The notes under the pieces: generated by a model | The model's database searches: none | What the model was told of the DNA's origin: nothing | Seen by the model: only the letters and a program-made list of their open reading frames with translations | Program-made: the position numbers and the translations under genes | Assembly: GCA_036339735.1 (NCBI GenBank) | Contig: JAYZAL010000011.1 | Coordinates: forward strand, 1-64,000 | Length of the DNA: 64,000 nt | Direction of reading: 5' to 3' | Source: Candidatus Poribacteria bacterium | GTDB lineage: Bacteria > Poribacteria > WGA-4E > UBA9662 | In this document: piece by piece, positions 1 through 64,000 of the stretch | Position numbering within the stretch: position 1 is the first letter of the stretch | How the letters are laid out: every line of letters begins with the position of its first letter

Positions 1-228
1 TCCGCTATAGCAGGGCTGAATTACCATTGGACGGCGAACTTTCTCTTGGACTGCCAGTAGTATGTGGCGTTGAGAGCTGGGTCCTGAGCAACTGGATGTT
101 ACCGAACCCCGTCAGGTCCGGAAGGAAGCAGCGGTAGGTAACCTGACAGTGTGACACAGGATAGCCTAGCTTGAGCCAACGACTACTGTAACGCTTGGGG
201 TTGTTGGTCAACCTTTGGTTGCATAGCC
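1..228 (+). ncRNA. ffs: Signal recognition particle RNA, large (Alu-domain, Bacillus scRNA-type), 5' end cut by window edge
   Basis: Domain IV core GAACCCCGTCAGGTCCGGAAGGAAGCAGCGGT at ~103-134. Long flanking helix (cagtagt..tggc..gctgggt..cctg pairing with cagg..gcctagc..gcca..actactg). 5' TCCGCTATAGCAGGGCTGAAT resembles the scRNA Alu helix. Lies directly upstream of dnaX-ybaB-recR. Confidence 0.93.
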
Positions 229-329
229 GAGATTCACGAGCTACAAATAGTTCCTAAATTCGAATCGCCCGCCTTTCAGAGCAAAGTGTTTCTTCATTTC
301 TGTGAAAACCTCACCGATGGGCAATTGTT

Positions 330-2210
330 ATGTCTTATGAAGTTTTAGCTCGAAAATGGCGTCCTCAGGCTTTTGCGGATGTCGTTGGCCAGCAACATAT
401 TGTAACCACCCTTCAAAACCAAATAAGTACTGGCAGAGTAGGTCATGCTTATCTGTTTTGGGGGCCACGAGGCACGGGTAAAACCACCGTTGCCCGAGTT
501 TTAGCAAAAGCCGTTAACTGTGCCACAAACGTCGAAAAAAATGATCCAGAACCTTGCAACCGCTGTGTAAATTGCCAAGAGATTTCTAGCGGTCGATCTT
601 TCGATGTAAGAGAAATGGATGCTGCCTCTAATCGTGGCATCGATACCATCCGAGAGCTGAAAGAAAATGCACAATTAGTTCCCGCTAGTTGCCGCTTCAA
701 AATTTATATTATAGACGAAACTCATATGCTGTCGTTAGAAGCTTTCAATGCTCTGCTTAAGACGTTGGAAGAACCACCTGCTCATGTCATCTTTATACTA
801 GCGACTACAGAACATCATAAAGTTCCTCCAGCTATTGTTTCGCGTTGCCAAGGCTTTGATTTCCGTTTTATGGAACAAGAATTGGTTATACAGCGATTAA
901 AAGAAATTTGTGAGACAGAGTCTATCGAGATCAGCGAAGACGGGCTTGCAGTTATCAGTCACCAATCAGAAGGTTGCCTTCGCGATGCGACTAATATTCT
1001 TGAAAGATTAACAGCATCAATAGGAAGAAATCTCTCGATCGAAGCCATTAACCAAATCTTAGGTTTAGGCGCGGCACAGTTGATTGAGAACTTATCCCAA
1101 AAAATACTCGAAGGTGATGTTACTTCATCGATACAGCACTTAGCTAACCTATCCAAAGTTGGAGCTGACTTAATTCAGTGTTTACAACAATTAATTGCTT
1201 ACTTTAGTGATCTGCGACGGTTAGCTATCGATACGAAATTGGCCAATTTGATTCAAGCTTCACCGACTGATATCCAACGAATGATAGATCAAACTAGTCA
1301 AAATCAAGTGTCAGCGAAACGTCTATCCCGTATCCTTAGGATATTGATTCAAACATACAACGAGATTAAGAAAAACGGATATGCACATCTGCTTTTTGAA
1401 TCGGCTTTGGTTGAGATTTGTGCCACGAACCATGGCATTCAAAGCTTGAGTGAAGTAACTCATTTACTTAATGAGTTAAAAGTAATCGAAAGACGCCTCG
1501 ATTTAGCCAGTACAGTTCCAATGCAAGTTGAGCTTGCGGATAACAAGACCAACGAAGGCGAAGATGTCGAAATTAGTTTTGAGAGTATTGAAAATCAGGT
1601 GGTCGAAATCGACAAAAAAAAAGATGAAGATCCAGAAAGTCAAGCAAGCTCAATTTCTGACGATTTTACAAGTACGTTGGAAGATACAGATCTTGATACT
1701 GTATGGAAAAAGACCTTGATTGATTTGCAAAATCAGCGCTTGTCTGCATATCAGTTACTCAAGGATGCAATGTTAACCTCATCTGATTCAAATACTTTAG
1801 GACATGACATAAAATCCGGTATTTTTACTTTTCAAGTGGCTTTAGTGAAACCAGTCCTGTTGTTAGCTGATAAAGATAAAGAGTTAACTGCTAAATTACT
1901 GAGCCGGCATCTTGGTAGAACTGTTGAGCTGAAATTTGTCCGTCAGCAAAACCTAGTAGTGAAATCATCGAGATCATCGACAAAAGGAAGTCGATCAAGT
2001 AATGTTTCACGCCGAACAAACTCGGTAAAAAAAGAAACGGGAACAGATGAAGATAATTCTTCTGTTCCTCGTGTTACCGAAACACCACGTCGACGCCAAC
2101 AACAGGACAGAACACCACTGATGCTCCAGAGAGAAGTTATGCAGGACGAAACTTTGTCCCCAGTTTTAAGTATGTTCGATGCCAAGATCCTAAAAATCCA
2201 ACCTAAGTAA
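330..2210 (+). CDS. dnaX: DNA polymerase III subunit gamma/tau
   Basis: LARKWRPQ, Walker A GPRGTGKT, zinc cysteines, [18 protein letters not shown] motif. Confidence 0.98.
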
Positions 2211-2257
2211 TTCTGTTATTACAAGAAAAACTTACTCACCTAATTGAGGTAATAATA

Positions 2258-2566
2258 ATGAACATGAATAATTTGATGAAGCAAGCCCAAAAGATGCAAA
2301 AGCGAATGATGGAAGTACAAGAAGAAATGACCAATAGGACAGTTGAAGCTTCCGTCGGTGGGGGTATGGTAACAGCGATGGCAAATGGTAGCGGTGAGAT
2401 TGTCTCAATCAAGTTATCGCCTGAGGTTGTTGACCCAGATGATATTGAAATGCTAGAAGACTTGATCGTTGCGGCTGTTAGCGAAGCACATCACAAGGCG
2501 CAAGAATTAATGGGAGATGAGATGGGTAAATTAACTGGTGGAATCAAAATCCCCGGTATGATGTAG
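2258..2566 (+). CDS. ybaB: YbaB/EbfC nucleoid-associated protein
   Basis: [26 protein letters not shown]; canonical position between dnaX and recR. Confidence 0.95.
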
Positions 2567-2574
2567 AATAGCTG

Positions 2575-3183
2575 ATGAGCCCTTATCCAGAACCAATGGC
2601 TCGGTTGATCAGCCAATTGCAAAAGTTACCGACTATCGGTCCTAAGTCAGCCCAGCGACTCGCCTTCTATTTTTTAAAAATGACTGAGGGAGACGCAAAA
2701 GGAATTGCTGAATCAATAAAAGATGTTAAGGCTAACCTAGATCACTGCAGGTTATGTGGTAATATCACTGATATTGATCCTTGTCGAATTTGTATTGACC
2801 CGAAGCGCAATCAAAATTTGATCTGTGTTGTGGAAGAACCCGATGATCTATTGGCGATTGAGCGTACCAATCAATATAAAGGACTGTATCATACACTAAT
2901 GGGTGTCTTGTCCCCACTGAATGGAATTGGCCCTCAGGATTTGCGTATTTCTGGTTTATTCGATCGCCTCAAAAAAGGACAAATTAACGAGGTAATTTTG
3001 GCTGTTGGTAGCACAACAGAAGGGCAAGCTACCAGTCTCTATTTGACACAGCAATTGACACAGCATTTCAGTGTATCGGTTTCTCAAATCGCACAAGGAA
3101 TACCAGTGGGTGGTGATTTGGACTACATTGATGAACTTACAATAGCTAGGGCATTAGAAGGAAGACGAGTTTTCATGCCTTGA
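2575..3183 (+). CDS. recR: Recombination mediator RecR
   Basis: HhH LPTIGPKSAQRLAF, C4 zinc finger, Toprim, GIPVGGDLDYID. Confidence 0.98.
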   Translation: MSPYPEPMARLISQLQKLPTIGPKSAQRLAFYFLKMTEGDAKGIAESIKDVKANLDHCRLCGNITDIDPCRICIDPKRNQNLICVVEEPDDLLAIERTNQYKGLYHTLMGVLSPLNGIGPQDLRISGLFDRLKKGQINEVILAVGSTTEGQATSLYLTQQLTQHFSVSVSQIAQGIPVGGDLDYIDELTIARALEGRRVFMP

Positions 3184-3219
3184 CTAAATAGAAAAACACT
3201 TTCACTTTAGCTAATCATA

Positions 3220-4131
3220 ATGTTGGGCCTTCAATATCGTTGCAATCTTGTTTTTTTAGTTTTGATCTTTTGCCTACTTGGTTTTTCAGACCCCCAGTTT
3301 GCTTGCCAAGTCAGAGAACAAGGAATCCCCATATTCAATGCTGATCGAGCTTTTTCTTATTTACAAAAACAATGCGATTTTGGCCCTCGTAACCCGGGAT
3401 CTGTAGCACATAGAAAAACACGCGACTATTTGCGGAATGAATTAGAAGGACTCGCAGACGAGGTCGTGGAACAATCTTTTACCGCACATAACATCACTAT
3501 GACCAATATATTGGCTAGATTTGGTAAAGGAAATGGTTCCCCAATTCTTTTATGTGCTCATTGGGATACTCGCCCTTTTGCTGATAAAGATGTCAATCCA
3601 AAAAATCAGCTAAAGCCAATCTTGGGAGCTAATGACGGGGCATCAGGGGTGGCTGTTCTGCTGGAGTTAGCAAATAGCTTTAATCAATATCCCCCTCGTA
3701 ACGAAGTGATAGTTGTACTCTTTGATGGAGAAGATTATGGGCGCGAAATTGGCGATATGTTTTTGGGGTCGACCTACTTTGCCCAAAATCGAGAAGGTTG
3801 GGATGCAAACTTTGGTATTTTATTAGATATGGTCGGGGACAAAGACTTACAAATTCCAATGGAACGTTATTCATGGCAAACTTCCTCTGACTTAATGGGA
3901 GCACTATGGGATCGGGCTGCTGATTTAGGGTTAAGAGAGTTTTTTCCCAAAAAAATCGGGGCCGCCGTTATGGACGACCATATACCACTAATTAGGTCTG
4001 GCTTGCCTACTATTAACTTAATTGACTTCAACTATCCATACTGGCATACAGTTGATGACACGGTCGACAAGTGTAGTGCGAATAGTTTGGAAATCGTTGG
4101 TCGTCTAGTATTAGACTTGATTTACAACTAG
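3220..4131 (+). CDS. Secreted M28 family peptidase / glutaminyl cyclase-like
   Basis: Signal peptide; AHWDTRP, GANDGASG, FDGED, LLDMVG, DDH, YWHT motifs. Confidence 0.88.
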   Translation: MLGLQYRCNLVFLVLIFCLLGFSDPQFACQVREQGIPIFNADRAFSYLQKQCDFGPRNPGSVAHRKTRDYLRNELEGLADEVVEQSFTAHNITMTNILARFGKGNGSPILLCAHWDTRPFADKDVNPKNQLKPILGANDGASGVAVLLELANSFNQYPPRNEVIVVLFDGEDYGREIGDMFLGSTYFAQNREGWDANFGILLDMVGDKDLQIPMERYSWQTSSDLMGALWDRAADLGLREFFPKKIGAAVMDDHIPLIRSGLPTINLIDFNYPYWHTVDDTVDKCSANSLEIVGRLVLDLIYN

Positions 4132-4144
4132 ATGAGATTACTGA

Positions 4145-5530
4145 TTAACCACGTGTTAAAAATGATGTTTCTCCTGATCGAAAGGGACCTATCTTTTTGA
4201 CTTGCCCACCGCCAGTCACGGGATAACGAGAACCATCGAGGTTCGGAATTACATAGCGATCGAACCAATTAGCCAATAATTGTCTCATTTCTTCTACCAA
4301 AGCAGACTTTGATTTTTCGTCGACTATATTCTTCCTTTCGTTAGGATCATTTGCTAAATGATATAATTCATGGGGGCCATAAGGGTAACGATGAATGTAT
4401 TTCCACTCTTGGTTGCGGACCATTCTCACCGGTCCATATTCATCAAAAATCACTACTTCGTCTTGTACTTCGTTGTGCTGTTCGAATAACACGCTGGTAA
4501 AACTCCGCCCTGGACTTAAGTTGTCTTCGTTAATGTTTAGACCAATATAATCAAGTAAAGTCGGCATGAAATCATACTGGCTGACCATAGCTGTAGTGCT
4601 CTTACCTTCAGCTATTTTGCTTGGCTGGCTCATAATGAAAGGCACCTTGATGGAGTTTTCATACATGTTTAGTGGGAATGTGCCATTACCCTTATGCCAA
4701 AATCCATTATGCCCACACGAATAACCGTTATCACTACTGAAAACGAAAAGTGTGCTTTCGCGTAAACCAAGATGTTCGATTAGATCAATGAGGCGACCAA
4801 TATTGTGATCCATAGCTGTAATAGCGGAAAAATAACCTTTCAATGATTCCCGATTACCTAAGTGGCGCTGGGAGTTTGCAGTAGCCCAAGGGTGAGCAAC
4901 CTCTTGCGGACAAGTTTTGAAAGGACAATTATCGTAAAAATCCATGAGTTCGGAAGGATGTCCTTCAAAAGGAGAATGTGGAGCATTATAGTTGACGCTA
5001 AGGTAAAATGGATTTTCGGCATTCTGTCTGATAAAATTCATGGCGTTGTCAGTAATGATATCAGTAATATAACCGGTGTATATCTCCACTTCCCCATTCT
5101 GAATCATTTCTGCATTGTTGTAACGACTACTACCAGTCGGTAAAGCAAACCAGTGTGAAAAACCATGTTGTGGGTTCAGGCTGTCCCCCAAATGCCACTT
5201 ACCACACAGACCGTTTATATAACCGTCTTCGTGTAGAACATCTGTATAACAACTTAGTCCGTCTAAGTAACGATCTGTTGCTGGTGGCATATTTCCTGCT
5301 CTAATCCAGTCATGAATACCATGAGCCGATGGGATTCGGCCTGTCATCAAACTAGCTCTAGCCGGTGAGCAAACAGGAGAGGTGCAAAAAAAGTTCTCGA
5401 AACGCATGCCTGACGAAGCTAGTCGGTCAATATTTGGCGTATGGATTTCACTGTTTCCATAGCAGCCTGCGGCCCAAGGTCCCTGGTCGTCCGTTAAAAT
5501 GAAGATAACGTTTGGCCTTTTTTTATTCAT
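4145..5530 (-). CDS. Formylglycine-dependent (S1) sulfatase
   Basis: PNVIFILTDD, CSPARASLMTG (CxPxR), GKWHLG, SDNG. Confidence 0.95.
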   Translation of the reverse strand: MNKKRPNVIFILTDDQGPWAAGCYGNSEIHTPNIDRLASSGMRFENFFCTSPVCSPARASLMTGRIPSAHGIHDWIRAGNMPPATDRYLDGLSCYTDVLHEDGYINGLCGKWHLGDSLNPQHGFSHWFALPTGSSRYNNAEMIQNGEVEIYTGYITDIITDNAMNFIRQNAENPFYLSVNYNAPHSPFEGHPSELMDFYDNCPFKTCPQEVAHPWATANSQRHLGNRESLKGYFSAITAMDHNIGRLIDLIEHLGLRESTLFVFSSDNGYSCGHNGFWHKGNGTFPLNMYENSIKVPFIMSQPSKIAEGKSTTAMVSQYDFMPTLLDYIGLNINEDNLSPGRSFTSVLFEQHNEVQDEVVIFDEYGPVRMVRNQEWKYIHRYPYGPHELYHLANDPNERKNIVDEKSKSALVEEMRQLLANWFDRYVIPNLDGSRYPVTGGGQVKKIGPFRSGETSFLTRG

Positions 5531-5906
5531 TTATTAACAGGTCCTCAATTAGTCGGTTTAGTTGGCACAGTTTAGTATAAGATAGGCAATAACTCAAACT
5601 TGGTCGTACTAAAAAATATAATCCTACGACCTATGGAAACTAACCAACTAAAGATAGTCGATAAATACAAACTAAGAAAATGACTTAATACATCCAAGTT
5701 AGTCAAGACAAACGTAAACTCCTTCGTTACTACATTTAACAGAAATTGCTTGTGTTCAATAGAACAACTTTTTAAGATCAAATTCCATTTACTCAGAAAA
5801 TAATACCAGCTGATAAAAATACTTTCCTATTATAAATGATCAAACAAATCACCAGAATGAATAAATCGTTTGACAATGGAAATATTAAGGAGTACTGCTT
5901 AAACAG

Positions 5907-6794
5907 ATGGAAAAACAAATAGTCAGCCGAAAGTTAGATTTGCCAGATCATCTACGTACCAAACTACAAACTCGTTTTATTCTATACAAGATGATAGAAG
6001 ATGAGGAAGAAATCCCAGCATTGCTAACTGGTAATCACAAATATATTGACGAAATATTAACTGCTTACTACGATGATTATTGGTATATTGATTCTGAAAC
6101 AGGTAATTATGCCGCCACCCGAAAGGGTGAAATGTTGTACAAAAACTTCATCGCTCAATGGTGGGATTTCCTATTGTCTTATGACATATACGCTGGTGTT
6201 GATTTACTTAATGGTAAATTTGCTCAAGACGATGCTGACTGGGATTCGGTTGACGAAGAAGGTCGGTTAATATGGGAAGATCTACGTGTAGCTGTTTGTA
6301 TATACAAACAACGAATAGCACAAGAAGAAGGGAGAAGAACTGACCTCAACCCTTTTACGATTGCTTTTATGTCTCTTTTATCTGAGAAAAGAATTGGGCA
6401 AGAAATTGGATGGCAATTTGACTTATACTCGGAAGACTTTTGGAAAGAAGTTGTTGATATCGTTAATACCAATCTCTGGCCTGAGGATTTGAGTTATGTT
6501 GATGATGAAAGTGCTGAAGAAATTGATGGTAATTTGGTAATGGAAGATATCATAATGAAAGGCATAGAAGAAACTAAGCTCAGGTGGTCTGAAGAAGAAG
6601 ACGACGATGATGAAGACTATCTAATTCCTCCAGAAGCTATATCGTCCAAAGATCAAGTGACAGAAGAATATGAGGAAGAATTAACAAGTTATGGCTGGGA
6701 AGAAGATTCATTTTATTATAATCCTTATAGATTCCTTGTTGGTGGGGCTTTGGGGGTATTTACCATTGCTGCTGTTTGGTCTATATTAGATTGA
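5907..6794 (+). CDS. Hypothetical acidic protein with C-terminal hydrophobic tail
   Basis: 295-aa ORF with AAGGAG upstream; D/E-rich tract followed by FLVGGALGVFTIAAVWSIL. Confidence 0.8.
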   Translation: MEKQIVSRKLDLPDHLRTKLQTRFILYKMIEDEEEIPALLTGNHKYIDEILTAYYDDYWYIDSETGNYAATRKGEMLYKNFIAQWWDFLLSYDIYAGVDLLNGKFAQDDADWDSVDEEGRLIWEDLRVAVCIYKQRIAQEEGRRTDLNPFTIAFMSLLSEKRIGQEIGWQFDLYSEDFWKEVVDIVNTNLWPEDLSYVDDESAEEIDGNLVMEDIIMKGIEETKLRWSEEEDDDDEDYLIPPEAISSKDQVTEEYEEELTSYGWEEDSFYYNPYRFLVGGALGVFTIAAVWSILD

Positions 6795-6893
6795 TTTATG
6801 TCTTGTAGAAAAAGTATCAGTTGCTACCCTTATTCACTCCCTGTTTAAATCATAAAGTATCAAATTTAAAATAGACCGAAGATAATATTAAAA

Positions 6894-8159
6894 ATGAATC
6901 TTTCTAATTTACTGAAGGCTGACATCAATTTCCAGGTTGGCTGGCAAGCACTTCTACGCAATAAATTTCGTACCCTATTGACCATGTTAGGTATTATCCT
7001 CGGTATCTTTATAGTGGTAACTACTGTATCTCTGGGAGGTAGTATTGAATCATTTGCGGTTTCCGAATTCGAGAATTTCAGCGGAACAACCATGATCTGG
7101 ATTGGAAAAAAAAGTCGTATTAAGAAACAGAACAAATGGGTCGAAAATCCAATCAAAGAGAATTTATGGCTTGATGATGTTGATCAAATCGTTCGTAAAT
7201 GTCCCTCAATAAAAACTGCAGCAGCCTTTAATTGGGTCGGGGCACAAACAGTTACATTTGGTACTAAAAGTAGAACCTACAATATCACAGGCGTATTGGA
7301 CACAAATGAAAAACTCTTTAATTTTGAATTCGAATATGGTCGTAATTTTCAGCCTTGGGAGATAAAACGCGGACAAAAAGTATGTATTCTAGGTTATAAA
7401 GTCAAAAATCACTTGTTTGGCGATAGTAACCCTGTAGGACAAGAAATCAAAATCCACCAACACCGATTCACAGTTATAGGCAGTTATAAAAGTATGGAAA
7501 AAGGTCTGTTCCGTATACTAGGAATTGGACTGGATGATGGGATAGATATTCCAGTTACTACTGTAGCGCAGTATTGGGGCAAACAGAACCGATGGCTAGC
7601 TATCATGGCCAAAGCAAATAGTTATGAAACTGTCGACCAAAGTATATCTCAAATTAAAGCGCTATTTCGACAAAGATTTGGGGCTGACATATATCATGAT
7701 TACGGGTCACCAGCTGAGATGATCCGAGAAATCAGTAAGATAGTAACCGTTATTCAGTGGGTACTAGGTGGTGCTGCCGCTATTACATTAATCGTTGGTG
7801 GAATTGGAACCATGAATATTATGCTAGTATCAGTGTCGGAGCGTACTGCCGAAATCGGCTTAAGAAAAGCAGTAGGTGCTAATAAAAATGATATCCGATT
7901 CCAGTTTCTTATAGAATCTGTGGTTATTTGCCTGTTAGGTGGTCTAATTGGTACAGGATTAGCTGGAGGGGTAACGTTTTCTGTGGGCCAAATTATTACC
8001 AGTTTTGTAATTAAAGATTCAGTATGGCCAGCTGCAGTGTCGTTACAATCAGCCATTGTCGCTTTTTTAGTTTCTACCATGGTAGGAGTTATTTCTGGTT
8101 TTTATCCATCAAATAAGGCTGCGGGACTACAACCAGTGGAAGCTCTTAGGATAGACTAG
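6894..8159 (+). CDS. ABC transporter permease, MacB/FtsX family
   Basis: NKFRTLLTMLGIILG; GGIGTMNIMLVSVSERTAEIGLRKAVGA; AAGLQPVEALR. Confidence 0.93.
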   Translation: MNLSNLLKADINFQVGWQALLRNKFRTLLTMLGIILGIFIVVTTVSLGGSIESFAVSEFENFSGTTMIWIGKKSRIKKQNKWVENPIKENLWLDDVDQIVRKCPSIKTAAAFNWVGAQTVTFGTKSRTYNITGVLDTNEKLFNFEFEYGRNFQPWEIKRGQKVCILGYKVKNHLFGDSNPVGQEIKIHQHRFTVIGSYKSMEKGLFRILGIGLDDGIDIPVTTVAQYWGKQNRWLAIMAKANSYETVDQSISQIKALFRQRFGADIYHDYGSPAEMIREISKIVTVIQWVLGGAAAITLIVGGIGTMNIMLVSVSERTAEIGLRKAVGANKNDIRFQFLIESVVICLLGGLIGTGLAGGVTFSVGQIITSFVIKDSVWPAAVSLQSAIVAFLVSTMVGVISGFYPSNKAAGLQPVEALRID

Positions 8160-8173
8160 AGGATATCGAAAAC

Positions 8174-9427
8174 ATGCTCGCAGAAAGTTTATCTATCACT
8201 TTTCGTACTTTAGGGACTAATAAGCTCAGGACAGCTTTAACAATTTTGGGAATTACCATTGGTATTTCCGGGGTAATTTCTATCCTTACTATTGGCAAAA
8301 ACGCAAAAACAATTTTGACCAGCAGTCTGAATCAACAAGCGGGTACATTCACCGTTTTTCGAGAAGAATGGAGCCGAAAAAGAGGGAAATGGAAGCGTAA
8401 TACCAGCTCTGAGTATCTTACCATGGACGATCTAAACGCAATTAGAGAGGGTTGTTCAGCCGTTGAAAGTGTTATTCCTACAGATGGGTTAGGAAGAAAA
8501 GAAATACAAAAAGGTAGTCAAAGCAAAAGAGCTGATCTTCAACTGACAACCGAGGAATCAGCTAGTTTTCAACAATGGTTTCCAGACTATGGTCGCTATC
8601 TCACCCGTACTGATCTAGATTTATGGGGCAAAGTGTGTGTTATTGGTAACGAGGTTTGGCAAGACTTATTTTTCGGATTTAACCCCATCGGTCAGGAAGT
8701 CAAGATTGATAATCAGCGCTACACAGTGGTTGGCGTAATGGAAAAAAAAGGGAAAGGACTCGACCCCAACGGAAATGAAGACAACAAAATTCTGATTCCC
8801 ATTTCGACAGGTAAGACTTACTTTGGTACTGGCAACAGCGGGCCAAGGAATCAGATTAGTAGTATCAGCGTTCGTGCTAAATCCCCTGATTTATTGACGA
8901 AAGCAAGATCAGAAGTCGAGGAATTAATACTCCGTCGGCACAAAGATGAAACATTTTTCCAAATTAGTAGTGTCGATGAAGAATTAGATTTTGTTAATAA
9001 AATACTAACAGTGATTCAAATACTAATGATTATAATTACTATCTTCCCTCTGCTTGTCGGTGGGATTGGCATTTTGAATATCATGTTAGTGTCTGTCGTG
9101 GAACGTGTACCAGAAATTGGTCTGCGTAAGGCAATTGGAGCAAAAGGCTTTCAGATCAGGCTCCAATTCTTAGTGGAATCGGTCGTGATTAGTCTGATTG
9201 GTAGCATTCTAGGCATGGTTGCAGGATTCACGTTCAGTAATGTTTTGGGACAATTTTTCAACAATAAATTTTCTGCTGATTTTGGCGTAGAATGGCCTTC
9301 GTCAGTAACCTTAGAATCGATTTTCGTTGGTGTCTTAATGGGCATGATAGTAGGTGTTTCTTTTGGTTATTATCCCGCCAGCCAAGCTGCTCGTCTAACC
9401 CCAATTGAGGCTATCAGAAATAAGTAA
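8174..9427 (+). CDS. ABC transporter permease, MacB/FtsX family
   Basis: NKLRTALTILGITIG; GGIGILNIMLVSVVERVPEIGLRKAIGA; AARLTPIEAIR. Confidence 0.93.
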   Translation: MLAESLSITFRTLGTNKLRTALTILGITIGISGVISILTIGKNAKTILTSSLNQQAGTFTVFREEWSRKRGKWKRNTSSEYLTMDDLNAIREGCSAVESVIPTDGLGRKEIQKGSQSKRADLQLTTEESASFQQWFPDYGRYLTRTDLDLWGKVCVIGNEVWQDLFFGFNPIGQEVKIDNQRYTVVGVMEKKGKGLDPNGNEDNKILIPISTGKTYFGTGNSGPRNQISSISVRAKSPDLLTKARSEVEELILRRHKDETFFQISSVDEELDFVNKILTVIQILMIIITIFPLLVGGIGILNIMLVSVVERVPEIGLRKAIGAKGFQIRLQFLVESVVISLIGSILGMVAGFTFSNVLGQFFNNKFSADFGVEWPSSVTLESIFVGVLMGMIVGVSFGYYPASQAARLTPIEAIRNK

Positions 9428-9646
9428 CATCATGAATAAAGGACAAAATTCAAATCATGGAAAGCTGAAATTGGGTATAACTGAACTATTTCTTCATCCA
9501 AGTTTCTATTCTAGAGGAAATACGGTAAACTTCGTCCATAATCGAATTTCCTCGTGGTGTTTTTGTAATTAACTTGATGGCAGTAGAACCCGAAAAAATA
9601 GTTCAGTAACTCAGGAATAAGTATACTATACTTACACTGTTGGATC

Positions 9647-9675
9647 TTGACAGAGAAAAAACACCAAGCTATCAT
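9647..9675 (+). promoter_or_regulatory. Sigma70-type promoter for tmk-holB-uvrC
   Basis: TTGACA-17 nt-TATCAT ending 28 nt before the tmk ATG. Confidence 0.7.
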
Positions 9676-9702
9676 CGACCAAAAAGTATCTAATTAGAAG
9701 AA

Positions 9703-10341
9703 ATGTTTATCACTTTTGAGGGAACAGAAGGTTCCGGAAAAACTACTCAAATTAACCATTTGGCCAATAAACTATCAGAGGCCGGTTATTCAGTTCAAAA
9801 CACACGAGAACCCGGTGGGTCAAATGTTGGGAATCAAATTCGCGAAATCTTATTAGACCCTGTTAATGAAAGACTTTCTGCAACTTCTGAGCTGCTACTT
9901 TATGCTGCGTCTCGAGCCCAACATGTGCGAGAAGTAATCGTACCAGCACTCAAAAATGGTAAAATTGTTATCTCTGATCGATTTAGTGATGCTACGGTTG
10001 CTTATCAAGGGTATGGGCGCAATTTAGACTTAGTGTTGATCAATCATTTAAACCAGATTGCTACCGGCGGCTTGGTACCTGATCTCACTTTTTTGCTAAA
10101 TTTACCCATCGAAATTGGTTTACAGAGGGCTTCAGCTAGCCGTGGTGAGCTGGACCGTATTGAGCGAGAGAATCTTGAATTTCACGAACGGGTACAAAAC
10201 GGGTATCTGGCTATTGCAAAAGAAGGCACTAATCGAATAAAAATTATTGACGCTACTCAGCCGATTGACGTCATATTTAACGAGATCTGGTCCATACTTA
10301 AAGTTAAAATTCCTTTAATCAAGGTTAACCATGACCAGTGA
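9703..10341 (+). CDS. tmk: Thymidylate kinase
   Basis: FITFEGTEGSGKTT, TREPGG, SDRF, YQGYGR. Confidence 0.97.
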   Translation: MFITFEGTEGSGKTTQINHLANKLSEAGYSVQNTREPGGSNVGNQIREILLDPVNERLSATSELLLYAASRAQHVREVIVPALKNGKIVISDRFSDATVAYQGYGRNLDLVLINHLNQIATGGLVPDLTFLLNLPIEIGLQRASASRGELDRIERENLEFHERVQNGYLAIAKEGTNRIKIIDATQPIDVIFNEIWSILKVKIPLIKVNHDQ

Positions 10342-11329
10342 TTCAATTTTCGGACACCAACAAATACAAAGCCAACTTTACAACGCAATTGAAACAGGTA
10401 GAGTTGCAGGAGCATATTTATTCGTTGGTATGGAGGGGTTAGGAAAAGAGAAAGTGGCTCTGGATTTTGCTCAATCGATTAATTGCCTTGACTATCAGCA
10501 TAATAGCAATCAGGAAGAAGGGGGGGCTTGCCAACAGTGCCTTTCCTGCAAAAAAACAAGAGCAGGCAATCACCCTGATTTTGCGATTATTAGACCGGAT
10601 GGTAATCATCTTAAAATAGACCAAATCCGTTCTATCCAAAGCCAAATCGTATTTCGCCCCCTTGAAGGAAAACGGAAAATTTATCTATTGACAGAAGTTG
10701 AAAAGATGAATTTAGAGGCTGCTAATTGCCTGCTGAAAACATTGGAAGAACCACCCGCAGAGTCAACACTGATTTTAGTTGCAAATAACATGGACGCTCT
10801 GTTGCCAACTATTCGCTCCCGGTGCCAAATCTTATCTTTTCAACCAATGGAAGTCAGCGATTTAGCGAAAATCCTAGTTGATCAGTTTGATCTTGATCTA
10901 GGTAAGGCAACGGCAGTTTCTGTGCGAACGCAAGGTGCAATAGGCAAAGCTTTTTCTATTTGTCAAACGGAAGAAACTGTCGAGGTGGATCAGGTTCCGG
11001 AAATTCTCACTACTCTTGATCGTTTATCTGCTTTCAGAATTGCTGAGTACATAAGTGAAACCCCAGAAATACTAGACCAGCTTTTGACATGGTATAGAGA
11101 TTTGTTACTCATCCACCAACAAGTCAATCCCCAACTGCTCACACACCAGCAAAATTTGTCACAACTAAAACAAATCGCCAGGAATTATTCTCGAATCCAT
11201 TTGCAGAAAGCAATTGAAATTATTTTAGAGACCAAAAATCGAATTAATCGTAATGTCAATACTAATTTAGCTGTTGAAGTTATGGTATTCAATATACTAC
11301 CACGGCCTAATGTCACAAATAACCCATAA
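10331..11329 (+). CDS. holB: DNA polymerase III subunit delta'
   Basis: AYLFVG..GK, zinc cysteines, [25 protein letters not shown]; follows tmk. Confidence 0.95.
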   Translation: MTSDSIFGHQQIQSQLYNAIETGRVAGAYLFVGMEGLGKEKVALDFAQSINCLDYQHNSNQEEGGACQQCLSCKKTRAGNHPDFAIIRPDGNHLKIDQIRSIQSQIVFRPLEGKRKIYLLTEVEKMNLEAANCLLKTLEEPPAESTLILVANNMDALLPTIRSRCQILSFQPMEVSDLAKILVDQFDLDLGKATAVSVRTQGAIGKAFSICQTEETVEVDQVPEILTTLDRLSAFRIAEYISETPEILDQLLTWYRDLLLIHQQVNPQLLTHQQNLSQLKQIARNYSRIHLQKAIEIILETKNRINRNVNTNLAVEVMVFNILPRPNVTNNP

Positions 11330-13169
11330 ATTGACCCAATTGCCCTCTAAGACTGGTGTCTATTTAATGAAGGGTGCTGAGAATGTTGTACTTTATGTTG
11401 GTAAAGCTAACTCCTTAAGGGATCGTGTAAGATCGTATTTCACAGGTTCTAAACCTCACGCCCTGACCGGTTTGATGATACCATATGTCAGGGACATCGA
11501 TTTTTTTATTACTAGTAATGAAGTTGAAGCTTTAATACTAGAAAATAACCTAATTAAAAAATACCAGCCGCTATACAATATTCGTTTGAAAGATGACAAA
11601 GGTTACCCATACCTACGAGTAACTACTAACTCGCCTTTCCCAGCTTTAAAAGTTGTGAATCGAATTTCTGAGGATGGTGCTCATTATCTAGGTCCTTTCG
11701 TGAAATCGCACGCCCTCCGAAAAACTGTCAAAGATTTAACCAAGATTTTTCCCGTTCGTACTTGTGATTTGGACCTGAAACCATCTGGTAATAATCATCG
11801 AGTCTGCCTAGATTATCATATCGGTAGATGTGGTGGGCCTTGCGCAGATTTGGTAATGCCGGAAGAGTATGAAAAGGTCGTCAAAAATATGATGCGATTT
11901 TTCAATGGAAATACTACTTCTGTCATAAAAAGCCTAGTTCAAAAAATGGAGACTGCCGTAGCACATCTTGATTTTGAGAATGCAGCCAAATATCGAGACC
12001 AAATCACAACTATTCAACAGGCCATTAACCCACAAAACGTTGAAGATCCAATGGCAGAAGATGAAGACATTCTCGGAATCGCCCGATCTGGCAGACAAAT
12101 GTGTGTGATACTAATGCTTGTGAGGAACGGTTCATTAGTAGATAGAGAAACATATTTTCTTTCTAATATTATTACTCAATCAGACACTTGGTTATCTGAA
12201 TCTCTTACAGCATTTATTCAGCAGCACTATTCTGAGGCCGCATTTATCCCTAAATTCATTATCTTACCAACTGAAATTGACTCATTTGATACAATCCAAG
12301 AGTGGTTAACCGTAAGGCGTAATCAATTGACCGAGGGCAAATTGACAAGCAAAGTGAAATTACAAGTACCAAAACGAGGACGAAAACAACAACTCATAAG
12401 CCTAGCTCAGAAAAATGCCCAGCTAATTTTAGAAAAAAAAGATGCTACAGTAGTTGATGGACAATCCAGATTATCAGACAAAATAGATCTGTTAGAAGAC
12501 CTCCAAGAACTACTGAATCTGCCAAAAACCCCCAAACGGATTGAGGGATTCGATATTTCCAACTTAGGTGATCAATTACCCGTAGCCTCGATGGTAGTAG
12601 CGGTCGAAGGCCAGCCCAAATACTCGGAATACCGCCGGTTTCGGATTAAAACAGTTAAAGGTCAAAATGATGTAAAAATGATGAAAGAAGTCATTCGACG
12701 GAGGTTTAATAAATCATTTCGAGGTCATAATCTCCCCGATTTGATACTGATTGATGGCGGTAAAGGTCAACTTAATGCGGCATGTCAAGTTCTCAATGAG
12801 CTCGAATTGGCGGACCTACCAATCATTGGTTTAGCAAAGAAAAACGAACATATCTTTATTCCAAATCGATCAATGCCTATAGTATTAAGGCATAATAATC
12901 CTACGTTGCATCTCATACAACGCTTGCGGAATGAAGCACATCGTTTTGCTCTCAATTATCATCGAAAACTGAGACGATTAGCTTTAAAAAAATCGATTTT
13001 AACCCAAATCCCATTGGTGGGTGAAAAAAGGAAACAAGCTCTACTTTCCCACTTTGGATCAATTGAACAAATTCAAAAAGCGAGTATTAATGATCTACTT
13101 AGCATCAGCCAAATTGACCTGAAAGTGGCAGAAAATATATATCATTATTTCCACGAGTCAGGAACATAA
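11310..13169 (+). CDS. uvrC: Excinuclease ABC subunit C (start moved to MSQITHK)
   Basis: GIY-YIG GVYLM..YVGKA..LRDRV, UVR motif, EGFDISN, LIDGGKGQL, RNEAHRFA, C-terminal HhH. Confidence 0.97.
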   Translation: MSQITHKLTQLPSKTGVYLMKGAENVVLYVGKANSLRDRVRSYFTGSKPHALTGLMIPYVRDIDFFITSNEVEALILENNLIKKYQPLYNIRLKDDKGYPYLRVTTNSPFPALKVVNRISEDGAHYLGPFVKSHALRKTVKDLTKIFPVRTCDLDLKPSGNNHRVCLDYHIGRCGGPCADLVMPEEYEKVVKNMMRFFNGNTTSVIKSLVQKMETAVAHLDFENAAKYRDQITTIQQAINPQNVEDPMAEDEDILGIARSGRQMCVILMLVRNGSLVDRETYFLSNIITQSDTWLSESLTAFIQQHYSEAAFIPKFIILPTEIDSFDTIQEWLTVRRNQLTEGKLTSKVKLQVPKRGRKQQLISLAQKNAQLILEKKDATVVDGQSRLSDKIDLLEDLQELLNLPKTPKRIEGFDISNLGDQLPVASMVVAVEGQPKYSEYRRFRIKTVKGQNDVKMMKEVIRRRFNKSFRGHNLPDLILIDGGKGQLNAACQVLNELELADLPIIGLAKKNEHIFIPNRSMPIVLRHNNPTLHLIQRLRNEAHRFALNYHRKLRRLALKKSILTQIPLVGEKRKQALLSHFGSIEQIQKASINDLLSISQIDLKVAENIYHYFHESGT

Positions 13170-13227
13170 AGTGGCTGACGATTTTTTGCTATCAGTAGAT
13201 ATTAGGAAAAGATAAGTAAGGAATTTT

Positions 13228-14196
13228 ATGAAAGTATTAATTGGGCCTAACGGAGATATGGGTTTAGAAAGCTCTATTCCAGAATTATCAGATCAATTTT
13301 CAGACGTCGAGTTTCTGGTTTCCACTAGTTATGTTGAAGCCGCACAACAAGTTATTGATGTTGATATTATGGTAGGTTGGATAAACCAAGAAATACTTGA
13401 AGCCGCCAAAAATCTAAAATGGATACAATCAATTAGTTCTGGAACAAATTACTATTTGGATATTCCCGGATTAGTGGATAGCGATATCTTACTTACTAGT
13501 GCTAGTGGTACGCATGGTGCTTGCCTAGCGGAAAGTGCAATGGGAATGATTTTTGCCTTTACTCGTGGTATTCGAAAGTGTATTCAAAGCCAAAATACCA
13601 GGCAGTGGAGCGAGCATCGATATATTCGAAGCAACATGAGAGAATTAACTGGAAGTACAATGGGGATAATCGGTTTCGGTGCTTCAGGTCGTGCATTGGC
13701 GAGACGAGCCTTCGCATTCGATATGAGGATCGTAGCTGTCGATATGTTTCCTAGTGATAAGCCGGAATATGTTGATCATCTGTGGGGGATTGATCAACTC
13801 AGCGACCTTCTTCAAACTTCTGACTACGTAGTGATTATGGTCCCTTACACTGATCAAACAAAAGCCATGATTGGCACAGAAGAGTTAGCTGAAATGAAAA
13901 CTTCTGCTATGTTAGTCATAATGTCCCGTGGGGGAATTGTTGATCAAGATGCTCTTTCCAAAGCTTTGAAAGATGGTCATTTATTTGCTGCAGCTTCGGA
14001 TGTTTTCAGCCCAGAACCATTATCAACTAGCAGCGATTTGTGGGATCTTGAAAATATGTTAATTACCCCACATATAGCTGGTGGAACCCAACTTGAAGGT
14101 CAATACGTTACCCAAATTTTTTTCGAAAATCTAAAACGGTTTGTCCGAGGTGATTATGAGCTTAAAAACCTAGTTCACAAAAAACGGGGTTTTTAG
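13228..14196 (+). CDS. D-2-hydroxyacid dehydrogenase family protein
   Basis: GIIGFGASG, SRGGIVD, DVFSPEPL, ITPHIAG. Confidence 0.92.
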   Translation: MKVLIGPNGDMGLESSIPELSDQFSDVEFLVSTSYVEAAQQVIDVDIMVGWINQEILEAAKNLKWIQSISSGTNYYLDIPGLVDSDILLTSASGTHGACLAESAMGMIFAFTRGIRKCIQSQNTRQWSEHRYIRSNMRELTGSTMGIIGFGASGRALARRAFAFDMRIVAVDMFPSDKPEYVDHLWGIDQLSDLLQTSDYVVIMVPYTDQTKAMIGTEELAEMKTSAMLVIMSRGGIVDQDALSKALKDGHLFAAASDVFSPEPLSTSSDLWDLENMLITPHIAGGTQLEGQYVTQIFFENLKRFVRGDYELKNLVHKKRGF

Positions 14197-14229
14197 TGGT
14201 AACGCAGTCTCTTACACGATATAGCAATC

Positions 14230-14601
14230 ATGGGAACTAATGAAATTGCCAATTCTTCCTTCCCTACCATGAAGTCGGGAGATTGGGTATATCAACTCCC
14301 ACGATATCTACGATCAATTTTGCAAAATACCGAGCTGGGAGATGGCGAGCACTCGAGCGCAGATTTTATCGAAAAAATTCAAGAGGTCAATTACGTATTT
14401 GCACATGAAGAAGACTTCCCTTTGCTGTTTGAAGTCGGTAAATTATTGCTCATCGAGTTTGCCAAAATGTCGGAGTCAGTTATAAGTCTATCTAATCTTA
14501 AGGAGCCCGTCAATCCTCCGCAAGGTTCTGTGATAAGGGACAAAGAAGACATTGACCTAGTTGAGAGAGCCTTGCCGCAGCCTATGATAGAGAATGATTA
14601 A
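14230..14601 (+). CDS. Hypothetical protein
   Basis: 123-aa ORF filling the operon; TAA overlaps next ATG; no recognisable motif. Confidence 0.6.
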   Translation: MGTNEIANSSFPTMKSGDWVYQLPRYLRSILQNTELGDGEHSSADFIEKIQEVNYVFAHEEDFPLLFEVGKLLLIEFAKMSESVISLSNLKEPVNPPQGSVIRDKEDIDLVERALPQPMIEND

Positions 14602-16415
14602 TGGCTTTTCTATGGCCTTTCAATACATTACTGTTTCCTCGACTCTCATTTCTATTTTTCCGATTTGGGGTTATCTGTTTTTTTGCAAATCCTATCCTTT
14701 GGTCGAGTCCAACAGTTAGTTCTACCGAAAGAACACAAACCTCGATCAGTTTGAAGGCTTGGGTATTCTTTTCGGATAAGGGGATAGATAATCAAAGTCT
14801 GAGTCCTGTCAAATTCCTTGATGAGCCAATCCTATCATTCTATCTATCAACCATCAAAGATCAGGGCGCTAAAATTTACCACCAAAGTCGATGGTTAAAT
14901 GCCGTTTCTGCAAACATCCCATCTGAGAGTCACCAATCAATTTTATCTTTACCTTTTGTAAAATCAATTGAACCGGTTCGAAGTTACAGAAATATAGTTG
15001 AAACACCAGTATGGCTGAATCAAAAGCACAATATCTTTTCTGCTCCTAGCAAGGGAGAAAAAGAGAATTCAATTGAATATGGTTTGGCAAAAAAACAGGT
15101 CGAACACCTGCAAGCTGACTTTTTACACAAAAAAGGATATTGGGGTAAAACAGTCGTAATTGGCATACTAGATACTGGTTTTGATCTAAGCCACCAATCA
15201 CTAAATAAAATTGAGGTACTAGACCAATGGGATTTTGTTAATAATGATCCTATAACCAAGGACGAACCAGATCAGGATGATGTTGGTCAATCTGATCATG
15301 GGTCAATTATTTTGGGTGTTTTGGCAGCTAACACACCGCGGCAATTGGTTGGTCTAGCTCCTCAGGCAAAATACTTGTTAGCTAAAACTGAAAAAAATTG
15401 GCATAAGGGTATTGACTTTGAACGTCAGATTGAGGAGGATTGGTGGATCGCCGGGCTTGAATGGTTAGAGCAAAAAGGTGCCCAAGTAGTTAATAGCTCG
15501 CTTGGTTACGCTAATTGGTATAGCTTTTCAGATCTCGACGGTAAAACATCTAAAGTTACCATAGCAGCTAATATAGCATTAGAAAAAGGAGTACTTGTTA
15601 TCAGTGCTAGTGGAAATTTGGGGGCGAAATTACCCGAGGATCAAAGACTTGGCCTGAAAGGTCGTGTCACAGTCCCAGCAGATGGATTTGATGTTTTAGC
15701 CGTTGGCTCTATCAATCGTTGGGGAAAACGTTCTGTTTTCAGTTCGCCGGGTCCTACAGCGGATGGTAGAATTAAACCTGACTTGGTAGCTTTGGGTGAG
15801 GGAATTGCTAGCATCCGGCCACGTAGTCAATTTGGTTTTGCTACTAATCATCGTGGTACATCGCTTTCGGCACCTTTAATTTCTGGGGTGGCTGCCCTGT
15901 TGATTCAGGCTTTTCCAAGAGTTGCAGCTACTGATCTAGTATCCATACTTCGTAATACGGCAAGTAATTCAGCTCAACCTAATAACGAAGTTGGTTATGG
16001 TATAGTTCGTGCCGAATTGGCTCATCAGTCGCTACTAGATAAATTTCTTCATGTGGGCCAACCAGAACCGATTCCCGTTGATGAAAAAAAATTTCTAAAG
16101 ACTCTATTTGGTCGAATCAAATCACCATTAATTAGGCCAAATTATCCCAATCCCTTCAATGCCGAAACATGGATTCCGTTTTCCTTACCTACTAATGGAA
16201 ATGTCCAAATTAGCATCTATGATTTTGCGGGCTATTTAGTCCAAAAACTGCGAGTTGGTGAATGTGCTGCTGGAGATTACCTAGATACGAATCAAGCCGT
16301 TTACTGGGATGGTCGCGATAAATCAGGTCAGGCTATTACTAGTGGTAATTACTTCGCAGTACTTTCAGTCGATGGTAAAATTTACCCAGCAATGAAAATG
16401 ACTCTTCAAGAGTAA
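14601..16415 (+). CDS. Secreted subtilisin-like (S8) serine peptidase with C-terminal FlgD/sorting-like domain
   Basis: Triad ILDTG / DHGS / GTSLSAP; GPTADGRIKPDL; C-terminal NYPNPFNAETWIP..WDGRD. Confidence 0.93.
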   Translation: MAFLWPFNTLLFPRLSFLFFRFGVICFFANPILWSSPTVSSTERTQTSISLKAWVFFSDKGIDNQSLSPVKFLDEPILSFYLSTIKDQGAKIYHQSRWLNAVSANIPSESHQSILSLPFVKSIEPVRSYRNIVETPVWLNQKHNIFSAPSKGEKENSIEYGLAKKQVEHLQADFLHKKGYWGKTVVIGILDTGFDLSHQSLNKIEVLDQWDFVNNDPITKDEPDQDDVGQSDHGSIILGVLAANTPRQLVGLAPQAKYLLAKTEKNWHKGIDFERQIEEDWWIAGLEWLEQKGAQVVNSSLGYANWYSFSDLDGKTSKVTIAANIALEKGVLVISASGNLGAKLPEDQRLGLKGRVTVPADGFDVLAVGSINRWGKRSVFSSPGPTADGRIKPDLVALGEGIASIRPRSQFGFATNHRGTSLSAPLISGVAALLIQAFPRVAATDLVSILRNTASNSAQPNNEVGYGIVRAELAHQSLLDKFLHVGQPEPIPVDEKKFLKTLFGRIKSPLIRPNYPNPFNAETWIPFSLPTNGNVQISIYDFAGYLVQKLRVGECAAGDYLDTNQAVYWDGRDKSGQAITSGNYFAVLSVDGKIYPAMKMTLQE

Positions 16416-16420
16416 ATTAA

Positions 16421-18205
16421 ATGGATATTCAACATATCATAAAATCGGTTAATGTGGACGCTGATGGGTTGCGTTCGGCTGTCCATCAGCTAATTCATAA
16501 GTCGGCAGTTGCGTTTAACCCGTCACATTGGAAACCAGAAGAAGCAAATAAACTTCGAAAAACCATTCTAGATCAGATTGTTTTTCGAGGTACCCCACCG
16601 GACTGGCGAACCTTCCCAACAAAGGTTGAAACGATTGATTGTATAGAAACAGATAACGGTTATCAGATCGAAAAACTGCGTCTGGAAATTTTGCCAGACT
16701 TTTGGATTCCAGCTTTACTTTACCAACCACACTTACCTAAATTACATAAACTGAGGCCAGCTGTACTTAGTGTTAATGGCCATGTTGGTCCCCTTGGTAA
16801 ATCGATAGAATTTGTTCAACGACGATGTATTAACCTTGCCAAACGGGGTATTATGACCCTGCATCTAGAGTGGTTATCCTTTGGCGAACTAACAGATCCT
16901 AACTACACACATAATCGATTAGCCTATTTAGATTTATGTGGAGTTAGTGGTTTATCTGTTTTCTATCTAGCAATGCGAGGTGGATTAGATTTTCTATGGG
17001 AACATCCATTTGTCATCAAAAAGAAAATTGCTATGACGGGTCTTTCTGGAGGGGGATGGCAAACAATTTTTTTGAGTGCCTTGGATCAGCGAATTTCAGT
17101 GGCTATACCTAATGCCGGGTACATCGATATTTCTAACCGGTTAACCCATGCTAGTGATATTGGCGATTTGGAACAGAACCCAAATGATTTACTGACCTTG
17201 GCTGATTATACTCACTTGACGGCTCTTTTATCTCCTCGGCCAGCCTTATTAATTTACAATCACCAAGATGATTGTTGTTTTGTAGCTGACCGTGCTAAGC
17301 CAGCCATTTACGACTCAGTAAAGTCGATTTACCGAACTTCAAATAACTTCGTTTTTTACAAAAACATTAGTCCTGGAACTCATAATTACGACGAAGATAA
17401 TCGTAAACAACTGTACCATTTTCTGTGTAAGCACTTTGATTTGCCAATAATTCAGGATGGTGGCCTAGAATTAGAAAGTGAGGTTTTGTCTTTTGAGGAC
17501 TTAGTTGTTGGCTTACCTGATAAAACGGCTAATTTTAAAACAATAGCTAACAAAATTATGTATCAAAAAAAATTGGAAGCAAGCCAATTGCCTCCAAAAC
17601 TGCAACATATCCTCCGTTATCAATCAACCTCAGTGAGCCGAGTCGAACTGACCCATCAGAAAGACAAGGGGGGGCAGTTAATTTTTGATAATGGCTTGCT
17701 AGCTGCTTTTTGCCAATTTAAGCCAGAAAGAGACACAAGAGATAATAATACAATAATACTAATCGCGGACCAGGGATTCACGTCAATGATTACTGAAATC
17801 GAAAATCATTTAAATATGGGCAACTCAGTCTTAGCCGTTGAATTATTTCTTACTGGTCAGGTTATACCCACTGGAATGTCGGTTTATCATACGTCCATGT
17901 TACTTTCAACTTCTGGTCTTCGGGCTTTAGGTTTTCAAGTAGCTCAATTAGTATCCATACTGGAGTGGTATCGTTATGTTTACAAATCTGAGCGACTAAT
18001 CTTAGAAAGTAAAGGGAGAGTTACAGGGATTATTGCTCAACTAGCGAAACAACTTTACTCCGGGCACTTAGAAAATAACATTGCAAAAGATCAGTTATTA
18101 AGCCTCCGAGATTTGATCGACAAAGAAATAGAATATGAACAGTGTCCGACGTTGTTTTGCTTTGATTTATTGGGGTACATGAACTCAAAATTACCCACAG
18201 GCTAA
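16421..18205 (+). CDS. Alpha/beta hydrolase, acetyl xylan esterase-like
   Basis: PAVLSVNGH, GLSGGGWQT nucleophile elbow, DDCCF, GTHNY. Confidence 0.8.
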   Translation: MDIQHIIKSVNVDADGLRSAVHQLIHKSAVAFNPSHWKPEEANKLRKTILDQIVFRGTPPDWRTFPTKVETIDCIETDNGYQIEKLRLEILPDFWIPALLYQPHLPKLHKLRPAVLSVNGHVGPLGKSIEFVQRRCINLAKRGIMTLHLEWLSFGELTDPNYTHNRLAYLDLCGVSGLSVFYLAMRGGLDFLWEHPFVIKKKIAMTGLSGGGWQTIFLSALDQRISVAIPNAGYIDISNRLTHASDIGDLEQNPNDLLTLADYTHLTALLSPRPALLIYNHQDDCCFVADRAKPAIYDSVKSIYRTSNNFVFYKNISPGTHNYDEDNRKQLYHFLCKHFDLPIIQDGGLELESEVLSFEDLVVGLPDKTANFKTIANKIMYQKKLEASQLPPKLQHILRYQSTSVSRVELTHQKDKGGQLIFDNGLLAAFCQFKPERDTRDNNTIILIADQGFTSMITEIENHLNMGNSVLAVELFLTGQVIPTGMSVYHTSMLLSTSGLRALGFQVAQLVSILEWYRYVYKSERLILESKGRVTGIIAQLAKQLYSGHLENNIAKDQLLSLRDLIDKEIEYEQCPTLFCFDLLGYMNSKLPTG

Positions 18206-18244
18206 ACAGTATATTTTAACTTCAGAAAAGCGAGGGAAACTCTA

Positions 18245-19081
18245 ATGAGACTTGGTGGACCACTCTTTGGTGAATCAACAGATGCAGATAGTTGGATCAA
18301 GTTAGTAAAGAATCATGGTTACAGTGCCGCTTATTGCCCAGTCAGTTCCTCCGCTAGTGAACGTGAAGTTCAAGAATATGTGACAGCAGCCAAAGAAAAC
18401 AATATTGTCATCGCAGAAGTAGGTGCTTGGAGTAACCCTATCAGTACTGATGTTAAGGAAAAAGAAACTGCTATTCAAAAATGCAAAGAATCCTTGGCCC
18501 ATGCTGACAGGATGAAAGCATTTTGCTGTGTTAACATTGCTGGGGCTAGGGGAGATAAATGGGATGGTCCATTTGCTGATAATCTGTTGCCTGAAACTTT
18601 CGATCTAATCGTAGAAACGACCCAAGAAATCATAGACTACGTACAACCTATCCACACATATTACACTTTGGAAATGATGCCCTGGATATTTCCTGACAGC
18701 CCAGAAAGTTACGTGCAATTAATTGAAGCCATAGATCGGTCTCGTTTTGCAGTTCATCTTGATCCTGTAAATATTGTTAATAGCCCAGCCCGCTATTTTT
18801 CGACAGGAGACCTAATTCGAAAGTGTTTTGAAATGCTTGGTCCGAAAATTAAAAGCTGCCATGGGAAAGACATTATCCTATCATCTAGCCTTACGGTCCA
18901 TCTAGATGAAACCCGGCCAGGACTAGGACAACTTGACTACGTATCCTTTCTAACAGAGTTGGATAAGCTGCCCGCGGATACCCCCCTTATGTTGGAACAT
19001 TTACCAACTGCTGAAGAATATAGGATGGCAGCCAAATACATTCGGTCGGTAGCTGAGAACAATAACATTACAATTACCTAG
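18245..19081 (+). CDS. Sugar phosphate isomerase/epimerase (xylose isomerase-like TIM barrel)
   Basis: LEMMPW, HLDPVN, CHGKD, MLEH metal ligands. Confidence 0.85.
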   Translation: MRLGGPLFGESTDADSWIKLVKNHGYSAAYCPVSSSASEREVQEYVTAAKENNIVIAEVGAWSNPISTDVKEKETAIQKCKESLAHADRMKAFCCVNIAGARGDKWDGPFADNLLPETFDLIVETTQEIIDYVQPIHTYYTLEMMPWIFPDSPESYVQLIEAIDRSRFAVHLDPVNIVNSPARYFSTGDLIRKCFEMLGPKIKSCHGKDIILSSSLTVHLDETRPGLGQLDYVSFLTELDKLPADTPLMLEHLPTAEEYRMAAKYIRSVAENNNITIT

Positions 19082-19742
19082 TCACTCGTTCAACTTCAGC
19101 CATTAGGCCTCTTACCTTTTCTCTATCTCTTTTACCTCTGGACATTTCTACCCCGGAGCATAAATCTATGCCGCTAGGTTGCACGACTCGGATAGCCTCC
19201 GCTACATTCTGTTGATTGAGACCGCCGGATAGAAAAACTGGCAACGGACAGTTTTTTGTAATCTCTGCCGCAACCTCCCAGTCCGCTGTCTTTCCAGTAC
19301 CACCAAACCGATTTTGGCTTAAATCAACAGTATCCAATAAGATCGAGTTAGCTCCAGCATCTACGTAACTTATTGCCTGTCCTGTCAATTCAGCAGCATT
19401 AGTAGTCTTACCGACTGGCATGAACAAAGATTTCCATATCTCAACCTCAGTATTTTTTTTCAACTCATTTACTTGGGCCGGGGATTCGTAGCCTAAAAGT
19501 TGAACGGCAAATGGGGAAATCCTGTCAACTGCAGATAAAATCCAATCTGTTGTTTGGTCAAAAAATAACACTACAGTTGGGATCAAGGTTTGCTGACGTA
19601 ATTGTTTTGCTTGATCTACTGTTATAGAACGTTCTGAAAAAGAGACCTCAACTACAAGCCCAGAGTAGTGGGCTCCATAGTCAACAGCCATTTGCGCATC
19701 ATCTACTGTAGTTGTACCACAGAGTTTGACAAGATAGGTCAC
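19074..19742 (-). CDS. trpF: Phosphoribosylanthranilate isomerase
   Basis: VKLCG, LLDT..FGGTGKTADW, FLSGGLN, IDLCSGVE. Confidence 0.9.
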   Translation of the reverse strand: MTYLVKLCGTTTVDDAQMAVDYGAHYSGLVVEVSFSERSITVDQAKQLRQQTLIPTVVLFFDQTTDWILSAVDRISPFAVQLLGYESPAQVNELKKNTEVEIWKSLFMPVGKTTNAAELTGQAISYVDAGANSILLDTVDLSQNRFGGTGKTADWEVAAEITKNCPLPVFLSGGLNQQNVAEAIRVVQPSGIDLCSGVEMSRGKRDREKVRGLMAEVERVTR

Positions 19743-19767
19743 CTACTGAAATTCCTCCAATAATTAT

Positions 19768-21006
19768 TTACCAAATTAGCAAGCCAACGATAGTTCCTGT
19801 CATGTTAGCTGCAAGAAAACCTGCAATCATCGAGCGAAGACCAATTTTTGCTAAGTCAACTCTTCGTTCCGGTGCAATTCCCCCAATTCCACCAATCTGT
19901 ATCGCAACCGAAGCAAAGTTAGAAAAACCACACAGTGCATAAGAAAGAATAATTATGCTTCGTTCCGAAAAAATATCATTAGGTATCTGTTGTGCAAAGT
20001 TTTTATAGGCGATCAATTCGGTCAGTACAATCTTTTCACCTAACAGCGCACCTGCAGATAGGGCTTCTGAGTATGGAATTCCCATTAGGATGGCAAATGG
20101 AGCAAAAAGGTAGCCAAAAATTTGCTCAAGACTGAGATCAACGATCGAAAGAATCCCATTGACAAGAGCGACTAGAGCTACAAAAGCAACTAACATAGCA
20201 GCAACATTAAGTGCTAGGTACATTCCTTCTGTTGCTCCTCGGCTTGCCGCTTCTATTAAGTTAGAATCAGTCCGCTCAATTGTAATTTGTTTTGTGTTTG
20301 CAGTAACAGGCGTTTCTGTTTCAGGAATCATGATTTTTGAAATTGCTAAAGCAGCCGGAGCACTCATCACGCTAGCTGCCAATAAATGGCCAGCAATATT
20401 GGGAACCTGATCGGATAGCATTCGAATATAAATCGCCATCACTCCCCCCGCAATAGTCGCAAACCCTCCCGTCATCACCGCCATTAATTCGCTCTGAGTC
20501 AAATCTTTGACAAATGGTTTGATGATAAGTGGCGCTTCTATCTGCCCTACAAAAATATTGGCTGATGTACAAAGTGTTTCGGCCGCCGATGTTTGCATAG
20601 TTTTCCGCATCAACTTCGCAAAGATAGAAGTGATCAGACCCATTAGGCCAATATGATACAGAATAGACATGAAAGCAGAGAAAAAAATTATTGTAGGTAG
20701 AACCCGGAAGGCAATGTTTAACATCGGTGCCTCAACCGAATCCGTCACGAAGGAGGCAAAAATAAAATCAGCCCCCTTATCAGAATACGCTAGGAGCTTA
20801 GTAAAAAAATCATCAAACAAACGAAAAAATACTTCACCAAATCTGAAATTACCTACTCGACCGTATAAAATACAAATAGCAAAAGTAACCTGTAAGCCAA
20901 TTCCCCAAAATACTGGACGCCAATTGATCGATCGTCTGTTAGAACTCATCAGGTAAGCACAAGCTAATGGGAAAAAAACACCTACTAAACCAAAAAATTG
21001 TTCCAT
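19768..21006 (-). CDS. nupC: Concentrative nucleoside transporter (CNT/NupC family)
   Basis: LPTIIFFS, NIFVGQIEAPL, GFATIAGG, GEKIVLTE, LCGFSNF. Confidence 0.93.
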   Translation of the reverse strand: MEQFFGLVGVFFPLACAYLMSSNRRSINWRPVFWGIGLQVTFAICILYGRVGNFRFGEVFFRLFDDFFTKLLAYSDKGADFIFASFVTDSVEAPMLNIAFRVLPTIIFFSAFMSILYHIGLMGLITSIFAKLMRKTMQTSAAETLCTSANIFVGQIEAPLIIKPFVKDLTQSELMAVMTGGFATIAGGVMAIYIRMLSDQVPNIAGHLLAASVMSAPAALAISKIMIPETETPVTANTKQITIERTDSNLIEAASRGATEGMYLALNVAAMLVAFVALVALVNGILSIVDLSLEQIFGYLFAPFAILMGIPYSEALSAGALLGEKIVLTELIAYKNFAQQIPNDIFSERSIIILSYALCGFSNFASVAIQIGGIGGIAPERRVDLAKIGLRSMIAGFLAANMTGTIVGLLIW

Positions 21007-21512
21007 TCTGTTACGTATTTTTTTGTAAGTTAGTTTTCATAAAGTCAAAAAGCGAAAGCTCATTATTCTCGCTGGTCTACAGGAGGCTTTTTCCATAATC
21101 TGACTTTTAGATTTCTATGATTAGCATCGATCACAGAGAAAAACCAGTTTTACGCTAGCAATATCCCTCAGAATTATCACACAATGTAATTTTTTTTTCA
21201 AAGTTTGCTAGGAAAATTACCCCAAAAAATTCAATAATAACCTAGGAACCATAAATATTAGGACTTTAGATAAAAGATTAATAACACTACCCAACAGTAT
21301 GACCACAACTACTGTCGATTCTAACTAACAAATAGAACAATTGTGTATCTGTTATTCAAATGATAGAATTACCCTAGTTGTCGTTGCAATCTTTGCTTAA
21401 CTTTCTGACCGGAGAATATAATTCGATAGTTCTATGTCAACTAGTTGACATGCCTGACCAGAAAGCCACTGATAACCTAAATTCTTCCAATTTATAAAAG
21501 GAGCCTCGTAAT

Positions 21513-23600
21513 TTGGGCTTCCTAAATCCAGCTTTTTTGTTCGCTCTAGTGGCAACCACGATACCTTTACTAATTCATTTATGGCATCGCCGCCAAGCTA
21601 AACGTATCAATTTCGGTAGTCTGATATTTTTGACACTTGCACATAGGCAGACAGCTCGACGTATACAACTATACAATTGGATAATTCTGATTCTACGTAT
21701 GATAATTGTTGCCCTGATCACTTTGGCTATTTGTCGCCCCTTACTGAAAAAAAATTTATTTTTCGCTGGCTATAGGACTAAGACTAGTTGTGTTATTATC
21801 CTAGATCATTCATACAGCATGGGTTACCAAGATGCCGATGGGCAACGTTTTTCCCTTGCTCAAGAAAAAGCAATTGATGTTCTCGGTTCCCTAAGAAATG
21901 GAGACGAAGCTACACTGATACTAATGTCTAATACGGCTTTAGCTATTTTCCCACAACTAACCAGTGACCTTCAGTCCATAAGAACAGCAATACAACAGTC
22001 TCAATTAACTAATCAAACTACAAGTATCACAAATAGTTTAGATTTAGCTCATGAAATTTTGGCCGAATCCAAAAATCGTAATCGAGAAATTTATTTGATC
22101 ACCGATCTTGCTGGTTGGGAAGAAACTCAACCCATCGCGAATCAATCGAACTCTAAAATTTTCATTCTGCCCATTGGTCAACAATTAGCTGAAAACACAG
22201 GATTAACGTCGGTAACCACAAATACACCTCTGTTTACTACTGACCTTCCAGTTCACGTTGAAGTCGAGGTAAGTAATTTTACAGATGCACCATTGGCTCA
22301 AACATCAGTAGAAGTTTTTTTTAATGACCAAAAGCGACGTGAGTTACAAGTTCCAAGCCAGTCTAATTCTATGCTGTCGGTCGGTTTCACTCACAAATTC
22401 AATCGCATTGGCACACATCTAGGTTATTTTGAGTTACCACCAGACCGACTCGAAACAGATAATCGAAGGTATGTTGTTTTTGATATTTATGGAGAAATCA
22501 GAACTTTGTGTGTTTCTGATAATTCACTTTACCTGCAAACGGCACTAAACCCTTCATTTACGGATTCAATGAACTCATCAACTACAGTCAAAACGGAACT
22601 CTATACAAACATCCTGCCAACTATCATCAATACGGACAACCTAATAGATATTTCAACAGAAGATTGGGATCTACTACTAATAGCTGATTTGGATAGATTT
22701 TCAACTGAAATGGTTCAGAAGTTACAGTCTTTTTTGAGAGATGGAAAAAGTGTTATCCTATTTACCGGGTCTAATTTGAACATTGATAGTAAACTCCTTG
22801 ACTGGCTTGGTGTTAATTTATCAGGCAAAATCAATTGGACACCACCTTCTAAAATCGTCTTAAAAGAAGAACAACATCCTATTTTTGACCCTTTTTTACC
22901 TGCTGATTTTTCCAGTGAACTAGCTCCACGATTTTTCCATAGTGCAAGAGTATCAGTAAATAAGTCTGCTCAAGTCTTAGCTTATTTGGAGAACCAAGAA
23001 ACAAAAACGCCATTTTTAGTCGAGTATAAACCAGAAATCACAAGTGGTTACAACAAAGGAACTGTAATAGTATTTAACACATCAGCTTATTCGTTAACTG
23101 ATACAAGTCTATTGGTTTCTCCTCACTTTCTTCCTTTAATCCAACAAGCGGTATTGTATACTAAGTCTCGACAAAAAGTGATTGATCGTAAGCTGATCGT
23201 CGGTCAAGAATTCACCTTAGACGTTGGAGGGCAAGTAGATCAGGTGCAAATTACTACTCCCAATTCCACAGAACCACTTACTATCGAAGCGAAGGAAGTA
23301 ATTCATTTTGACCAGACGGATCATCCAGGCTTTTACCAAGTCGATATTTATTCCCAAGGGAGAAAAGAGCGCGAATTCTTTACTGTCAACGTATCCTCTC
23401 AAGAATCTGACTTACGGCCTATTGACATAGAAAAAGCTAAAGAAACTATATCGGCACAACAACTAGTCGAAGATAAAGAATTAAGTCAAAGACTAAATAG
23501 ACTTCGGCAAGGACAAGAAATTTGGGGCGAATTGCTCACGCTAGCGTTATTACTGTTCGGAATCGAAAGTCTAATTGCTAATAGGAATCAGAAAAATTAG
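21513..23600 (+). CDS. BatA N-terminal / vWA domain membrane protein
   Basis: FLNP..PLLIHL BatA motif, MIDAS-like ILDHSYSM, ITD, ESDL and C-terminal TM (EIWGELL..IESL); TTG start with AGGAG. Confidence 0.88.
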   Translation: MGFLNPAFLFALVATTIPLLIHLWHRRQAKRINFGSLIFLTLAHRQTARRIQLYNWIILILRMIIVALITLAICRPLLKKNLFFAGYRTKTSCVIILDHSYSMGYQDADGQRFSLAQEKAIDVLGSLRNGDEATLILMSNTALAIFPQLTSDLQSIRTAIQQSQLTNQTTSITNSLDLAHEILAESKNRNREIYLITDLAGWEETQPIANQSNSKIFILPIGQQLAENTGLTSVTTNTPLFTTDLPVHVEVEVSNFTDAPLAQTSVEVFFNDQKRRELQVPSQSNSMLSVGFTHKFNRIGTHLGYFELPPDRLETDNRRYVVFDIYGEIRTLCVSDNSLYLQTALNPSFTDSMNSSTTVKTELYTNILPTIINTDNLIDISTEDWDLLLIADLDRFSTEMVQKLQSFLRDGKSVILFTGSNLNIDSKLLDWLGVNLSGKINWTPPSKIVLKEEQHPIFDPFLPADFSSELAPRFFHSARVSVNKSAQVLAYLENQETKTPFLVEYKPEITSGYNKGTVIVFNTSAYSLTDTSLLVSPHFLPLIQQAVLYTKSRQKVIDRKLIVGQEFTLDVGGQVDQVQITTPNSTEPLTIEAKEVIHFDQTDHPGFYQVDIYSQGRKEREFFTVNVSSQESDLRPIDIEKAKETISAQQLVEDKELSQRLNRLRQGQEIWGELLTLALLLFGIESLIANRNQKN

Positions 23601-23608
23601 CGTTTTTA

Positions 23609-24793
23609 CTATAATTGATAGGATGTTAATTCGTATGTGACAGGCTGATCAGCAGTGGGAAAGTATTCGTATTTAACTACCCCAACGTGGGGTATAACCC
23701 AGTATCGAGCCGCCGGTAATAAATTAGTGCCATCTGGAGGCTGAGTATCGTCTCCAAGGTCTTCTAACTTAGTGGATTCGTCGCTACTAGATGTGAAAAG
23801 TTCTTTACCCTCAATAATCTCCTCCACTAAATACCCATCAGTAAAATACCCAGCAGGAACACTTATACTCACCTGATCATCTATAACACGTCGTTTCACT
23901 CTAACGGTAGGGCTGACAGTCTGTTCTAATACTGTCCATTCAAGGTCTTTTCGTAAGGGAAAAACCCATAACTTACGGAAGTTGGGGTGTACATTGTGCA
24001 TAATAGGAGGCATGGCATTACCAAAATAAAGGTCAAAGGCTCGTTCAGCGAACTCAGTTGATGACTTGAAGAAATAAGTGGCATAAATAGGAAGAGCTGC
24101 GCCAACCAGTAGTTTTCCATTTTGTCGGAAATAACAGCCATTGGATGACAAGTGATCTGTTGTTTGTCTGGTATAGACCGATAGTTGGTTGGTTTCACGG
24201 CGAATAATATAGGGCTTAAAAATATCTTGTATTAACCAATCGCCTGCTGTTGCTTGGACCGAAGGCGTATTTGCCTTTTTGATAGTTAGTGGATCAGGTA
24301 ATCTAATACCGTTTCGGTTAAAAATACCAACGATTAGTGTCTCTAGCTCCCGCTTGATTGCCAAATCTTCTAACTGCCCAGTATTGAGTTCTTCGTCCTC
24401 TTTCCCTTCTTCGAATTCCGGTAATTCAATACGAGATAATTCATCCAAAATCCGATCAAACTCTTGATCCATATCGAAAAGGTATAATTCGCCCCCTGGA
24501 TTTTCAGCGTTCTCATATTTAGAGGTCATCTGACGGAAAGTAAACCCTGCATCAAAACGAGTTTCCTCAGTTACGGACAGTTGGTGCATCTGGTCCGGAT
24601 TCTCTACATTCTGATACTGCCATTTAGCTCCAGTAGGAGTTGGAAATTCAGGAGCATGAAGTCCATCAGTTCTCGGCATTTGAAATTTGGATTCATCAAT
24701 TGGATCAAAAAAGCCCTCACTACTACAACCAAATAAAACTATCATTGATAGTAGAAATAGGGAAAAAGACGGTTTGATTACCTGTAAAGTCAT
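23609..24793 (-). CDS. Hypothetical lipoprotein
   Basis: Lipobox-like LFGC after hydrophobic stretch; C-terminal VSVPAG-like (ISVPAGYF)..YWVIPHVGVVKY beta-rich signature. Confidence 0.75.
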   Translation of the reverse strand: MTLQVIKPSFSLFLLSMIVLFGCSSEGFFDPIDESKFQMPRTDGLHAPEFPTPTGAKWQYQNVENPDQMHQLSVTEETRFDAGFTFRQMTSKYENAENPGGELYLFDMDQEFDRILDELSRIELPEFEEGKEDEELNTGQLEDLAIKRELETLIVGIFNRNGIRLPDPLTIKKANTPSVQATAGDWLIQDIFKPYIIRRETNQLSVYTRQTTDHLSSNGCYFRQNGKLLVGAALPIYATYFFKSSTEFAERAFDLYFGNAMPPIMHNVHPNFRKLWVFPLRKDLEWTVLEQTVSPTVRVKRRVIDDQVSISVPAGYFTDGYLVEEIIEGKELFTSSSDESTKLEDLGDDTQPPDGTNLLPAARYWVIPHVGVVKYEYFPTADQPVTYELTSYQL

Positions 24794-24819
24794 TAGAAAA
24801 TTAAAATTTTATATTGCCC

Positions 24820-26064
24820 CTATAGTGTCTCGTCAATTTGCTTCGCAACTGCCAAGGCTTTAGCACTAACCCCCAAAACTGACAAGAATCCTTCAGAGTC
24901 AGCATGATTAAAATCACCGATATCTTCCATGGAAGCCGTTTCTTCTGAATAAAGAGAATGAGGTATAGAAACTGCTGAGTGAAACGAAATATTTCCCTTA
25001 TAAAGAGTTACGGTAATCTTGCCACTTGCCAAACTTTTGAATGGTTGAAGAGCTGCTAGCTGGCTTTGAGTGGCAGGATCAAACCAATACCCCTCGTAAA
25101 TCTGTTCAGCTATTAGATCAGACAACCGATTAAAAACGCGCCTTGAACGTCGATCGAGAATCAGTTGTAAAAGATATTCGTAGCACTGACCGAGTACCTC
25201 CATTCCTGGAGACTCGTAAACTCCACGGCTTTTGATACCTACAAAACGATTTTCAACCACGTGAATACCAATTCCCACACCGTTTCGACCACCAATTTCG
25301 TTAGCCAATTCAAAGGCCTCCACTAAAGAACACAACTTCCCATTGATCTCGGTAGGCCTACCTTTCTCAAATCGGATAGTCATGTGCTCAGCTTTATCCG
25401 GTGCATCTTTAGGGTGCAGCCCCATCCCTGGTGTGATGAAATTGGCTGGGGTCTGCAGGGATTCTAATTTACCTGCCTCGTGAGTTAATCCTAATAAATT
25501 AGCATCGGTTGAATATGGTTTCTCATAGGTTGCGGTAATAGGTATATTGTTTTGGTTACAAAAGTCGATCATTTCTTTCCGACCGCCAAATTGTTCTAAA
25601 AAAGCTTCGTCGCGCCAAGGTGCATACACCTCAAAATTGGGTTCGATCATGTTAGTTGCTAACTGAAAACGAACTTGATCATTTCCCCTGCCAGTGGACC
25701 CATGGGATAAGATCGTTATCCCACGCTTCTTCATGGATTCTAATAAGACTGCAACAGTGACGTGCCGGGCAATTCCAGTCGTATTCCAATATCCACCTTC
25801 GTAAGTTGCTTGTGCTTGAATCAATTGTAATCCCGCTTCAGCCAATTGGTCAACAGCGACCACCACAGTTGAGTCGAGGGCTCCACAGTTCAACATCCGA
25901 TTCCGTATTTCGTTCATATCTTTCTCATCAGGTTGTCCTAAATCGGCGGTGAAGCAGAATACATCCACTCCATGATCAACTAACCATCGAGTAATTGTAC
26001 AACTGTCTAGTCCGCCAGAAACGGCTATACCAACGGACCTTCCTTTTAATTGATTTATCTTCAA
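24820..26064 (-). CDS. argG: Argininosuccinate synthase
   Basis: AVSGGLDS, HGSTGRGNDQVRF, YSTDANL, ENRFVGIKSRGVYE. Confidence 0.97.
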   Translation of the reverse strand: MKINQLKGRSVGIAVSGGLDSCTITRWLVDHGVDVFCFTADLGQPDEKDMNEIRNRMLNCGALDSTVVVAVDQLAEAGLQLIQAQATYEGGYWNTTGIARHVTVAVLLESMKKRGITILSHGSTGRGNDQVRFQLATNMIEPNFEVYAPWRDEAFLEQFGGRKEMIDFCNQNNIPITATYEKPYSTDANLLGLTHEAGKLESLQTPANFITPGMGLHPKDAPDKAEHMTIRFEKGRPTEINGKLCSLVEAFELANEIGGRNGVGIGIHVVENRFVGIKSRGVYESPGMEVLGQCYEYLLQLILDRRSRRVFNRLSDLIAEQIYEGYWFDPATQSQLAALQPFKSLASGKITVTLYKGNISFHSAVSIPHSLYSEETASMEDIGDFNHADSEGFLSVLGVSAKALAVAKQIDETL

Positions 26065-26356
26065 TTTTTATCCCTTTATGTAATCGGTTTAGTCTTATAC
26101 TAGTATTAGTTTATATCTTCAGATTACGTTGAAATTATGAAACCATTCTTTTAGGCTTTATTCAACTAGGTTCTATCTTTTCAGCACGATCAATGAAACG
26201 CTTATGTAAAAGATGAATTGTCGAATTTCATGATCCATACGACCAAACAGTTACCATTAATAATCCATTTGGGAAAGCCCAGAGCACAATTTTTTATTCT
26301 CATATTTGAGATCAACAACCGACCGTATTATAACACAACTAAATATCCACTCAGCT

Positions 26357-27562
26357 CTATAATCTGTCATCAGAATGACGAGGTAAAGTCTCTGGCACTA
26401 ATCGCCAAAAAATTAGTACGGCTAAATATCCGATGACAGATAAAAATATAATTGATGTCCGTAGATGCCACAAGTCAGCAAGACCACCAACCAGAAGCGG
26501 CCCTATATTTGCCCCGATATCCCCCGTTACTCTCCACCAACTTAAAAAACCATTTACATTCTCGGCGGGAGCCAAGTCCGCACCTAAAGTCATCATAGTT
26601 CCCGAACACAGACCATTACCGATACCCATAAAAATCGTTGAGAGCAATAACGGCCAGAAGTTTTGAGTAAATGCCATAGCCAATATACCAGTAGCAAATA
26701 TACTAAAACCAGGGATCATCGATGATTTACGGCCATATTTATCCATTAGAGCGCCAGCTACAGGAAACATCAACATATCAACTGCGGATGAAACCGCAAC
26801 AACTTGCCGCACAAGCTTAGGTGCCAACCCAACTATATCATTAGCAAAAAGTGGTACGAGTAAAGTCCGGCCTCTACGAATAGTTTGAATACAAACCTGT
26901 GCAAAACCAGCAGTAATTAAAATGATAAAATTGGTCTTTATCAAATTCCATTGGTTTCCCCATATATTTTTCAAACTCTGGGAAGACGAATCAATTGTTA
27001 CTGATCCTGTGAAATAGTCTTCAACAAAAATGTAACATATCGTACCCGTACATATTGCAGTGGCTGCATAAACAAAGAAAGGCAATCTTAAATTTTCACC
27101 CAGAAAAATTACTACTATTTGTCCTAAGAAAGAAGCAATTCGATTAATCCCACCAAAAATAGCCAACGATCTACCTCGACTGGTAATCGGAATTCTTTCG
27201 GTCATAAAGGCATGCCGCGATAGTGCCCATAAGGCAGTACCTATACCACTGAAGAGTTGCAAAAACACTAAATGATAAATTGTAGTCGCTAATCCAATAC
27301 CGATACTTGACACCGAGAGTATCACGGTCCCAAGCACCATGGATCGCTTATAGCCAATTCTACCTAGTAATAATCCAGCTGGAATATTACCTAAGACAGC
27401 TGTTGCAATAACAAACATCGTCATGGAATACGACAAATCGAATGACTTGATATAGAGGCTCAGAGTTGGATTAACAACGCCATGACCGAAGGCTAGCAAA
27501 AAGGTTGGCAGGTAAATAGCTAAAATGAGGCTCCGGCTAGAGAATTGATCGCGGGAACTCAT
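26357..27562 (-). CDS. MFS transporter
   Basis: About 12 hydrophobic segments; MFS motif A (GALMDKYGRK). Confidence 0.9.
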   Translation of the reverse strand: MSSRDQFSSRSLILAIYLPTFLLAFGHGVVNPTLSLYIKSFDLSYSMTMFVIATAVLGNIPAGLLLGRIGYKRSMVLGTVILSVSSIGIGLATTIYHLVFLQLFSGIGTALWALSRHAFMTERIPITSRGRSLAIFGGINRIASFLGQIVVIFLGENLRLPFFVYAATAICTGTICYIFVEDYFTGSVTIDSSSQSLKNIWGNQWNLIKTNFIILITAGFAQVCIQTIRRGRTLLVPLFANDIVGLAPKLVRQVVAVSSAVDMLMFPVAGALMDKYGRKSSMIPGFSIFATGILAMAFTQNFWPLLLSTIFMGIGNGLCSGTMMTLGADLAPAENVNGFLSWWRVTGDIGANIGPLLVGGLADLWHLRTSIIFLSVIGYLAVLIFWRLVPETLPRHSDDRL

Positions 27563-27635
27563 TACATTATATTAGCGATGCACCGATCCACAATAGTTAT
27601 CAAATAATACATTGACAATTGCTGAGCAAGATAAT

Positions 27636-28466
27636 CTATTGGTGTGCAAACGGGTTAGTCAAGTAATCAATTTTATGGTCAACAAAAATAGCATTGTGAT
27701 CCAAGTCAGGGTTGACAAAAGCTGACTCACAGCCTGTTTGGTAATACAATTTCCGTTCACGCTTTAACCATTTGATATTGTATACACAGGCGATCATATG
27801 TCGTGGGCGGTTAGTATGATTGGTTACCCCCCGGTGCCAGAGACGTACATCGCGAATTAGAACTCCTCCCTTTTTGACATTACCTCGTACTGGCGGACAA
27901 ATATCATTTCTGAGATTCTCTACTATATTAGTTAATTCTTGAGTGGTATCCAGATGAGTTCCTGGCCATAATTCTGTGCTACCATTTTCTTCGTTGGTAT
28001 CTCCGGGCGAGATATTAACCACAATAGACGCTGTCGGGTGAGGTTTACTCATATTAGTCCATAGGATTGGCCCGTCCCGATGTAGTGGTTGAATTTGACT
28101 GTCGGGGCAATTAGTATTGCCATTATAAAAACCATTGAATGCTCGGCTACCCAATAAGGACTTAGTTATCTGAATTACAAAGGGGTTAGCGACAACATCC
28201 TCAACAACATAAGGTGGGTGAAGAGGGGGACCTTGTTGTAGATGTCCAGATATTCTTCCTGCTCCTCCCCAACGTTTTTCTTTGATTAAAATGGCTGAAT
28301 CCTTGTCCATTTGTTCACTAATTTGACTTAGATCTTCACGATTGACAATATTCTCGATAATAGCATAACCATCTTGTCGAATGGCATCTATTACCGAGAT
28401 CAACATTTTTTCTGAAAGACGCCGATTGGCAATTTGGAAAGTATTTGGAGTAAAAACGTTCATCAA
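27636..28466 (-). CDS. Phytanoyl-CoA dioxygenase (PhyH) family Fe/2OG oxygenase
   Basis: QPLHRD, NGSTELWPGTH, LWHRG..N..R. Confidence 0.9.
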   Translation of the reverse strand: MMNVFTPNTFQIANRRLSEKMLISVIDAIRQDGYAIIENIVNREDLSQISEQMDKDSAILIKEKRWGGAGRISGHLQQGPPLHPPYVVEDVVANPFVIQITKSLLGSRAFNGFYNGNTNCPDSQIQPLHRDGPILWTNMSKPHPTASIVVNISPGDTNEENGSTELWPGTHLDTTQELTNIVENLRNDICPPVRGNVKKGGVLIRDVRLWHRGVTNHTNRPRHMIACVYNIKWLKRERKLYYQTGCESAFVNPDLDHNAIFVDHKIDYLTNPFAHQ

Positions 28467-28472
28467 AGATCT

Positions 28473-29795
28473 TTAGAATGTACTTTGCGATGTTGTCGAT
28501 GAGCACCATCGAGCTCTACACAAAAAGTCAAACATAATTGTTTCTGACTGCTCAGTCCCAATACGTTTCAGCGATTCTAAGGAATTGGCCCTGACATACC
28601 GATTTTCATCTTGGAGGGCTTTTTCCAATTCGGTGGTAGCTGACTGAGCCAACGGACCCAATCGAGATAAGGCTAGGGAAGCATTACGTTTTACCCATTC
28701 ATCTTTATCTTGTAATGCTGCCGCGAGTACTGGCACTACCTTAGCAGATTTTTGACCAACTAGACCAAGAGCATCAATACTTGCACGTCTAATCGTTGGA
28801 TTCTCGTCGCCGGCAACCGAAATTATTTGATCTAAAACAGTAGTTGATTCGAGTCCAAGATCACCTAGGGTATCAATAGCAGAAACTCGAACAGATTCAT
28901 CATTATGATCCATTAATTGCGCAAGAGGTTCGACCGCTAATGCTCCCATGGTAGCTAAACCATAACTGGCGTTCTGTCGCACACCTTCGCTAGATCCCGT
29001 CATTGCACAAATTAAATCAGAAATACTAGATTCTCCTTGTTCACCGAGCTGATACGCTGATCGGATAGCTAGAGCTTCATCTGATTGTGCCAGATCTTGA
29101 ACTGAAACTTCGCTTGCATTTGATTCAATTTGTACCGAGCTACTAGTGTGCCATCGCCACATTGCGCGATGTAGTGGATCACTAACTTGCCAGTTAGTGC
29201 TGTGAATTTCCTTTGGCTCTTCCATCCGGGCAAATAAAAATTTCAACATGAATCTTTTGCGGTCAGTTACATTCGGCATTGCACGATGCCACAGGTCATA
29301 GTGTACGATAACCACAGTTCCAGCGACACCATCTAATGCGATTTCATCCGTCGTGCCTGGGCCATGATTCAAGTAATGACTGCCAGGTGTAATACCCGTT
29401 GGCCCCTGCTCGACCGGCGTATCCTGTGGATAGTAAAAAGCCATTGCCCAGCGAGTATGGTGTCGCCGCTTTGACCATGAATCTTTGTGCAGGTTTTGTC
29501 CACTACTACCGGGCGCATTGAAATGTGGATGTCTGTGTGGATGGGCGTAGTAATTTGGCCCCACAATACTAGTTAATGCTCCATCAATTACAGGATCGGT
29601 TAAGACTTCCTGAATCTCAGGAATTCGAGGTACCATATTATTACCCGGATTACCTTCCTTCTCAAATACCATTTCCATTTTTTCAAAAATTTTCTGATGT
29701 AGTTGAGCGGGACGACTACTTTTAAGACTAATGTACCCATTTTCGATATAAAACTGAAGTTGGGAACTTGTTAATAAGTGATCGTTTAAGTTCAT
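28473..29795 (-). CDS. PhyH-family dioxygenase fused to C-terminal HEAT repeats
   Basis: LHKDS..GPT..PGSH..HYDLWHR; repeated LxDxxxxVRxxAxxALG units. Confidence 0.88.
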   Translation of the reverse strand: MNLNDHLLTSSQLQFYIENGYISLKSSRPAQLHQKIFEKMEMVFEKEGNPGNNMVPRIPEIQEVLTDPVIDGALTSIVGPNYYAHPHRHPHFNAPGSSGQNLHKDSWSKRRHHTRWAMAFYYPQDTPVEQGPTGITPGSHYLNHGPGTTDEIALDGVAGTVVIVHYDLWHRAMPNVTDRKRFMLKFLFARMEEPKEIHSTNWQVSDPLHRAMWRWHTSSSVQIESNASEVSVQDLAQSDEALAIRSAYQLGEQGESSISDLICAMTGSSEGVRQNASYGLATMGALAVEPLAQLMDHNDESVRVSAIDTLGDLGLESTTVLDQIISVAGDENPTIRRASIDALGLVGQKSAKVVPVLAAALQDKDEWVKRNASLALSRLGPLAQSATTELEKALQDENRYVRANSLESLKRIGTEQSETIMFDFLCRARWCSSTTSQSTF

Positions 29796-29839
29796 TATTT
29801 ACTCCTACTTTGTGGTAAATTTGTTTGATACTTTGCTGA

Positions 29840-30574
29840 TTAGTCTGAATTGTAACTCGATAATTCAGTGTTAATTTCCTGAGAAATTTCCACTACACGT
29901 TTTAACTTATCAGCTTGTTTCCTGAGTCGGTTATCGTAATCCTCGGTTATGGGCTCACTTAAGAGAATAACGGTTTGATGCAAAGAATTTAGTGAGGAAT
30001 TGATATCTTCGTCGAGCTTTTCTAAGTTAACATTGATTCTTTTCAAATTTGCTAATTGTTGTTTTAGAGTTTGGTCCTTGGTTATCAACTTCGACTGAAA
30101 TTGGGTATTATCTTCCTTAGCCATAGCTAAACGAGTTTTTTCCAGTTCAGAACGTAATTTCAATACATCGGTCTTGGACAATTGTTGTCTGTATTGATTT
30201 CGTTTTTCAATAACTACGACAGTTTCTGATTTCAAAACTTGGAAAGCATTGGGAATTTCAGCTGCAATGAACTGCTGACTAATTTTATTGTCAACTAAAT
30301 CATTGAAGGCCCATTCTAGTTCAATCAAACGCTGAATGTCAATTTTGCCAGTTTCATCTAGTTTTTCTATCAATTCTTGGTAGGATTCTTCTGGTAATTC
30401 TTTCTTGAATCTTGATTTTGGTTTTCTAATTCGGATGGGAATGAGTGCAAATTTAGCGACAATGGATAGAACAGCTAGGCTAGGAGCAAGACCAGCCAGA
30501 CCAAACCTTGTTAACAACCATGTGGCGATCAATAAACCAGTAGCCAAGATCACTAAAGAAATCAACATTTGCAT
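29840..30574 (-). CDS. Hypothetical membrane-anchored coiled-coil protein
   Basis: Two N-terminal TM segments followed by heptad-rich helix. Confidence 0.7.
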   Translation of the reverse strand: MQMLISLVILATGLLIATWLLTRFGLAGLAPSLAVLSIVAKFALIPIRIRKPKSRFKKELPEESYQELIEKLDETGKIDIQRLIELEWAFNDLVDNKISQQFIAAEIPNAFQVLKSETVVVIEKRNQYRQQLSKTDVLKLRSELEKTRLAMAKEDNTQFQSKLITKDQTLKQQLANLKRINVNLEKLDEDINSSLNSLHQTVILLSEPITEDYDNRLRKQADKLKRVVEISQEINTELSSYNSD

Positions 30575-30690
30575 TGAAGAAGAATGAGAACTTGAAAGGA
30601 GGACGTACGTTCTGCTATTCTAACACAGGTTGTTAAGTGTTTCAAATTCAACTAATACTAATGCCAATTTCTTGATAATACTCATGTTTA

Positions 30691-31296
30691 ATGAATGAAC
30701 TCAATGATCTATTCCCCAATATTACGTTAGCATCAGCTTCACCTCGTAGGTGCAAACTACTACAACAGATTGGATTAAAATTTACCGTATCTCCAAGTCA
30801 AATCCAAGAACCAGAACTTGATGGCAAAAATGTTGAAGATATCGAAAAGGGGGTTCAAGAATTGGCCCTGAAAAAAGCTGATTATGTAGCTCAAAAACAG
30901 GGCACTGGATTAATAATCGGCTCGGACACAACAGTTGTGTTTCAATCAAAGTCCTTGGGAAAACCAAAGGGACGATTTGAAGCTAAAAGAGTTCTAAAAA
31001 TGCTGAGCAATGGTCAACATAGGGTTTTGACTGGTATTGCATTAATTGATGTTAATCGAAACAAAAGAAAGGTCTGGTGTGAAGGCACAAACGTTTTTTT
31101 TCGGCCTTTGACTGATACTGAGATTGAAGATTATGTGTCTAGTGGTGAAGCAGACGATAAGGCAGGCTCCTATGGTATCCAGGGTAAAGCCGCTATATTT
31201 GTTGAACGGATTGATGGATGCTATTTCAATGTCATGGGTCTACCGGTAGCCAGCTTGGTCCAAGAAATGAGAATCTTGGGCAATTCTAGTATGTAG
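30691..31296 (+). CDS. maf: Maf family nucleoside triphosphate pyrophosphatase (YhdE-like)
   Basis: LASASPRR, GSDT, GKP, DKAGSYGIQG, NVMGLP. Confidence 0.95.
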   Translation: MNELNDLFPNITLASASPRRCKLLQQIGLKFTVSPSQIQEPELDGKNVEDIEKGVQELALKKADYVAQKQGTGLIIGSDTTVVFQSKSLGKPKGRFEAKRVLKMLSNGQHRVLTGIALIDVNRNKRKVWCEGTNVFFRPLTDTEIEDYVSSGEADDKAGSYGIQGKAAIFVERIDGCYFNVMGLPVASLVQEMRILGNSSM

Positions 31297-31297
31297 T

Positions 31298-32542
31298 TTA
31301 CTGTTCTTGTATTTGAGCTAAGGTCGCTGATAGGCGTTCAACTTGTTCGCGGCGTATACGCTTGTGAACTCGGTCCGACATCTCTCTTTTTTGATGCATT
31401 TCGTCTAGGTGAGCTATAAACTCCAACCGGACTTTTTTTGTCGCTTCTAAATCCATTGTGTTTGATTTCTTTAACCAACTAGCATCTGGCACTACTTCCG
31501 TAGCTACAGGCGTAACAGATTCAACTTGGTCTGATTTTCGAATTCTCAATACTAATGTAAAAGCAAACCCAGCTAAGCAAATCACTAAGCCAATTACTAG
31601 AATAATCTGTAGCGTTGGTGAAGAGGGAGTGTTCTTCATTTTTATCTGGATTGTCTGCCCAATCCCAATCGGATTAATCGCTTGGTAGACTGAATAGACG
31701 ACATTATGAATCGTCTGTGAACTTTTTGTACCTAAGCTTTGTGATTGAACAAAAAAGGGAAGTGATTCGGGAATTAGCAACTGAAAATCTTCTGTTAGGA
31801 ATGGCTGTGTTCGGGACAAGTCGATAACCTTGTCAGTATGTAAAATGTAAGTAACTGTTAAGTCTGTTTGTCCTGTAGGAATTGGTGCTGGGACTCTCAG
31901 CGGATCTTCGCTCATACTGTCTTGAGTAAATTCTATACTTGCGCTTCCTGCCTGAATTTGTTCTGCCCCCGTCGGTAAATCTAATAAACAGGCTAGTAGT
32001 TGCCCGTTAATTTCCTGTTGAAATCCAAATTGACTGCTGTTTTCTATTCGCAAAATTTCAAGGGCTTGAACTGCTTCGCCATGTGCATGATCAGGTAGGG
32101 GGCGAAGAATTACCGAATGGCGCAGTATTTTAATGACCTGAGGATCATTTATAAAAGCGTTTAAGTTTAAGTCAAGGTCAACCGTAACGGAAGGTATCCA
32201 GTTAGTCACCATGATATCCTCTTCTTGTTCAGTCTTTCCTTCAAATTCAGTGGAAATTGTATAGTGGATGGAGAAACTGAGAGGTAAATTCCGAAATTCA
32301 TAAAATCCGTCTTCGTTCGTTTTGATTTCTTTACTATCAGGTAAGTCTCCTTCTTTTTCTTCTTGATTTTTCTGAAACGCTTCTAGGACCACCGAGTGAT
32401 TAACCAATGGGTGATTTTGACCAAAATCGAAGACTCGACCTTGTATTTGACCCTTTTGGTTTGCACTACCCCTAATAGAAAAGAACAATGACAAGGAAAA
32501 CATCAGCAAACAATAAAAAGCAATATTAATGATTTTCTGCAC
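31298..32542 (-). CDS. Hypothetical exported protein with carboxypeptidase-regulatory-like N-terminal domain and C-terminal TM plus short helical tail
   Basis: Signal peptide, GQIQGRV..TNEDGFYEFRNL, late TM, AHLDEMHQKREMSD tail. Confidence 0.7.
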   Translation of the reverse strand: MQKIINIAFYCLLMFSLSLFFSIRGSANQKGQIQGRVFDFGQNHPLVNHSVVLEAFQKNQEEKEGDLPDSKEIKTNEDGFYEFRNLPLSFSIHYTISTEFEGKTEQEEDIMVTNWIPSVTVDLDLNLNAFINDPQVIKILRHSVILRPLPDHAHGEAVQALEILRIENSSQFGFQQEINGQLLACLLDLPTGAEQIQAGSASIEFTQDSMSEDPLRVPAPIPTGQTDLTVTYILHTDKVIDLSRTQPFLTEDFQLLIPESLPFFVQSQSLGTKSSQTIHNVVYSVYQAINPIGIGQTIQIKMKNTPSSPTLQIILVIGLVICLAGFAFTLVLRIRKSDQVESVTPVATEVVPDASWLKKSNTMDLEATKKVRLEFIAHLDEMHQKREMSDRVHKRIRREQVERLSATLAQIQEQ

Positions 32543-32910
32543 TACTTATTTTTTTTATACTTTTCAATTTCAATTTCAGCTTCGGCAAAAATCGTTTCAG
32601 CTAAAACTATCTGGGAATCATCTATAGGTTGTTGCTCTTTTGTTTTGGAATCTAGGTTTTGTAGGATTTCGGCGGTTTCTAATAATAATAGTTTTTTCAA
32701 TTGGTCGTAGTCTTCACTCGAAATTTTACCCACTTCGTGATCTTCTTCTAAATCTACTAATGCCCCGTAATATTGTTCACGGTCAACAGCTTTCACTAAT
32801 ATTTCAGAATCGTCTAACGTTATTTTTGTCTTATCATGACGCAAAATGGGTTGAGCAATAAAAATAAAGGTTGGAATACAAAGGACTAGTATCCAGAGTA
32901 GAATAATCAT
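32542..32910 (-). CDS. Small membrane protein, CcmI N-terminal-like
   Basis: TM ending in QP, then LVDLEEDHEVGKISSEDY motif. Confidence 0.65.
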   Translation of the reverse strand: MIILLWILVLCIPTFIFIAQPILRHDKTKITLDDSEILVKAVDREQYYGALVDLEEDHEVGKISSEDYDQLKKLLLLETAEILQNLDSKTKEQQPIDDSQIVLAETIFAEAEIEIEKYKKNK

Positions 32911-33023
32911 ATTATGTCAGTTTAGAGAAGTCCTCGGCTTTTGCTTGCTTATCCTAAAGCTGATTGTTGAACAATAGATACAAACCCCTAATTATAATCC
33001 GATATCCACTCTAGAATTAGATA

Positions 33024-33067
33024 ATAAAAAAGGGAAACTGGAGGATCCTCCAATTTCCCTTTTTTAT
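33024..33067. terminator. Rho-independent terminator (bidirectional form) downstream of OmpA-like gene
   Basis: ATAAAAAAGGGAAA-C-TGGAGG-AT-CCTCCA-A-TTTCCCTTTTTTAT inverted repeat with A/T tracts on both sides. Confidence 0.9.
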
Positions 33068-33085
33068 GTCAATTTTCTGTAATCG

Positions 33086-33988
33086 TTAGCCGGCAGGTTG
33101 TAGTATAACCTCTACTCTACGGTTAGCAGCACGGCCTGCTTTTGTATTTACAGGAGCAACCGGACTAGTGTGTCCTTTGCCAACCGATTCAATTGAATGT
33201 GGTACTCCATTATCCTTCAAGTACTTAGATACGGCATCTGCACGAGCTTGTGATAATCCCCAATTGCTACGGTAACGTCCACCAAGAACAGGTGTTCCAT
33301 CAGCGTGTCCTACAACCAGAATACTGGCATCCGCTGGAGCTGATTGAGCAGCTTCAACAACAGCATCAAGTGTAGCTTTGGCTTCAGTATTTAAACTTGC
33401 GCCACCACTGCCAAAGTTAACAACAGCAATAGTTTGGGGCTTTGAAGCAATGGATTCTTGGTTAGCGGTTACACCTTCCTTTGTATCAGCGATTGCTGAC
33501 TCAAGTCTATCCAAAGCTTCAGCTTGCGCCTGGGATTTTTCATTCAGGCTGCTAACTTTACCTAGGACTTCCTTGTCGCCGTCAGCCACTGCGTTCATTA
33601 GCTTATCAGCTACACCTTTGGCAGTAGCAGTTAATTCTTCACGCACGGCAGTATCTAGACCTTTGGCAAAGTCCTGCGCCGCGCTAATTGTGTCGGCATC
33701 ACCTTGTTCCGCTGCAGCAACGGCCGCTTCCTTAGCCTGTTGAATATCGCCCGACAAGGCTTCGTTTTGTGCATCAACTTTACCATCTAATTCAGAGACA
33801 CGGTCGCTTAGAGCTTGGTCTGCTTTGTCAACTTTGGACTGGAACCCTTCGTGAGCTTGCCCCTCTTTGTCAGTGTATCCATCGAGCCAGTTTGAAAACT
33901 CTTTTTCAGTTTTGATCCAGCCACAACCGGATAAAATTATACTAAGCACAAATACAGAAAGAAGCGATAGCATAAACGGTTTTTTCAT
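33086..33988 (-). CDS. OmpA/MotB-domain peptidoglycan-binding lipoprotein with helical N-terminus
   Basis: Lipobox LSGC; GHAD..NWGLSQARA..NRRVEV; GAGGAGG RBS. Confidence 0.9.
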   Translation of the reverse strand: MKKPFMLSLLSVFVLSIILSGCGWIKTEKEFSNWLDGYTDKEGQAHEGFQSKVDKADQALSDRVSELDGKVDAQNEALSGDIQQAKEAAVAAAEQGDADTISAAQDFAKGLDTAVREELTATAKGVADKLMNAVADGDKEVLGKVSSLNEKSQAQAEALDRLESAIADTKEGVTANQESIASKPQTIAVVNFGSGGASLNTEAKATLDAVVEAAQSAPADASILVVGHADGTPVLGGRYRSNWGLSQARADAVSKYLKDNGVPHSIESVGKGHTSPVAPVNTKAGRAANRRVEVILQPAG

Positions 33989-34187
33989 CAGTTCCTCCTC
34001 GAAAAGAACCTTGCAATATAGTTAAAAAGAGAACATCGAGCCTGTACTGAGTCGTAAATCAAGTGATCATCCACCTCTAATCATCAACGACCCTAGCCTA
34101 CCGGCGAATTTTAGCATACGCTTGTATTTAATACAAGCATTATTCATCTTGATTCTCACATCATGTGTTTAAATTTTTGGTTTGAAA

Positions 34188-34196
34188 TGCTATAAT
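34188..34196 (+). promoter_or_regulatory. Extended -10 promoter element
   Basis: TGCTATAAT about 25 nt upstream of the Gfo/Idh/MocA ATG, followed by AGGAG RBS. Confidence 0.5.
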
Positions 34197-34221
34197 GGGT
34201 GAGTTACCTCAGGAGTGATTT

Positions 34222-35421
34222 ATGTCTTTATCTCCCCACAGAATCGCCATGCTTGGCACTGGTTTTATAGCCGATTTTTATACTTCCACATTGCACAATC
34301 AACGCAGCATTGATCGCGTACAAGCAGTATATTCAAGGTCAAAAGAGCGTGCGGAAGCGTTCCAGTCAAAATGGAATGTCATGCATGGCAGTGACAATAT
34401 GGAAGAAACTGTCAATCGAGACGATATTGACACTGTGATTATTGGGTTGCCTAATCATCGTCACGAAGAAGCTGTCTTAGCAGCTGCCAAAGCTGGAAAA
34501 GCCGTCCTATGCACGAAGCCATTAGGTCGAAATGCCGAAGAAGCAAAACGAATGCTGGAAGCCGTACAAGCAGCTGGTGTGTTTCACGGTTATTTAGAAG
34601 ACCTAGTTTATCCTCCAAAAACACTGAAAGCGATTCAATCAGTAAAAAATGGGGCATTAGGTAAAATCTTGTGGGTTCGGTCTCGAGAAACACACCCCGG
34701 TCCTCACAGTGATTGGTTTTGGGATAACGAAATGGCAGGAGGGGGAGCCATTATTGATATGGGTTGTCACTGTGTTGAGATTATTCGTAATTTCATTGGC
34801 AAAGGTGTCCGTCCAGTCGAAGCTATGTGTTGGGCCGATACATTGGTGCACCCGATTGAAGCAGAAGACCACGGAATTGGTTTAATCCGATTTGAAAACG
34901 GAGCTATGGGACAATTCGAGGTTAGTTGGGCCTTCCGCGGTGGAATGGACTTACGAGATGAGGTTTCAGGTTCTGAAGGTACCATTTGGCTTAACCATTG
35001 GCTGAGGACTGGCTATGAGATGTTCACTTCAGTAGGACAAGGTGGATACGTAGCCGAAAAAGCAGAAGGTGATACTGGCTGGTTGTTTCCTGTTGGAGAC
35101 GAGGCTGCAGAGCTTGGCTATACCGATATGTTCAAGGAAATGTTTACCTGTTTAGATGAAGGGACCGAACCAATGGAAACTTTCTATGATGGGTATGTTG
35201 TTAATACTATCATTGATGCTTGCTATCGATCGGCAAAGACACGGCAGTGGGAAGCTATTGAGCTTGATATCTGGCAAGGTGATGAAGATGTCGAACATGT
35301 TCGAACTATAACTGAGATAGACGGAAAAATCTTGATTAAAACTGAAGTTATGCCGAATGGAAAAACCAAGCAAATTTTTAAAGATGCCAAAAGTGGAGAA
35401 ATTAGCGAAACATTACTGTGA
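34222..35421 (+). CDS. Gfo/Idh/MocA family oxidoreductase
   Basis: [27 protein letters not shown]. Confidence 0.93.
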
Positions 35422-35449
35422 GTGATTCGGATTCTGAGGTAAGGTCTCC

Positions 35450-38149
35450 CTATTTTTTTGCTTCGTTTTTCAAATCGTAGAGAAGGTTAAGTGCGCCCAT
35501 CGGTGTTATTTGGTTTACATCTAAGTTCTTTAACTTTTCTACAATGGGATGCGTTTTTGGTCTAAACATCGACATTTGTATGTTATCGGATTTGAAGGTT
35601 TGTTGGGTAGCTTTCCTAGTGAGATTTGGTTTAATGTTTGATCTGGAGAAGTTGGTTAACCCCTCCTTTTTTTGATTTTCTTGATCAACACTCAAATTAT
35701 GTTGTTCTAACACTTCTAAAATCTCATAAGCTCTCTCTATGACCGGTCGAGGTAACCCAGCAAGCCGAGCGACATGGATCCCATAGCTCTGATCAGTCCC
35801 TCCCTCCACTATGCGGCGCAGGAACGTGATTTGTTCATTGTTTTCTTGGACAGCTACGTTAAAATTTTTCGCTAAAGGATACTTGTTTGCTAACTCGACC
35901 AATTCATGGTAGTGAGTAGCAAATAGGGTTTTTGCTCCGATCAATTCGTGATCTAGAATGTATTCAGCTACAGCCCATGCGATGCTAATACCATCAAAAG
36001 TACTAGTTCCTCGTCCGATTTCGTCCAAGATAATTAAACTTCGACTTGTTGCATTATTGAGAATATTCGCAGTCTCGTTCATTTCCACTAAAAAAGTACT
36101 CTGGCCTTTTATTAAATTATCCGAAGCACCTACTCGGGTGAAGATACGGTCTACCAGTCCTATTTCCGCAGCCGAAGCTGGTACAAAACTCCCTATCTGA
36201 GCTAAAAGTGTAATCAAAGCCACTTGACGCAAAAAGGTGGACTTTCCACTCATGTTAGGTCCCGTGATAATATGAAGTTGTTGCTGAGTACAGTCGAGGG
36301 TGACATCATTGGGAACAAAGCCTTCTTCTTGAAACATTTGTTCAACAACGGGGTGGCGACCACCTTGTATCACAATTTCATCGCTGTCAGTAACCAAGGG
36401 CTTTGTGTAGTCGAATTGAGAAGCTAAATAAGCAAAATTAGCCAAAATATCAATTGTAGAAATAGCACTCGCTACTTTCTGAATAGACTCTGTTTCTTCT
36501 GCTATCTGAGTTCGGATATGACAAAACAAGTCATATTCCAACGACTGTAATTTATCCTCTGCGTTTAGTATTTTATCCTCATATTCCTTTAACTCAGGTG
36601 TGATATATCGTTCAGAATTAGTGAGTGTTTGCTTTCGAATATAATTCTCAGGAACCAAATCAAGATTGGTTTTAGTCACTTCTATGTAATAGCCAAACAC
36701 CTGATTAAAACCAACTTTTAGTGAGCTAATACCGGTCTTTTCTCGTTCTTCTTGCTGTAACTGAGCAATCCAATCTTTACCTGAGTTGGATAATTGGCGC
36801 AATTCATCTACTTCAGGATGATATCCATCCCTGATAAGGTTACCATCAGTAATTGTGACGGGAGGATCTGGATAGATAGCATCATCAATCAAGACGGATA
36901 GTGGCTTTAACGAATCATCCATATTTTTTAGAGTGTCATTTAGGTTTTGTAACAACACGGCTTCCAATTCAATCAACAATTGCTGAATTGGTAGAATCAT
37001 TTGTAGTGAATTTTTCAGAGAAAGGACCTCTCGAGCATTGCTGACATCCAGGTTGATTCGCGTGATTAGCCTTTCAATGTCGTAAATTTGATCTAATTTA
37101 TCTCTCAGTTCTTCTTGTAAATCAATCTGTGCTTCAAGTTCTCCCACAGCATCTAGGCGAGAATTAATCCGATCTACCTCCAGTAACGGTTGCATTATCC
37201 ACTGCCTGAGTTTGCGCCCCCCCATAGACGTAATAGTGTTATCTATGACGGATATTAGGGTTCCTGTTTCCGTCCTATCTCTCATTGATTTTGTCAATTC
37301 GAGATTGCGTTGAGTATCGGAATCTAAAACCATGAAACTAGAAGTAGTATAGGTCTGCAGCGTTGTTAGATGTTCAACAGATTGTTTCTGTGTTTCCATT
37401 ATGTAGGACATTAATGCCCCCGCGGCACAAGTGGCAGAGAGTAAGTGTTCACAGCCAAAACCATCTAACGAAGTCGTAGAAAAATGTCGTAGCAACTCTG
37501 TGCGAGCGCTTTGGTGATGAAATCGCCAATCAGGCATAAAGTTAATAGTTGTTTCTAAATCTAGGCGAATTCTATCAAATAGATCATTGTTCACATATTC
37601 ATCAGAAAAAAGGCATTCACGCGGCAAAAATCGGTTAATTTCAGCCCAAAGACTGGGTTCCCCCTCTACTTCAGTAACCGTAAATTCACCAGTTGACAGA
37701 TCCGCCACAGCTAACCCATAGGTCTTTGAGCGGTTGGGTAAATATATGGCACATAAGTAGTTATTGGCTTTTTGGTTCAGTACATCGAGGTCAGTAACTG
37801 TACCAGGTGTGACTACACGCACCACGTCCCGTTTAACAATCCCCTTAACTTTTTTCGCATCTTCCATTTGTTCACAAATTGCAACTTTATGGCCTGCATC
37901 CACAAGCTTATAAAGATGGCTATTTAATGCATGATGGGGTACTCCGGCCATCGGAACGCGATCCCCGCGCTTATCCTTATCACGTCCAGTTAACGCGATC
38001 CCCAAGACCCGCGAAATGAGTTCAGCATCTTGATTGAAGGCCTCGTAAAAATCACCTACTCGACATAGAAGAATAGCATCAGCATACTGACGCTTCAATT
38101 CATTATACTGACCCATCAAGGTTATTTTTTGCTTTTTATGGTGAGCCAA
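35450..38149 (-). CDS. mutS: DNA mismatch repair protein MutS
   Basis: GDFYE, TGPNMSGKST, STFLVEM, DEIGRGTST, FATHYHEL, SYGIHVA. Confidence 0.98.
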   Translation of the reverse strand: MAHHKKQKITLMGQYNELKRQYADAILLCRVGDFYEAFNQDAELISRVLGIALTGRDKDKRGDRVPMAGVPHHALNSHLYKLVDAGHKVAICEQMEDAKKVKGIVKRDVVRVVTPGTVTDLDVLNQKANNYLCAIYLPNRSKTYGLAVADLSTGEFTVTEVEGEPSLWAEINRFLPRECLFSDEYVNNDLFDRIRLDLETTINFMPDWRFHHQSARTELLRHFSTTSLDGFGCEHLLSATCAAGALMSYIMETQKQSVEHLTTLQTYTTSSFMVLDSDTQRNLELTKSMRDRTETGTLISVIDNTITSMGGRKLRQWIMQPLLEVDRINSRLDAVGELEAQIDLQEELRDKLDQIYDIERLITRINLDVSNAREVLSLKNSLQMILPIQQLLIELEAVLLQNLNDTLKNMDDSLKPLSVLIDDAIYPDPPVTITDGNLIRDGYHPEVDELRQLSNSGKDWIAQLQQEEREKTGISSLKVGFNQVFGYYIEVTKTNLDLVPENYIRKQTLTNSERYITPELKEYEDKILNAEDKLQSLEYDLFCHIRTQIAEETESIQKVASAISTIDILANFAYLASQFDYTKPLVTDSDEIVIQGGRHPVVEQMFQEEGFVPNDVTLDCTQQQLHIITGPNMSGKSTFLRQVALITLLAQIGSFVPASAAEIGLVDRIFTRVGASDNLIKGQSTFLVEMNETANILNNATSRSLIILDEIGRGTSTFDGISIAWAVAEYILDHELIGAKTLFATHYHELVELANKYPLAKNFNVAVQENNEQITFLRRIVEGGTDQSYGIHVARLAGLPRPVIERAYEILEVLEQHNLSVDQENQKKEGLTNFSRSNIKPNLTRKATQQTFKSDNIQMSMFRPKTHPIVEKLKNLDVNQITPMGALNLLYDLKNEAKK

Positions 38150-38191
38150 AGTTACCGCCCGTATCCGTTATACATTAACAAAATTTGCATT

Positions 38192-39559
38192 TTACCGATG
38201 AGATGGACACCATCGCGCGGTCCGTAAATGATTAATTAATGCATCCATTCCTTTTTGGGTTTGGTTCCGCTCCAGTGCATGCAGAGAAAAAGCTCGAACA
38301 AAGTGATTCGAATCCTCAAGCGCCTCTGTTAATGCTGGTATAGCAGAGCTATTGTATGGTCCAATTCTTGCCAAGGATAGTGCTGCATTCCGGCGGACCA
38401 AATCATTTTTATCTGCAAGAGATTGCACCAGTGGCTCAACAGCGGCCGGACTATCCGAAGAAACAGTACCAAGAGCTTCAGCCACATGGTGACGAACTTT
38501 TTCGTTTTCATCCGTCAACTTTTCAACTAGTTTCGGTAATGCCTTTCTGGCATTCAGCCCCATATCACCCAATGTGTCCGCAGCTCTGGTACGGATTACT
38601 GGCTCTGGATGACTGAGTAATTTTGTTAATGAAGGTACTGCATGAGAGCCTGAGGTAGTAAACCCATAAAGAGCATTGCGACAGGCAGTATTACTCTCAC
38701 CGATCGTTGCTTCAATCAATGAATCTAATCCAGATTTTCCCAAATGACCAAGTTTGTAAGCTGCATCAATAGCAATAGCTTCTTGGTCTGACACAAGCCG
38801 ACTGCTCAATTCAGTCGGAGATTCAATAATAGACTGTTTCCCGTTTTGCTTACCTAAATGCCAATTCCACAAATGCTGCCAGATCTGTTCCTGTTGATCA
38901 TCACTTACTTGCCAATCTACACCTTGATGGTTCCAACTAGGTTCTGTTGGTTCAGACATTCTAGTAAATAGGAATTTCATCATGTATCTATTTTGATCCG
39001 AACAATTTAACATTTTTCGGTGAAATACATCATAGTGAACTATGACAACTGTGCCAGCATCACCAGATAGTGCAAGCTCATCAGCTTTATCAAAGGGAGG
39101 TTGTGTATTATGATATTGTGAAGACGGCCAAATTGCAGTAGGTCCGACCTCGACTGGACTATGCTGTGGGTAATAAAAAGCCATTGCCCAACGAGTATGA
39201 TGATGCCTATGACAATCATCTACCGCAAATCGGCTATTATGAAGACTATCCTTGTGCATACGTTGTTCGTCTGTATTAGGTAAATTTTCATGACAATGCC
39301 GATGTGGGTGTAAATAGTAATCAGAACCGAGAATACTGACCAAAGCACCATGTACTAGTGGATGGTCTAATATTTTTTGGATTTTTGGTAATCGAGGTAG
39401 TAGATTGTTGCCAGGGTTTCCAGTTGAAGAGAATAAAGCCTCAGTATCTTGGTATAAGGCATCATGGAAAGATTGAGGGAGATCAACCTTGACAGAAATA
39501 TAACCTTCACGAATAAATTTTTGCATGCTCTGATCATTGAGCAACTGAGCAGACTTCAT
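38192..39559 (-). CDS. PhyH-family dioxygenase fused to HEAT repeats (paralog of 28473-29795); start moved to MKSAQLL
   Basis: GNPGNNLLPR, HPHRH, MHKDS, HHTRWAMAFYYPQ, HYDVFHR, HEAT repeats; GAAGGAG RBS before ATG 39559. Confidence 0.88.
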   Translation of the reverse strand: MKSAQLLNDQSMQKFIREGYISVKVDLPQSFHDALYQDTEALFSSTGNPGNNLLPRLPKIQKILDHPLVHGALVSILGSDYYLHPHRHCHENLPNTDEQRMHKDSLHNSRFAVDDCHRHHHTRWAMAFYYPQHSPVEVGPTAIWPSSQYHNTQPPFDKADELALSGDAGTVVIVHYDVFHRKMLNCSDQNRYMMKFLFTRMSEPTEPSWNHQGVDWQVSDDQQEQIWQHLWNWHLGKQNGKQSIIESPTELSSRLVSDQEAIAIDAAYKLGHLGKSGLDSLIEATIGESNTACRNALYGFTTSGSHAVPSLTKLLSHPEPVIRTRAADTLGDMGLNARKALPKLVEKLTDENEKVRHHVAEALGTVSSDSPAAVEPLVQSLADKNDLVRRNAALSLARIGPYNSSAIPALTEALEDSNHFVRAFSLHALERNQTQKGMDALINHLRTARWCPSHR

Positions 39560-39579
39560 GTACCTAACTCCTTCTTCAC

Positions 39580-40653
39580 TTAACCATCTATAGAAACCAT
39601 TTTTAAGCAAACGGGTGTTGGTACTTGTGCTGAGTAACCAGTGTAATTTAACAATCCGCTTTGCTTGTCAACTCTAAACACATATATGTCATCACTACCA
39701 TGATTGGCTGCCAAGAGATAGTTACCAGTTGGATCAAGACCGAAATTACGGGGGGATTTCCCACGTGTTGATTCATGGCCGATACAAGTTAGTTGACCAT
39801 TAGTGGGGTCAACAGCGTAGATGACAATACTATCGTGGCCTCGGTTGGAACCATAAACGAACTGGCCATCCGTTGAAACATGAATATCCGCACAGGAATT
39901 ATTACCATTAAACTCTTTGGGTAAAGTAGATATGGTCTGTACAGATTCTAGATATCCTTCTTCTGGTCGATAGTTGAAGACTGTCACGGTGGAACCAATT
40001 TCGTTAATTACGTAGGCTGTACGCTGACTAGGATGAAAATCAAAGTGCCTAGGACCTTGACCAGGGGATACAGAAACAAAAGGAGGTTCATTCGGAGTTA
40101 ATTTGCCAGTTTCATTATTTAGCTGATAAATAATCACTTGATCTAAACCTAGATCGGGCGAAAATGCATGATGGTTATTTGGAGCAACCATGATAGCGTG
40201 AGCATGTGGACTAGTTTGTCTTTGTTCATTAATGCTAGAACCTTCGTGCTGAACGATGGACGAAGCTGTTTTCAGATAACCATTAGTATCAATTGGAAAG
40301 GAAGCAACCGTGCCTGAGCCATAGTTTGCGACCAAAACATACTGGCCAGTAGAATCAATACTGAGATGACAAGGAGCAGTACCATGGCTTGGTTGCCGGT
40401 TAAGAAAACTTAATTGACCTGACTGTCGATCGATGGAGAAAGCGCTAATTGAGCCGGTATCTTGGCCTTCATAGTTACTGATTTCGTTGACCGAATATAG
40501 ATACTGATTATTCGGATGAATATCAAGAAATGACGGACTTTGAACACCATCAATTTGGCTCTCGGCAACTAATTGCCCATTTGCTAAATCCATTCGATAC
40601 ACGTAAATCTCTTGGCTATAAGTACCAACATATAACCGAATTGCCTGGCTCAT
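39580..40653 (-). CDS. pgl: 6-phosphogluconolactonase (lactonase, 7-bladed beta-propeller)
   Basis: YVGTY, ANYGSG, QTSPHAH, GPRH, SNRGHDS, PRNF. Confidence 0.9.
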   Translation of the reverse strand: MSQAIRLYVGTYSQEIYVYRMDLANGQLVAESQIDGVQSPSFLDIHPNNQYLYSVNEISNYEGQDTGSISAFSIDRQSGQLSFLNRQPSHGTAPCHLSIDSTGQYVLVANYGSGTVASFPIDTNGYLKTASSIVQHEGSSINEQRQTSPHAHAIMVAPNNHHAFSPDLGLDQVIIYQLNNETGKLTPNEPPFVSVSPGQGPRHFDFHPSQRTAYVINEIGSTVTVFNYRPEEGYLESVQTISTLPKEFNGNNSCADIHVSTDGQFVYGSNRGHDSIVIYAVDPTNGQLTCIGHESTRGKSPRNFGLDPTGNYLLAANHGSDDIYVFRVDKQSGLLNYTGYSAQVPTPVCLKMVSIDG

Positions 40654-40817
40654 AACTAATTTAACCTCTAGAAAGTTAGTAGAATTCATAAAGAAAATGA
40701 TTTAAAAACAAAGCTTATTGTACGGCAAACATCTATGTCCGGTCAAATTTCCAACTTTGTTGTAAAATGGACTAACAAGCTATAATAGGAAGCTGATAGT
40801 TTTGGCAATCAAATTTT

Positions 40818-41600
40818 ATGGAGAACGATATGAGTTTAAAAGGTCAAGTGTGCATTATAACCGGTGGTGGTAGTGGTATTGGTCGAGGAGCAGCACTTCG
40901 ATTGGCGGCTGATGGCGCTACCATTATTTTAATCGGCCGAACGGAAAGTAAGATAAGGACCGTCCAATCCGAGATTGAGGCTAATGGTGGCCAATCTGTT
41001 GTTTACGCTTTAAATGTAGCCGATTGGTCATCAATCCAAAAGATGGTAGATGAGGTAGTAGAAACTTACGGGAAAATAGATATCCTAATAAACAACGCTG
41101 GGCATAGCTCTCGTAACAGACGACTACTAAACTGCCCACCAGAGGAAATTCAGCAGGTAATTGATTCGAACTTGACTGGAACTTTCTTCTGTACCCAAGC
41201 TGTTGTACCATCCATGCTACAAGCTAAATCAGGTACTATTATCAACGTTTCATCGTTAGCAGCAGTCTCGCCAGGTCCGTTCAGCGGATTTGCTTACGGA
41301 GCAGTTAAAGCCGGTGTAATCAACTTCACCCAATTTTTAAACGAAGATTTAAAAAATACCGGTATTAGAGCAAGTGTATTAATTCCGGGTGAAGTAAACA
41401 CACCCATTCTGGATAACCGTCCTATTACACCAGAGGAAAGCGCACGAAGAGAAATGGTGGATGTCGCAGAAACGTCAGCGGCAATCCACTTGGTCGTTAG
41501 CCTACCTCCCCGAACTAATATTCCTGAACTTACGATTCGACCGACTTGGCAGAGAAGTATAGCGGAAGAAATTGTCGAGATAGATGATTTAAACAGATGA
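40818..41600 (+). CDS. SDR family oxidoreductase
   Basis: TGGGSGIG, NNAG, YGAVK. Confidence 0.93.
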   Translation: MENDMSLKGQVCIITGGGSGIGRGAALRLAADGATIILIGRTESKIRTVQSEIEANGGQSVVYALNVADWSSIQKMVDEVVETYGKIDILINNAGHSSRNRRLLNCPPEEIQQVIDSNLTGTFFCTQAVVPSMLQAKSGTIINVSSLAAVSPGPFSGFAYGAVKAGVINFTQFLNEDLKNTGIRASVLIPGEVNTPILDNRPITPEESARREMVDVAETSAAIHLVVSLPPRTNIPELTIRPTWQRSIAEEIVEIDDLNR

Positions 41601-41614
41601 CGACACAGTAACTC

Positions 41615-42583
41615 TTAATCGCTTTCGGAGTATTCAGGAAGGATGTAATGCTCCGGGTTTTGTGGAATGTCTTTTACGTAGACCCCATAATGGAGGTGGT
41701 AACCAGTACTAGTGCCTGTTGAACCAACGTACCCGATCACTTCACCTCTTACGACTTCTTTACCTTTTTTAATTCCTTTTGCAAATCTGAGCAAATGACC
41801 GTACAGAGTATCCATGTCCTTGCTAGTATGTCTAATTCGGATATAGAGACCAAACCCCTTGGGAGCATTACCCGTTTTTTCTATTATCCCATTAGCCGTG
41901 GCAATTACTGGTGTACCTTTCCGAGTCGCAATATCAAGACCTTTGTGAAAGTGCCGCTTCCGCGTAATGGGATGTAAGCGATACTTGAATCCTGATGAAA
42001 AGTAGTAGTCAACCCCATATTTAGGCTTGTCTCCTTGGTAAGATGGTCGAATAGGCAAAATGAATGGGGTTTCTGTGACTTTCTCCAATTGTTCCATCAC
42101 CGCATGGTAAACTTCACCAACATCTTCCTTTAAAGCTGGAATTAACTCCGGATTGTCAGCCAAAGAAACTGGATTTTTCTTTTCGGTTTTATGATCAAAA
42201 GTGGTCTCTTGTTGGATTTGAGAATCATCTAGCAAAGATGTGCTGCCTAGGTCGCTACCGCCTTGCCCAAGCAACCCTTCGTCTTCTAAACCCAATACAC
42301 GGCGAACAACCTTAACCATATCACGGACTTCTTCCCATTTTTTTTCGTAGAATCGGAGCTTTTGTTTTTGAGCAACAATCTCGGCACCTTGTTTTAGGTT
42401 TTCTTCGGCGGTGGAAGCAAGTTTTTTTCTAGCATTCACACCATAACCGATTGCACCCGCCACTGTTGCCAATATTAAACACGCGACAAAACTGAAAAGA
42501 AGAATCTTTCCTCTTCCGATGGCATACTTTCGGATATTCTGATTATCCGAAGACATGACTATCACCGTGTAAGAACGGGACAA
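41615..42583 (-). CDS. M23 family metallopeptidase with N-terminal TM and coiled coil
   Basis: HKGLD, YGHL, GSTGTSTGYHLHY; TTG start at 42583 has AGGAG RBS. Confidence 0.9.
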   Translation of the reverse strand: MSRSYTVIVMSSDNQNIRKYAIGRGKILLFSFVACLILATVAGAIGYGVNARKKLASTAEENLKQGAEIVAQKQKLRFYEKKWEEVRDMVKVVRRVLGLEDEGLLGQGGSDLGSTSLLDDSQIQQETTFDHKTEKKNPVSLADNPELIPALKEDVGEVYHAVMEQLEKVTETPFILPIRPSYQGDKPKYGVDYYFSSGFKYRLHPITRKRHFHKGLDIATRKGTPVIATANGIIEKTGNAPKGFGLYIRIRHTSKDMDTLYGHLLRFAKGIKKGKEVVRGEVIGYVGSTGTSTGYHLHYGVYVKDIPQNPEHYILPEYSESD

Positions 42584-42728
42584 ATGGATACTCCTATTGT
42601 AGACACAGCGGTACTCGATAAATGGGTGGAAGTATAGCACAAAGGTGTAGCTTGAACAAGCAGGAACTGAGGCTAAATGAAGGGTAAACCTATTTCCCGT
42701 AGTAGATCAGTTTCATTGAACGAAACAC

Positions 42729-44444
42729 CTATTTAGTTTTTTTTTGAACCTTCGCCCAAGTATCTCGCAAGGAAACGGATCGATTGAAGACTAGTTTTTG
42801 ATCAGTTGAATCTTGATCAATACAAAAGTATCCCTGTCTAAGGAATTGGTAAGAATCACCAGGCTGGCCTCCTGCTAGACTGGGTTCTACCAAACAATCA
42901 GTTAACAGTTCAACTGAATTAGGATTTAGAGAATCTTTATAGTCTTGATCTGCTTCAACTTGGTTGGGGTTCTCCTTTGAAAACAACCTATCATACAAAC
43001 GGATTTCGGCAGGTATTGCATGTTTCGCTGATACCCAATGTAGTGTTCCTTTGACTTTTCGTCCGTCTTTAGACCAACCTCCTTTGGTCTCAGGGTCGTA
43101 AGTGCAGATGATCTCTACAATCTCACCGGTTTCATGATCTTTAACTACATCCTTACAAGTTACATAGTAAGCATGCATCAGACGAACCTCCTGACCTGGA
43201 GATAAACGAAAAAATTTTCTGGGAGGATTTTCCATAAAGTCATCTTGTTCGATGTATAATTGCTTAGAAAATGGGATCTTCCGTTTTCCTTTGTTATTAT
43301 CCTCCTGATTATTTACAGCTTCTAGCTCCTCATTTTGGTCATCTGGATAATTTTCAATAACTAATTTCAAGGGCTTCAAGACAGCCATCACTCGATTAGC
43401 CTTCTTATTTAAATCTTGACGTAGACAATGTTCTAAAAGTGAAATATCAACCAGATTATCACTTTTGGCAATACCTGTGCGGCTACAGAAATCACGGATA
43501 GATTCTGGTGTATACCCTCGCCTACGCAAGCCCGATAAAGTTGGCAAACGTGGATCATCCCAGCCAGTGACCCATTTTTCCTCTACTAATTGTGATAATT
43601 TTCTTTTACTCATCACCGTATAGCTGAGGTTGAGACGAGCAAACTCGATCTGCTGCGGACGGTAAATATCCAGTTTCTCCAAATACCATTCATACAACGG
43701 ACGGTGATTTTCAAACTCTAATGAGCAGAGAGAATGTGTAATCCTCTCAATGGAATCAGATTGTCCATGTGTGAAATCGTAAGTTGGATAAATACACCAA
43801 GCATCGCCTAGCCGATAATGGTGGGCTCTCAAAATACGGTACATTACTGGATCTCGAAGATTCATATTGGGTGATGACATGTCAATCTTTGCACGAAGAG
43901 TTCTGGACCCATCCTCAAATTCACCAGCACGCATTCTTTCAAACAAATCCAGATTTTCTTCGGCTGATCGGTTTCTATATGGACTCTCACGACCCGGTTC
44001 GGTCCAAATACCCCTGTATTGGCTAGTTTCCACTGGGCTTAAGTCGCAAACGTATGCTTCGTTGTTTTGAACGAGCTGGATTGCATATTGATATAGTTGC
44101 TCAAAATAGTCTGAGGCATAAAATTCGCGATCTTGCCAGTCGAAGCCCAGCCATCTGACATCTTTTTTGATTGCCTCAACATATTCAGTACTTTCACCAA
44201 CTGGATCTGTATCATCAAACCGCAGATTATACAAACCACCATAGTCATTAGCGATTCCAAAACTGATCGTGATAGCTTTAGCATGCCCAATGTGCAAATA
44301 ACCATTTGGTTCTGGTGGAAATCGTGTGTGAACTCGCCCTTGATGCTTATCATTAGCCAAGTCGCTTTCGATGATCTGTCGAATGAAATCAGTCGACCTT
44401 TCTACCATCGATTTCTCTTGGTTAGTTATTGATTGGTAATCCAT
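42729..44444 (-). CDS. glnS: Glutamine--tRNA ligase
   Basis: [36 protein letters not shown]. Confidence 0.97.
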
Positions 44445-44461
44445 AATTTATTCCTTTCTGA

Positions 44462-45415
44462 TCAGTTCTCGAAGATCAAAATTTGTCGACCGTCTTCGGT
44501 TTCATAATGGGACTTTTGTTTGAAATCTGTTTGCTCCAAAACAGCAATACGTTCATAGTCCTCATAACCAGTCTCACAAATGACTCTAGCATCAGGTGGA
44601 AATTCCATTTCGGTTATTAATTTAGGTGTCTGAGACCAAAAACTGGGATGAGAAAATAAATCCAAGTATGCTTTTTCATTGTTACTAACATCCAAATGGG
44701 CAAATGCTACGATGGCCCCGTTTCCCGTTTTTAAAAGTAACGATTTATAATGGTCTGGTTTTATCTGCAAATTGTGTTTTAGGCGTAAAAATCCACTTTC
44801 AAAATTAGTTGGGCCTTTGATATCGTAGATCGTGCTTCTGAAATACGTGCCATCGACTATACCCATCAGTGCTGTGAGATTACTCCAATCTTTCCACTCA
44901 ACTTTTTTTACATTGGATTCTGAAAAGAAAAAGTGTTTTGTTTCGGAGTCAATATGCGCACTATACTTCATAAAACCTGACTCAGGGTAGACGCTACGAA
45001 AACCAAAGTAATGATAGATCCAGTAAGGCGCTGAGTCATAGCCTGTCCCCAAGTAGAGCATACGACCACTTCGGCTTACAAAATCCTCCATTTGATAGGT
45101 CATTATTCCCTTACAAGCCCCTTTTCGCCGTTGATCTGGCAAAGTGAAAACGTGCCCCAAGATGCCTATTCCCTCAAATTCAGTGGTCATGATATTGCTG
45201 ATAATTTGACCATTCAGTTTACCAATGTAGAATCGAGTTTCTAATTGATCGAGTGTTTTTTGTAAACATTGGTCAATATGCCACTTGTAGTGATCTGGTT
45301 TATGACCAAGGAATTCGCCCAACTCGTCCGCATAGTCAAGATCCGGAGTCGTAACTACGCCAACTTCCATTAATTCGCCTGATTTAAGAGTAGTTTCGCC
45401 CAGTTTTTTGTACAT
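44462..45415 (-). CDS. GNAT family N-acetyltransferase
   Basis: VFTLPDQRRKGAC motif A; LYLGT..IYHYFGF motif B. Confidence 0.8.
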   Translation of the reverse strand: MYKKLGETTLKSGELMEVGVVTTPDLDYADELGEFLGHKPDHYKWHIDQCLQKTLDQLETRFYIGKLNGQIISNIMTTEFEGIGILGHVFTLPDQRRKGACKGIMTYQMEDFVSRSGRMLYLGTGYDSAPYWIYHYFGFRSVYPESGFMKYSAHIDSETKHFFFSESNVKKVEWKDWSNLTALMGIVDGTYFRSTIYDIKGPTNFESGFLRLKHNLQIKPDHYKSLLLKTGNGAIVAFAHLDVSNNEKAYLDLFSHPSFWSQTPKLITEMEFPPDARVICETGYEDYERIAVLEQTDFKQKSHYETEDGRQILIFEN

Positions 45416-45450
45416 CTGCTTTTGTTCTCTTTTCTTAGGTTTTGTTTAGT

Positions 45451-46416
45451 TTAGTCTCGCCAAACAGAATATATCTTACTACCAGATTGTTGCAAAATTG
45501 ATTTAACTGGTTGTAAAAAACGGTTGTCAACCAAATAGGTCTGGGTCGACAAGCTATTACCAACAGCGACGAAATCTCCCTTTGCTCTACCAATCCTCAG
45601 GTTGACGACTGCTTCGTTTGCTACAAAAAACTCAATCTGAAGCGAAATTTCTTCTAACGGCAGTTCTAACTCTTGTTCAATTTTGATTGCATCAATCCCA
45701 AAGAGTAAGTCATCCACTTCTTTTGTCGAAATTGGGATTAATTTGGGTCGCGTCATTTGCCACCCCCCATCCGTTTTTTGACAAATGACTTTGTCTTTGT
45801 CTTTACTGAATTCAATTCGGTTACATGCAATACGTTGAAAATCCAGCAGGCGTTTTTTTGTTTGATCTGCTATTGATTTGCCTCCCAACCGTCGAAATTG
45901 AGAGAGAGGACTATTCAGATCTTGTAAAAGACTAGATTCAACGAGAAAGACAGTTGTTTCTTCTTCAACCTTTAGATATACGGAGTAATCGGCAGCTTTC
46001 ATACCAACGGAAAAGATGATTGGATGAGGAGAATCAGTCCATATTCTTACCTGTGCTTGAGGCGGTTGTAATTGATATTCAAACAGATCAACTATATCCA
46101 ACTCTCGCTTGATTTGTTTTCCCAAAAAATCGGTTAATAACTGGTTAACGGAGTCAGATTTTGCGGGAGCTGGTGAGATACTCATTTCTGAAGATACAAC
46201 CCAACCATCTTCAATTTGAGCCAAACTATAATCTTCAAAATCCGACTTAGGGCTGGTCACCTCAATCTTACGCACAGTGCTGTGTGATAAACGATATCTT
46301 TCGCCTATCGTTTGGGAAGTGAAAACAATTTCCTGTTTTTGAGGCTCAAGCCGAAAATAAATCAGAATGGCCAAAGCAAAAGCGAGAAAAACTGATAAGG
46401 TAGTTTTAAAGCTCAC
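45451..46416 (-). CDS. DUF4340-like membrane-anchored protein
   Basis: N-terminal TM; two repeats of GW..P...V..LL followed by YQLQPP / LRIG..VY. Confidence 0.7.
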   Translation of the reverse strand: MSFKTTLSVFLAFALAILIYFRLEPQKQEIVFTSQTIGERYRLSHSTVRKIEVTSPKSDFEDYSLAQIEDGWVVSSEMSISPAPAKSDSVNQLLTDFLGKQIKRELDIVDLFEYQLQPPQAQVRIWTDSPHPIIFSVGMKAADYSVYLKVEEETTVFLVESSLLQDLNSPLSQFRRLGGKSIADQTKKRLLDFQRIACNRIEFSKDKDKVICQKTDGGWQMTRPKLIPISTKEVDDLLFGIDAIKIEQELELPLEEISLQIEFFVANEAVVNLRIGRAKGDFVAVGNSLSTQTYLVDNRFLQPVKSILQQSGSKIYSVWRD

Positions 46417-46667
46417 TTGTGATTATAAATTATTTTTCAGTGTTCAATGTAGTCAAAGCAGAAAATAACAAAAGAACTTACATGAAGAGGTCGTTCATTG
46501 AAGTACTACTTGTCTGGGAAACTGTCTATTTTCCATACAGTACCCGCGGGGTACTGTAATACGTAACTCTTTAATTCTCAATTCGACCGACCTTGACGTT
46601 GATCACATGAAAATCACACAAATGGAGTTGAGTCATAGTAGATTCCACCTTCAATAAATTTTGAGAG

Positions 46668-47633
46668 CTATCTTTGTGAGCTAAAAAAATCAACCAAATC
46701 AGTTCCGTGTGTTTTGGTGTTCAATTGTTTTTCGATTTTCAAAATTCTCCCCTGCATATCAATGTATACAGCCATTCGTTCGCTAGTCCTACTAGACGCT
46801 TCGTCTGCTGCCCCAAATAACAAGCTCAGATTCCTATCCACATCAACCAACAGTGGAAAATTAAGTCCATCACGGTCAACAAAGCGCCTGTGTGATTCGG
46901 CATCCTGCACCGAAACACCAAACACTTGGATCTCCAAATCATTAATTTGACTCATCTCATCCCGGAGAGAGCAAACCTGCGCCGTTCAGCCAGGAGTCAT
47001 ATCCATAGGATAAAAAGACAAAACCACATTTCGCTTATTTCTAAAATCCCTGAGCCGGTAACCTTTACCATTTTCATCGTAAGCTACGAAATCAGGAGCT
47101 AGGTGGCCAACATTTATCTCATAGCTAGTCATGGACTGGATTGTTTCCAGTACTTCTGTTCCATGTTGTGGAATATTGACATTGTTATTGATAGAGCGAA
47201 CATACCCAGCTCTATCAACAACAAAGGTAGTCCGACTCGACTTTTGTTTGTCAGCTGATATACTGGAATATAATCGAGACACAACCAAATCATTATCAGA
47301 TAGAAGAGGAAACCCAAATCGATATTGCTCCTGAAATTCATAATGAGATTCTTGACTATCACCACTAATACCGTAAACCATGGTTCCTGTTGCTTCAATT
47401 TTTGTCAACTCGTCACGGAGAGACTCGAGTTCAGAAGTTCAACCACCAGTAAAATCTTTAGGGTAAAAAGCTAACACCACGTTCCGTTTTCCCCAGTGCT
47501 GGCTGAGGCTCTGTTTGTTACCAGACCCGTCCTTTAATTGAAAATCAGGCGCAACCATTCCAACGACAACTTCTCCTCCCGCTGTGGGGGAAAGAAGTGT
47601 ATCTCGTCTCTGAGTAACCATCTCTTCTGTCAT
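46668..47633 (-). CDS. Tandem two-domain BCP/PrxQ peroxiredoxin selenoprotein (321 aa, predicted Sec65 and Sec216)
   Basis: Track ORFs 47439-47786, 46986-47408 and 46668-46955 share one frame, separated only by TGA at 47441-47439 and 46988-46986: FYPKDFTGG-U-TSELESLRD and FYPMDMTPG-U-TAQVCSLRD. ATG 47633 has AAGGAG RBS; ends at TAG. Confidence 0.9.
46955..46970 (-). promoter_or_regulatory. Candidate SECIS for second peroxiredoxin UGA
   Basis: TCTC-TC-CGG-GA-T-GAGA bulged hairpin beginning 16 nt after UGA, G-containing loop. Confidence 0.55.
47407..47431 (-). promoter_or_regulatory. Candidate SECIS for first peroxiredoxin UGA
   Basis: CTC-TC-CGT-GA-C-GAG at the same offset as the second site; alternative longer pairing AACTC/GAGTT plus GTC/GAC. 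Confidence 0.5.
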
Positions 47634-47737
47634 TTCAAGCTCCTTTTTTATTAGCTGAATTTTGTCAGCTTCGGAAGTTGATAGAAAAAAAGTAACTAGT
47701 AGAGCATACTTAATACTAATCTTAAAACCTAATGAGA

Positions 47738-47754
47738 TAGAACCACCGGTTCTA
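47738..47754 (-). promoter_or_regulatory. Candidate SECIS for FmdB-like gene
   Basis: Perfect TAGAACC-GGT-GGTTCTA hairpin starting 13 nt after TGA 47769-47767. Confidence 0.65.
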
Positions 47755-47973
47755 GTTTGGAATGGTTCAGCCGACAGGGGTAGCACAGTTGGTTCCCCCT
47801 GAGCTTAGTGAATTGGTAGTTTGACCACAGAAGGTTGAAAGTATCTTTTTGGGGTTAATTGCCCCACACTGAGGGCATTCTAATTTAGCAATTTCCTCAG
47901 TCGTAACATTCATAGGTTGCAATAATTCAAACCGGTCTTGACACTGACTGCATTGATACTCGTAAAGTGGCAT
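47752..47973 (-). CDS. FmdB-family zinc-ribbon protein, probable selenoprotein (73 aa if UGA69 is Sec, otherwise 68 aa)
   Basis: MPLYEYQCSQC..FE..CPQCG..KKILSTF; tail GGTNCATPVG-TGA-TIPN-TAG. Confidence 0.8.
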
Positions 47974-48024
47974 TTTCTTTCTTACTTCCTTATGATATAA
48001 TTCACCCTTGTAGGAGCGGTGGTT

Positions 48025-48054
48025 ATTATAAAGAGAAAGCCACATATATTGCAA
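48025..48054 (-). promoter_or_regulatory. Sigma70-type promoter for the FmdB-peroxiredoxin operon
   Basis: Minus strand TTGCAA-18 nt-TATAAT, about 50 nt upstream of ATG 47973. Confidence 0.6.
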
Positions 48055-48080
48055 AAAAAAGACCAAACAGGAATTAGCCT

Positions 48081-50195
48081 TTGATTAGTTGGTGTTGGCT
48101 ATCGTTTCTTCTGTTTTTTGGGTCGTTTTTTTTGGAATCGAATTCCTCATTGGCAGCTCCCCCCAATCCCTATTTTTTCCTTTCTCATCAATCAGGAAGT
48201 CCCGTCGAGTATTCATCCGATTGGCTTAATCAGGCACCTAAGTTATCATCACACAAGCAGTACTTATCAGCTCTTGATGGATGTTGTTTTCAACGACCTA
48301 CTACGGTTTTGCAACCTGACGGTGTAGAGTTCGTGCTAGCAATTAAAATCGACTTCTCTGACCAGGTGGGATCTCGCCGTGGAAACCAGCTCAACGGATA
48401 CTTATTTGATGACCAAGGAGTTTCTCTAAAAACCTACTACAGAGAAGTATCTTATGGCCAAATGGATGTTCAGCCAGGACCGGCCGAGGGTATAATGCCG
48501 AAAAAAGACCGTTGGGTTCGTGCGAAACACCCAATGTCATACTACGGAGATGGTAAGCATAACGTCGCTCGCTACCGAGAATTAGTACGAGAAGCTTGCC
48601 AAGGCATTGATAAAGAAATTAATTTCGTTGACTATGATCGAAACAAAGATGGAATTATTGACCATTTGTTCATCGTTCACGCTGGAGATGATGAGGCTTC
48701 GACATTTACGGGTACATTTGGACCAAATATATGGTCGGTTTTAGTTCCTAACATCAATACCACCTTTGATGGGGTGAAAATAGATACGGCTGTCTTGGTT
48801 GCTGAAGAACCAAGTTTTAAACATCCCCATTTAGGCATCTATTTTCATGAATTTTTTCACGATTTTGGAGCTCCCGACGTGTATGGTTCACCAATGATCG
48901 ACGCTCGAGATCACAAGTGGGGTTTAATGGGCATGTATGGTCCTTACCAAGGAAATATAACTAATGGTCTTGGGGACGGAATGAATCCCAGCCATATAAT
49001 TGGGTATTTGAAATGGGATTTTGACGCCAGACCAGAAAACGGACGAAAAGGATGGTTGAAACCAACAACGATCACTGAAGATATACTGAATTATTCATTG
49101 CCATGTATCGAATTGAACCCATCTTTACTTAAGATTAAAATTTTGGATCGGCCAGACGAATTTTTTCTGCTAGAGAATCGCCATACCAGATCGGGAGCTA
49201 GATTTGATCGGTATCTGCCTGAGTCCGGACTTCTAATTTGGCATATTGATGAAAGTAAGGTGCGTTCGGCTTACGCTGTTGATGCAGCGCAGCAGATATG
49301 GTTAGAGGATCCAAACGACCCCAACCATATGGGCCAAAGCCCAACTGATCCGAGTCAGAGAAATATGAGTTATATTTCCGACGGTGCGGCGTATTCGGCA
49401 GATGACGAACAAACATCCTTCATGCAATCAACCAACCCGAGCAGTCAGGCTAATGATGGAACACCAACGGGTATTTCAATCACTAACATCAGTCGAGAAG
49501 GTACTATCATGTCGATGAATTTCGCGACAGGAGATACTTACGAGCCTAATAATAATTTTTCTACCGCTTTCCCATTGGAAATTGGGCAGTCATATCCATC
49601 CTTCATTTTTTCATCTAGTGATATTGATTATTACCGTTTTCAGCCGATTGATTCAGCTACTTTACTCTTTCAATTGACAGATATTCCTGAGAATCATAAT
49701 TATCGGTTACAGATTTATGATCAGAACCAAATCTTAATTGCCGAAGGAATAGACCCAGGAGCCTCTTTTTCAGCCAGCCGTCAAGTTGCATATCAAGCAA
49801 AAGCAGGACAAATCCTATATTTGGCTATTCGATCAGAATCGGGATTCAGTCAGCAATTAGCTTATCAAGTCAGTATTCAAAAACTAGTTGGTCAAGTCGG
49901 ACTACTGAATATTGCTAGAATGAAGATCTTCCCCAATCCGGTCTATCTTGGTCGAACCTTGACTTTATCCTATACAATCTCGGATTTTCAGACTGCTGAT
50001 CAGTTAATTTGGGAAATATACACTATGGGCGGGGACTTAATTCACACAGACTTAGAAACCGAAGTAGTGGGTTCTGGCCGTTTTATTTGGGCTGTTAACG
50101 ACACTGCAGCGGGTGTCTATATTCATTCGCTAGTTGCACAAAGAAATGGTGAATCTCATCAAATCAGTGGTAAAATCGCGGTCGTGGGCAACTAG
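48081..50195 (+). CDS. Secreted M6 (immune inhibitor A-like) metalloprotease with PPC-like and C-terminal sorting-like domains
   Basis: YYREVSYG, YDRNKDGIID..VHAG, HEFFHDFGAPD, FLLENR, GLLIWHIDE, DTYEPNN, IFPNP..GVY..GKIAVV. Confidence 0.88.
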   Translation: MISWCWLSFLLFFGSFFLESNSSLAAPPNPYFFLSHQSGSPVEYSSDWLNQAPKLSSHKQYLSALDGCCFQRPTTVLQPDGVEFVLAIKIDFSDQVGSRRGNQLNGYLFDDQGVSLKTYYREVSYGQMDVQPGPAEGIMPKKDRWVRAKHPMSYYGDGKHNVARYRELVREACQGIDKEINFVDYDRNKDGIIDHLFIVHAGDDEASTFTGTFGPNIWSVLVPNINTTFDGVKIDTAVLVAEEPSFKHPHLGIYFHEFFHDFGAPDVYGSPMIDARDHKWGLMGMYGPYQGNITNGLGDGMNPSHIIGYLKWDFDARPENGRKGWLKPTTITEDILNYSLPCIELNPSLLKIKILDRPDEFFLLENRHTRSGARFDRYLPESGLLIWHIDESKVRSAYAVDAAQQIWLEDPNDPNHMGQSPTDPSQRNMSYISDGAAYSADDEQTSFMQSTNPSSQANDGTPTGISITNISREGTIMSMNFATGDTYEPNNNFSTAFPLEIGQSYPSFIFSSSDIDYYRFQPIDSATLLFQLTDIPENHNYRLQIYDQNQILIAEGIDPGASFSASRQVAYQAKAGQILYLAIRSESGFSQQLAYQVSIQKLVGQVGLLNIARMKIFPNPVYLGRTLTLSYTISDFQTADQLIWEIYTMGGDLIHTDLETEVVGSGRFIWAVNDTAAGVYIHSLVAQRNGESHQISGKIAVVGN

Positions 50196-51013
50196 ATGAT
50201 CAGTTTTATCCGTTCTTGATCAGACCGAGAAAAACGGCTGAATATAGTTTGTTGAATAGTTGTAGTATCATAACGACGGGACAAGTGGGTTAACACCACA
50301 TTTCGACTTTTAATTTTCGGCATTATCTCGACTATTTGATCCAGATGTAAGTGCATGGTGTCGCTAGCCTTTTTTCGATCCTCAGGAAGGATAAATGTAC
50401 ACTCAGAAATCAAAGTTGGAGACTCAGCTAGAAGTGGGTGGTCATTCATCGGAATAGTGTTGGTATCACCTAAGTAAGCAACCTTAGGGAGCTCAACTTG
50501 ATGAGTCACTGTAACACCAGATTTTTTTAGGGAGGCAATTTCTGAACCCCTAAGTTGATGGAACTCGGGTTTTAGCTTTTTTCTCACTTCACAAATCAAA
50601 TAACCAACTGATGTTACCCGGTGAGTTAATGGTAAAACATAAGCGACCAAATTGTTTCGGAACTCAATTCGGTCATTGGGTTTGACAGGTATGAGTTCGT
50701 ATGTCCAAAGGCTGTTACAGTCTAACTTAGAAATCTGGTCTAAAATTTGGCTAATTTGTTGCAAGCCATCGGCTGGGACGAAAATTTTCCCTGGTGAAAT
50801 ACCGGCCATCCAACGTTGACTGATATAAATGGGTAAACCAAAATAGTGGTCTAAGTGAAAGTGAGAGATAAAGACATGGTTGGTACCAATAAAAGAAATT
50901 GGGCAACGTCCTAAATCGAAAATGAGATCAAGTTCTCCTATACGAAAGTAAGTAGAGATACCTGAGAGCGATTGGCCCTCAATAGTCAGGTCGTCACATT
51001 TCAATTCAAGCAT
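50192..51013 (-). CDS. Metallo-beta-lactamase fold nuclease, tRNase Z-like (TM-type motifs)
   Basis: EGQSLSG, SHFHLDH, THRV, KLKPEF, GDT, ECT, HLH, THLSRRY. Confidence 0.8.
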   Translation of the reverse strand: MLELKCDDLTIEGQSLSGISTYFRIGELDLIFDLGRCPISFIGTNHVFISHFHLDHYFGLPIYISQRWMAGISPGKIFVPADGLQQISQILDQISKLDCNSLWTYELIPVKPNDRIEFRNNLVAYVLPLTHRVTSVGYLICEVRKKLKPEFHQLRGSEIASLKKSGVTVTHQVELPKVAYLGDTNTIPMNDHPLLAESPTLISECTFILPEDRKKASDTMHLHLDQIVEIMPKIKSRNVVLTHLSRRYDTTTIQQTIFSRFSRSDQERIKLII

Positions 51014-51121
51014 ATAAACAACTAGCTGGATAAGGTTCATAATGATACATTAGCCTGAATTGGATTGTACATGTATTTTTAGAGAGGTTTGTAACAGTAA
51101 CAAGTTTTTGGAGTATAAAAG

Positions 51122-51982
51122 ATGGAAGCAAAAGTAGGAATTATTGGAGGCTCGGGTTTTTACCAAATGGATGGTCTGAATGAGTTAAGGATGATAGAGA
51201 TTGAAACGCCTTTTGGTTCACCTAGCCACGCGGTTGTGGTCGGAAAAATCGATGGGCAGTCAGTCGCGTTTCTTCCTCGGCATGGGGTTGGACACCCACT
51301 TCTCCCTTCGGAAATCAATGTTCGAGCTAACATTTATGCGTTAAAAAGTTTAGGCGTAGAATGGTTGATTGGTGTTAGTGCTGTTGGTAGTTTACGAGAG
51401 GAAATCGAGCCACGTCATTTTGTGGTACCAGACCAATTGTACGATCATACCAAAAACCGTACATCAACATTTTTTGGGGATGGTATCGTAGCTCACGTTG
51501 GTTTCGCTGATCCATTTTGTCCAATTTTGGGTCAATGTATTTACCAAAGCGCTAAAAAAGTTGGTGCAACCATACACTCTGGGGGGACTTATATTTGCAT
51601 GGAAGGACCCGCTTTTTCAACGTTAGCCGAATCAAACCTATACCGTAAATTCGGTTTCGATGTAATTGGAATGACCGCAGCCCCAGAAGCAAAACTAGCT
51701 AGAGAAGCTGAGATAAGCTACGCGGTATTGGCTTGCTCCACTGACTATGATTGCTGGCATGAGGATCACGAAACAGTAACAACTGAAATGATAATCGAAA
51801 ATCTGTTAGCTAACGTTGAAACGGCTAAGCAAATTGTGCGTTCAGCTATTCAGAATTTACCGTTGGACCGATCAATGAGTCCTGCTTATAAAGCATTGGA
51901 AAAGTCAATCGCCACAAATCCAAATGTAATCCCGGAAGAAGCAAAACAAAAATTAGAATTATTGATCGGTAAGTACCTTTGA
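51122..51982 (+). CDS. mtnP: S-methyl-5'-thioadenosine phosphorylase
   Basis: GIIGGSG, PRHG, SAVGSL, MEGPAFST, GMT, TDYDCW. Confidence 0.95.
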   Translation: MEAKVGIIGGSGFYQMDGLNELRMIEIETPFGSPSHAVVVGKIDGQSVAFLPRHGVGHPLLPSEINVRANIYALKSLGVEWLIGVSAVGSLREEIEPRHFVVPDQLYDHTKNRTSTFFGDGIVAHVGFADPFCPILGQCIYQSAKKVGATIHSGGTYICMEGPAFSTLAESNLYRKFGFDVIGMTAAPEAKLAREAEISYAVLACSTDYDCWHEDHETVTTEMIIENLLANVETAKQIVRSAIQNLPLDRSMSPAYKALEKSIATNPNVIPEEAKQKLELLIGKYL

Positions 51983-52027
51983 CTTTATTACCTTGGCCTA
52001 TAGGGCTAATCAAAATTTAGGTCTTTT

Positions 52028-55000
52028 ATGCGAATTTTTCAGTCAGAAGAGAAATTCTCCAACTATTATCAAATTGATTCATGCTTAGATTCTACTGGTA
52101 ATGGATTCGTCTATAAAGCTCGTAATACAAGACTTGGTAATGAAATTGCGCTGAAAGTTTTCCACTCCGACTTGTTTCCTAAAGAGATTGATTATCAAAA
52201 ATTTGAGCAGAAGGCCCAAACTCTCGGTCGCCTCAATCATCCTAATATCGCCCGTTTTTTTCACTATGGCCAATTCGAAGAATTACCTTTCGTGGCGATG
52301 GAATTAGTTCCAGGTCAATCGTTAGATGAATACTTAAAAGCTCGCTCTCCTCTACCACTTCAGTTAACACTACGATTAATCAATCAAATTTGTACAGCTT
52401 TGCAGTATGTATATAAGTTTGCTCAGATGCCTAAGTTAGTGAAACCTGATCTGGAAGAGTCTGAAGCTGAAATCGATTTAGGAAGTCAAAAATTATGTCC
52501 GTCTAATATCATGGTGATTGAGCCAAACCAAGAAACAAGCGAGCCTATCATTCGATTAACTGACTTTTGCTTAGTTTCAGAAGAGTCTGGATCAGTTGAT
52601 AGTTGGGATCGGTATCAAAACAAATTAGATGGATTGGATACTATAGGTCAATTGTTACTCGATATGCTAATTGATCAAGGTACACGTCAGCAACTCTTAA
52701 GCGATTGGCCAGACTTATCTGCTCTACCAAATATAGAGCTGGAAATCTCTGAACTAGAACCGACAATCAATAACCTAATTCAAAGTTCTATCAGCCTTGG
52801 ATTCGAGGAACAACTTACAGCTTTAGCAGATTGGCAAGCCAAAGTAACTCAAATACAAGAGTCGATCATATGCATAGAAGATGCTAATGCCCAAAAGCAG
52901 CAAGGCGAATATCGAATGATGGTAGAATCTCTGCAAAAAGCTATCGATCTCTTACCAACGAATCAACCGATTCAAAATCTCAAAAAACAAGCGGAAATAG
53001 AAGAGCAAATTGATCTTGCGGATCAACAAACTACAATGGGCAATTTCGAGGTAGCGATTGAGTCATGGGAAAAAGTTTTAGAACTAGCTCCATCCAAAAC
53101 AGAAACTCTTTTTCATCGCGCAACTAGTGAGATTGGGCGACTGGAACTTCTAGCTCAAATCAAGCCACTTCAGAAGCAAGTACAAGCTCAGAAGGAATTA
53201 ATCCGTCAAATGTCGACATCACAAGAAGAAATTGACTCTGAACGGGATAATTTCGATCGAGATCGACTTAGTCAAGATCAGAAAATCGACCGTCTGCAAA
53301 TTGATCTTTCGGCGGCTGATTTGGAGGTGAAATCGACAAAACAAGAATGGAAAGAAGAGATTGAAGAATTATCCCAAGAGCATAAGCAACAATTGGAGAA
53401 GCTTGAATTATTTGTGGAAGAAAAAGAGAAACTAATTGAGAAAATTAGCCAACAAAGTGAAGATCTGACAGGTCAGGTTGTTGATCTCGAAAAAATTCGA
53501 GTTAACCTTGATAAGGTTGTTGAAGAGCAAGAAACTAAGCTAAAACAGCAGGAAGAAGACATTGACCATCTTCAGGTTTTATCCGAAGAAATTAAAAAAG
53601 AGAAATTTCAATTCGAAGCCAAAAACTCTGAGTTGATTGAGCACCGGGACAGTCTTCAGAAAAACAAAGATGAACTAGAACAAAAAGTCATTGATCAATC
53701 TGAGGAACTTAGTGACCAATCGCTTAAGTTGGACGAATTAGGCAAAAAAAGCGAAGAAGTAAAAGGTGCCTTAGAAGTATCTGAAGGTAAATTAGAATCG
53801 TTAAAAGAAAATCAGTCAGAACTGTCAAAAACAGTCGAGAAAAAGGATTCACAAATTGAATTATTAGAAAAAAGAAGAAGCAAAGAAAAAGAAGTGTTTC
53901 AAAAATTGGAGCAAAGCTGGCAAGAACAGGTTAACCAAACTGAACAAAAAAATGAACAATTATTGAAAAATCAAATTCAAGCAGAAACGGAGAATATTGG
54001 CTTTCAGTTTGAGTGGATAGAGCTTAAAGAATCTGTTCACGATCTAGAACAACAATTGATACAAAATGCAGCATTTTTAGAGATAAAAGAAGAACAAATC
54101 AAGCAATTTGTTGCTGAAAAAGAATTTATCGATCAACAAGTGGAAGAACTAGAAGCAGGCTTTCGATTACAAGCGGATACTTTATTAGAAAAAGATAATT
54201 TGAACCAAGATTTGATAGCGTCAACAGGAAAACTAGAAGCACAAATAGAAGAGCTACAAGCCCATCGATCTTTGAGTGAAAACGAGCTGGGACAAAAACA
54301 AGAACAAATTGAACAATTACAAGCCTTAAAGCTCAATTTCGAATCTGATTTGTTGAGTCTAACTGATAGTCGGGATAGCTTACAGCAACAATTGAATCAG
54401 AAAGAACAATCCCTAGAAGAGTTAGAGACAAATAGCCTGGCTGCTGTTGAATCCTTGGAAAATCAAGTTTCAATACTCGAAGAACAAGTTTCAGTAAGCA
54501 ATCAACAATTACAACATTTTTTGGACCAAGTAGAGGAAAACAACAGCCAATCCAACCTATCAGACAAACATCAGGAATTTGAAAAAACTTTGGCAGCCCA
54601 AGAAGAAAAACTTACGAGTTTGAAAAATGAAAACTCAATGCTGACCCAACAGTTGCAAGACAGCTTAAATGCCAATAACTACAGCCAGGCAGAAGTAAAA
54701 ACACTGAAAAATCGGATAGACGAATTAGAAACAACTGTTTCTGAAGAAGTACAAGAAATTTCGGTTGAAAGAGAAAAAAATCAAAAGGAGATCGAATTTG
54801 AGTTACAACAGAGAGATGGTGAAATTCAGGCTCTAACTCGAGAAAAACTAGCCTTGTCTAGTACTGTCGAAGAACAAACTCGTATGTTAAAGAATGCTGC
54901 CACTAAATTTAAACAGCAACAACAGGCCATCGAAGCGCTAAAGAATGACAACAAAAATCAGCAAAAGGAACTAATTGAGCAACCACTAATTCCCCAGCGA

Positions 55001-55501
55001 TCAACGGCGAATGAATATGTTGATCTAGGTATAGCTTACCGAAAAGAAGAAAAATACCAAGAAGCAATTTTAGCCTATCAGGAAGCAATAAAGATAGATC
55101 CAGTTCACGAGTGGGCCTATAACAATATAGGATATGCTTACTACTGTGACCAAAAATATGAAGAATCGGTAAAGGCGTATAAACAAGCAATCCAAGTTAG
55201 ACCGGACCACGGATGGGCCTATAACGGATTAGGCCGCGCCTATAACAAACTAGGCCAATATCAGCAAGCAATTGATGCCTTTTTGTCTTCTACTCAAGTA
55301 TCTCCTGACAATGCCGAAGCTTTCTACAATTTGGCAAAAGCCTATGCTATTTCAGAGGAATATGATCTAGTTTTGTCGTACCTGAAACAAGCTATAAACC
55401 AAGATGCGGCTTATGCAGCAGCAGCAGCCAATGAACCATTATTCGTTGATTTAGCCAATAAAACAGAATTTCGACAGTTAATAGCCAACGCTGAATCATA
55501 A
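52028..55501 (+). CDS. Ser/Thr kinase-like (degenerate) domain, TPR, long coiled coil and C-terminal TPRs
   Basis: VYKA..IALK..LNHPNI..MELVPG; about 600 aa of E/Q/K heptads; AYNNIG / AYNGLG / AFYNLA TPRs. Confidence 0.85.
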   Translation: MRIFQSEEKFSNYYQIDSCLDSTGNGFVYKARNTRLGNEIALKVFHSDLFPKEIDYQKFEQKAQTLGRLNHPNIARFFHYGQFEELPFVAMELVPGQSLDEYLKARSPLPLQLTLRLINQICTALQYVYKFAQMPKLVKPDLEESEAEIDLGSQKLCPSNIMVIEPNQETSEPIIRLTDFCLVSEESGSVDSWDRYQNKLDGLDTIGQLLLDMLIDQGTRQQLLSDWPDLSALPNIELEISELEPTINNLIQSSISLGFEEQLTALADWQAKVTQIQESIICIEDANAQKQQGEYRMMVESLQKAIDLLPTNQPIQNLKKQAEIEEQIDLADQQTTMGNFEVAIESWEKVLELAPSKTETLFHRATSEIGRLELLAQIKPLQKQVQAQKELIRQMSTSQEEIDSERDNFDRDRLSQDQKIDRLQIDLSAADLEVKSTKQEWKEEIEELSQEHKQQLEKLELFVEEKEKLIEKISQQSEDLTGQVVDLEKIRVNLDKVVEEQETKLKQQEEDIDHLQVLSEEIKKEKFQFEAKNSELIEHRDSLQKNKDELEQKVIDQSEELSDQSLKLDELGKKSEEVKGALEVSEGKLESLKENQSELSKTVEKKDSQIELLEKRRSKEKEVFQKLEQSWQEQVNQTEQKNEQLLKNQIQAETENIGFQFEWIELKESVHDLEQQLIQNAAFLEIKEEQIKQFVAEKEFIDQQVEELEAGFRLQADTLLEKDNLNQDLIASTGKLEAQIEELQAHRSLSENELGQKQEQIEQLQALKLNFESDLLSLTDSRDSLQQQLNQKEQSLEELETNSLAAVESLENQVSILEEQVSVSNQQLQHFLDQVEENNSQSNLSDKHQEFEKTLAAQEEKLTSLKNENSMLTQQLQDSLNANNYSQAEVKTLKNRIDELETTVSEEVQEISVEREKNQKEIEFELQQRDGEIQALTREKLALSSTVEEQTRMLKNAATKFKQQQQAIEALKNDNKNQQKELIEQPLIPQRSTANEYVDLGIAYRKEEKYQEAILAYQEAIKIDPVHEWAYNNIGYAYYCDQKYEESVKAYKQAIQVRPDHGWAYNGLGRAYNKLGQYQQAIDAFLSSTQVSPDNAEAFYNLAKAYAISEEYDLVLSYLKQAINQDAAYAAAAANEPLFVDLANKTEFRQLIANAES

Positions 55502-55536
55502 AGAATTATCATTCAAGATCTAGGAGTAAAGAAATC

Positions 55537-56367
55537 ATGAGTTTTTTGTATTGCCTAAACACTAGTACAATTCGTCATCCAGAAACCTCAGTTCTGTCAG
55601 CAATCGATATCGCGGCCGATGCTGGATATGATGGTATAGAACCCTGGATACAAGAGATTGATGAATGGGTTTCGAACGGTGGTTCGTTATCTGACTTGCG
55701 AGATAAAGCCAACGATCGTGGGTTAAAAATTGTGAATCTGATCGCTTTCTTTGAATGGTCAGTGCCAGAAGATGACGCTCGAAAAAAAGGTTTGGATGAA
55801 GCTCAGCGTTGTTTTGAGATGGCTGATGCCTTAGATTGTAAATTTGTAGCGGCCCCACCATTTGGCATCCACAATCGAAAGGTAGATTTGTTTTCGGTTG
55901 CACAGCATTATGCTGAATTGAGTGAATCCACCACCGCCTTCCAAGCTCAACCTTTGCTAGAATTTTGGGGGATTGCTCAAACCTTAGGAACAATGGGCGA
56001 GGCACTATTGGTGGCAGCTGAATCAGGCCATCCTGACACTCAATTGTTGGCTGATGTCTATCACATGTACAAAGGTAGTGGACACCTACATGGTCTAGAT
56101 TACCTTCCACCTAATAAACTAGGCTTGGTTCATGTTAACGACTATCCGGAGCAACCAAATCGGGATAATGTTACGGATGCAGATCGTGTTTATCCCGGGG
56201 ATGGGTTAGCACCTTGGCCTCAAATCGTTACTAGTTTGAAAAATATCGGTTATACTGGAATGCTATCTTTAGAGCTGTTTAACCCAAATTATTGGGAAAA
56301 AGGGTCAGTTGAGGTGGCCGCCGAAGGGTTATCGAAACTAAAAGCATGTGTTGAGTCAATCACCTAG
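55537..56367 (+). CDS. Sugar phosphate isomerase/epimerase (xylose isomerase-like TIM barrel)
   Basis: LNTSTI, LEFWG, DVYH, HVND, DADRVYPGDG, SLELF. Confidence 0.88.
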   Translation: MSFLYCLNTSTIRHPETSVLSAIDIAADAGYDGIEPWIQEIDEWVSNGGSLSDLRDKANDRGLKIVNLIAFFEWSVPEDDARKKGLDEAQRCFEMADALDCKFVAAPPFGIHNRKVDLFSVAQHYAELSESTTAFQAQPLLEFWGIAQTLGTMGEALLVAAESGHPDTQLLADVYHMYKGSGHLHGLDYLPPNKLGLVHVNDYPEQPNRDNVTDADRVYPGDGLAPWPQIVTSLKNIGYTGMLSLELFNPNYWEKGSVEVAAEGLSKLKACVESIT

Positions 56368-56413
56368 GACCTTTCGACATATTGACAAACAGTTTCTAGT
56401 ATAAGACAATGGT

Positions 56414-57640
56414 GTGGTGATGAATATCTTAAATCGATCGATTGCAGCATCGAAAGCTCCGATCATTCAACAAAAGTTAATCTCGATTATACTAGTATTT
56501 AGCCTCACTGTTTATTCGGCCACGACGGTTTGGGCACAATCTAGCTCTGCTGACATTTCACATCTTGATCGTGGTATTATGCTGATGTTTCAAGGTCAAA
56601 CAGCAGCTGGAATAGAGGAACTAGAACAAGCGATAGCTCTAGGTACTAACCAACCTGAAGTCTACTACTATCTCAGTATGGGGTACTCTGAGAAAGAATT
56701 GTGGAATGGTGTAGTGGAAACAACAGATCAGATGCTTAAATTATTGATTGATGATATTGAAGCACTATATGCAAAAGGTCGGGCACACTTCAATTTAGGC
56801 CAATGGGAATCTGCTTCTAAAGCACTTAAACAAGTCGTTAATCAAGACCCATTTCATGTTCGAGCACAAAAAACCTTGGGCAAAACTCAAATTAAGATAC
56901 AAGACTTCGCAGGGGCTGTCGAATCTCTAACTTCCGCTTCTGAGCTGAATCCTGCTTCTACTATCATCTGGTATAACCTAGGGATGGCATATCTCAACCA
57001 GCGGGAATATAAAGCAGCTACTGAGTGTTTTGAAAAAGCAATTCAGTTAGCTCCAAGTTTTCCTCAACCTCATCATGGCTTGGGTACTGCTCTTTTACGA
57101 TTGGGGAAAAGAGAAGGTGGGCAGAAGTCAATGGCTCAATTTCAGTACCTACAAAAAATGACAGCCGAACACGAACGATTATCACGTTTAACACAAGAAA
57201 ATCCAGAAGATATCACCGCTTGGTCCGGCTTGGCACATTTGTCTATGGAAACTCAGAACTATCCTTTTGCTGTTAGAGCATTTGAACGGTGTGTATCTCT
57301 AGAACCCAAAAATGCAACCCATCGCATTGGTTTAAGCCGAGCCTTTATGGAGTTAGGTCTTCTTGTTCCTGCTCGAGAATCGTTATTTAAGGCTATCGAA
57401 ATTCAGCCGGATGAGCCAATTCTATACAATACCCTTGGTTCAACCTATGCGATGCAAGGTCAGATTCAACAAGCAATTGTAGCTTTTCAGCGTGCAGTCG
57501 ATTTAAATCCATCGGAACCATATTATCACTTAAATCTTGGTAAGTTACACCAGCAAATGGGAGATCAAAAATCAGCAGAGTATCATTTTAGCGCCTATCA
57601 AGAATTGAAAAATGCAACCAGCGGTGGAACTCCTAAATGA
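56414..57640 (+). CDS. Exported TPR repeat protein
   Basis: Signal-like hydrophobic segment ending VWAQ; multiple TPR units. Confidence 0.88.
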   Translation: MVMNILNRSIAASKAPIIQQKLISIILVFSLTVYSATTVWAQSSSADISHLDRGIMLMFQGQTAAGIEELEQAIALGTNQPEVYYYLSMGYSEKELWNGVVETTDQMLKLLIDDIEALYAKGRAHFNLGQWESASKALKQVVNQDPFHVRAQKTLGKTQIKIQDFAGAVESLTSASELNPASTIIWYNLGMAYLNQREYKAATECFEKAIQLAPSFPQPHHGLGTALLRLGKREGGQKSMAQFQYLQKMTAEHERLSRLTQENPEDITAWSGLAHLSMETQNYPFAVRAFERCVSLEPKNATHRIGLSRAFMELGLLVPARESLFKAIEIQPDEPILYNTLGSTYAMQGQIQQAIVAFQRAVDLNPSEPYYHLNLGKLHQQMGDQKSAEYHFSAYQELKNATSGGTPK

Positions 57641-58485
57641 CATTTTGGAAACTATTAGGCTTAAGCTATCTCATTTGGGGTTGGAACTTGCTATTAGTTG
57701 GGCAAGAAAATACGTTAGCCGCGAGATCTGTCAATTTGGAAAATTCCGAATTTGTAAAAGTTCCAGCCGGTTGGTTCACAATGGGGCACGACCAAAGAGC
57801 TCCGGATCAAAAACCATCTCACCGTGTTTATCTAGAAGCTTTTGAAATTGGCCGATTTGAAGTTACCAATCAGGAATATTACCAATTTTGGCAAGCTACC
57901 GAATCTCATACGCCACAAAATTTTCCACACAATATCGGTAACTGGCCGGAACGGGCTTTAGAGTATCCTAATCAACCGGTTGTTGGTGTATCTTGGGCAG
58001 ACGCTGAATCCTTTGCTAGGTGGGTTGGTGGTCGATTGCCAACTGAAGCTGAATGGGAAAAGGCTGCAGCAGGACCAATTGATAGGCTTTGGCCTTGGGG
58101 TAATAACCCAACGACCAAAGGACCAATATTTGCGTTGGCTAATAGCTGGAATGGTAACGATCAGTATGACAATGGATTAGCTCCTGTAGGATCATACCCA
58201 CAAGGAAAAAGCTATTACGGTGCATTAGACATGGCCGGCAACGTTTGGGAGTGGACAAGCGACTGGTATAGCGAAATCTACTACGCTTACTCACCCACTC
58301 ATAATCCGACTGGACCTACGAAAGGTAGCTGGAGAGTAATCCGTGGTGGAGGATGGATCGATAATATCAACCGTTGTACTACTACGATGCGACTCCATTT
58401 GTATCCGAAATTGAAATTATCTTTCGTTGGTTTTAGGGTATTGCGTCCGTTGTCCCCAAATTCAACTACTAAGACTGAAAAGTAG
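57637..58485 (+). CDS. FGE-sulfatase (SUMF1-like) domain protein, exported
   Basis: FTMG, EVTN, RLPTEAEWEKAA, DMAGNVWEW, RGGGW, GFR. Confidence 0.92.
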   Translation: MTFWKLLGLSYLIWGWNLLLVGQENTLAARSVNLENSEFVKVPAGWFTMGHDQRAPDQKPSHRVYLEAFEIGRFEVTNQEYYQFWQATESHTPQNFPHNIGNWPERALEYPNQPVVGVSWADAESFARWVGGRLPTEAEWEKAAAGPIDRLWPWGNNPTTKGPIFALANSWNGNDQYDNGLAPVGSYPQGKSYYGALDMAGNVWEWTSDWYSEIYYAYSPTHNPTGPTKGSWRVIRGGGWIDNINRCTTTMRLHLYPKLKLSFVGFRVLRPLSPNSTTKTEK

Positions 58486-58488
58486 TAA

Positions 58489-59256
58489 ATGTTTGTCCTT
58501 CCTCGCTTATCATTCATTTTTCTAATTATAGTAATTTTCTGTATTATGCCAGCTAAAGCCAAACGTTTAGAGGCAGGAAAAGGTTGGTCGGAGCCATTTG
58601 CCATCGACCGCCGTCCTCCTACAGATCTCAATCGAGATCGCGTCATCGACGTCTTAGATTTAGTAATAGCTGCCAAACAGTTTGGTCAATCTGGTAAAGA
58701 TTTAGTTGGAGACTTAAATGATGATGGGATTGTTAATATTTTGGATTTAGTAGTGATTGTCAAACAATTTAGCCAACTGATCGTAATGGCCCCACACCAA
58801 AACCAATTCGAAAAAATCTTTGTCACGATTGAGGAAAAAGTGAGGTTAAAGCAAGCTTTTCATTGCTTAACCCAATCTGACTTAAATCCTAGTATTATAG
58901 AGCAAGTTGAAACTTTGCTTGATGATTTAAGCTGGCAAACTAAAACTAGTACATATCCTCAGCTGATGTTGAACTACCCCAACCCTTTCAACCCAGAAAC
59001 TTGGATCCCATACCAGTTAAATTTCCCTACGAAAGTTCGATTTTCAGTTTATAACTCGAATGGGAAATTGGTACGAAGATTACTTTTAGGGTATAAAACT
59101 GCTGGGGTTCATAATAGTTCTAAAGACGCAGTTTACTGGGATGGACGTGATCAAGCTGGACAGCTCGTCGCTAGCGGCGTCTATTATGGTGTTCTGGAAA
59201 CCGGAGAAAATTTTAAAGTGAGTAGCCAATACCAACCAATGGTACTAATAAAATAG
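58489..59256 (+). CDS. Dockerin-like double-EF-hand protein with C-terminal FlgD/sorting-like domain
   Basis: DLNRDRVIDVLDL and DLNDDGIVNILDL; NYPNPFNPETWIPYQL..WDGRD..ASGVY. Confidence 0.85.
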   Translation: MFVLPRLSFIFLIIVIFCIMPAKAKRLEAGKGWSEPFAIDRRPPTDLNRDRVIDVLDLVIAAKQFGQSGKDLVGDLNDDGIVNILDLVVIVKQFSQLIVMAPHQNQFEKIFVTIEEKVRLKQAFHCLTQSDLNPSIIEQVETLLDDLSWQTKTSTYPQLMLNYPNPFNPETWIPYQLNFPTKVRFSVYNSNGKLVRRLLLGYKTAGVHNSSKDAVYWDGRDQAGQLVASGVYYGVLETGENFKVSSQYQPMVLIK

Positions 59257-59263
59257 AAGGACT

Positions 59264-60400
59264 ATGCCTCTTTGTAAGGATTTGGTTATCCACATTCTCC
59301 GCCATTTTTGGTTTCTAATTCTTCTTTGCCCGATTGTGAGTCAATCTGAGTTAGTTGATCCCGAAAACCGAGTTCCTAGAGTAAGTAATGTTATAGCTAA
59401 GCAGATAGGGCTGAGCGAAGTCAGCATCACTTACACTGCTATGGATCAAAATGGAGATCAATTAACCATCTCAATGATAGTAATAACCAAAGATGGTAAA
59501 CATATCTCACCTAAAAAACTAAGTGGCGATGTAGGGTTAGGTGTAATGAGTGGTGAACAGAAAGAAATTTTGTGGACAATTACCGATGAAATCCCGCTGT
59601 ATCATTTTTCTGATGGATATGTAGTTGAAATTGTTGCTGACGATCACCATCGACTGACAAAAAAAATTCGGTGGCAGCCAGATGAAGCTGAAATGGTTTT
59701 GGTTCCAGCTGGAACATTTTTGATGGGTAGTGAAGAAATGCAACACGCTCAACCTATCCACGAAGTTGAAATTTCTGATTTTTATATGGATACGTACGAA
59801 GTCACCGTTGGCCAATATAGACGGTTTACTGATCTTACTGGCTATGAATACAATGATTGGGCCGAAGTTGCCAATTTTTCGCCTACTGAACAGCATCCAA
59901 TGATTTTTGTGACATGGTACGATGCGATGGCATATTGTGTTTGGGCCAAAAAGCGACTACCAACTGAAGCTGAATGGGAATATGCAGCACGAGGAGGATT
60001 GGCCAGGCGATCTTACCCTTGGGGTAGTATCATTAATCAGCAACAAGCTAACTACACTGATTTTGACAATGATGCAAATCGGTTACTCCAATCAGTTGGA
60101 AGTTTCCCTGCCAACGGTTATGGGTTACATGATCTTTCTGGAAATGTGTTTGAGTGGTGCCTAGATGCATTTGATGATAAGTTTTACCAAAATAGCAGAC
60201 TAAAAGATCCATTGGCTGGAAGCTTGAGCCTAGTAGAATTGACAAAGAATTTTGGCACAGTGTTATCTGGACGAGTTCTAAGAGGTGGATCTTATCGCTA
60301 TAGCGCTGAATATGTTAGAGTTGATTATCGGGATTATGCAAACCCTGATCATCGATTCGATGCCGGTGGGTTTCGTTGTGTGGTCAATGTTCCCAAGTAG
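59264..60400 (+). CDS. Exported Ig-like plus FGE-sulfatase domain protein
   Basis: Signal peptide; N-terminal beta domain (SGDVG..KEILW); RLPTEAEWEYAARGG, GNVFEW, RGGS, GFRC. Confidence 0.9.
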   Translation: MPLCKDLVIHILRHFWFLILLCPIVSQSELVDPENRVPRVSNVIAKQIGLSEVSITYTAMDQNGDQLTISMIVITKDGKHISPKKLSGDVGLGVMSGEQKEILWTITDEIPLYHFSDGYVVEIVADDHHRLTKKIRWQPDEAEMVLVPAGTFLMGSEEMQHAQPIHEVEISDFYMDTYEVTVGQYRRFTDLTGYEYNDWAEVANFSPTEQHPMIFVTWYDAMAYCVWAKKRLPTEAEWEYAARGGLARRSYPWGSIINQQQANYTDFDNDANRLLQSVGSFPANGYGLHDLSGNVFEWCLDAFDDKFYQNSRLKDPLAGSLSLVELTKNFGTVLSGRVLRGGSYRYSAEYVRVDYRDYANPDHRFDAGGFRCVVNVPK

Positions 60401-60406
60401 TGGGCG

Positions 60407-61336
60407 TTGGCTAAAGATGATAAAATCAAGGAGAAAAGGTTGAAACAAGATAGATTGCCTAACTTAGCAAAATGTCTTTTGGGCAATTCCCAATGGTCGG
60501 CTCTTATAAATATACTATCCTTTTGCCTTTTCATTCCTATGATATCTCTCGCCGGACCAGTAATTACCAGTGGACCATTGTCAAAAGAAAAAGAAATGCA
60601 ACAGCCGGAACAATCAAGGCTAAACCAAAAACGTCCTGACGCACTCTGGATACTCAATTGGTATGGACCTGATAGTGGTTATATGAACAATGGAGGAGCA
60701 AAAAAATCTGCGAGAGTTGACCATATTAAAAATGCGACCAACGGTATTTTGGATCAACCGAGTCTTTCGACCATAGAAGGTTTACTTAAGACCAAAGAGG
60801 TTAGGGTTAATTTTCCTCCTAAACATACTATGATTGGTACGGAAGGTGATTGGATGATTGTAAATTTGGGAACTAGACCAGATGCTGCTGGTGGCAGAAA
60901 TATGTCTTCGCGCTACGGATTTGCAGATCTTAACAATTTTGATACTTGGCAAATTATCGTTATAAATGCACCAAAAAATATGAAGGCTATAATGTCCCCA
61001 GCTCAAGATGATTACGCACAAATTTGGATCAACGGTCAAAAGTGGCATAATGATTCTGAATGGACAGGAAGTCCCACAGAAGTTGATTTTGACGTTGAGG
61101 TCGATTTGAAGGCTGGTAACAATGTATTAGTATATCGGTGTGGAGAATCCGGCGGGCATGAATATGCCAATCTACACTTCGATCGAGACACTATGCAAAA
61201 AGTCCGGATCATTCCTGATCAAGCGAAAACAAAAGCTGCGTTTTTTGACGAGTTGGCCAATTTACCAATACTGGTTTCACATCGAGGTAGATTGGTCAAT
61301 TTCTGGGCTGATTTCAAGCTAAAAAGCGGTCAGTAA
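60407..61336 (+). CDS. Hypothetical exported protein with jelly-roll-like domain (start uncertain)
   Basis: Hydrophobic segment, DDYAQIWING..VDLKAGNN motif, C-terminal VSHRGRLVNFWADFK. Confidence 0.7.
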   Translation: MAKDDKIKEKRLKQDRLPNLAKCLLGNSQWSALINILSFCLFIPMISLAGPVITSGPLSKEKEMQQPEQSRLNQKRPDALWILNWYGPDSGYMNNGGAKKSARVDHIKNATNGILDQPSLSTIEGLLKTKEVRVNFPPKHTMIGTEGDWMIVNLGTRPDAAGGRNMSSRYGFADLNNFDTWQIIVINAPKNMKAIMSPAQDDYAQIWINGQKWHNDSEWTGSPTEVDFDVEVDLKAGNNVLVYRCGESGGHEYANLHFDRDTMQKVRIIPDQAKTKAAFFDELANLPILVSHRGRLVNFWADFKLKSGQ

Positions 61337-61386
61337 TTGACTTTAAGTTACGTTATTTTAGTAGGTTATAGAAAAAGGAAAATAAG

Positions 61387-62490
61387 ATGGACACAATTCG
61401 AGTTGGAATTATTGGAACAGGTGGTATTTCCCGCGCTCACCAAAAAGCATACCAAAAAGCTGGCGGGTTCGAAATCGTAGCAGTCTGTGACATTTTCGAA
61501 GAAAAAGCCAAGAAAGCTGCTGAAGAGTGGGGAGTTCCTGCTCAAAATACTTTCACTAATGTAGAACAGATGTTAAATTCTGTGGATCTCGATACTATTA
61601 GTGTTTGTACTTATAACCAGGCTCATAAAGATCCAACTATTGCTGCTTTGAAGGCAGGAAAACACGTTTTTTGTGAAAAGCCAATGGCCGCAACCCTAGA
61701 GGATGCAACGGAAATGGTCAGAGTCGCAAAATCTAGCGGAAAAATACTACAAATTGGTATTCATAGTACTTTCAGTAGTGATATTCAATTGGCACGCAAA
61801 TTAGTTGATAACGGTATCTTAGGAGATATCTATTATGCTGAAACAACGGCTACTCGCCGCCGCGGAATCCCTGGCAACACCTTTATTTATAAGAGGACTG
61901 CTGGGGCTGGAGCAGTTGTTGATATTGGAATCTACAATATGCATAATGCATTATTTGTGATGGGCTACCCCAAACCGGTTCGTGTTTCGGCTGTTACAGC
62001 TGACTATATTGCACACCAAGACCCACGCTGGGATGATATGGATGTAGAAGAATTCGGTGCGGCCTGGGTCAGATTTGATAATGGTGGAGTGTTATTGTTC
62101 AAAGTGTCTTGGGCAGTTCATCAGAATTCTTTGGGTGGTACTTACTTTTTAGGCAAAGATGCAGGTCTATCACTAGGTGGCCCAGTGGTATACGCCGATA
62201 GCTTAACAGAACAAGTACAAAATTTGGCTCAAGATCAAGGTTATGGGGTTGAGACTGAAGATGCTGGTAAAGGTTGGTTCGATCAACAGATGGTCAATAT
62301 CAAATTTTCTGGTTTACCTGGTGTCGATGTCTGGAAAGCCCAAATGGAAGCCTTCGGCCACGCAGTTCGTAGTGGTACACCATCACCAATTCCACCAGAA
62401 GGTGTGGTATTGACCAATGTCATCATGGACGGTATTTTTAAATCTCAATCCCTTGGGAAAGAGGTCGAAGTTCAAGTTCCTGATTTTTAA
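61387..62490 (+). CDS. Gfo/Idh/MocA family oxidoreductase
   Basis: VGIIGTGGI, HVFCEKPMA, GAVVDIGIY. Confidence 0.93.
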   Translation: MDTIRVGIIGTGGISRAHQKAYQKAGGFEIVAVCDIFEEKAKKAAEEWGVPAQNTFTNVEQMLNSVDLDTISVCTYNQAHKDPTIAALKAGKHVFCEKPMAATLEDATEMVRVAKSSGKILQIGIHSTFSSDIQLARKLVDNGILGDIYYAETTATRRRGIPGNTFIYKRTAGAGAVVDIGIYNMHNALFVMGYPKPVRVSAVTADYIAHQDPRWDDMDVEEFGAAWVRFDNGGVLLFKVSWAVHQNSLGGTYFLGKDAGLSLGGPVVYADSLTEQVQNLAQDQGYGVETEDAGKGWFDQQMVNIKFSGLPGVDVWKAQMEAFGHAVRSGTPSPIPPEGVVLTNVIMDGIFKSQSLGKEVEVQVPDF

Positions 62491-62509
62491 CTGATTAGTA
62501 GTAGGACTG

Positions 62510-63712
62510 GTGAGAATCCTCTTTTTTTCTATTACTGTCCCTTTTCCAGCTACCGATGGTGGGCGGATTCGAGTTCTGAATTTGCTTGAGCAATTAGCAA
62601 GAACCGAGCAGATAACATTCTTAGCCTTACAAACCACACCCGAAGACCAATCTGGGATTGATTATTTGACCGGCCTTGGTATTGATTGTCATTTGGTCGA
62701 ACGTTCGCCTTCTCTACCATCGGTTACAATGGATACAGTCATTCGGGCAATTACAAAGCGACAACCAGTGACTGTTTCTCGCTATTACTCATCCAAATTG
62801 GAAAAGCTGTTTCATCAGTTGCTGGATCAGAAAAAAATTGACCTAATTCACTATGAAATGTTTCATGCCGCACAATATTCATTACCAACTAAAATACCAA
62901 CGCTTCTTTCCACCCAGAATATAGATTCTTACATTTGGAAACGTTTGGCAAAAGAAACCAAAAATCCGGTAAAAAAACTAATTTATTGGACACAAGCCAA
63001 GGCTTTCAGTAGATGTGAACGTGAGAGCTATGGTGAATTTTCGGCAGCGACTTGTGTCTCAGCTAATGACCAAGAGCTTCTGAATCGAGCTTGCCCACAA
63101 TTACCTGTACATGTTATTGCTAATGGTGTTGACCTCGATCTGTATCAAGTTTCTGAAGTAATTGAAGAACCTGAGACATTAATTTTCACTGGAAGTATGG
63201 ATTGGTATCCTAATGAAGACGCGGTAACCTTCTTTCTGAAGTCTATTTTGCCTCATGTTCGGCAGAGTTATCCCAATGTGCGGATGTTGGTGGTGGGTCA
63301 GCATCCAACCGACAAACTGCGACAAATGGTCGAATTAGCAAATACCAATAGCGAAGTGATAATTACAGGACGTGTGGATGATGTAAAACCATACATAAAT
63401 CGGGCTAGTGTCTATGTTGTTCCATTACGAATTGGTGGAGGAACTCGTTTGAAAATACTAGAAGCATTAGCCCTAAGAAAAGCTGTAGTCTCTACCACAA
63501 TAGGTGCAGAAGGGTTAAATCTAGTTGATCAGCAGGAAATTGTTCTGGCGGATCAACCAGATCAATTTGCCAGGGCAGTCATTGAACTTTTAGATGATGC
63601 TCAACGGCGCCGATCGCTAGGAGAAAAGGGACGAGAACGAGTAGAAAAAAATTATGGATGGCCGGTCATAGTTGAAAATTTAAGACAGGTATATCACAAT
63701 TTAGTCAATTGA
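62510..63712 (+). CDS. Glycosyltransferase family 4 (GT-B)
   Basis: PFPATDGGRIR, NGVD, FTGSMDWYPN, PLRIGGGTRLKILEA, GAEG. Confidence 0.93.
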   Translation: MRILFFSITVPFPATDGGRIRVLNLLEQLARTEQITFLALQTTPEDQSGIDYLTGLGIDCHLVERSPSLPSVTMDTVIRAITKRQPVTVSRYYSSKLEKLFHQLLDQKKIDLIHYEMFHAAQYSLPTKIPTLLSTQNIDSYIWKRLAKETKNPVKKLIYWTQAKAFSRCERESYGEFSAATCVSANDQELLNRACPQLPVHVIANGVDLDLYQVSEVIEEPETLIFTGSMDWYPNEDAVTFFLKSILPHVRQSYPNVRMLVVGQHPTDKLRQMVELANTNSEVIITGRVDDVKPYINRASVYVVPLRIGGGTRLKILEALALRKAVVSTTIGAEGLNLVDQQEIVLADQPDQFARAVIELLDDAQRRRSLGEKGRERVEKNYGWPVIVENLRQVYHNLVN

Positions 63713-63803
63713 ACCTTAGCACTAGTTTGATTTACTCCTTGCTAAATTTAGCTATATCTCCTAAGATGGTGCAACTCAATATTTTGGTATATATGTTATT
63801 AAT

Positions 63804-64000
63804 ATGAATAGACCCGACGGTATATGGCAAGCTATAGGTAAACAAGGAAAACGAAAACAGGCTGAGAAAGATGTGGCTGGTCTGCTGAAGCAAATTGATC
63901 TTTTCGAAGATTTGAGTGATCGAGACCTGCGGCACATTGCTCAAATCGCTTATCGGCGCTCCTACCGATCAGGCGAACCTATAGTGATCGAAGGTCAAGA
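63804..64000 (+). CDS. Cyclic nucleotide-binding domain protein (partial, runs off window)
   Basis: Not in the ORF track; my translation MNRPDGIWQAIG..LLKQIDLFEDLSDRDLRHIAQIAYRRSYRSGEPIVIEGQ matches the start of a cNMP/Crp domain. Confidence 0.8.
   Translation, partial: MNRPDGIWQAIGKQGKRKQAEKDVAGLLKQIDLFEDLSDRDLRHIAQIAYRRSYRSGEPIVIEGQ

Follow-up and report, generated by a model that had tools for sequence, protein, structure and literature searches.

The window, the whole 64,000-nucleotide stretch of DNA analysed here, is contig C11 of assembly G000, a genome of 4.32 Mb in 107 contigs with 92% completeness and 40.6% GC. Its minus strand carries a coding frame of 321 codons (46668–47633) that runs from an ATG at 47633 to a TAG stop at 46668–46670 and is interrupted only by TGA, once at codon 65 (47439–47441, minus strand) and once at codon 216 (46986–46988, minus strand). 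Translated with TGA as U, the frame yields 321 residues that depart from table 11 at U65 and U216 alone, as an earlier note on this DNA had proposed from its letters. Codon 65 lies in the context FYPKDFTGG-U-TSELESLRD and codon 216 in FYPMDMTPG-U-TAQVCSLRD; in both domains of the protein described below, the TGA falls at the peroxidatic position, where we predict selenocysteine (Sec). The ribosome-binding site that the note had named is also there, a Shine-Dalgarno-like AAGGAG read from the sequence at 47640–47645 (minus strand), 6 nt 5′ of the ATG.

Standard gene calling takes this frame apart. Under table 11 the locus becomes three minus-strand ORFs (47439–47786, 46986–47408 and 46668–46955), and public records of the gene are pieces of 95, 140 and 156 aa, just the kind of fragmentation by annotation pipelines that the note had foreseen. 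The pieces are named “hypothetical protein [Candidatus Poribacteria bacterium]” or “peroxiredoxin Q/BCP”. Database proteins that give the tandem as “full-length” have W or G at both TGA positions, because gene callers applied codes 4 or 25 to short contigs. Cys is absent from either TGA position in all close full-length database relatives (P0002–P0019). The nearest named records, at 90% and 69% protein identity, are Candidatus Poribacteria MAGs, and the locus is found in seawater and marine metagenomes from 13 studies.

The gene lies between a small Zn_ribbon_8 (FmdB-like) ORF just upstream (47767–48066, minus strand) and a gene for a DUF4340 protein downstream (45451–46416, minus strand), with an M6-peptidase-like gene as divergent neighbour (48081–50195, plus strand). 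None of the neighbours is a thioredoxin or reductase partner, and scanning the surroundings of the gene for promoters and terminators brought no decisive result. A perfect, GC-rich palindrome, …CAGTACCCCGCGGGTACTG…, stands about 110 nt past the stop codon, at about 46538–46556 on the minus strand. It lacks a trailing T-run and is missing from the output of the terminator scan; it may be a terminator-like or protein-binding hairpin.

The predicted protein consists of two peroxiredoxin domains fused head to tail. Pfam AhpC-TSA (PF00578) matches two stretches of the 321-residue protein with an E-value of 1.3e-63 (213 bits against a cut-off of 26), Redoxin also matches two stretches, and the NCBIfam thiol peroxidase/BCP model NF006960 passes its cut-off of 140 with 173 bits. 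Domain 1 (residues 24–147; 47193–47564, minus strand) has the AhpC/TSA fold with P58, T62, U65 and R134. Domain 2 (residues 175–306; 46716–47111, minus strand) has an AhpC/TSA/Redoxin fold with P209, T213, U216, C221 and R286. Each domain of the window protein carries the full PxxxTxxU motif, Sec replacing Cys, and its Arg; family f2 has Gly for Thr in the domain 2 motif. The residues G63, G64, C(U)65, T66 and R134 show no variation across 30 sequences.

Comparison with known structures and with Cys-containing homologs places both TGAs at the catalytic position. The best PDB matches of the tandem protein are Bcp1 (3drn) and AhpE. Domain 1 aligns to 3drn and 5enu, with U65 paired to the peroxidatic Cys of the solved BCP 5enu (…TPGCTTE…), while on the side of domain 2 the match is 2ywn, aligned to residues 173–296. 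A metagenomic tandem protein, P0123, has Cys at both sites aligned with U65 and U216, so the Cys/UGA pairing sought in homologs holds for both domains; in other tandems the N-domain is degenerate and the C-domain bears Cys. An AlphaFold2 model built from a 30-sequence alignment (pLDDT 89.1, pTM 0.86) returned single-domain BCP, AhpE and Prx chains exclusively in a Foldseek search, the best folds being Bcp1 (3drn) and AhpE (1xxu) with target-relative TM-scores of 0.85–0.91. The two AhpC-TSA stretches and these fold matches agree with the note's description of each half as a peroxiredoxin domain. By its domain scores and active-site motif the protein is a peroxiredoxin of the BCP/PrxQ subfamily, and its peroxidase activity is predicted on that basis.

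The two domains differ in their second redox residue. C221, encoded at 46971–46973 (minus strand), is the only Cys of the protein and lies five residues past U216, at the resolving-Cys position of CP-x4-CR BCPs; it is Cys in 35 of 35 orthologs. Domain 1 has E70 at the equivalent column, which is Cys in one of the 35, and so lacks a resolving Cys. Domain 2 consequently resembles the CP-x4-CR BCPs, and domain 1 a 1-Cys Prx. Since 1-Cys BCPs also exist, a resolving Cys is not obligatory for the BCP/PrxQ subfamily.

The tandem gene is nearly universal in one order and confined to it among the genomes searched. Of 41 related genomes, G000 counted, 35 contain a full-length match that includes two in-frame TGAs; among 176 from the phylum, 146 have such a match with exactly two TGAs, and every one of the 146 belongs to the window's own order. 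At E ≤ 1e-40, matches occur in 153 of 158 genomes of that order (G000 left out) and in none of 17 genomes from other orders of the phylum. A codon alignment of 35 orthologs at 48–90% identity has TGA at both columns in every sequence, the two TGAs being spaced by 150–151 codons.

Related loci show other arrangements of the same domains. Genome G094 holds a second tandem copy (L056; G094:C108:3432-4304) in which the Sec of domain 1 is replaced by Ser (…FCPTDFLIG-S-T…) and the TGA of domain 2 is kept, a natural half-inactivated variant. Genus g6 has single-domain Sec-BCPs only (…FYPKDFTSG-U-TAEVC…), among them L058 (G024:C1:2031990-2032430), at 56–58% identity to domain 2; they represent the unfused form or else a secondary loss of domain 1.

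Conservation extends along the whole frame. Residues without variation occur in all three segments, before, between and after the TGAs. In four pairs with unsaturated dS, dN/dS is 0.05–0.15 between the TGAs and 0.04–0.15 after the second; three other pairs are saturated in some or all segments, and the closest pair has too few changes in its first segment to be informative. Within the genus, the segment between the TGAs gives 0.12–0.15 (L012 against L013 and L014). Protein-level conservation thus extends downstream of both TGAs, at 0.04–0.15 in all informative pairs.

A decaying pseudogene, or three small independent genes in which the TGAs are true stops, would leave such constraint unexplained. 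That reading can point to the gene callers and NCBI records that split the locus into 95-, 140- and 156-aa entries, and to an additional stop in one sister genome: the G001 ortholog L014 (G001:C4:42904-43866) has an extra in-frame TAA between the TGAs, where the window residue is Q. Against it, 146 genomes, with identities as low as 48%, keep both TGAs at the same codons, other stops and frameshifts are absent from 34 of 35 aligned orthologs, each segment in which dN/dS can be estimated gives 0.04–0.15, and neither the middle nor the last fragment holds a complete Prx fold by itself. Even L014 still has a dN/dS of 0.09–0.12 against the window; its TAA could be a recent nonsense mutation or a MAG consensus error. 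We regard the pseudogene or three-gene reading as effectively refuted.

Sequencing reads uphold both TGAs. Four runs from different studies, one of DNA and three of RNA libraries, contain no variant at 47439–47441 or 46986–46988, and hence neither TGT nor TGC. Contigs from the RNA libraries bridge each TGA, one of 598 nt spanning 46868–47465, although contigs of this kind do not by themselves prove transcription.

TGA is an ordinary stop codon in this genome. Of the 1838 stop-to-stop ORFs in G000 that reach 300 codons or more, 404 (22%) end in TGA, which indicates that the codon is not reassigned. It is also the real stop of three of the 35 tandem orthologs. Three orthologs of family f2 (L036, L038 and L045) terminate in two adjacent TGA codons, so that one mRNA would read UGA twice as Sec and then as stop.

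Most of the machinery for Sec insertion is encoded in G000. The genome has selA (510 bits), selB (a SelB wing domain within a 655-aa frame) and selD (359 bits), the last with one in-frame TGA of its own (…CAG-U-ASK…). Of the four genes whose presence the earlier note had made the next thing to look for, these three are in place and selC is not found in G000. The best Rfam matches there are tRNA-Ser below threshold, ARAGORN lists 34 tRNAs and no SeC, and BLAST of a sister-genome selC against G000 gives no match; at the syntenic region a flank is all that maps (C49, 80% identity), without the tRNA. Yet a tRNA-Sec above the Rfam threshold is present in 40 of 40 relatives, including both same-genus genomes. 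The tRNAs for Glu, Lys, Cys and Ile are missing from G000 too. Because the genome is 92% complete and short of these four tRNAs as well, the absence of selC carries little weight, and the four other missing tRNA types make an assembly gap its likeliest cause.

This inventory bears on a rival reading in which a reassigned code or near-cognate suppression, and not Sec insertion, decodes the UGAs, giving Trp, Gly or Cys. Database gene calls do show W or G at these positions, though they stem from codes 4 or 25 on short contigs, and the search for selC in G000 was negative. The same TGA that would have to be sense terminates 22% of the long ORFs of G000 and three of the 35 orthologs. Both in-frame TGAs occupy the catalytic Cys position, each is followed by RNA constraint of the SECIS type, and selA, selB and selD are present alongside a tRNA-Sec in 40 of 40 relatives. 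We give decoding as an amino acid other than Sec a very slim chance.

The RNA downstream of each TGA is constrained beyond its coding content. Over codons +5 to +12 past the TGAs the normalised codon entropy falls to 0.22, as against 0.82 elsewhere (Mann-Whitney p = 4.5e-10); at site 1 the collapse of synonymous diversity covers codons +6 to +12. The 8-column windows of lowest synonymous diversity in the whole gene all lie directly after the two TGAs. The Leu at +7 is encoded by CTC in 34 of 34 orthologs at site 1 and in 35 of 35 at site 2.

At site 2 this constraint resolves into a well-defined hairpin. SECIS 2 (46944–46977, minus strand; nt 12–45 counted from the U of UGA) has a minimum free energy of −11.0 kcal/mol in the window, with an 8-bp core containing one bulged base, core pair probabilities of 0.98–1.00 and the apical loop CGGGAU at nt 25–30. 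The RNAalifold consensus is a hairpin of nine pairs with one bulge and a CG(G/U)GAU loop. Across the orthologs 97.7% of alignment cells are paired, against 24–47% with slid partners; compensatory changes occur at two pairs, the covariation score exceeds that of all 500 shuffles, and individual MFE folds place the loop at nt 25–30 in 35 of 35. In the extended lower stem 82% of cells pair, with covariation not above the shuffle control.

Site 1 is less uniform. The candidate SECIS 1 (47407–47431, minus strand; nt 11–35 from the U of UGA; −6.2 kcal/mol) consists in the window of 5 bp, a 2-nt bulge and 3 bp under a 7-nt loop ending in GU, with pair probabilities of 0.6–0.85; a register like that of site 2 has a probability of 0.03 there. 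The window fold does not surpass shuffled sequence (z about 0 to +1), and the 35 orthologs share no consensus structure at site 1, where the pairing register varies by clade. With the site 2 register imposed, 78.9% of cells pair, which is not above shuffles, and the register fails in family f2. That family has a stem of its own at site 1, 6–7 bp with an 11-nt loop in 11 of 11 orthologs, in which one pair appears as G-C, C-G and A-U. A loop like that of site 2 is found at site 1 in 13 of 35 orthologs. The window hairpin, at −6.2 kcal/mol, is comparable to the post-TGA hairpins of the selD (−8.3) and single-domain Sec-BCP (−7.7) genes of G000. An Rfam search of 46000–48200 at a permissive E-value gave chance-level snoRNA-like and other matches and returned no SECIS family. 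In the window's genus the first SECIS is weak.

A degraded first SECIS would raise the question of whether ribosomes in this genus mostly stop at codon 65, with the second UGA alone decoded efficiently and a restarted domain 2 as the product. The window's site 1 fold, no better than shuffles, and the 0.03 pair probability of the site 2-like register there both speak for this, as do internal TTG and ATG codons, the domain 2-like single-domain Sec-BCPs of genus g6 and the second copy in G094 with Ser for Sec in domain 1. Yet domain 1 is under purifying selection within the genus (dN/dS 0.12–0.15, L012 against L013 and L014), its catalytic P, T and R are intact, and the first TGA is kept together with the constrained codons after it. 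The 8-bp site 1 hairpin (−6.2 kcal/mol, pair probabilities 0.6–0.85) moreover matches the selD hairpin of G000 in strength. We consider production of domain 2 alone improbable.

The reading we prefer, and hold with high though not full confidence, is a single gene for a 321-residue protein of two fused BCP/PrxQ-type domains with UGA-encoded, predicted Sec at U65 and U216. The double-Sec tandem peroxiredoxin put forward in the earlier note has in its support TGA conservation in 35 of 35 orthologs, the dN/dS values, the pairing of each UGA with Cys in homologs, the RNA constraint and the presence of selA, selB and selD.

G000 and its relatives encode further candidate selenoproteins. Besides selD with its Sec codon (G000:C70:27515-28441), G000 has a single-domain Sec-BCP (…TPG-U-TKQAC…; G000:C37:13075-13500) and a UxxC Prx-like protein (G000:C87:70976-71362), and a small hairpin follows the TGA in each of the three genes. 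The related genomes hold dozens of one-TGA Prx-like and Trx-like matches, by which the order appears rich in selenoproteins. There is also a second, unrelated tandem double-TGA protein in family f3 (L059, G014:C1:1503527-1504372; also G032:C1:655625-656467), with two Prx-like domains bearing …FYRGxxU-PFC… (UxxC) motifs after a hydrophobic leader, a long C-terminal extension and an open frame of 558 aa.

Most orthologs begin with a segment that the window copy seems to lack. In 32 of 35 a strongly hydrophobic leader follows the start codon, which makes export to the cell envelope probable for the family; the leader is absent from the predicted N-terminus of the window copy, of its closest relative L013 and of L031. 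In the window, the frame stays open 5′ of the ATG (47634–47786, minus strand) back to a GTG at 47786 and includes a hydrophobic segment, …KYALLVTFFLSTSEA…, resembling the ortholog leaders. Contigs from the RNA libraries reach across this stretch. That GTG is the only canonical start before the hydrophobic segment, and it overlaps the end of the Zn-ribbon gene. The stretch may provide an alternative start, or it may be what remains of a signal peptide since lost. The start codon that the earlier note had assigned, ATG 47633, is present with its AAGGAG and is probably where the window copy begins, which may place this copy in the cytoplasm; it is maybe not the ancestral start, since the leaders of 32 of 35 orthologs cannot be reached here from a nearby canonical start. 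Many of the orthologs L015–L046 have an in-frame Met just past the leader, about 10 residues before VGM-APDF, and the window ATG is placed comparably. Such a post-leader Met may permit leaderless isoforms.

Translation of the full protein would follow the standard bacterial Sec pathway. SelB with Sec-tRNA(Sec) would bind the small hairpin about 11–45 nt past each UGA, and the ribosome would insert Sec twice into one polypeptide. The two hairpins have an apical core in common (…CUCCG[G/U]GA[U/C]…), and both probably arose by tandem duplication of a Sec-BCP gene together with its SECIS.

Catalysis in each domain would be that of a peroxiredoxin. By analogy with known chemistry, a selenolate placed by the Pro, Thr and Arg would attack the peroxide and become a selenenic acid. 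In domain 2, C221 would resolve this into a U216–C221 selenenylsulfide, as in CP-x4-CR BCPs, and a thioredoxin-like reductant would then regenerate the pair. Domain 1, with E70 in place of a resolving Cys, would have to act like a 1-Cys Prx and might be recycled by an external thiol or by the neighbouring domain.

The tandem protein resembles several known peroxiredoxins and coincides with none. The thioredoxin-dependent BCP/PrxQ thiol peroxidases (NF006960; Bcp1, 3drn; 5enu) have the same fold and the same PxxxTxxC…R active site, but they are single-domain Cys enzymes, whereas the tandem is a head-to-tail fusion with Sec at both sites and no resolving Cys in domain 1. PrxU of Eubacterium acidaminophilum, cited as reference 83 in the 2026 review PMC13188914, is likewise a bacterial Prx with UGA-encoded Sec as its peroxidatic residue (TxxU); it has a single domain and one Sec and belongs to a different Prx subfamily. 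At 98 bits against the equivalog cut-off of 270 of the PrxU model NF040737, the tandem protein is not a PrxU member. AhpE of Mycobacterium tuberculosis (1xxu, 1xvw), a 1-Cys Prx, ranks among the best matches of domain 1 in both sequence and fold and shares its lack of a resolving Cys, yet AhpE uses Cys, has a single domain and forms non-covalent dimers. Closest in layout is the metagenomic protein P0123 (375 aa, 39% identity), with the same two domains and the motif in both halves; it differs in that both of its sites are Cys, not Sec, and each of its domains has CP-x4-CR.

Double selenoproteins are known from bacteria in other families. A table in PMC13188914 lists, among others, MbdU, MduS, an HUGP/GUXX-star fusion and Prx-like UxxC/UxxU oxidoreductases, which have two Sec and redox-type motifs in common with the tandem protein and differ from it, as far as those entries describe them, in family and motif; Prx (PF00578, TxxU) is listed there with one Sec. 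We found no description of a tandem two-Sec peroxiredoxin in the literature searched, part of it available as excerpts, and BSepDB may already list one. NCBIfam release 20 has no model specific to the tandem fusion, and its generic BCP model alone fits. To our knowledge, it is uncommon for a bacterial protein to carry Sec in each of two catalytic domains, with one SECIS per Sec. Sec-peroxiredoxins as such are known; what seems new here is a strongly conserved, mis-annotated tandem with two predicted Sec sites.

A bolder interpretation, which we put forward tentatively and think unlikely, makes the fusion a covalent pseudo-dimer, an intramolecular selenium relay and, in most of the order, an exported selenoperoxidase of the cell envelope. 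The U216/C221 pair of the C-domain would recycle a 1-Sec N-domain that has no resolving residue of its own, and one reductant would then serve two Sec centres. If this holds, the two sister SECIS on one mRNA would also be a natural bacterial system for repeated SelB-dependent recoding.

A double-Sec tandem peroxiredoxin would have consequences for how selenium use is counted and understood. The gene is near-universal in one Poribacteria order and yet is split in databases into three “hypothetical” or partial peroxiredoxin entries, so surveys of selenoproteomes that expect one Sec per Prx may miscount. Its 146 natural sequence variants offer a duplicated SECIS pair for comparison. Together with the many one-TGA Prx-like and Trx-like matches, the tandem suggests heavy investment by these marine and sponge-associated bacteria in a defence against peroxide that is based on selenium.

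Follow-up and report, generated by a model that had tools for sequence, protein, structure and literature searches.

In one pelagic lineage of Poribacteria, two separate and genuine selenoprotein genes appear to stand in tandem behind one sigma-70-type promoter, one encoding a small FmdB-family zinc-ribbon protein and the other a peroxiredoxin (Prx) of two fused domains. Taken as a whole, the data are probably best explained by separate selenoproteins that lie in a lineage-specific tandem order and are likely to be transcribed together. Judged by sequence, the three in-frame TGA codons of the two genes are genuine selenocysteine (Sec) codons, neither chance nor error, and the FmdB gene belongs to a widespread subgroup with C-terminal Sec, in which the annotated stop is the Sec codon.

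Gene layout and transcription

The window, i.e. the whole stretch of DNA that was analysed, comprises 64,000 nucleotides of a marine Candidatus Poribacteria bacterium. The locus (46668..48054) runs in one direction on the minus strand: promoter, FmdB-family gene, 118-nt gap, tandem Prx gene and hairpin. All of these elements had been listed in a preliminary description and were found where it had placed them. Its claim of three Sec residues held up as well: the Sec codons are genuine, the two genes that carry them run in the same direction, and a single conserved promoter stands upstream. The features are:

48025..48054, minus strand: sigma-70-like promoter, TTGCAA at 48054-48049, 18-nt spacer, TATAAT at 48030-48025 (10 of 12 consensus matches)
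47974..48004, minus strand: 5' leader with an AAGGAAG ribosome-binding site, near-identical in four genomes
47752..47973, minus strand: FmdB-family zinc-ribbon selenoprotein gene (predicted), 73 aa, ATG at 47973, TGA at 47769-47767 (Sec69), stop codon TAG at 47752
47738..47754, minus strand: SECIS-like hairpin belonging to the FmdB gene, with a stem of 7 bp and a GGU loop; it begins 12 nt past the UGA and overlaps the stop codon
47634..47751, minus strand: intergenic gap, 118 nt, no promoter- or terminator-like site called on this strand
46668..47633, minus strand: tandem BCP/PrxQ peroxiredoxin gene, 321 aa, ATG at 47633 with an AAGGAG site at the start, stop codon TAG at 46668
47441-47439 and 46988-46986, minus strand: in-frame TGAs of the Prx gene (Sec65 and Sec216), both at the peroxidatic position of PxxxTxxC
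47407..47431, minus strand: SECIS-like hairpin after the Sec65 UGA, conserved in orthologues
46944..46977, minus strand: SECIS-like hairpin after the Sec216 UGA, loop CGGGAU, in 19 of the 19 loci where the motif was found
46536..46558, minus strand: strong hairpin, 110 nt downstream of the Prx stop codon, 10-bp stem, 3-nt loop, -14.9 kcal/mol

A promoter scan of 2 kb returned 9 promoter-like sites versus 4.2 ± 2.1 in shuffled sequences, which by itself is weak evidence. In the four genomes sharing the arrangement, the TTGCAA and TATAAT hexamers are invariant and their flanks variable. In each of two studies RNA contigs stop at 48005, a short way 3' of the promoter, and the start of the RNA contigs X17 record 11 and X18 record 17 falls within the leader. 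The gap is bridged by RNA-library contigs of two studies, X15 record 5 (47262-47911) and X17 record 10 (47393-47790), with at least 31 nt on either side, and a contig of a third study (X18 record 16) reaches the FmdB stop codon (up to 47755). Since the promoter is invariant in four genomes and RNA contigs bridge the gap, the FmdB and Prx genes are probably co-transcribed as one mRNA. The co-transcription proposed in the preliminary description is thus borne out as far as contigs spanning the gap are concerned; being assembled from RNA libraries, in which DNA carry-over is possible, these contigs do not prove a single mRNA.

The hairpin downstream of the Prx gene folds better than expected (z = -2.5; 3 of 200 shuffles fold as well) and lacks a U-tract. 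The depth of the X15 contigs drops across it from 16.5 to about 3-5, and the hairpin is not conserved in the same-genus relatives G001 and G002. It is a possible 3' end of the transcript. A small ORF downstream of Prx (46633-46571), preceded by a good ribosome-binding site, is not taken for a gene, because G002 has ATA in place of the ATG and G001 lacks the ORF altogether.

Two selenoproteins and the decoding of their UGA codons

The FmdB-family protein exceeded the cut-offs of both PF09723 (48.2 bits, cut-off 34.4) and TIGR02605 (52.5 bits, cut-off 31.3), and from the initiator Met it carries two CxxC motifs about 20 residues apart, at 8-11 (CSQC) and 33-36, so that family membership was found on both counts and all four knuckle cysteines are kept. 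No export leader was found on it. The C-terminus reads C-x5-U-T-I-P-N, ending GUTIPN, with Sec69 four residues from the end. The TGA followed by [AST][ILVT]P is kept in all 30 related loci; the tail Cys is absent from the FmdB of G001 and from family-f2 sequences. The protein would be a cytoplasmic zinc ribbon with a flexible Ser/Gly-rich tail ending in Cys-x5-Sec-x-[IV]-Pro, and a thiol/selenol redox or metal-binding role of this tail can be envisaged. Public annotation cuts the zinc-ribbon protein short at the Sec codon, and when the 73-aa protein was used in a word-based homologue search, just 4 close relatives came back, every one cut at the TGA. The dual CXXC small (seleno)protein model NF041197 gave no match at E up to 1, with relatives at no more than 16 bits (cut-off 40). 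A second FmdB(U) copy in this assembly, on the 7-kb contig C35, is not regarded as a paralogue: the proteins encoded on either side of it share 95-97% identity with those of a genome from another genus, so the contig is probably mis-binned.

The tandem Prx matched PF00578 in two stretches (213 bits, cut-off 26) and the BCP/PrxQ-type model NF006960 (173 bits, cut-off 140). In the Prx family, the residues of PxxxTxxC and a conserved Arg are the catalytic residues. Both domains, 38% identical to each other, have the corresponding PxxxTxxU motif (P58-T62-U65 in domain 1, P209-T213-U216 in domain 2), and in the alignment R134 is invariant and R286 nearly so. The protein is a fusion of two BCP/PrxQ domains with Sec as the predicted peroxidatic residue in each, and peroxidase chemistry is the expected activity. 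A resolving Cys five residues after Sec occurs in domain 2 only (U216...C221); domain 1 has none, in this genome or in the aligned orthologues, and the whole chain holds Sec65, Sec216, Cys221 and no other Cys. Domain 2 could therefore form an intramolecular Se-S bond with Cys221, while domain 1, having no resolving Cys, would need an external reductant.

The support for Sec differs between the genes: for Prx it comes from the alignment to Cys homologues, for the FmdB tail from conservation of the TGA, in the 30 related loci and in the 114 metagenomic genes described below. In alignments, the Prx UGAs coincide with the peroxidatic Cys in the profile models and, for domain 2, with a Cys in the distantly related tandem homologue P0037. 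Both TGAs recur in 35 of 41 related order-level genomes, over four families. According to criteria of the bSECISearch type, a bacterial SECIS is a stem-loop shortly 3' of the UGA with a G in the apical loop, and such a structure was found for all three UGAs. Relatives have a hairpin at the same distance from the FmdB UGA, and 2 of the 3 core pairs of its stem covary (GC/AU/CG). After the Sec65 UGA the element GCUCGCUC-CGGGAU-GAGUUGAGC is present in 20 of 20 orthologue loci, the copy of this genome being the weakest. None of the three hairpins beats shuffled sequence in fold stability (z -0.5 to +0.7), and an Rfam scan of the 2-kb region matched no family, yielding just a chance snoRNA match (E = 0.44). 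The genome encodes Sec machinery over cut-off (selB 362 bits, selA 579 bits, selD 359 bits), selD itself having 1 TGA. A tRNA-Sec was not found in this assembly, which is 92% complete and contains only 34 tRNAs; all of the 20 relatives scanned carry one, the two from the same genus among them. Each UGA would be recoded by the ordinary bacterial SelB/SECIS route, with the hairpin 8-13 nt downstream.

It is extremely improbable that the TGAs are instead true stops, leaving gene fragments or pseudogenes, or are read as another amino acid. Such a reading could appeal to the assembly without tRNA-Sec and to public databases, where gene calling has broken the Prx into three pieces or put W (Trp) at both Sec sites. 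It is at odds with TGAs kept at catalytic positions over four families, with the conserved hairpins and the Sec machinery, and with the metagenomic FmdB genes, in which the first stop is always TGA and the second stops are mixed. TGA normally acts as a stop here, since long ORFs nearby, for example those of 571 and 704 aa, stay open under table 11. The three TGA positions are free of variants across RNA-library contigs from four studies.

A C-terminal selenocysteine in the FmdB family and comparison with known systems

Metagenomic FmdB-Sec genes were found by a degenerate DNA pattern scan that permitted TAA, TAG and TGG besides TGA. All 114 genes whose product ends in GF[ST] had TGA at this position, never TAA, TAG or TGG. 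The TGA is mostly followed by 1-3 codons and then by a mixed set of stops (TGA 40, TAA 39, TAG 34). GC-rich hairpins lie 3' of the TGA, those inspected mostly having GGU-type loops. Clustering of the genes neighbouring these 114 loci revealed no dominant partner, the largest cluster comprising 8 loci. When one FmdB-Sec candidate was compared with plasmids by tblastn, the 4 matches were ordinary zinc ribbons, none of them covering the tail. The C-terminal Sec ending was not found in NCBIfam or in accessible selenoprotein catalogues.

Two FmdB selenoproteins from the GOS data set were described earlier; in these the first CxxC itself contains Sec (residues 8-11 read UxxU in one and CxxU in the other; Zhang and Gladyshev 2008). 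They share with the present protein the TIGR02605/COG2331 zinc-ribbon family and the prediction as selenoproteins; here, however, Sec sits in the C-terminal tail (residue 69) and no knuckle Cys is replaced. The "FmdB" of a Planctomycetes paper (PMC4807772) is formylmethanofuran dehydrogenase subunit B, an unrelated protein. Sec a few residues from the C-terminus is also a feature of the UXX-star/GUXX-star proteins (NF041114, NF041211, NF041212), for which the accessible text of PMC13188914 suggests a metal-binding or unknown role. In both cases Sec is only a few residues before the C-terminus, which places the SECIS at the stop codon or past it. FmdB is nevertheless a different protein family, and the UXX-star/GUXX-star models matched neither the zinc-ribbon protein (E up to 1) nor full-length metagenomic FmdB-Sec proteins (E up to 0.01).

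Mammalian thioredoxin reductase carries a C-terminal Gly-Cys-Sec-Gly arm. By analogy, the flexible C-terminal Cys/Sec tail of the zinc-ribbon protein could shuttle reducing equivalents, although the zinc-ribbon fold is unrelated, the motif is C-x5-U rather than CU and there is no flavin domain.

The prototype of the Sec-containing peroxiredoxins (PF00578, PxxxTxxU) is PrxU of Eubacterium acidaminophilum. The tandem Prx shares the fold, the PxxxTxxU motif, the conserved Arg and the replacement of the peroxidatic Cys by Sec with this family, but combines two BCP/PrxQ domains, two Sec and two SECIS elements in one chain. It reached 98 bits with the PrxU equivalog NF040737, below the cut-off of 270. 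The Sec-containing Prx family is tabulated with one Sec in the accessible text of PMC13188914, and 253 such sequences in GOS are given in that of PMC2398784. No description of a double-Sec Prx was found in the literature. Neighbouring selenoprotein genes, perhaps co-expressed, do have parallels: the accessible text of PMC2398784 mentions Prx/SelW and Prx-like/AhpD-like neighbours in GOS, possibly co-expressed, and that of PMC13188914 a Tso three-selenoprotein operon. In contrast to these, FmdB plus Prx is not among the combinations listed there, and here it is restricted to two genera.

Distribution of the gene pair and its possible meaning

Adjacency of FmdB and Prx was observed in 4 of the 35 genomes with the tandem Prx, belonging to two genera of one family and sharing the same synteny block, and in 4 of 20 Prx loci retrieved. 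For 15 other genomes with a tandem Prx, the top FmdB hit was on a different contig or separated from the Prx by no less than 369 kb; in G025 and G040 this hit was only a weak one. No Prx was found within 1.5 kb of 26 other Poribacteria FmdB loci or within 600 nt of the 114 metagenomic FmdB-Sec loci. Both genes are conserved across the order; outside the four genomes they are apart and have unrelated neighbours, FmdB(U) lying next to a holA, M3 peptidase, sulfatase or CotH gene and Prx next to aroA/aroK/aroQ or a DAG-kinase-like gene. Most simply, the adjacency arose from one ancestral rearrangement. Adjacency across independent lineages, by which a conserved two-gene functional module would be recognized, was seen neither in Poribacteria nor among the 114 metagenomic loci. 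Lack of conservation in relatives, which the preliminary description had itself named as speaking against its operon, is therefore largely what the genomes display. Retention of the pair and its conserved promoter in four genomes of two genera may reflect selection for co-expression.

An export leader is present in 17 of 20 Prx orthologues. In G001 and G004 the Prx gene is adjacent to FmdB and its product leader-bearing, hence probably exported. The Prx of this genome (G000) and of G002 has no ATG-started leader and could thus be cytoplasmic and meet the zinc-ribbon protein. Within the gap, starting at ATT 47714, a hydrophobic in-frame stretch corresponds to the orthologues' export leader; it has no ATG, and shows 3 synonymous and 4 non-synonymous differences between G000 and G002.

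Since the pair is side by side only in a narrow lineage, the dedicated FmdB(U)-plus-Prx(U) module suggested earlier is not supported, given also the absence of Prx from the metagenomic loci and the mostly leader-bearing Prx orthologues. The zinc-ribbon protein and Prx are presumably not physical partners. A functional redox pair, in which the Cys-x5-Sec tail acts as a swinging selenol/thiol arm for the selenenic acid of Prx domain 1, resolving or re-reducing it, and the genes form a selenium-dependent peroxide module dedicated to this lineage, is unlikely. The co-directional genes with their conserved promoter and RNA contigs across the gap would fit it, as would the need of domain 1 for an outside partner and the Prx of this genome and G002 without an ATG-started leader. 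However, outside the four genomes both genes persist apart, in G001 and G004 the adjacent Prx is probably exported, and neither G001 nor family f2 has the tail Cys, besides the metagenomic loci without a Prx neighbour. A version confined to the leader-less sub-lineage (G000, G002), in which a cytoplasmic Prx has its domain 1 recycled by the tail as a dedicated selenol shuttle, is very unlikely; if true, it would be the first function assigned to any FmdB-family protein, and the peroxiredoxin system would be built wholly on selenium.

Readthrough at the first UGA had also been proposed to couple selenium supply to downstream expression. This idea is weak: the UGA is just 5 codons before the true stop, so termination at UGA or at TAG should leave ribosome traffic almost unchanged. 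That the pair senses selenium, with the efficiency of Sec insertion at this UGA or the SECIS hairpin of the gap adjusting downstream Prx expression to selenium supply, is highly improbable. The hairpin does sit where the gap begins, 37 nt upstream of the leader-like in-frame stretch of Prx, but it accompanies FmdB(U) in all other, Prx-free contexts, Prx has an AAGGAG site of its own at its start, and the whole gap folds no better than shuffles (z = -0.23).

The reading preferred here is that of separate selenoproteins, for which the pairing with the double-Sec Prx is a lineage-specific gene order and not evidence of a new system. The pairing does offer a cheap testable hypothesis, reduction of Prx by the zinc-ribbon tail. 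For the FmdB family, which has no known function, the C-terminal Sec ending provides a handle; general for a large part of the family, it would mean that many database entries are to be corrected.

Layout of the locus and its in-frame TGA codons

The features of the locus, which holds the FmdB-family zinc-ribbon gene (C-terminal Sec69, ending GUTIPN) and the tandem BCP/PrxQ peroxiredoxin gene (Prx; Sec65 and Sec216), are listed below. The ORFs, gap, promoter-like site and hairpin were all located where the preliminary description had placed them, and its feature descriptions are correct.

Features of the locus
48054-48025, minus: promoter-like TTGCAA-18-TATAAT (promoter scan)
47973-47752, minus: 73-codon zinc-ribbon ORF, ATG 47973 to TAG 47752, in-frame TGA 47769-47767 (ORF reading)
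between the zinc-ribbon gene and Prx, minus: intergenic gap of 118 nt
47633-46668, minus: 321-codon Prx ORF, ATG 47633 to TAG 46668, in-frame TGAs 47441-47439 and 46988-46986 (ORF reading)
46558-46536, minus: 10-bp hairpin (folding, -14.9 kcal/mol, z = -2.5)
48081-50195, plus: M6 (immune inhibitor A-like) peptidase gene, diverging from the zinc-ribbon promoter (synteny comparison)
50192-51040, minus: metallo-beta-lactamase-fold gene, beyond the M6 peptidase gene (synteny comparison)

In profile searches, the zinc-ribbon protein scored 48.2 bits against Zn_ribbon_8 (PF09723) and 52.5 bits against TIGR02605, the FmdB family. Prx matched AhpC/TSA in two stretches (213 bits) and scored 173 bits against NF006960, a model of the thiol peroxidase BCP (cut-off 140).

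TGA is normally a stop here, as table 11 translates the long ORFs nearby without interruption. The three in-frame TGAs are selenocysteine codons; the proposal of three selenocysteines across two genes is borne out by TGA conservation, hairpins and the Sec machinery. The Prx TGAs occupy the peroxidatic position of PxxxTxxC in both domains (P58/T62/U65 and P209/T213/U216), and 35 of 41 genomes of the same order carry the complete tandem gene, in each case with exactly two TGAs. The remaining six comprised two genomes with weak matches only and four of genus g6 (G009, G012, G018, G024), which lack the tandem gene and carry one-TGA single-domain forms, 56-58% identical to tandem domain 2; G024 has two such copies. 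Full-length database homologues of Prx read W at both Sec sites; this reflects gene calling under code 4 in short contigs and does not indicate Cys forms. In the zinc-ribbon gene, TGA was followed by [AST][ILVT]P in all 30 related loci.

Hairpins were judged by the general SECIS criteria. Prx orthologues share a hairpin, GCUCGCUC-CGGGAU-GAGUyGAGC, 3' of both UGAs (first site, 20/20 loci; second, 19/19), that at the first site of the window being the weakest among them. Taken singly, the SECIS-like folds in the window were not more stable than shuffled sequence. The zinc-ribbon hairpin, about 15 nt 3' of the TGA, has two-sided paired changes in two of three core pairs. The genome encodes selB, selA and selD, the last itself with an in-frame TGA. 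tRNA-Sec was not found in the window's assembly (34 tRNAs, 92% complete) and scored over the Rfam cut-off in 20/20 relatives, including both same-genus genomes.

Two side observations concern Prx. In relative G001 an extra in-frame TAA in the first domain, either mutated or misread in sequencing, splits the tandem orthologue (L020 / L069). Additional Prx-like matches, each with a single in-frame TGA, occur in the window's genome (contigs C37:13075-13500 and C87:70976-71362) and at many spots in relatives throughout the order; they suggest that Poribacteria have an unusually large set of thioredoxin-fold selenoproteins.

Transcription of the two genes

The zinc-ribbon gene and Prx probably form one transcription unit, as proposed before, on the evidence of a conserved promoter, a gap free of signals and RNA contigs across it. 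The block of metallo-hydrolase, divergent M6 peptidase, zinc-ribbon gene and Prx is common to four genomes (G000, that of the window, and G002, G001 and G004). Among these the -35 and -10 hexamers are invariant and the 30-nt leader nearly so, with variable sequence in between. A site scan called no promoter-like or terminator-like site on the minus strand of the 118-nt gap, and folding against shuffles revealed no exceptional structure there.

Of the 24 listed public runs, 20 contain the stretch in whole or part; these 20, from 13 seawater and marine-metagenome studies, include six metatranscriptomes on record. In two contig sets from RNA libraries the whole gap was crossed (X15 record 5, 47262-47911; X17 record 10, 47393-47790), and in a third, X18 record 16 (47382-47755) extended to the zinc-ribbon stop codon. 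RNA contigs from two studies stopped at 48005, some 20 nt downstream of the -10 box, without a loose end. Bridging of the gap thus agrees with co-transcription, but these data are assembled contigs, so DNA carry-over is possible and a single mRNA cannot be proven from them. X15 depth falls at the hairpin at 46558-46536. This structure lacks a U-tract, and neither G002 nor G001 conserves it. A 20-codon ORF between the Prx stop and this hairpin (46571-46633, with a good ribosome-binding site) was rejected, being not conserved (ATA in G002, absent from G001).

Neighbourhoods of the two genes in relatives

The preliminary description had proposed an undescribed, selenium-dependent module of the two proteins. 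The evidence is against such a dedicated system: adjacency is narrow, and elsewhere the neighbours are unrelated. Among 20 Prx loci fetched with 1.5-kb flanks, the zinc-ribbon gene lay beside Prx in four (G000, G002, G001, G004), from two genera. In the other 15 tandem-gene genomes the best zinc-ribbon match was on a different contig or at a distance of 369 kb or more; G025 and G040 gave weak FmdB-like matches only. No Prx fragment was found within 1.5 kb of any of 26 further zinc-ribbon loci from Poribacteria, nor Prx within 600 nt of the 114 listed metagenomic loci of FmdB genes with C-terminal Sec (FmdB-Sec), among which no neighbour family occurred in more than eight. Zinc-ribbon genes elsewhere adjoin a CARDB-domain protein and holA, an M3 oligopeptidase, a sulfatase and porin, or a CotH protein; Prx lies between aroA and aroK/aroQ or adjoins a DAG-kinase-like gene. 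Because the pair is apart in other lineages and in the metagenomic loci, the adjacency looks like a single rearrangement in the ancestor of the two genera. Readthrough coupling of selenium supply to Prx expression, also suggested earlier, is unlikely, since the UGA lies only five codons upstream of the zinc-ribbon stop.

The two domains of Prx are 38% identical, and its only Cys-like residues are Sec65, Sec216 and Cys221; therefore domain 2 has, five residues after its Sec, the resolving Cys of the BCP type, and domain 1 lacks one. A hydrophobic leader stands at the ORF start in 17/20 orthologous loci (L033 judged by eye), the exceptions being G000, G002 and G008. In G000 and G002 the Prx reading frame still extends 5' of its ATG into leader-like residues (IKYALLVTFFLSTSEA), which start with ATT and ATC, respectively, instead of ATG; in G000 this hydrophobic stretch, within 47634-47720, is homologous to the orthologues' export leader. 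Either export has been lost or a rare start codon is used. The ribosome-binding site of ATG 47633 is AAGGAG in G000 and a weaker AAGAG in G002. Judged from these sequences, Prx may be cytoplasmic in the window's organism, which, with the missing resolving Cys of domain 1, leaves some room for a partnership. However, the zinc-ribbon protein begins directly at its first knuckle, without a leader, while Prx keeps its leader in the adjacent cases G001 and G004, and the tail Cys is missing from the G001 and family-f2 zinc-ribbon sequences. We regard a redox partnership in this sub-lineage as improbable. Thioredoxin reductase offers an analogy for the tail of the zinc-ribbon protein.

C-terminal selenocysteine in the FmdB family

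Very many of the FmdB proteins recovered by profile search among 1.84 billion representatives end abruptly in G-F-[ST]. A metagenome collection was scanned for FmdB genes with a GF[ST] tail followed by TAA, TAG, TGA or TGG. Among the matches listed (at least 121 loci), at least 114 had the GF[ST] ending, and the next codon was TGA in 114/114; TAA, TAG and TGG occurred in none of these, though the pattern allowed them. Mostly one to three codons followed, usually [AG]x, before second stops of an ordinary mix (TGA 40, TAA 39, TAG 34). Inspected loci carried a GC-rich hairpin about 10-20 nt downstream with a mostly GGU-type loop, and downstream folds had a mean z of -1.0 against shuffles (111 sequences). 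In a sub-type, GFT-U-G-T-S-[SG]-C is followed by a second TGA (metagenome loci L124, L125, L133, L136, L137), which may encode a second Sec in the tail or be the stop codon.

Against NCBIfam, truncated and full-length FmdB-Sec proteins matched only the generic TIGR02605, a family described as having low-complexity tails, and an N-terminal domain model. In a supplementary dataset (PMC2398784), the two published GOS FmdB selenoproteins have Sec in the first CxxC knuckle, whereas the window's protein has it in the tail; a review table enters them as UxxU (PMC13188914). The C-terminal ending was not found in the available portions of the literature on zinc-ribbon selenoproteins, UXX-star and Poribacteria selenoproteins.

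Outside the window, the assembly contains another FmdB(U) gene at C35:5762-5977, whose product ends in SSGFNUAI. It was rejected as the genome's own: this 7.2-kb contig is probably mis-binned, its flanking proteins being 95-97% identical to those of G005, from another genus, against about 50% for other shared genes.

By its predicted tail, the window's zinc-ribbon protein is a member of a far larger, hidden FmdB group with C-terminal Sec. The locus brings together two mis-annotated selenoprotein variants. It also led to a clear-cut count, TGA in 114 of 114 listed loci, for a C-terminal Sec form that is widespread in the FmdB family.
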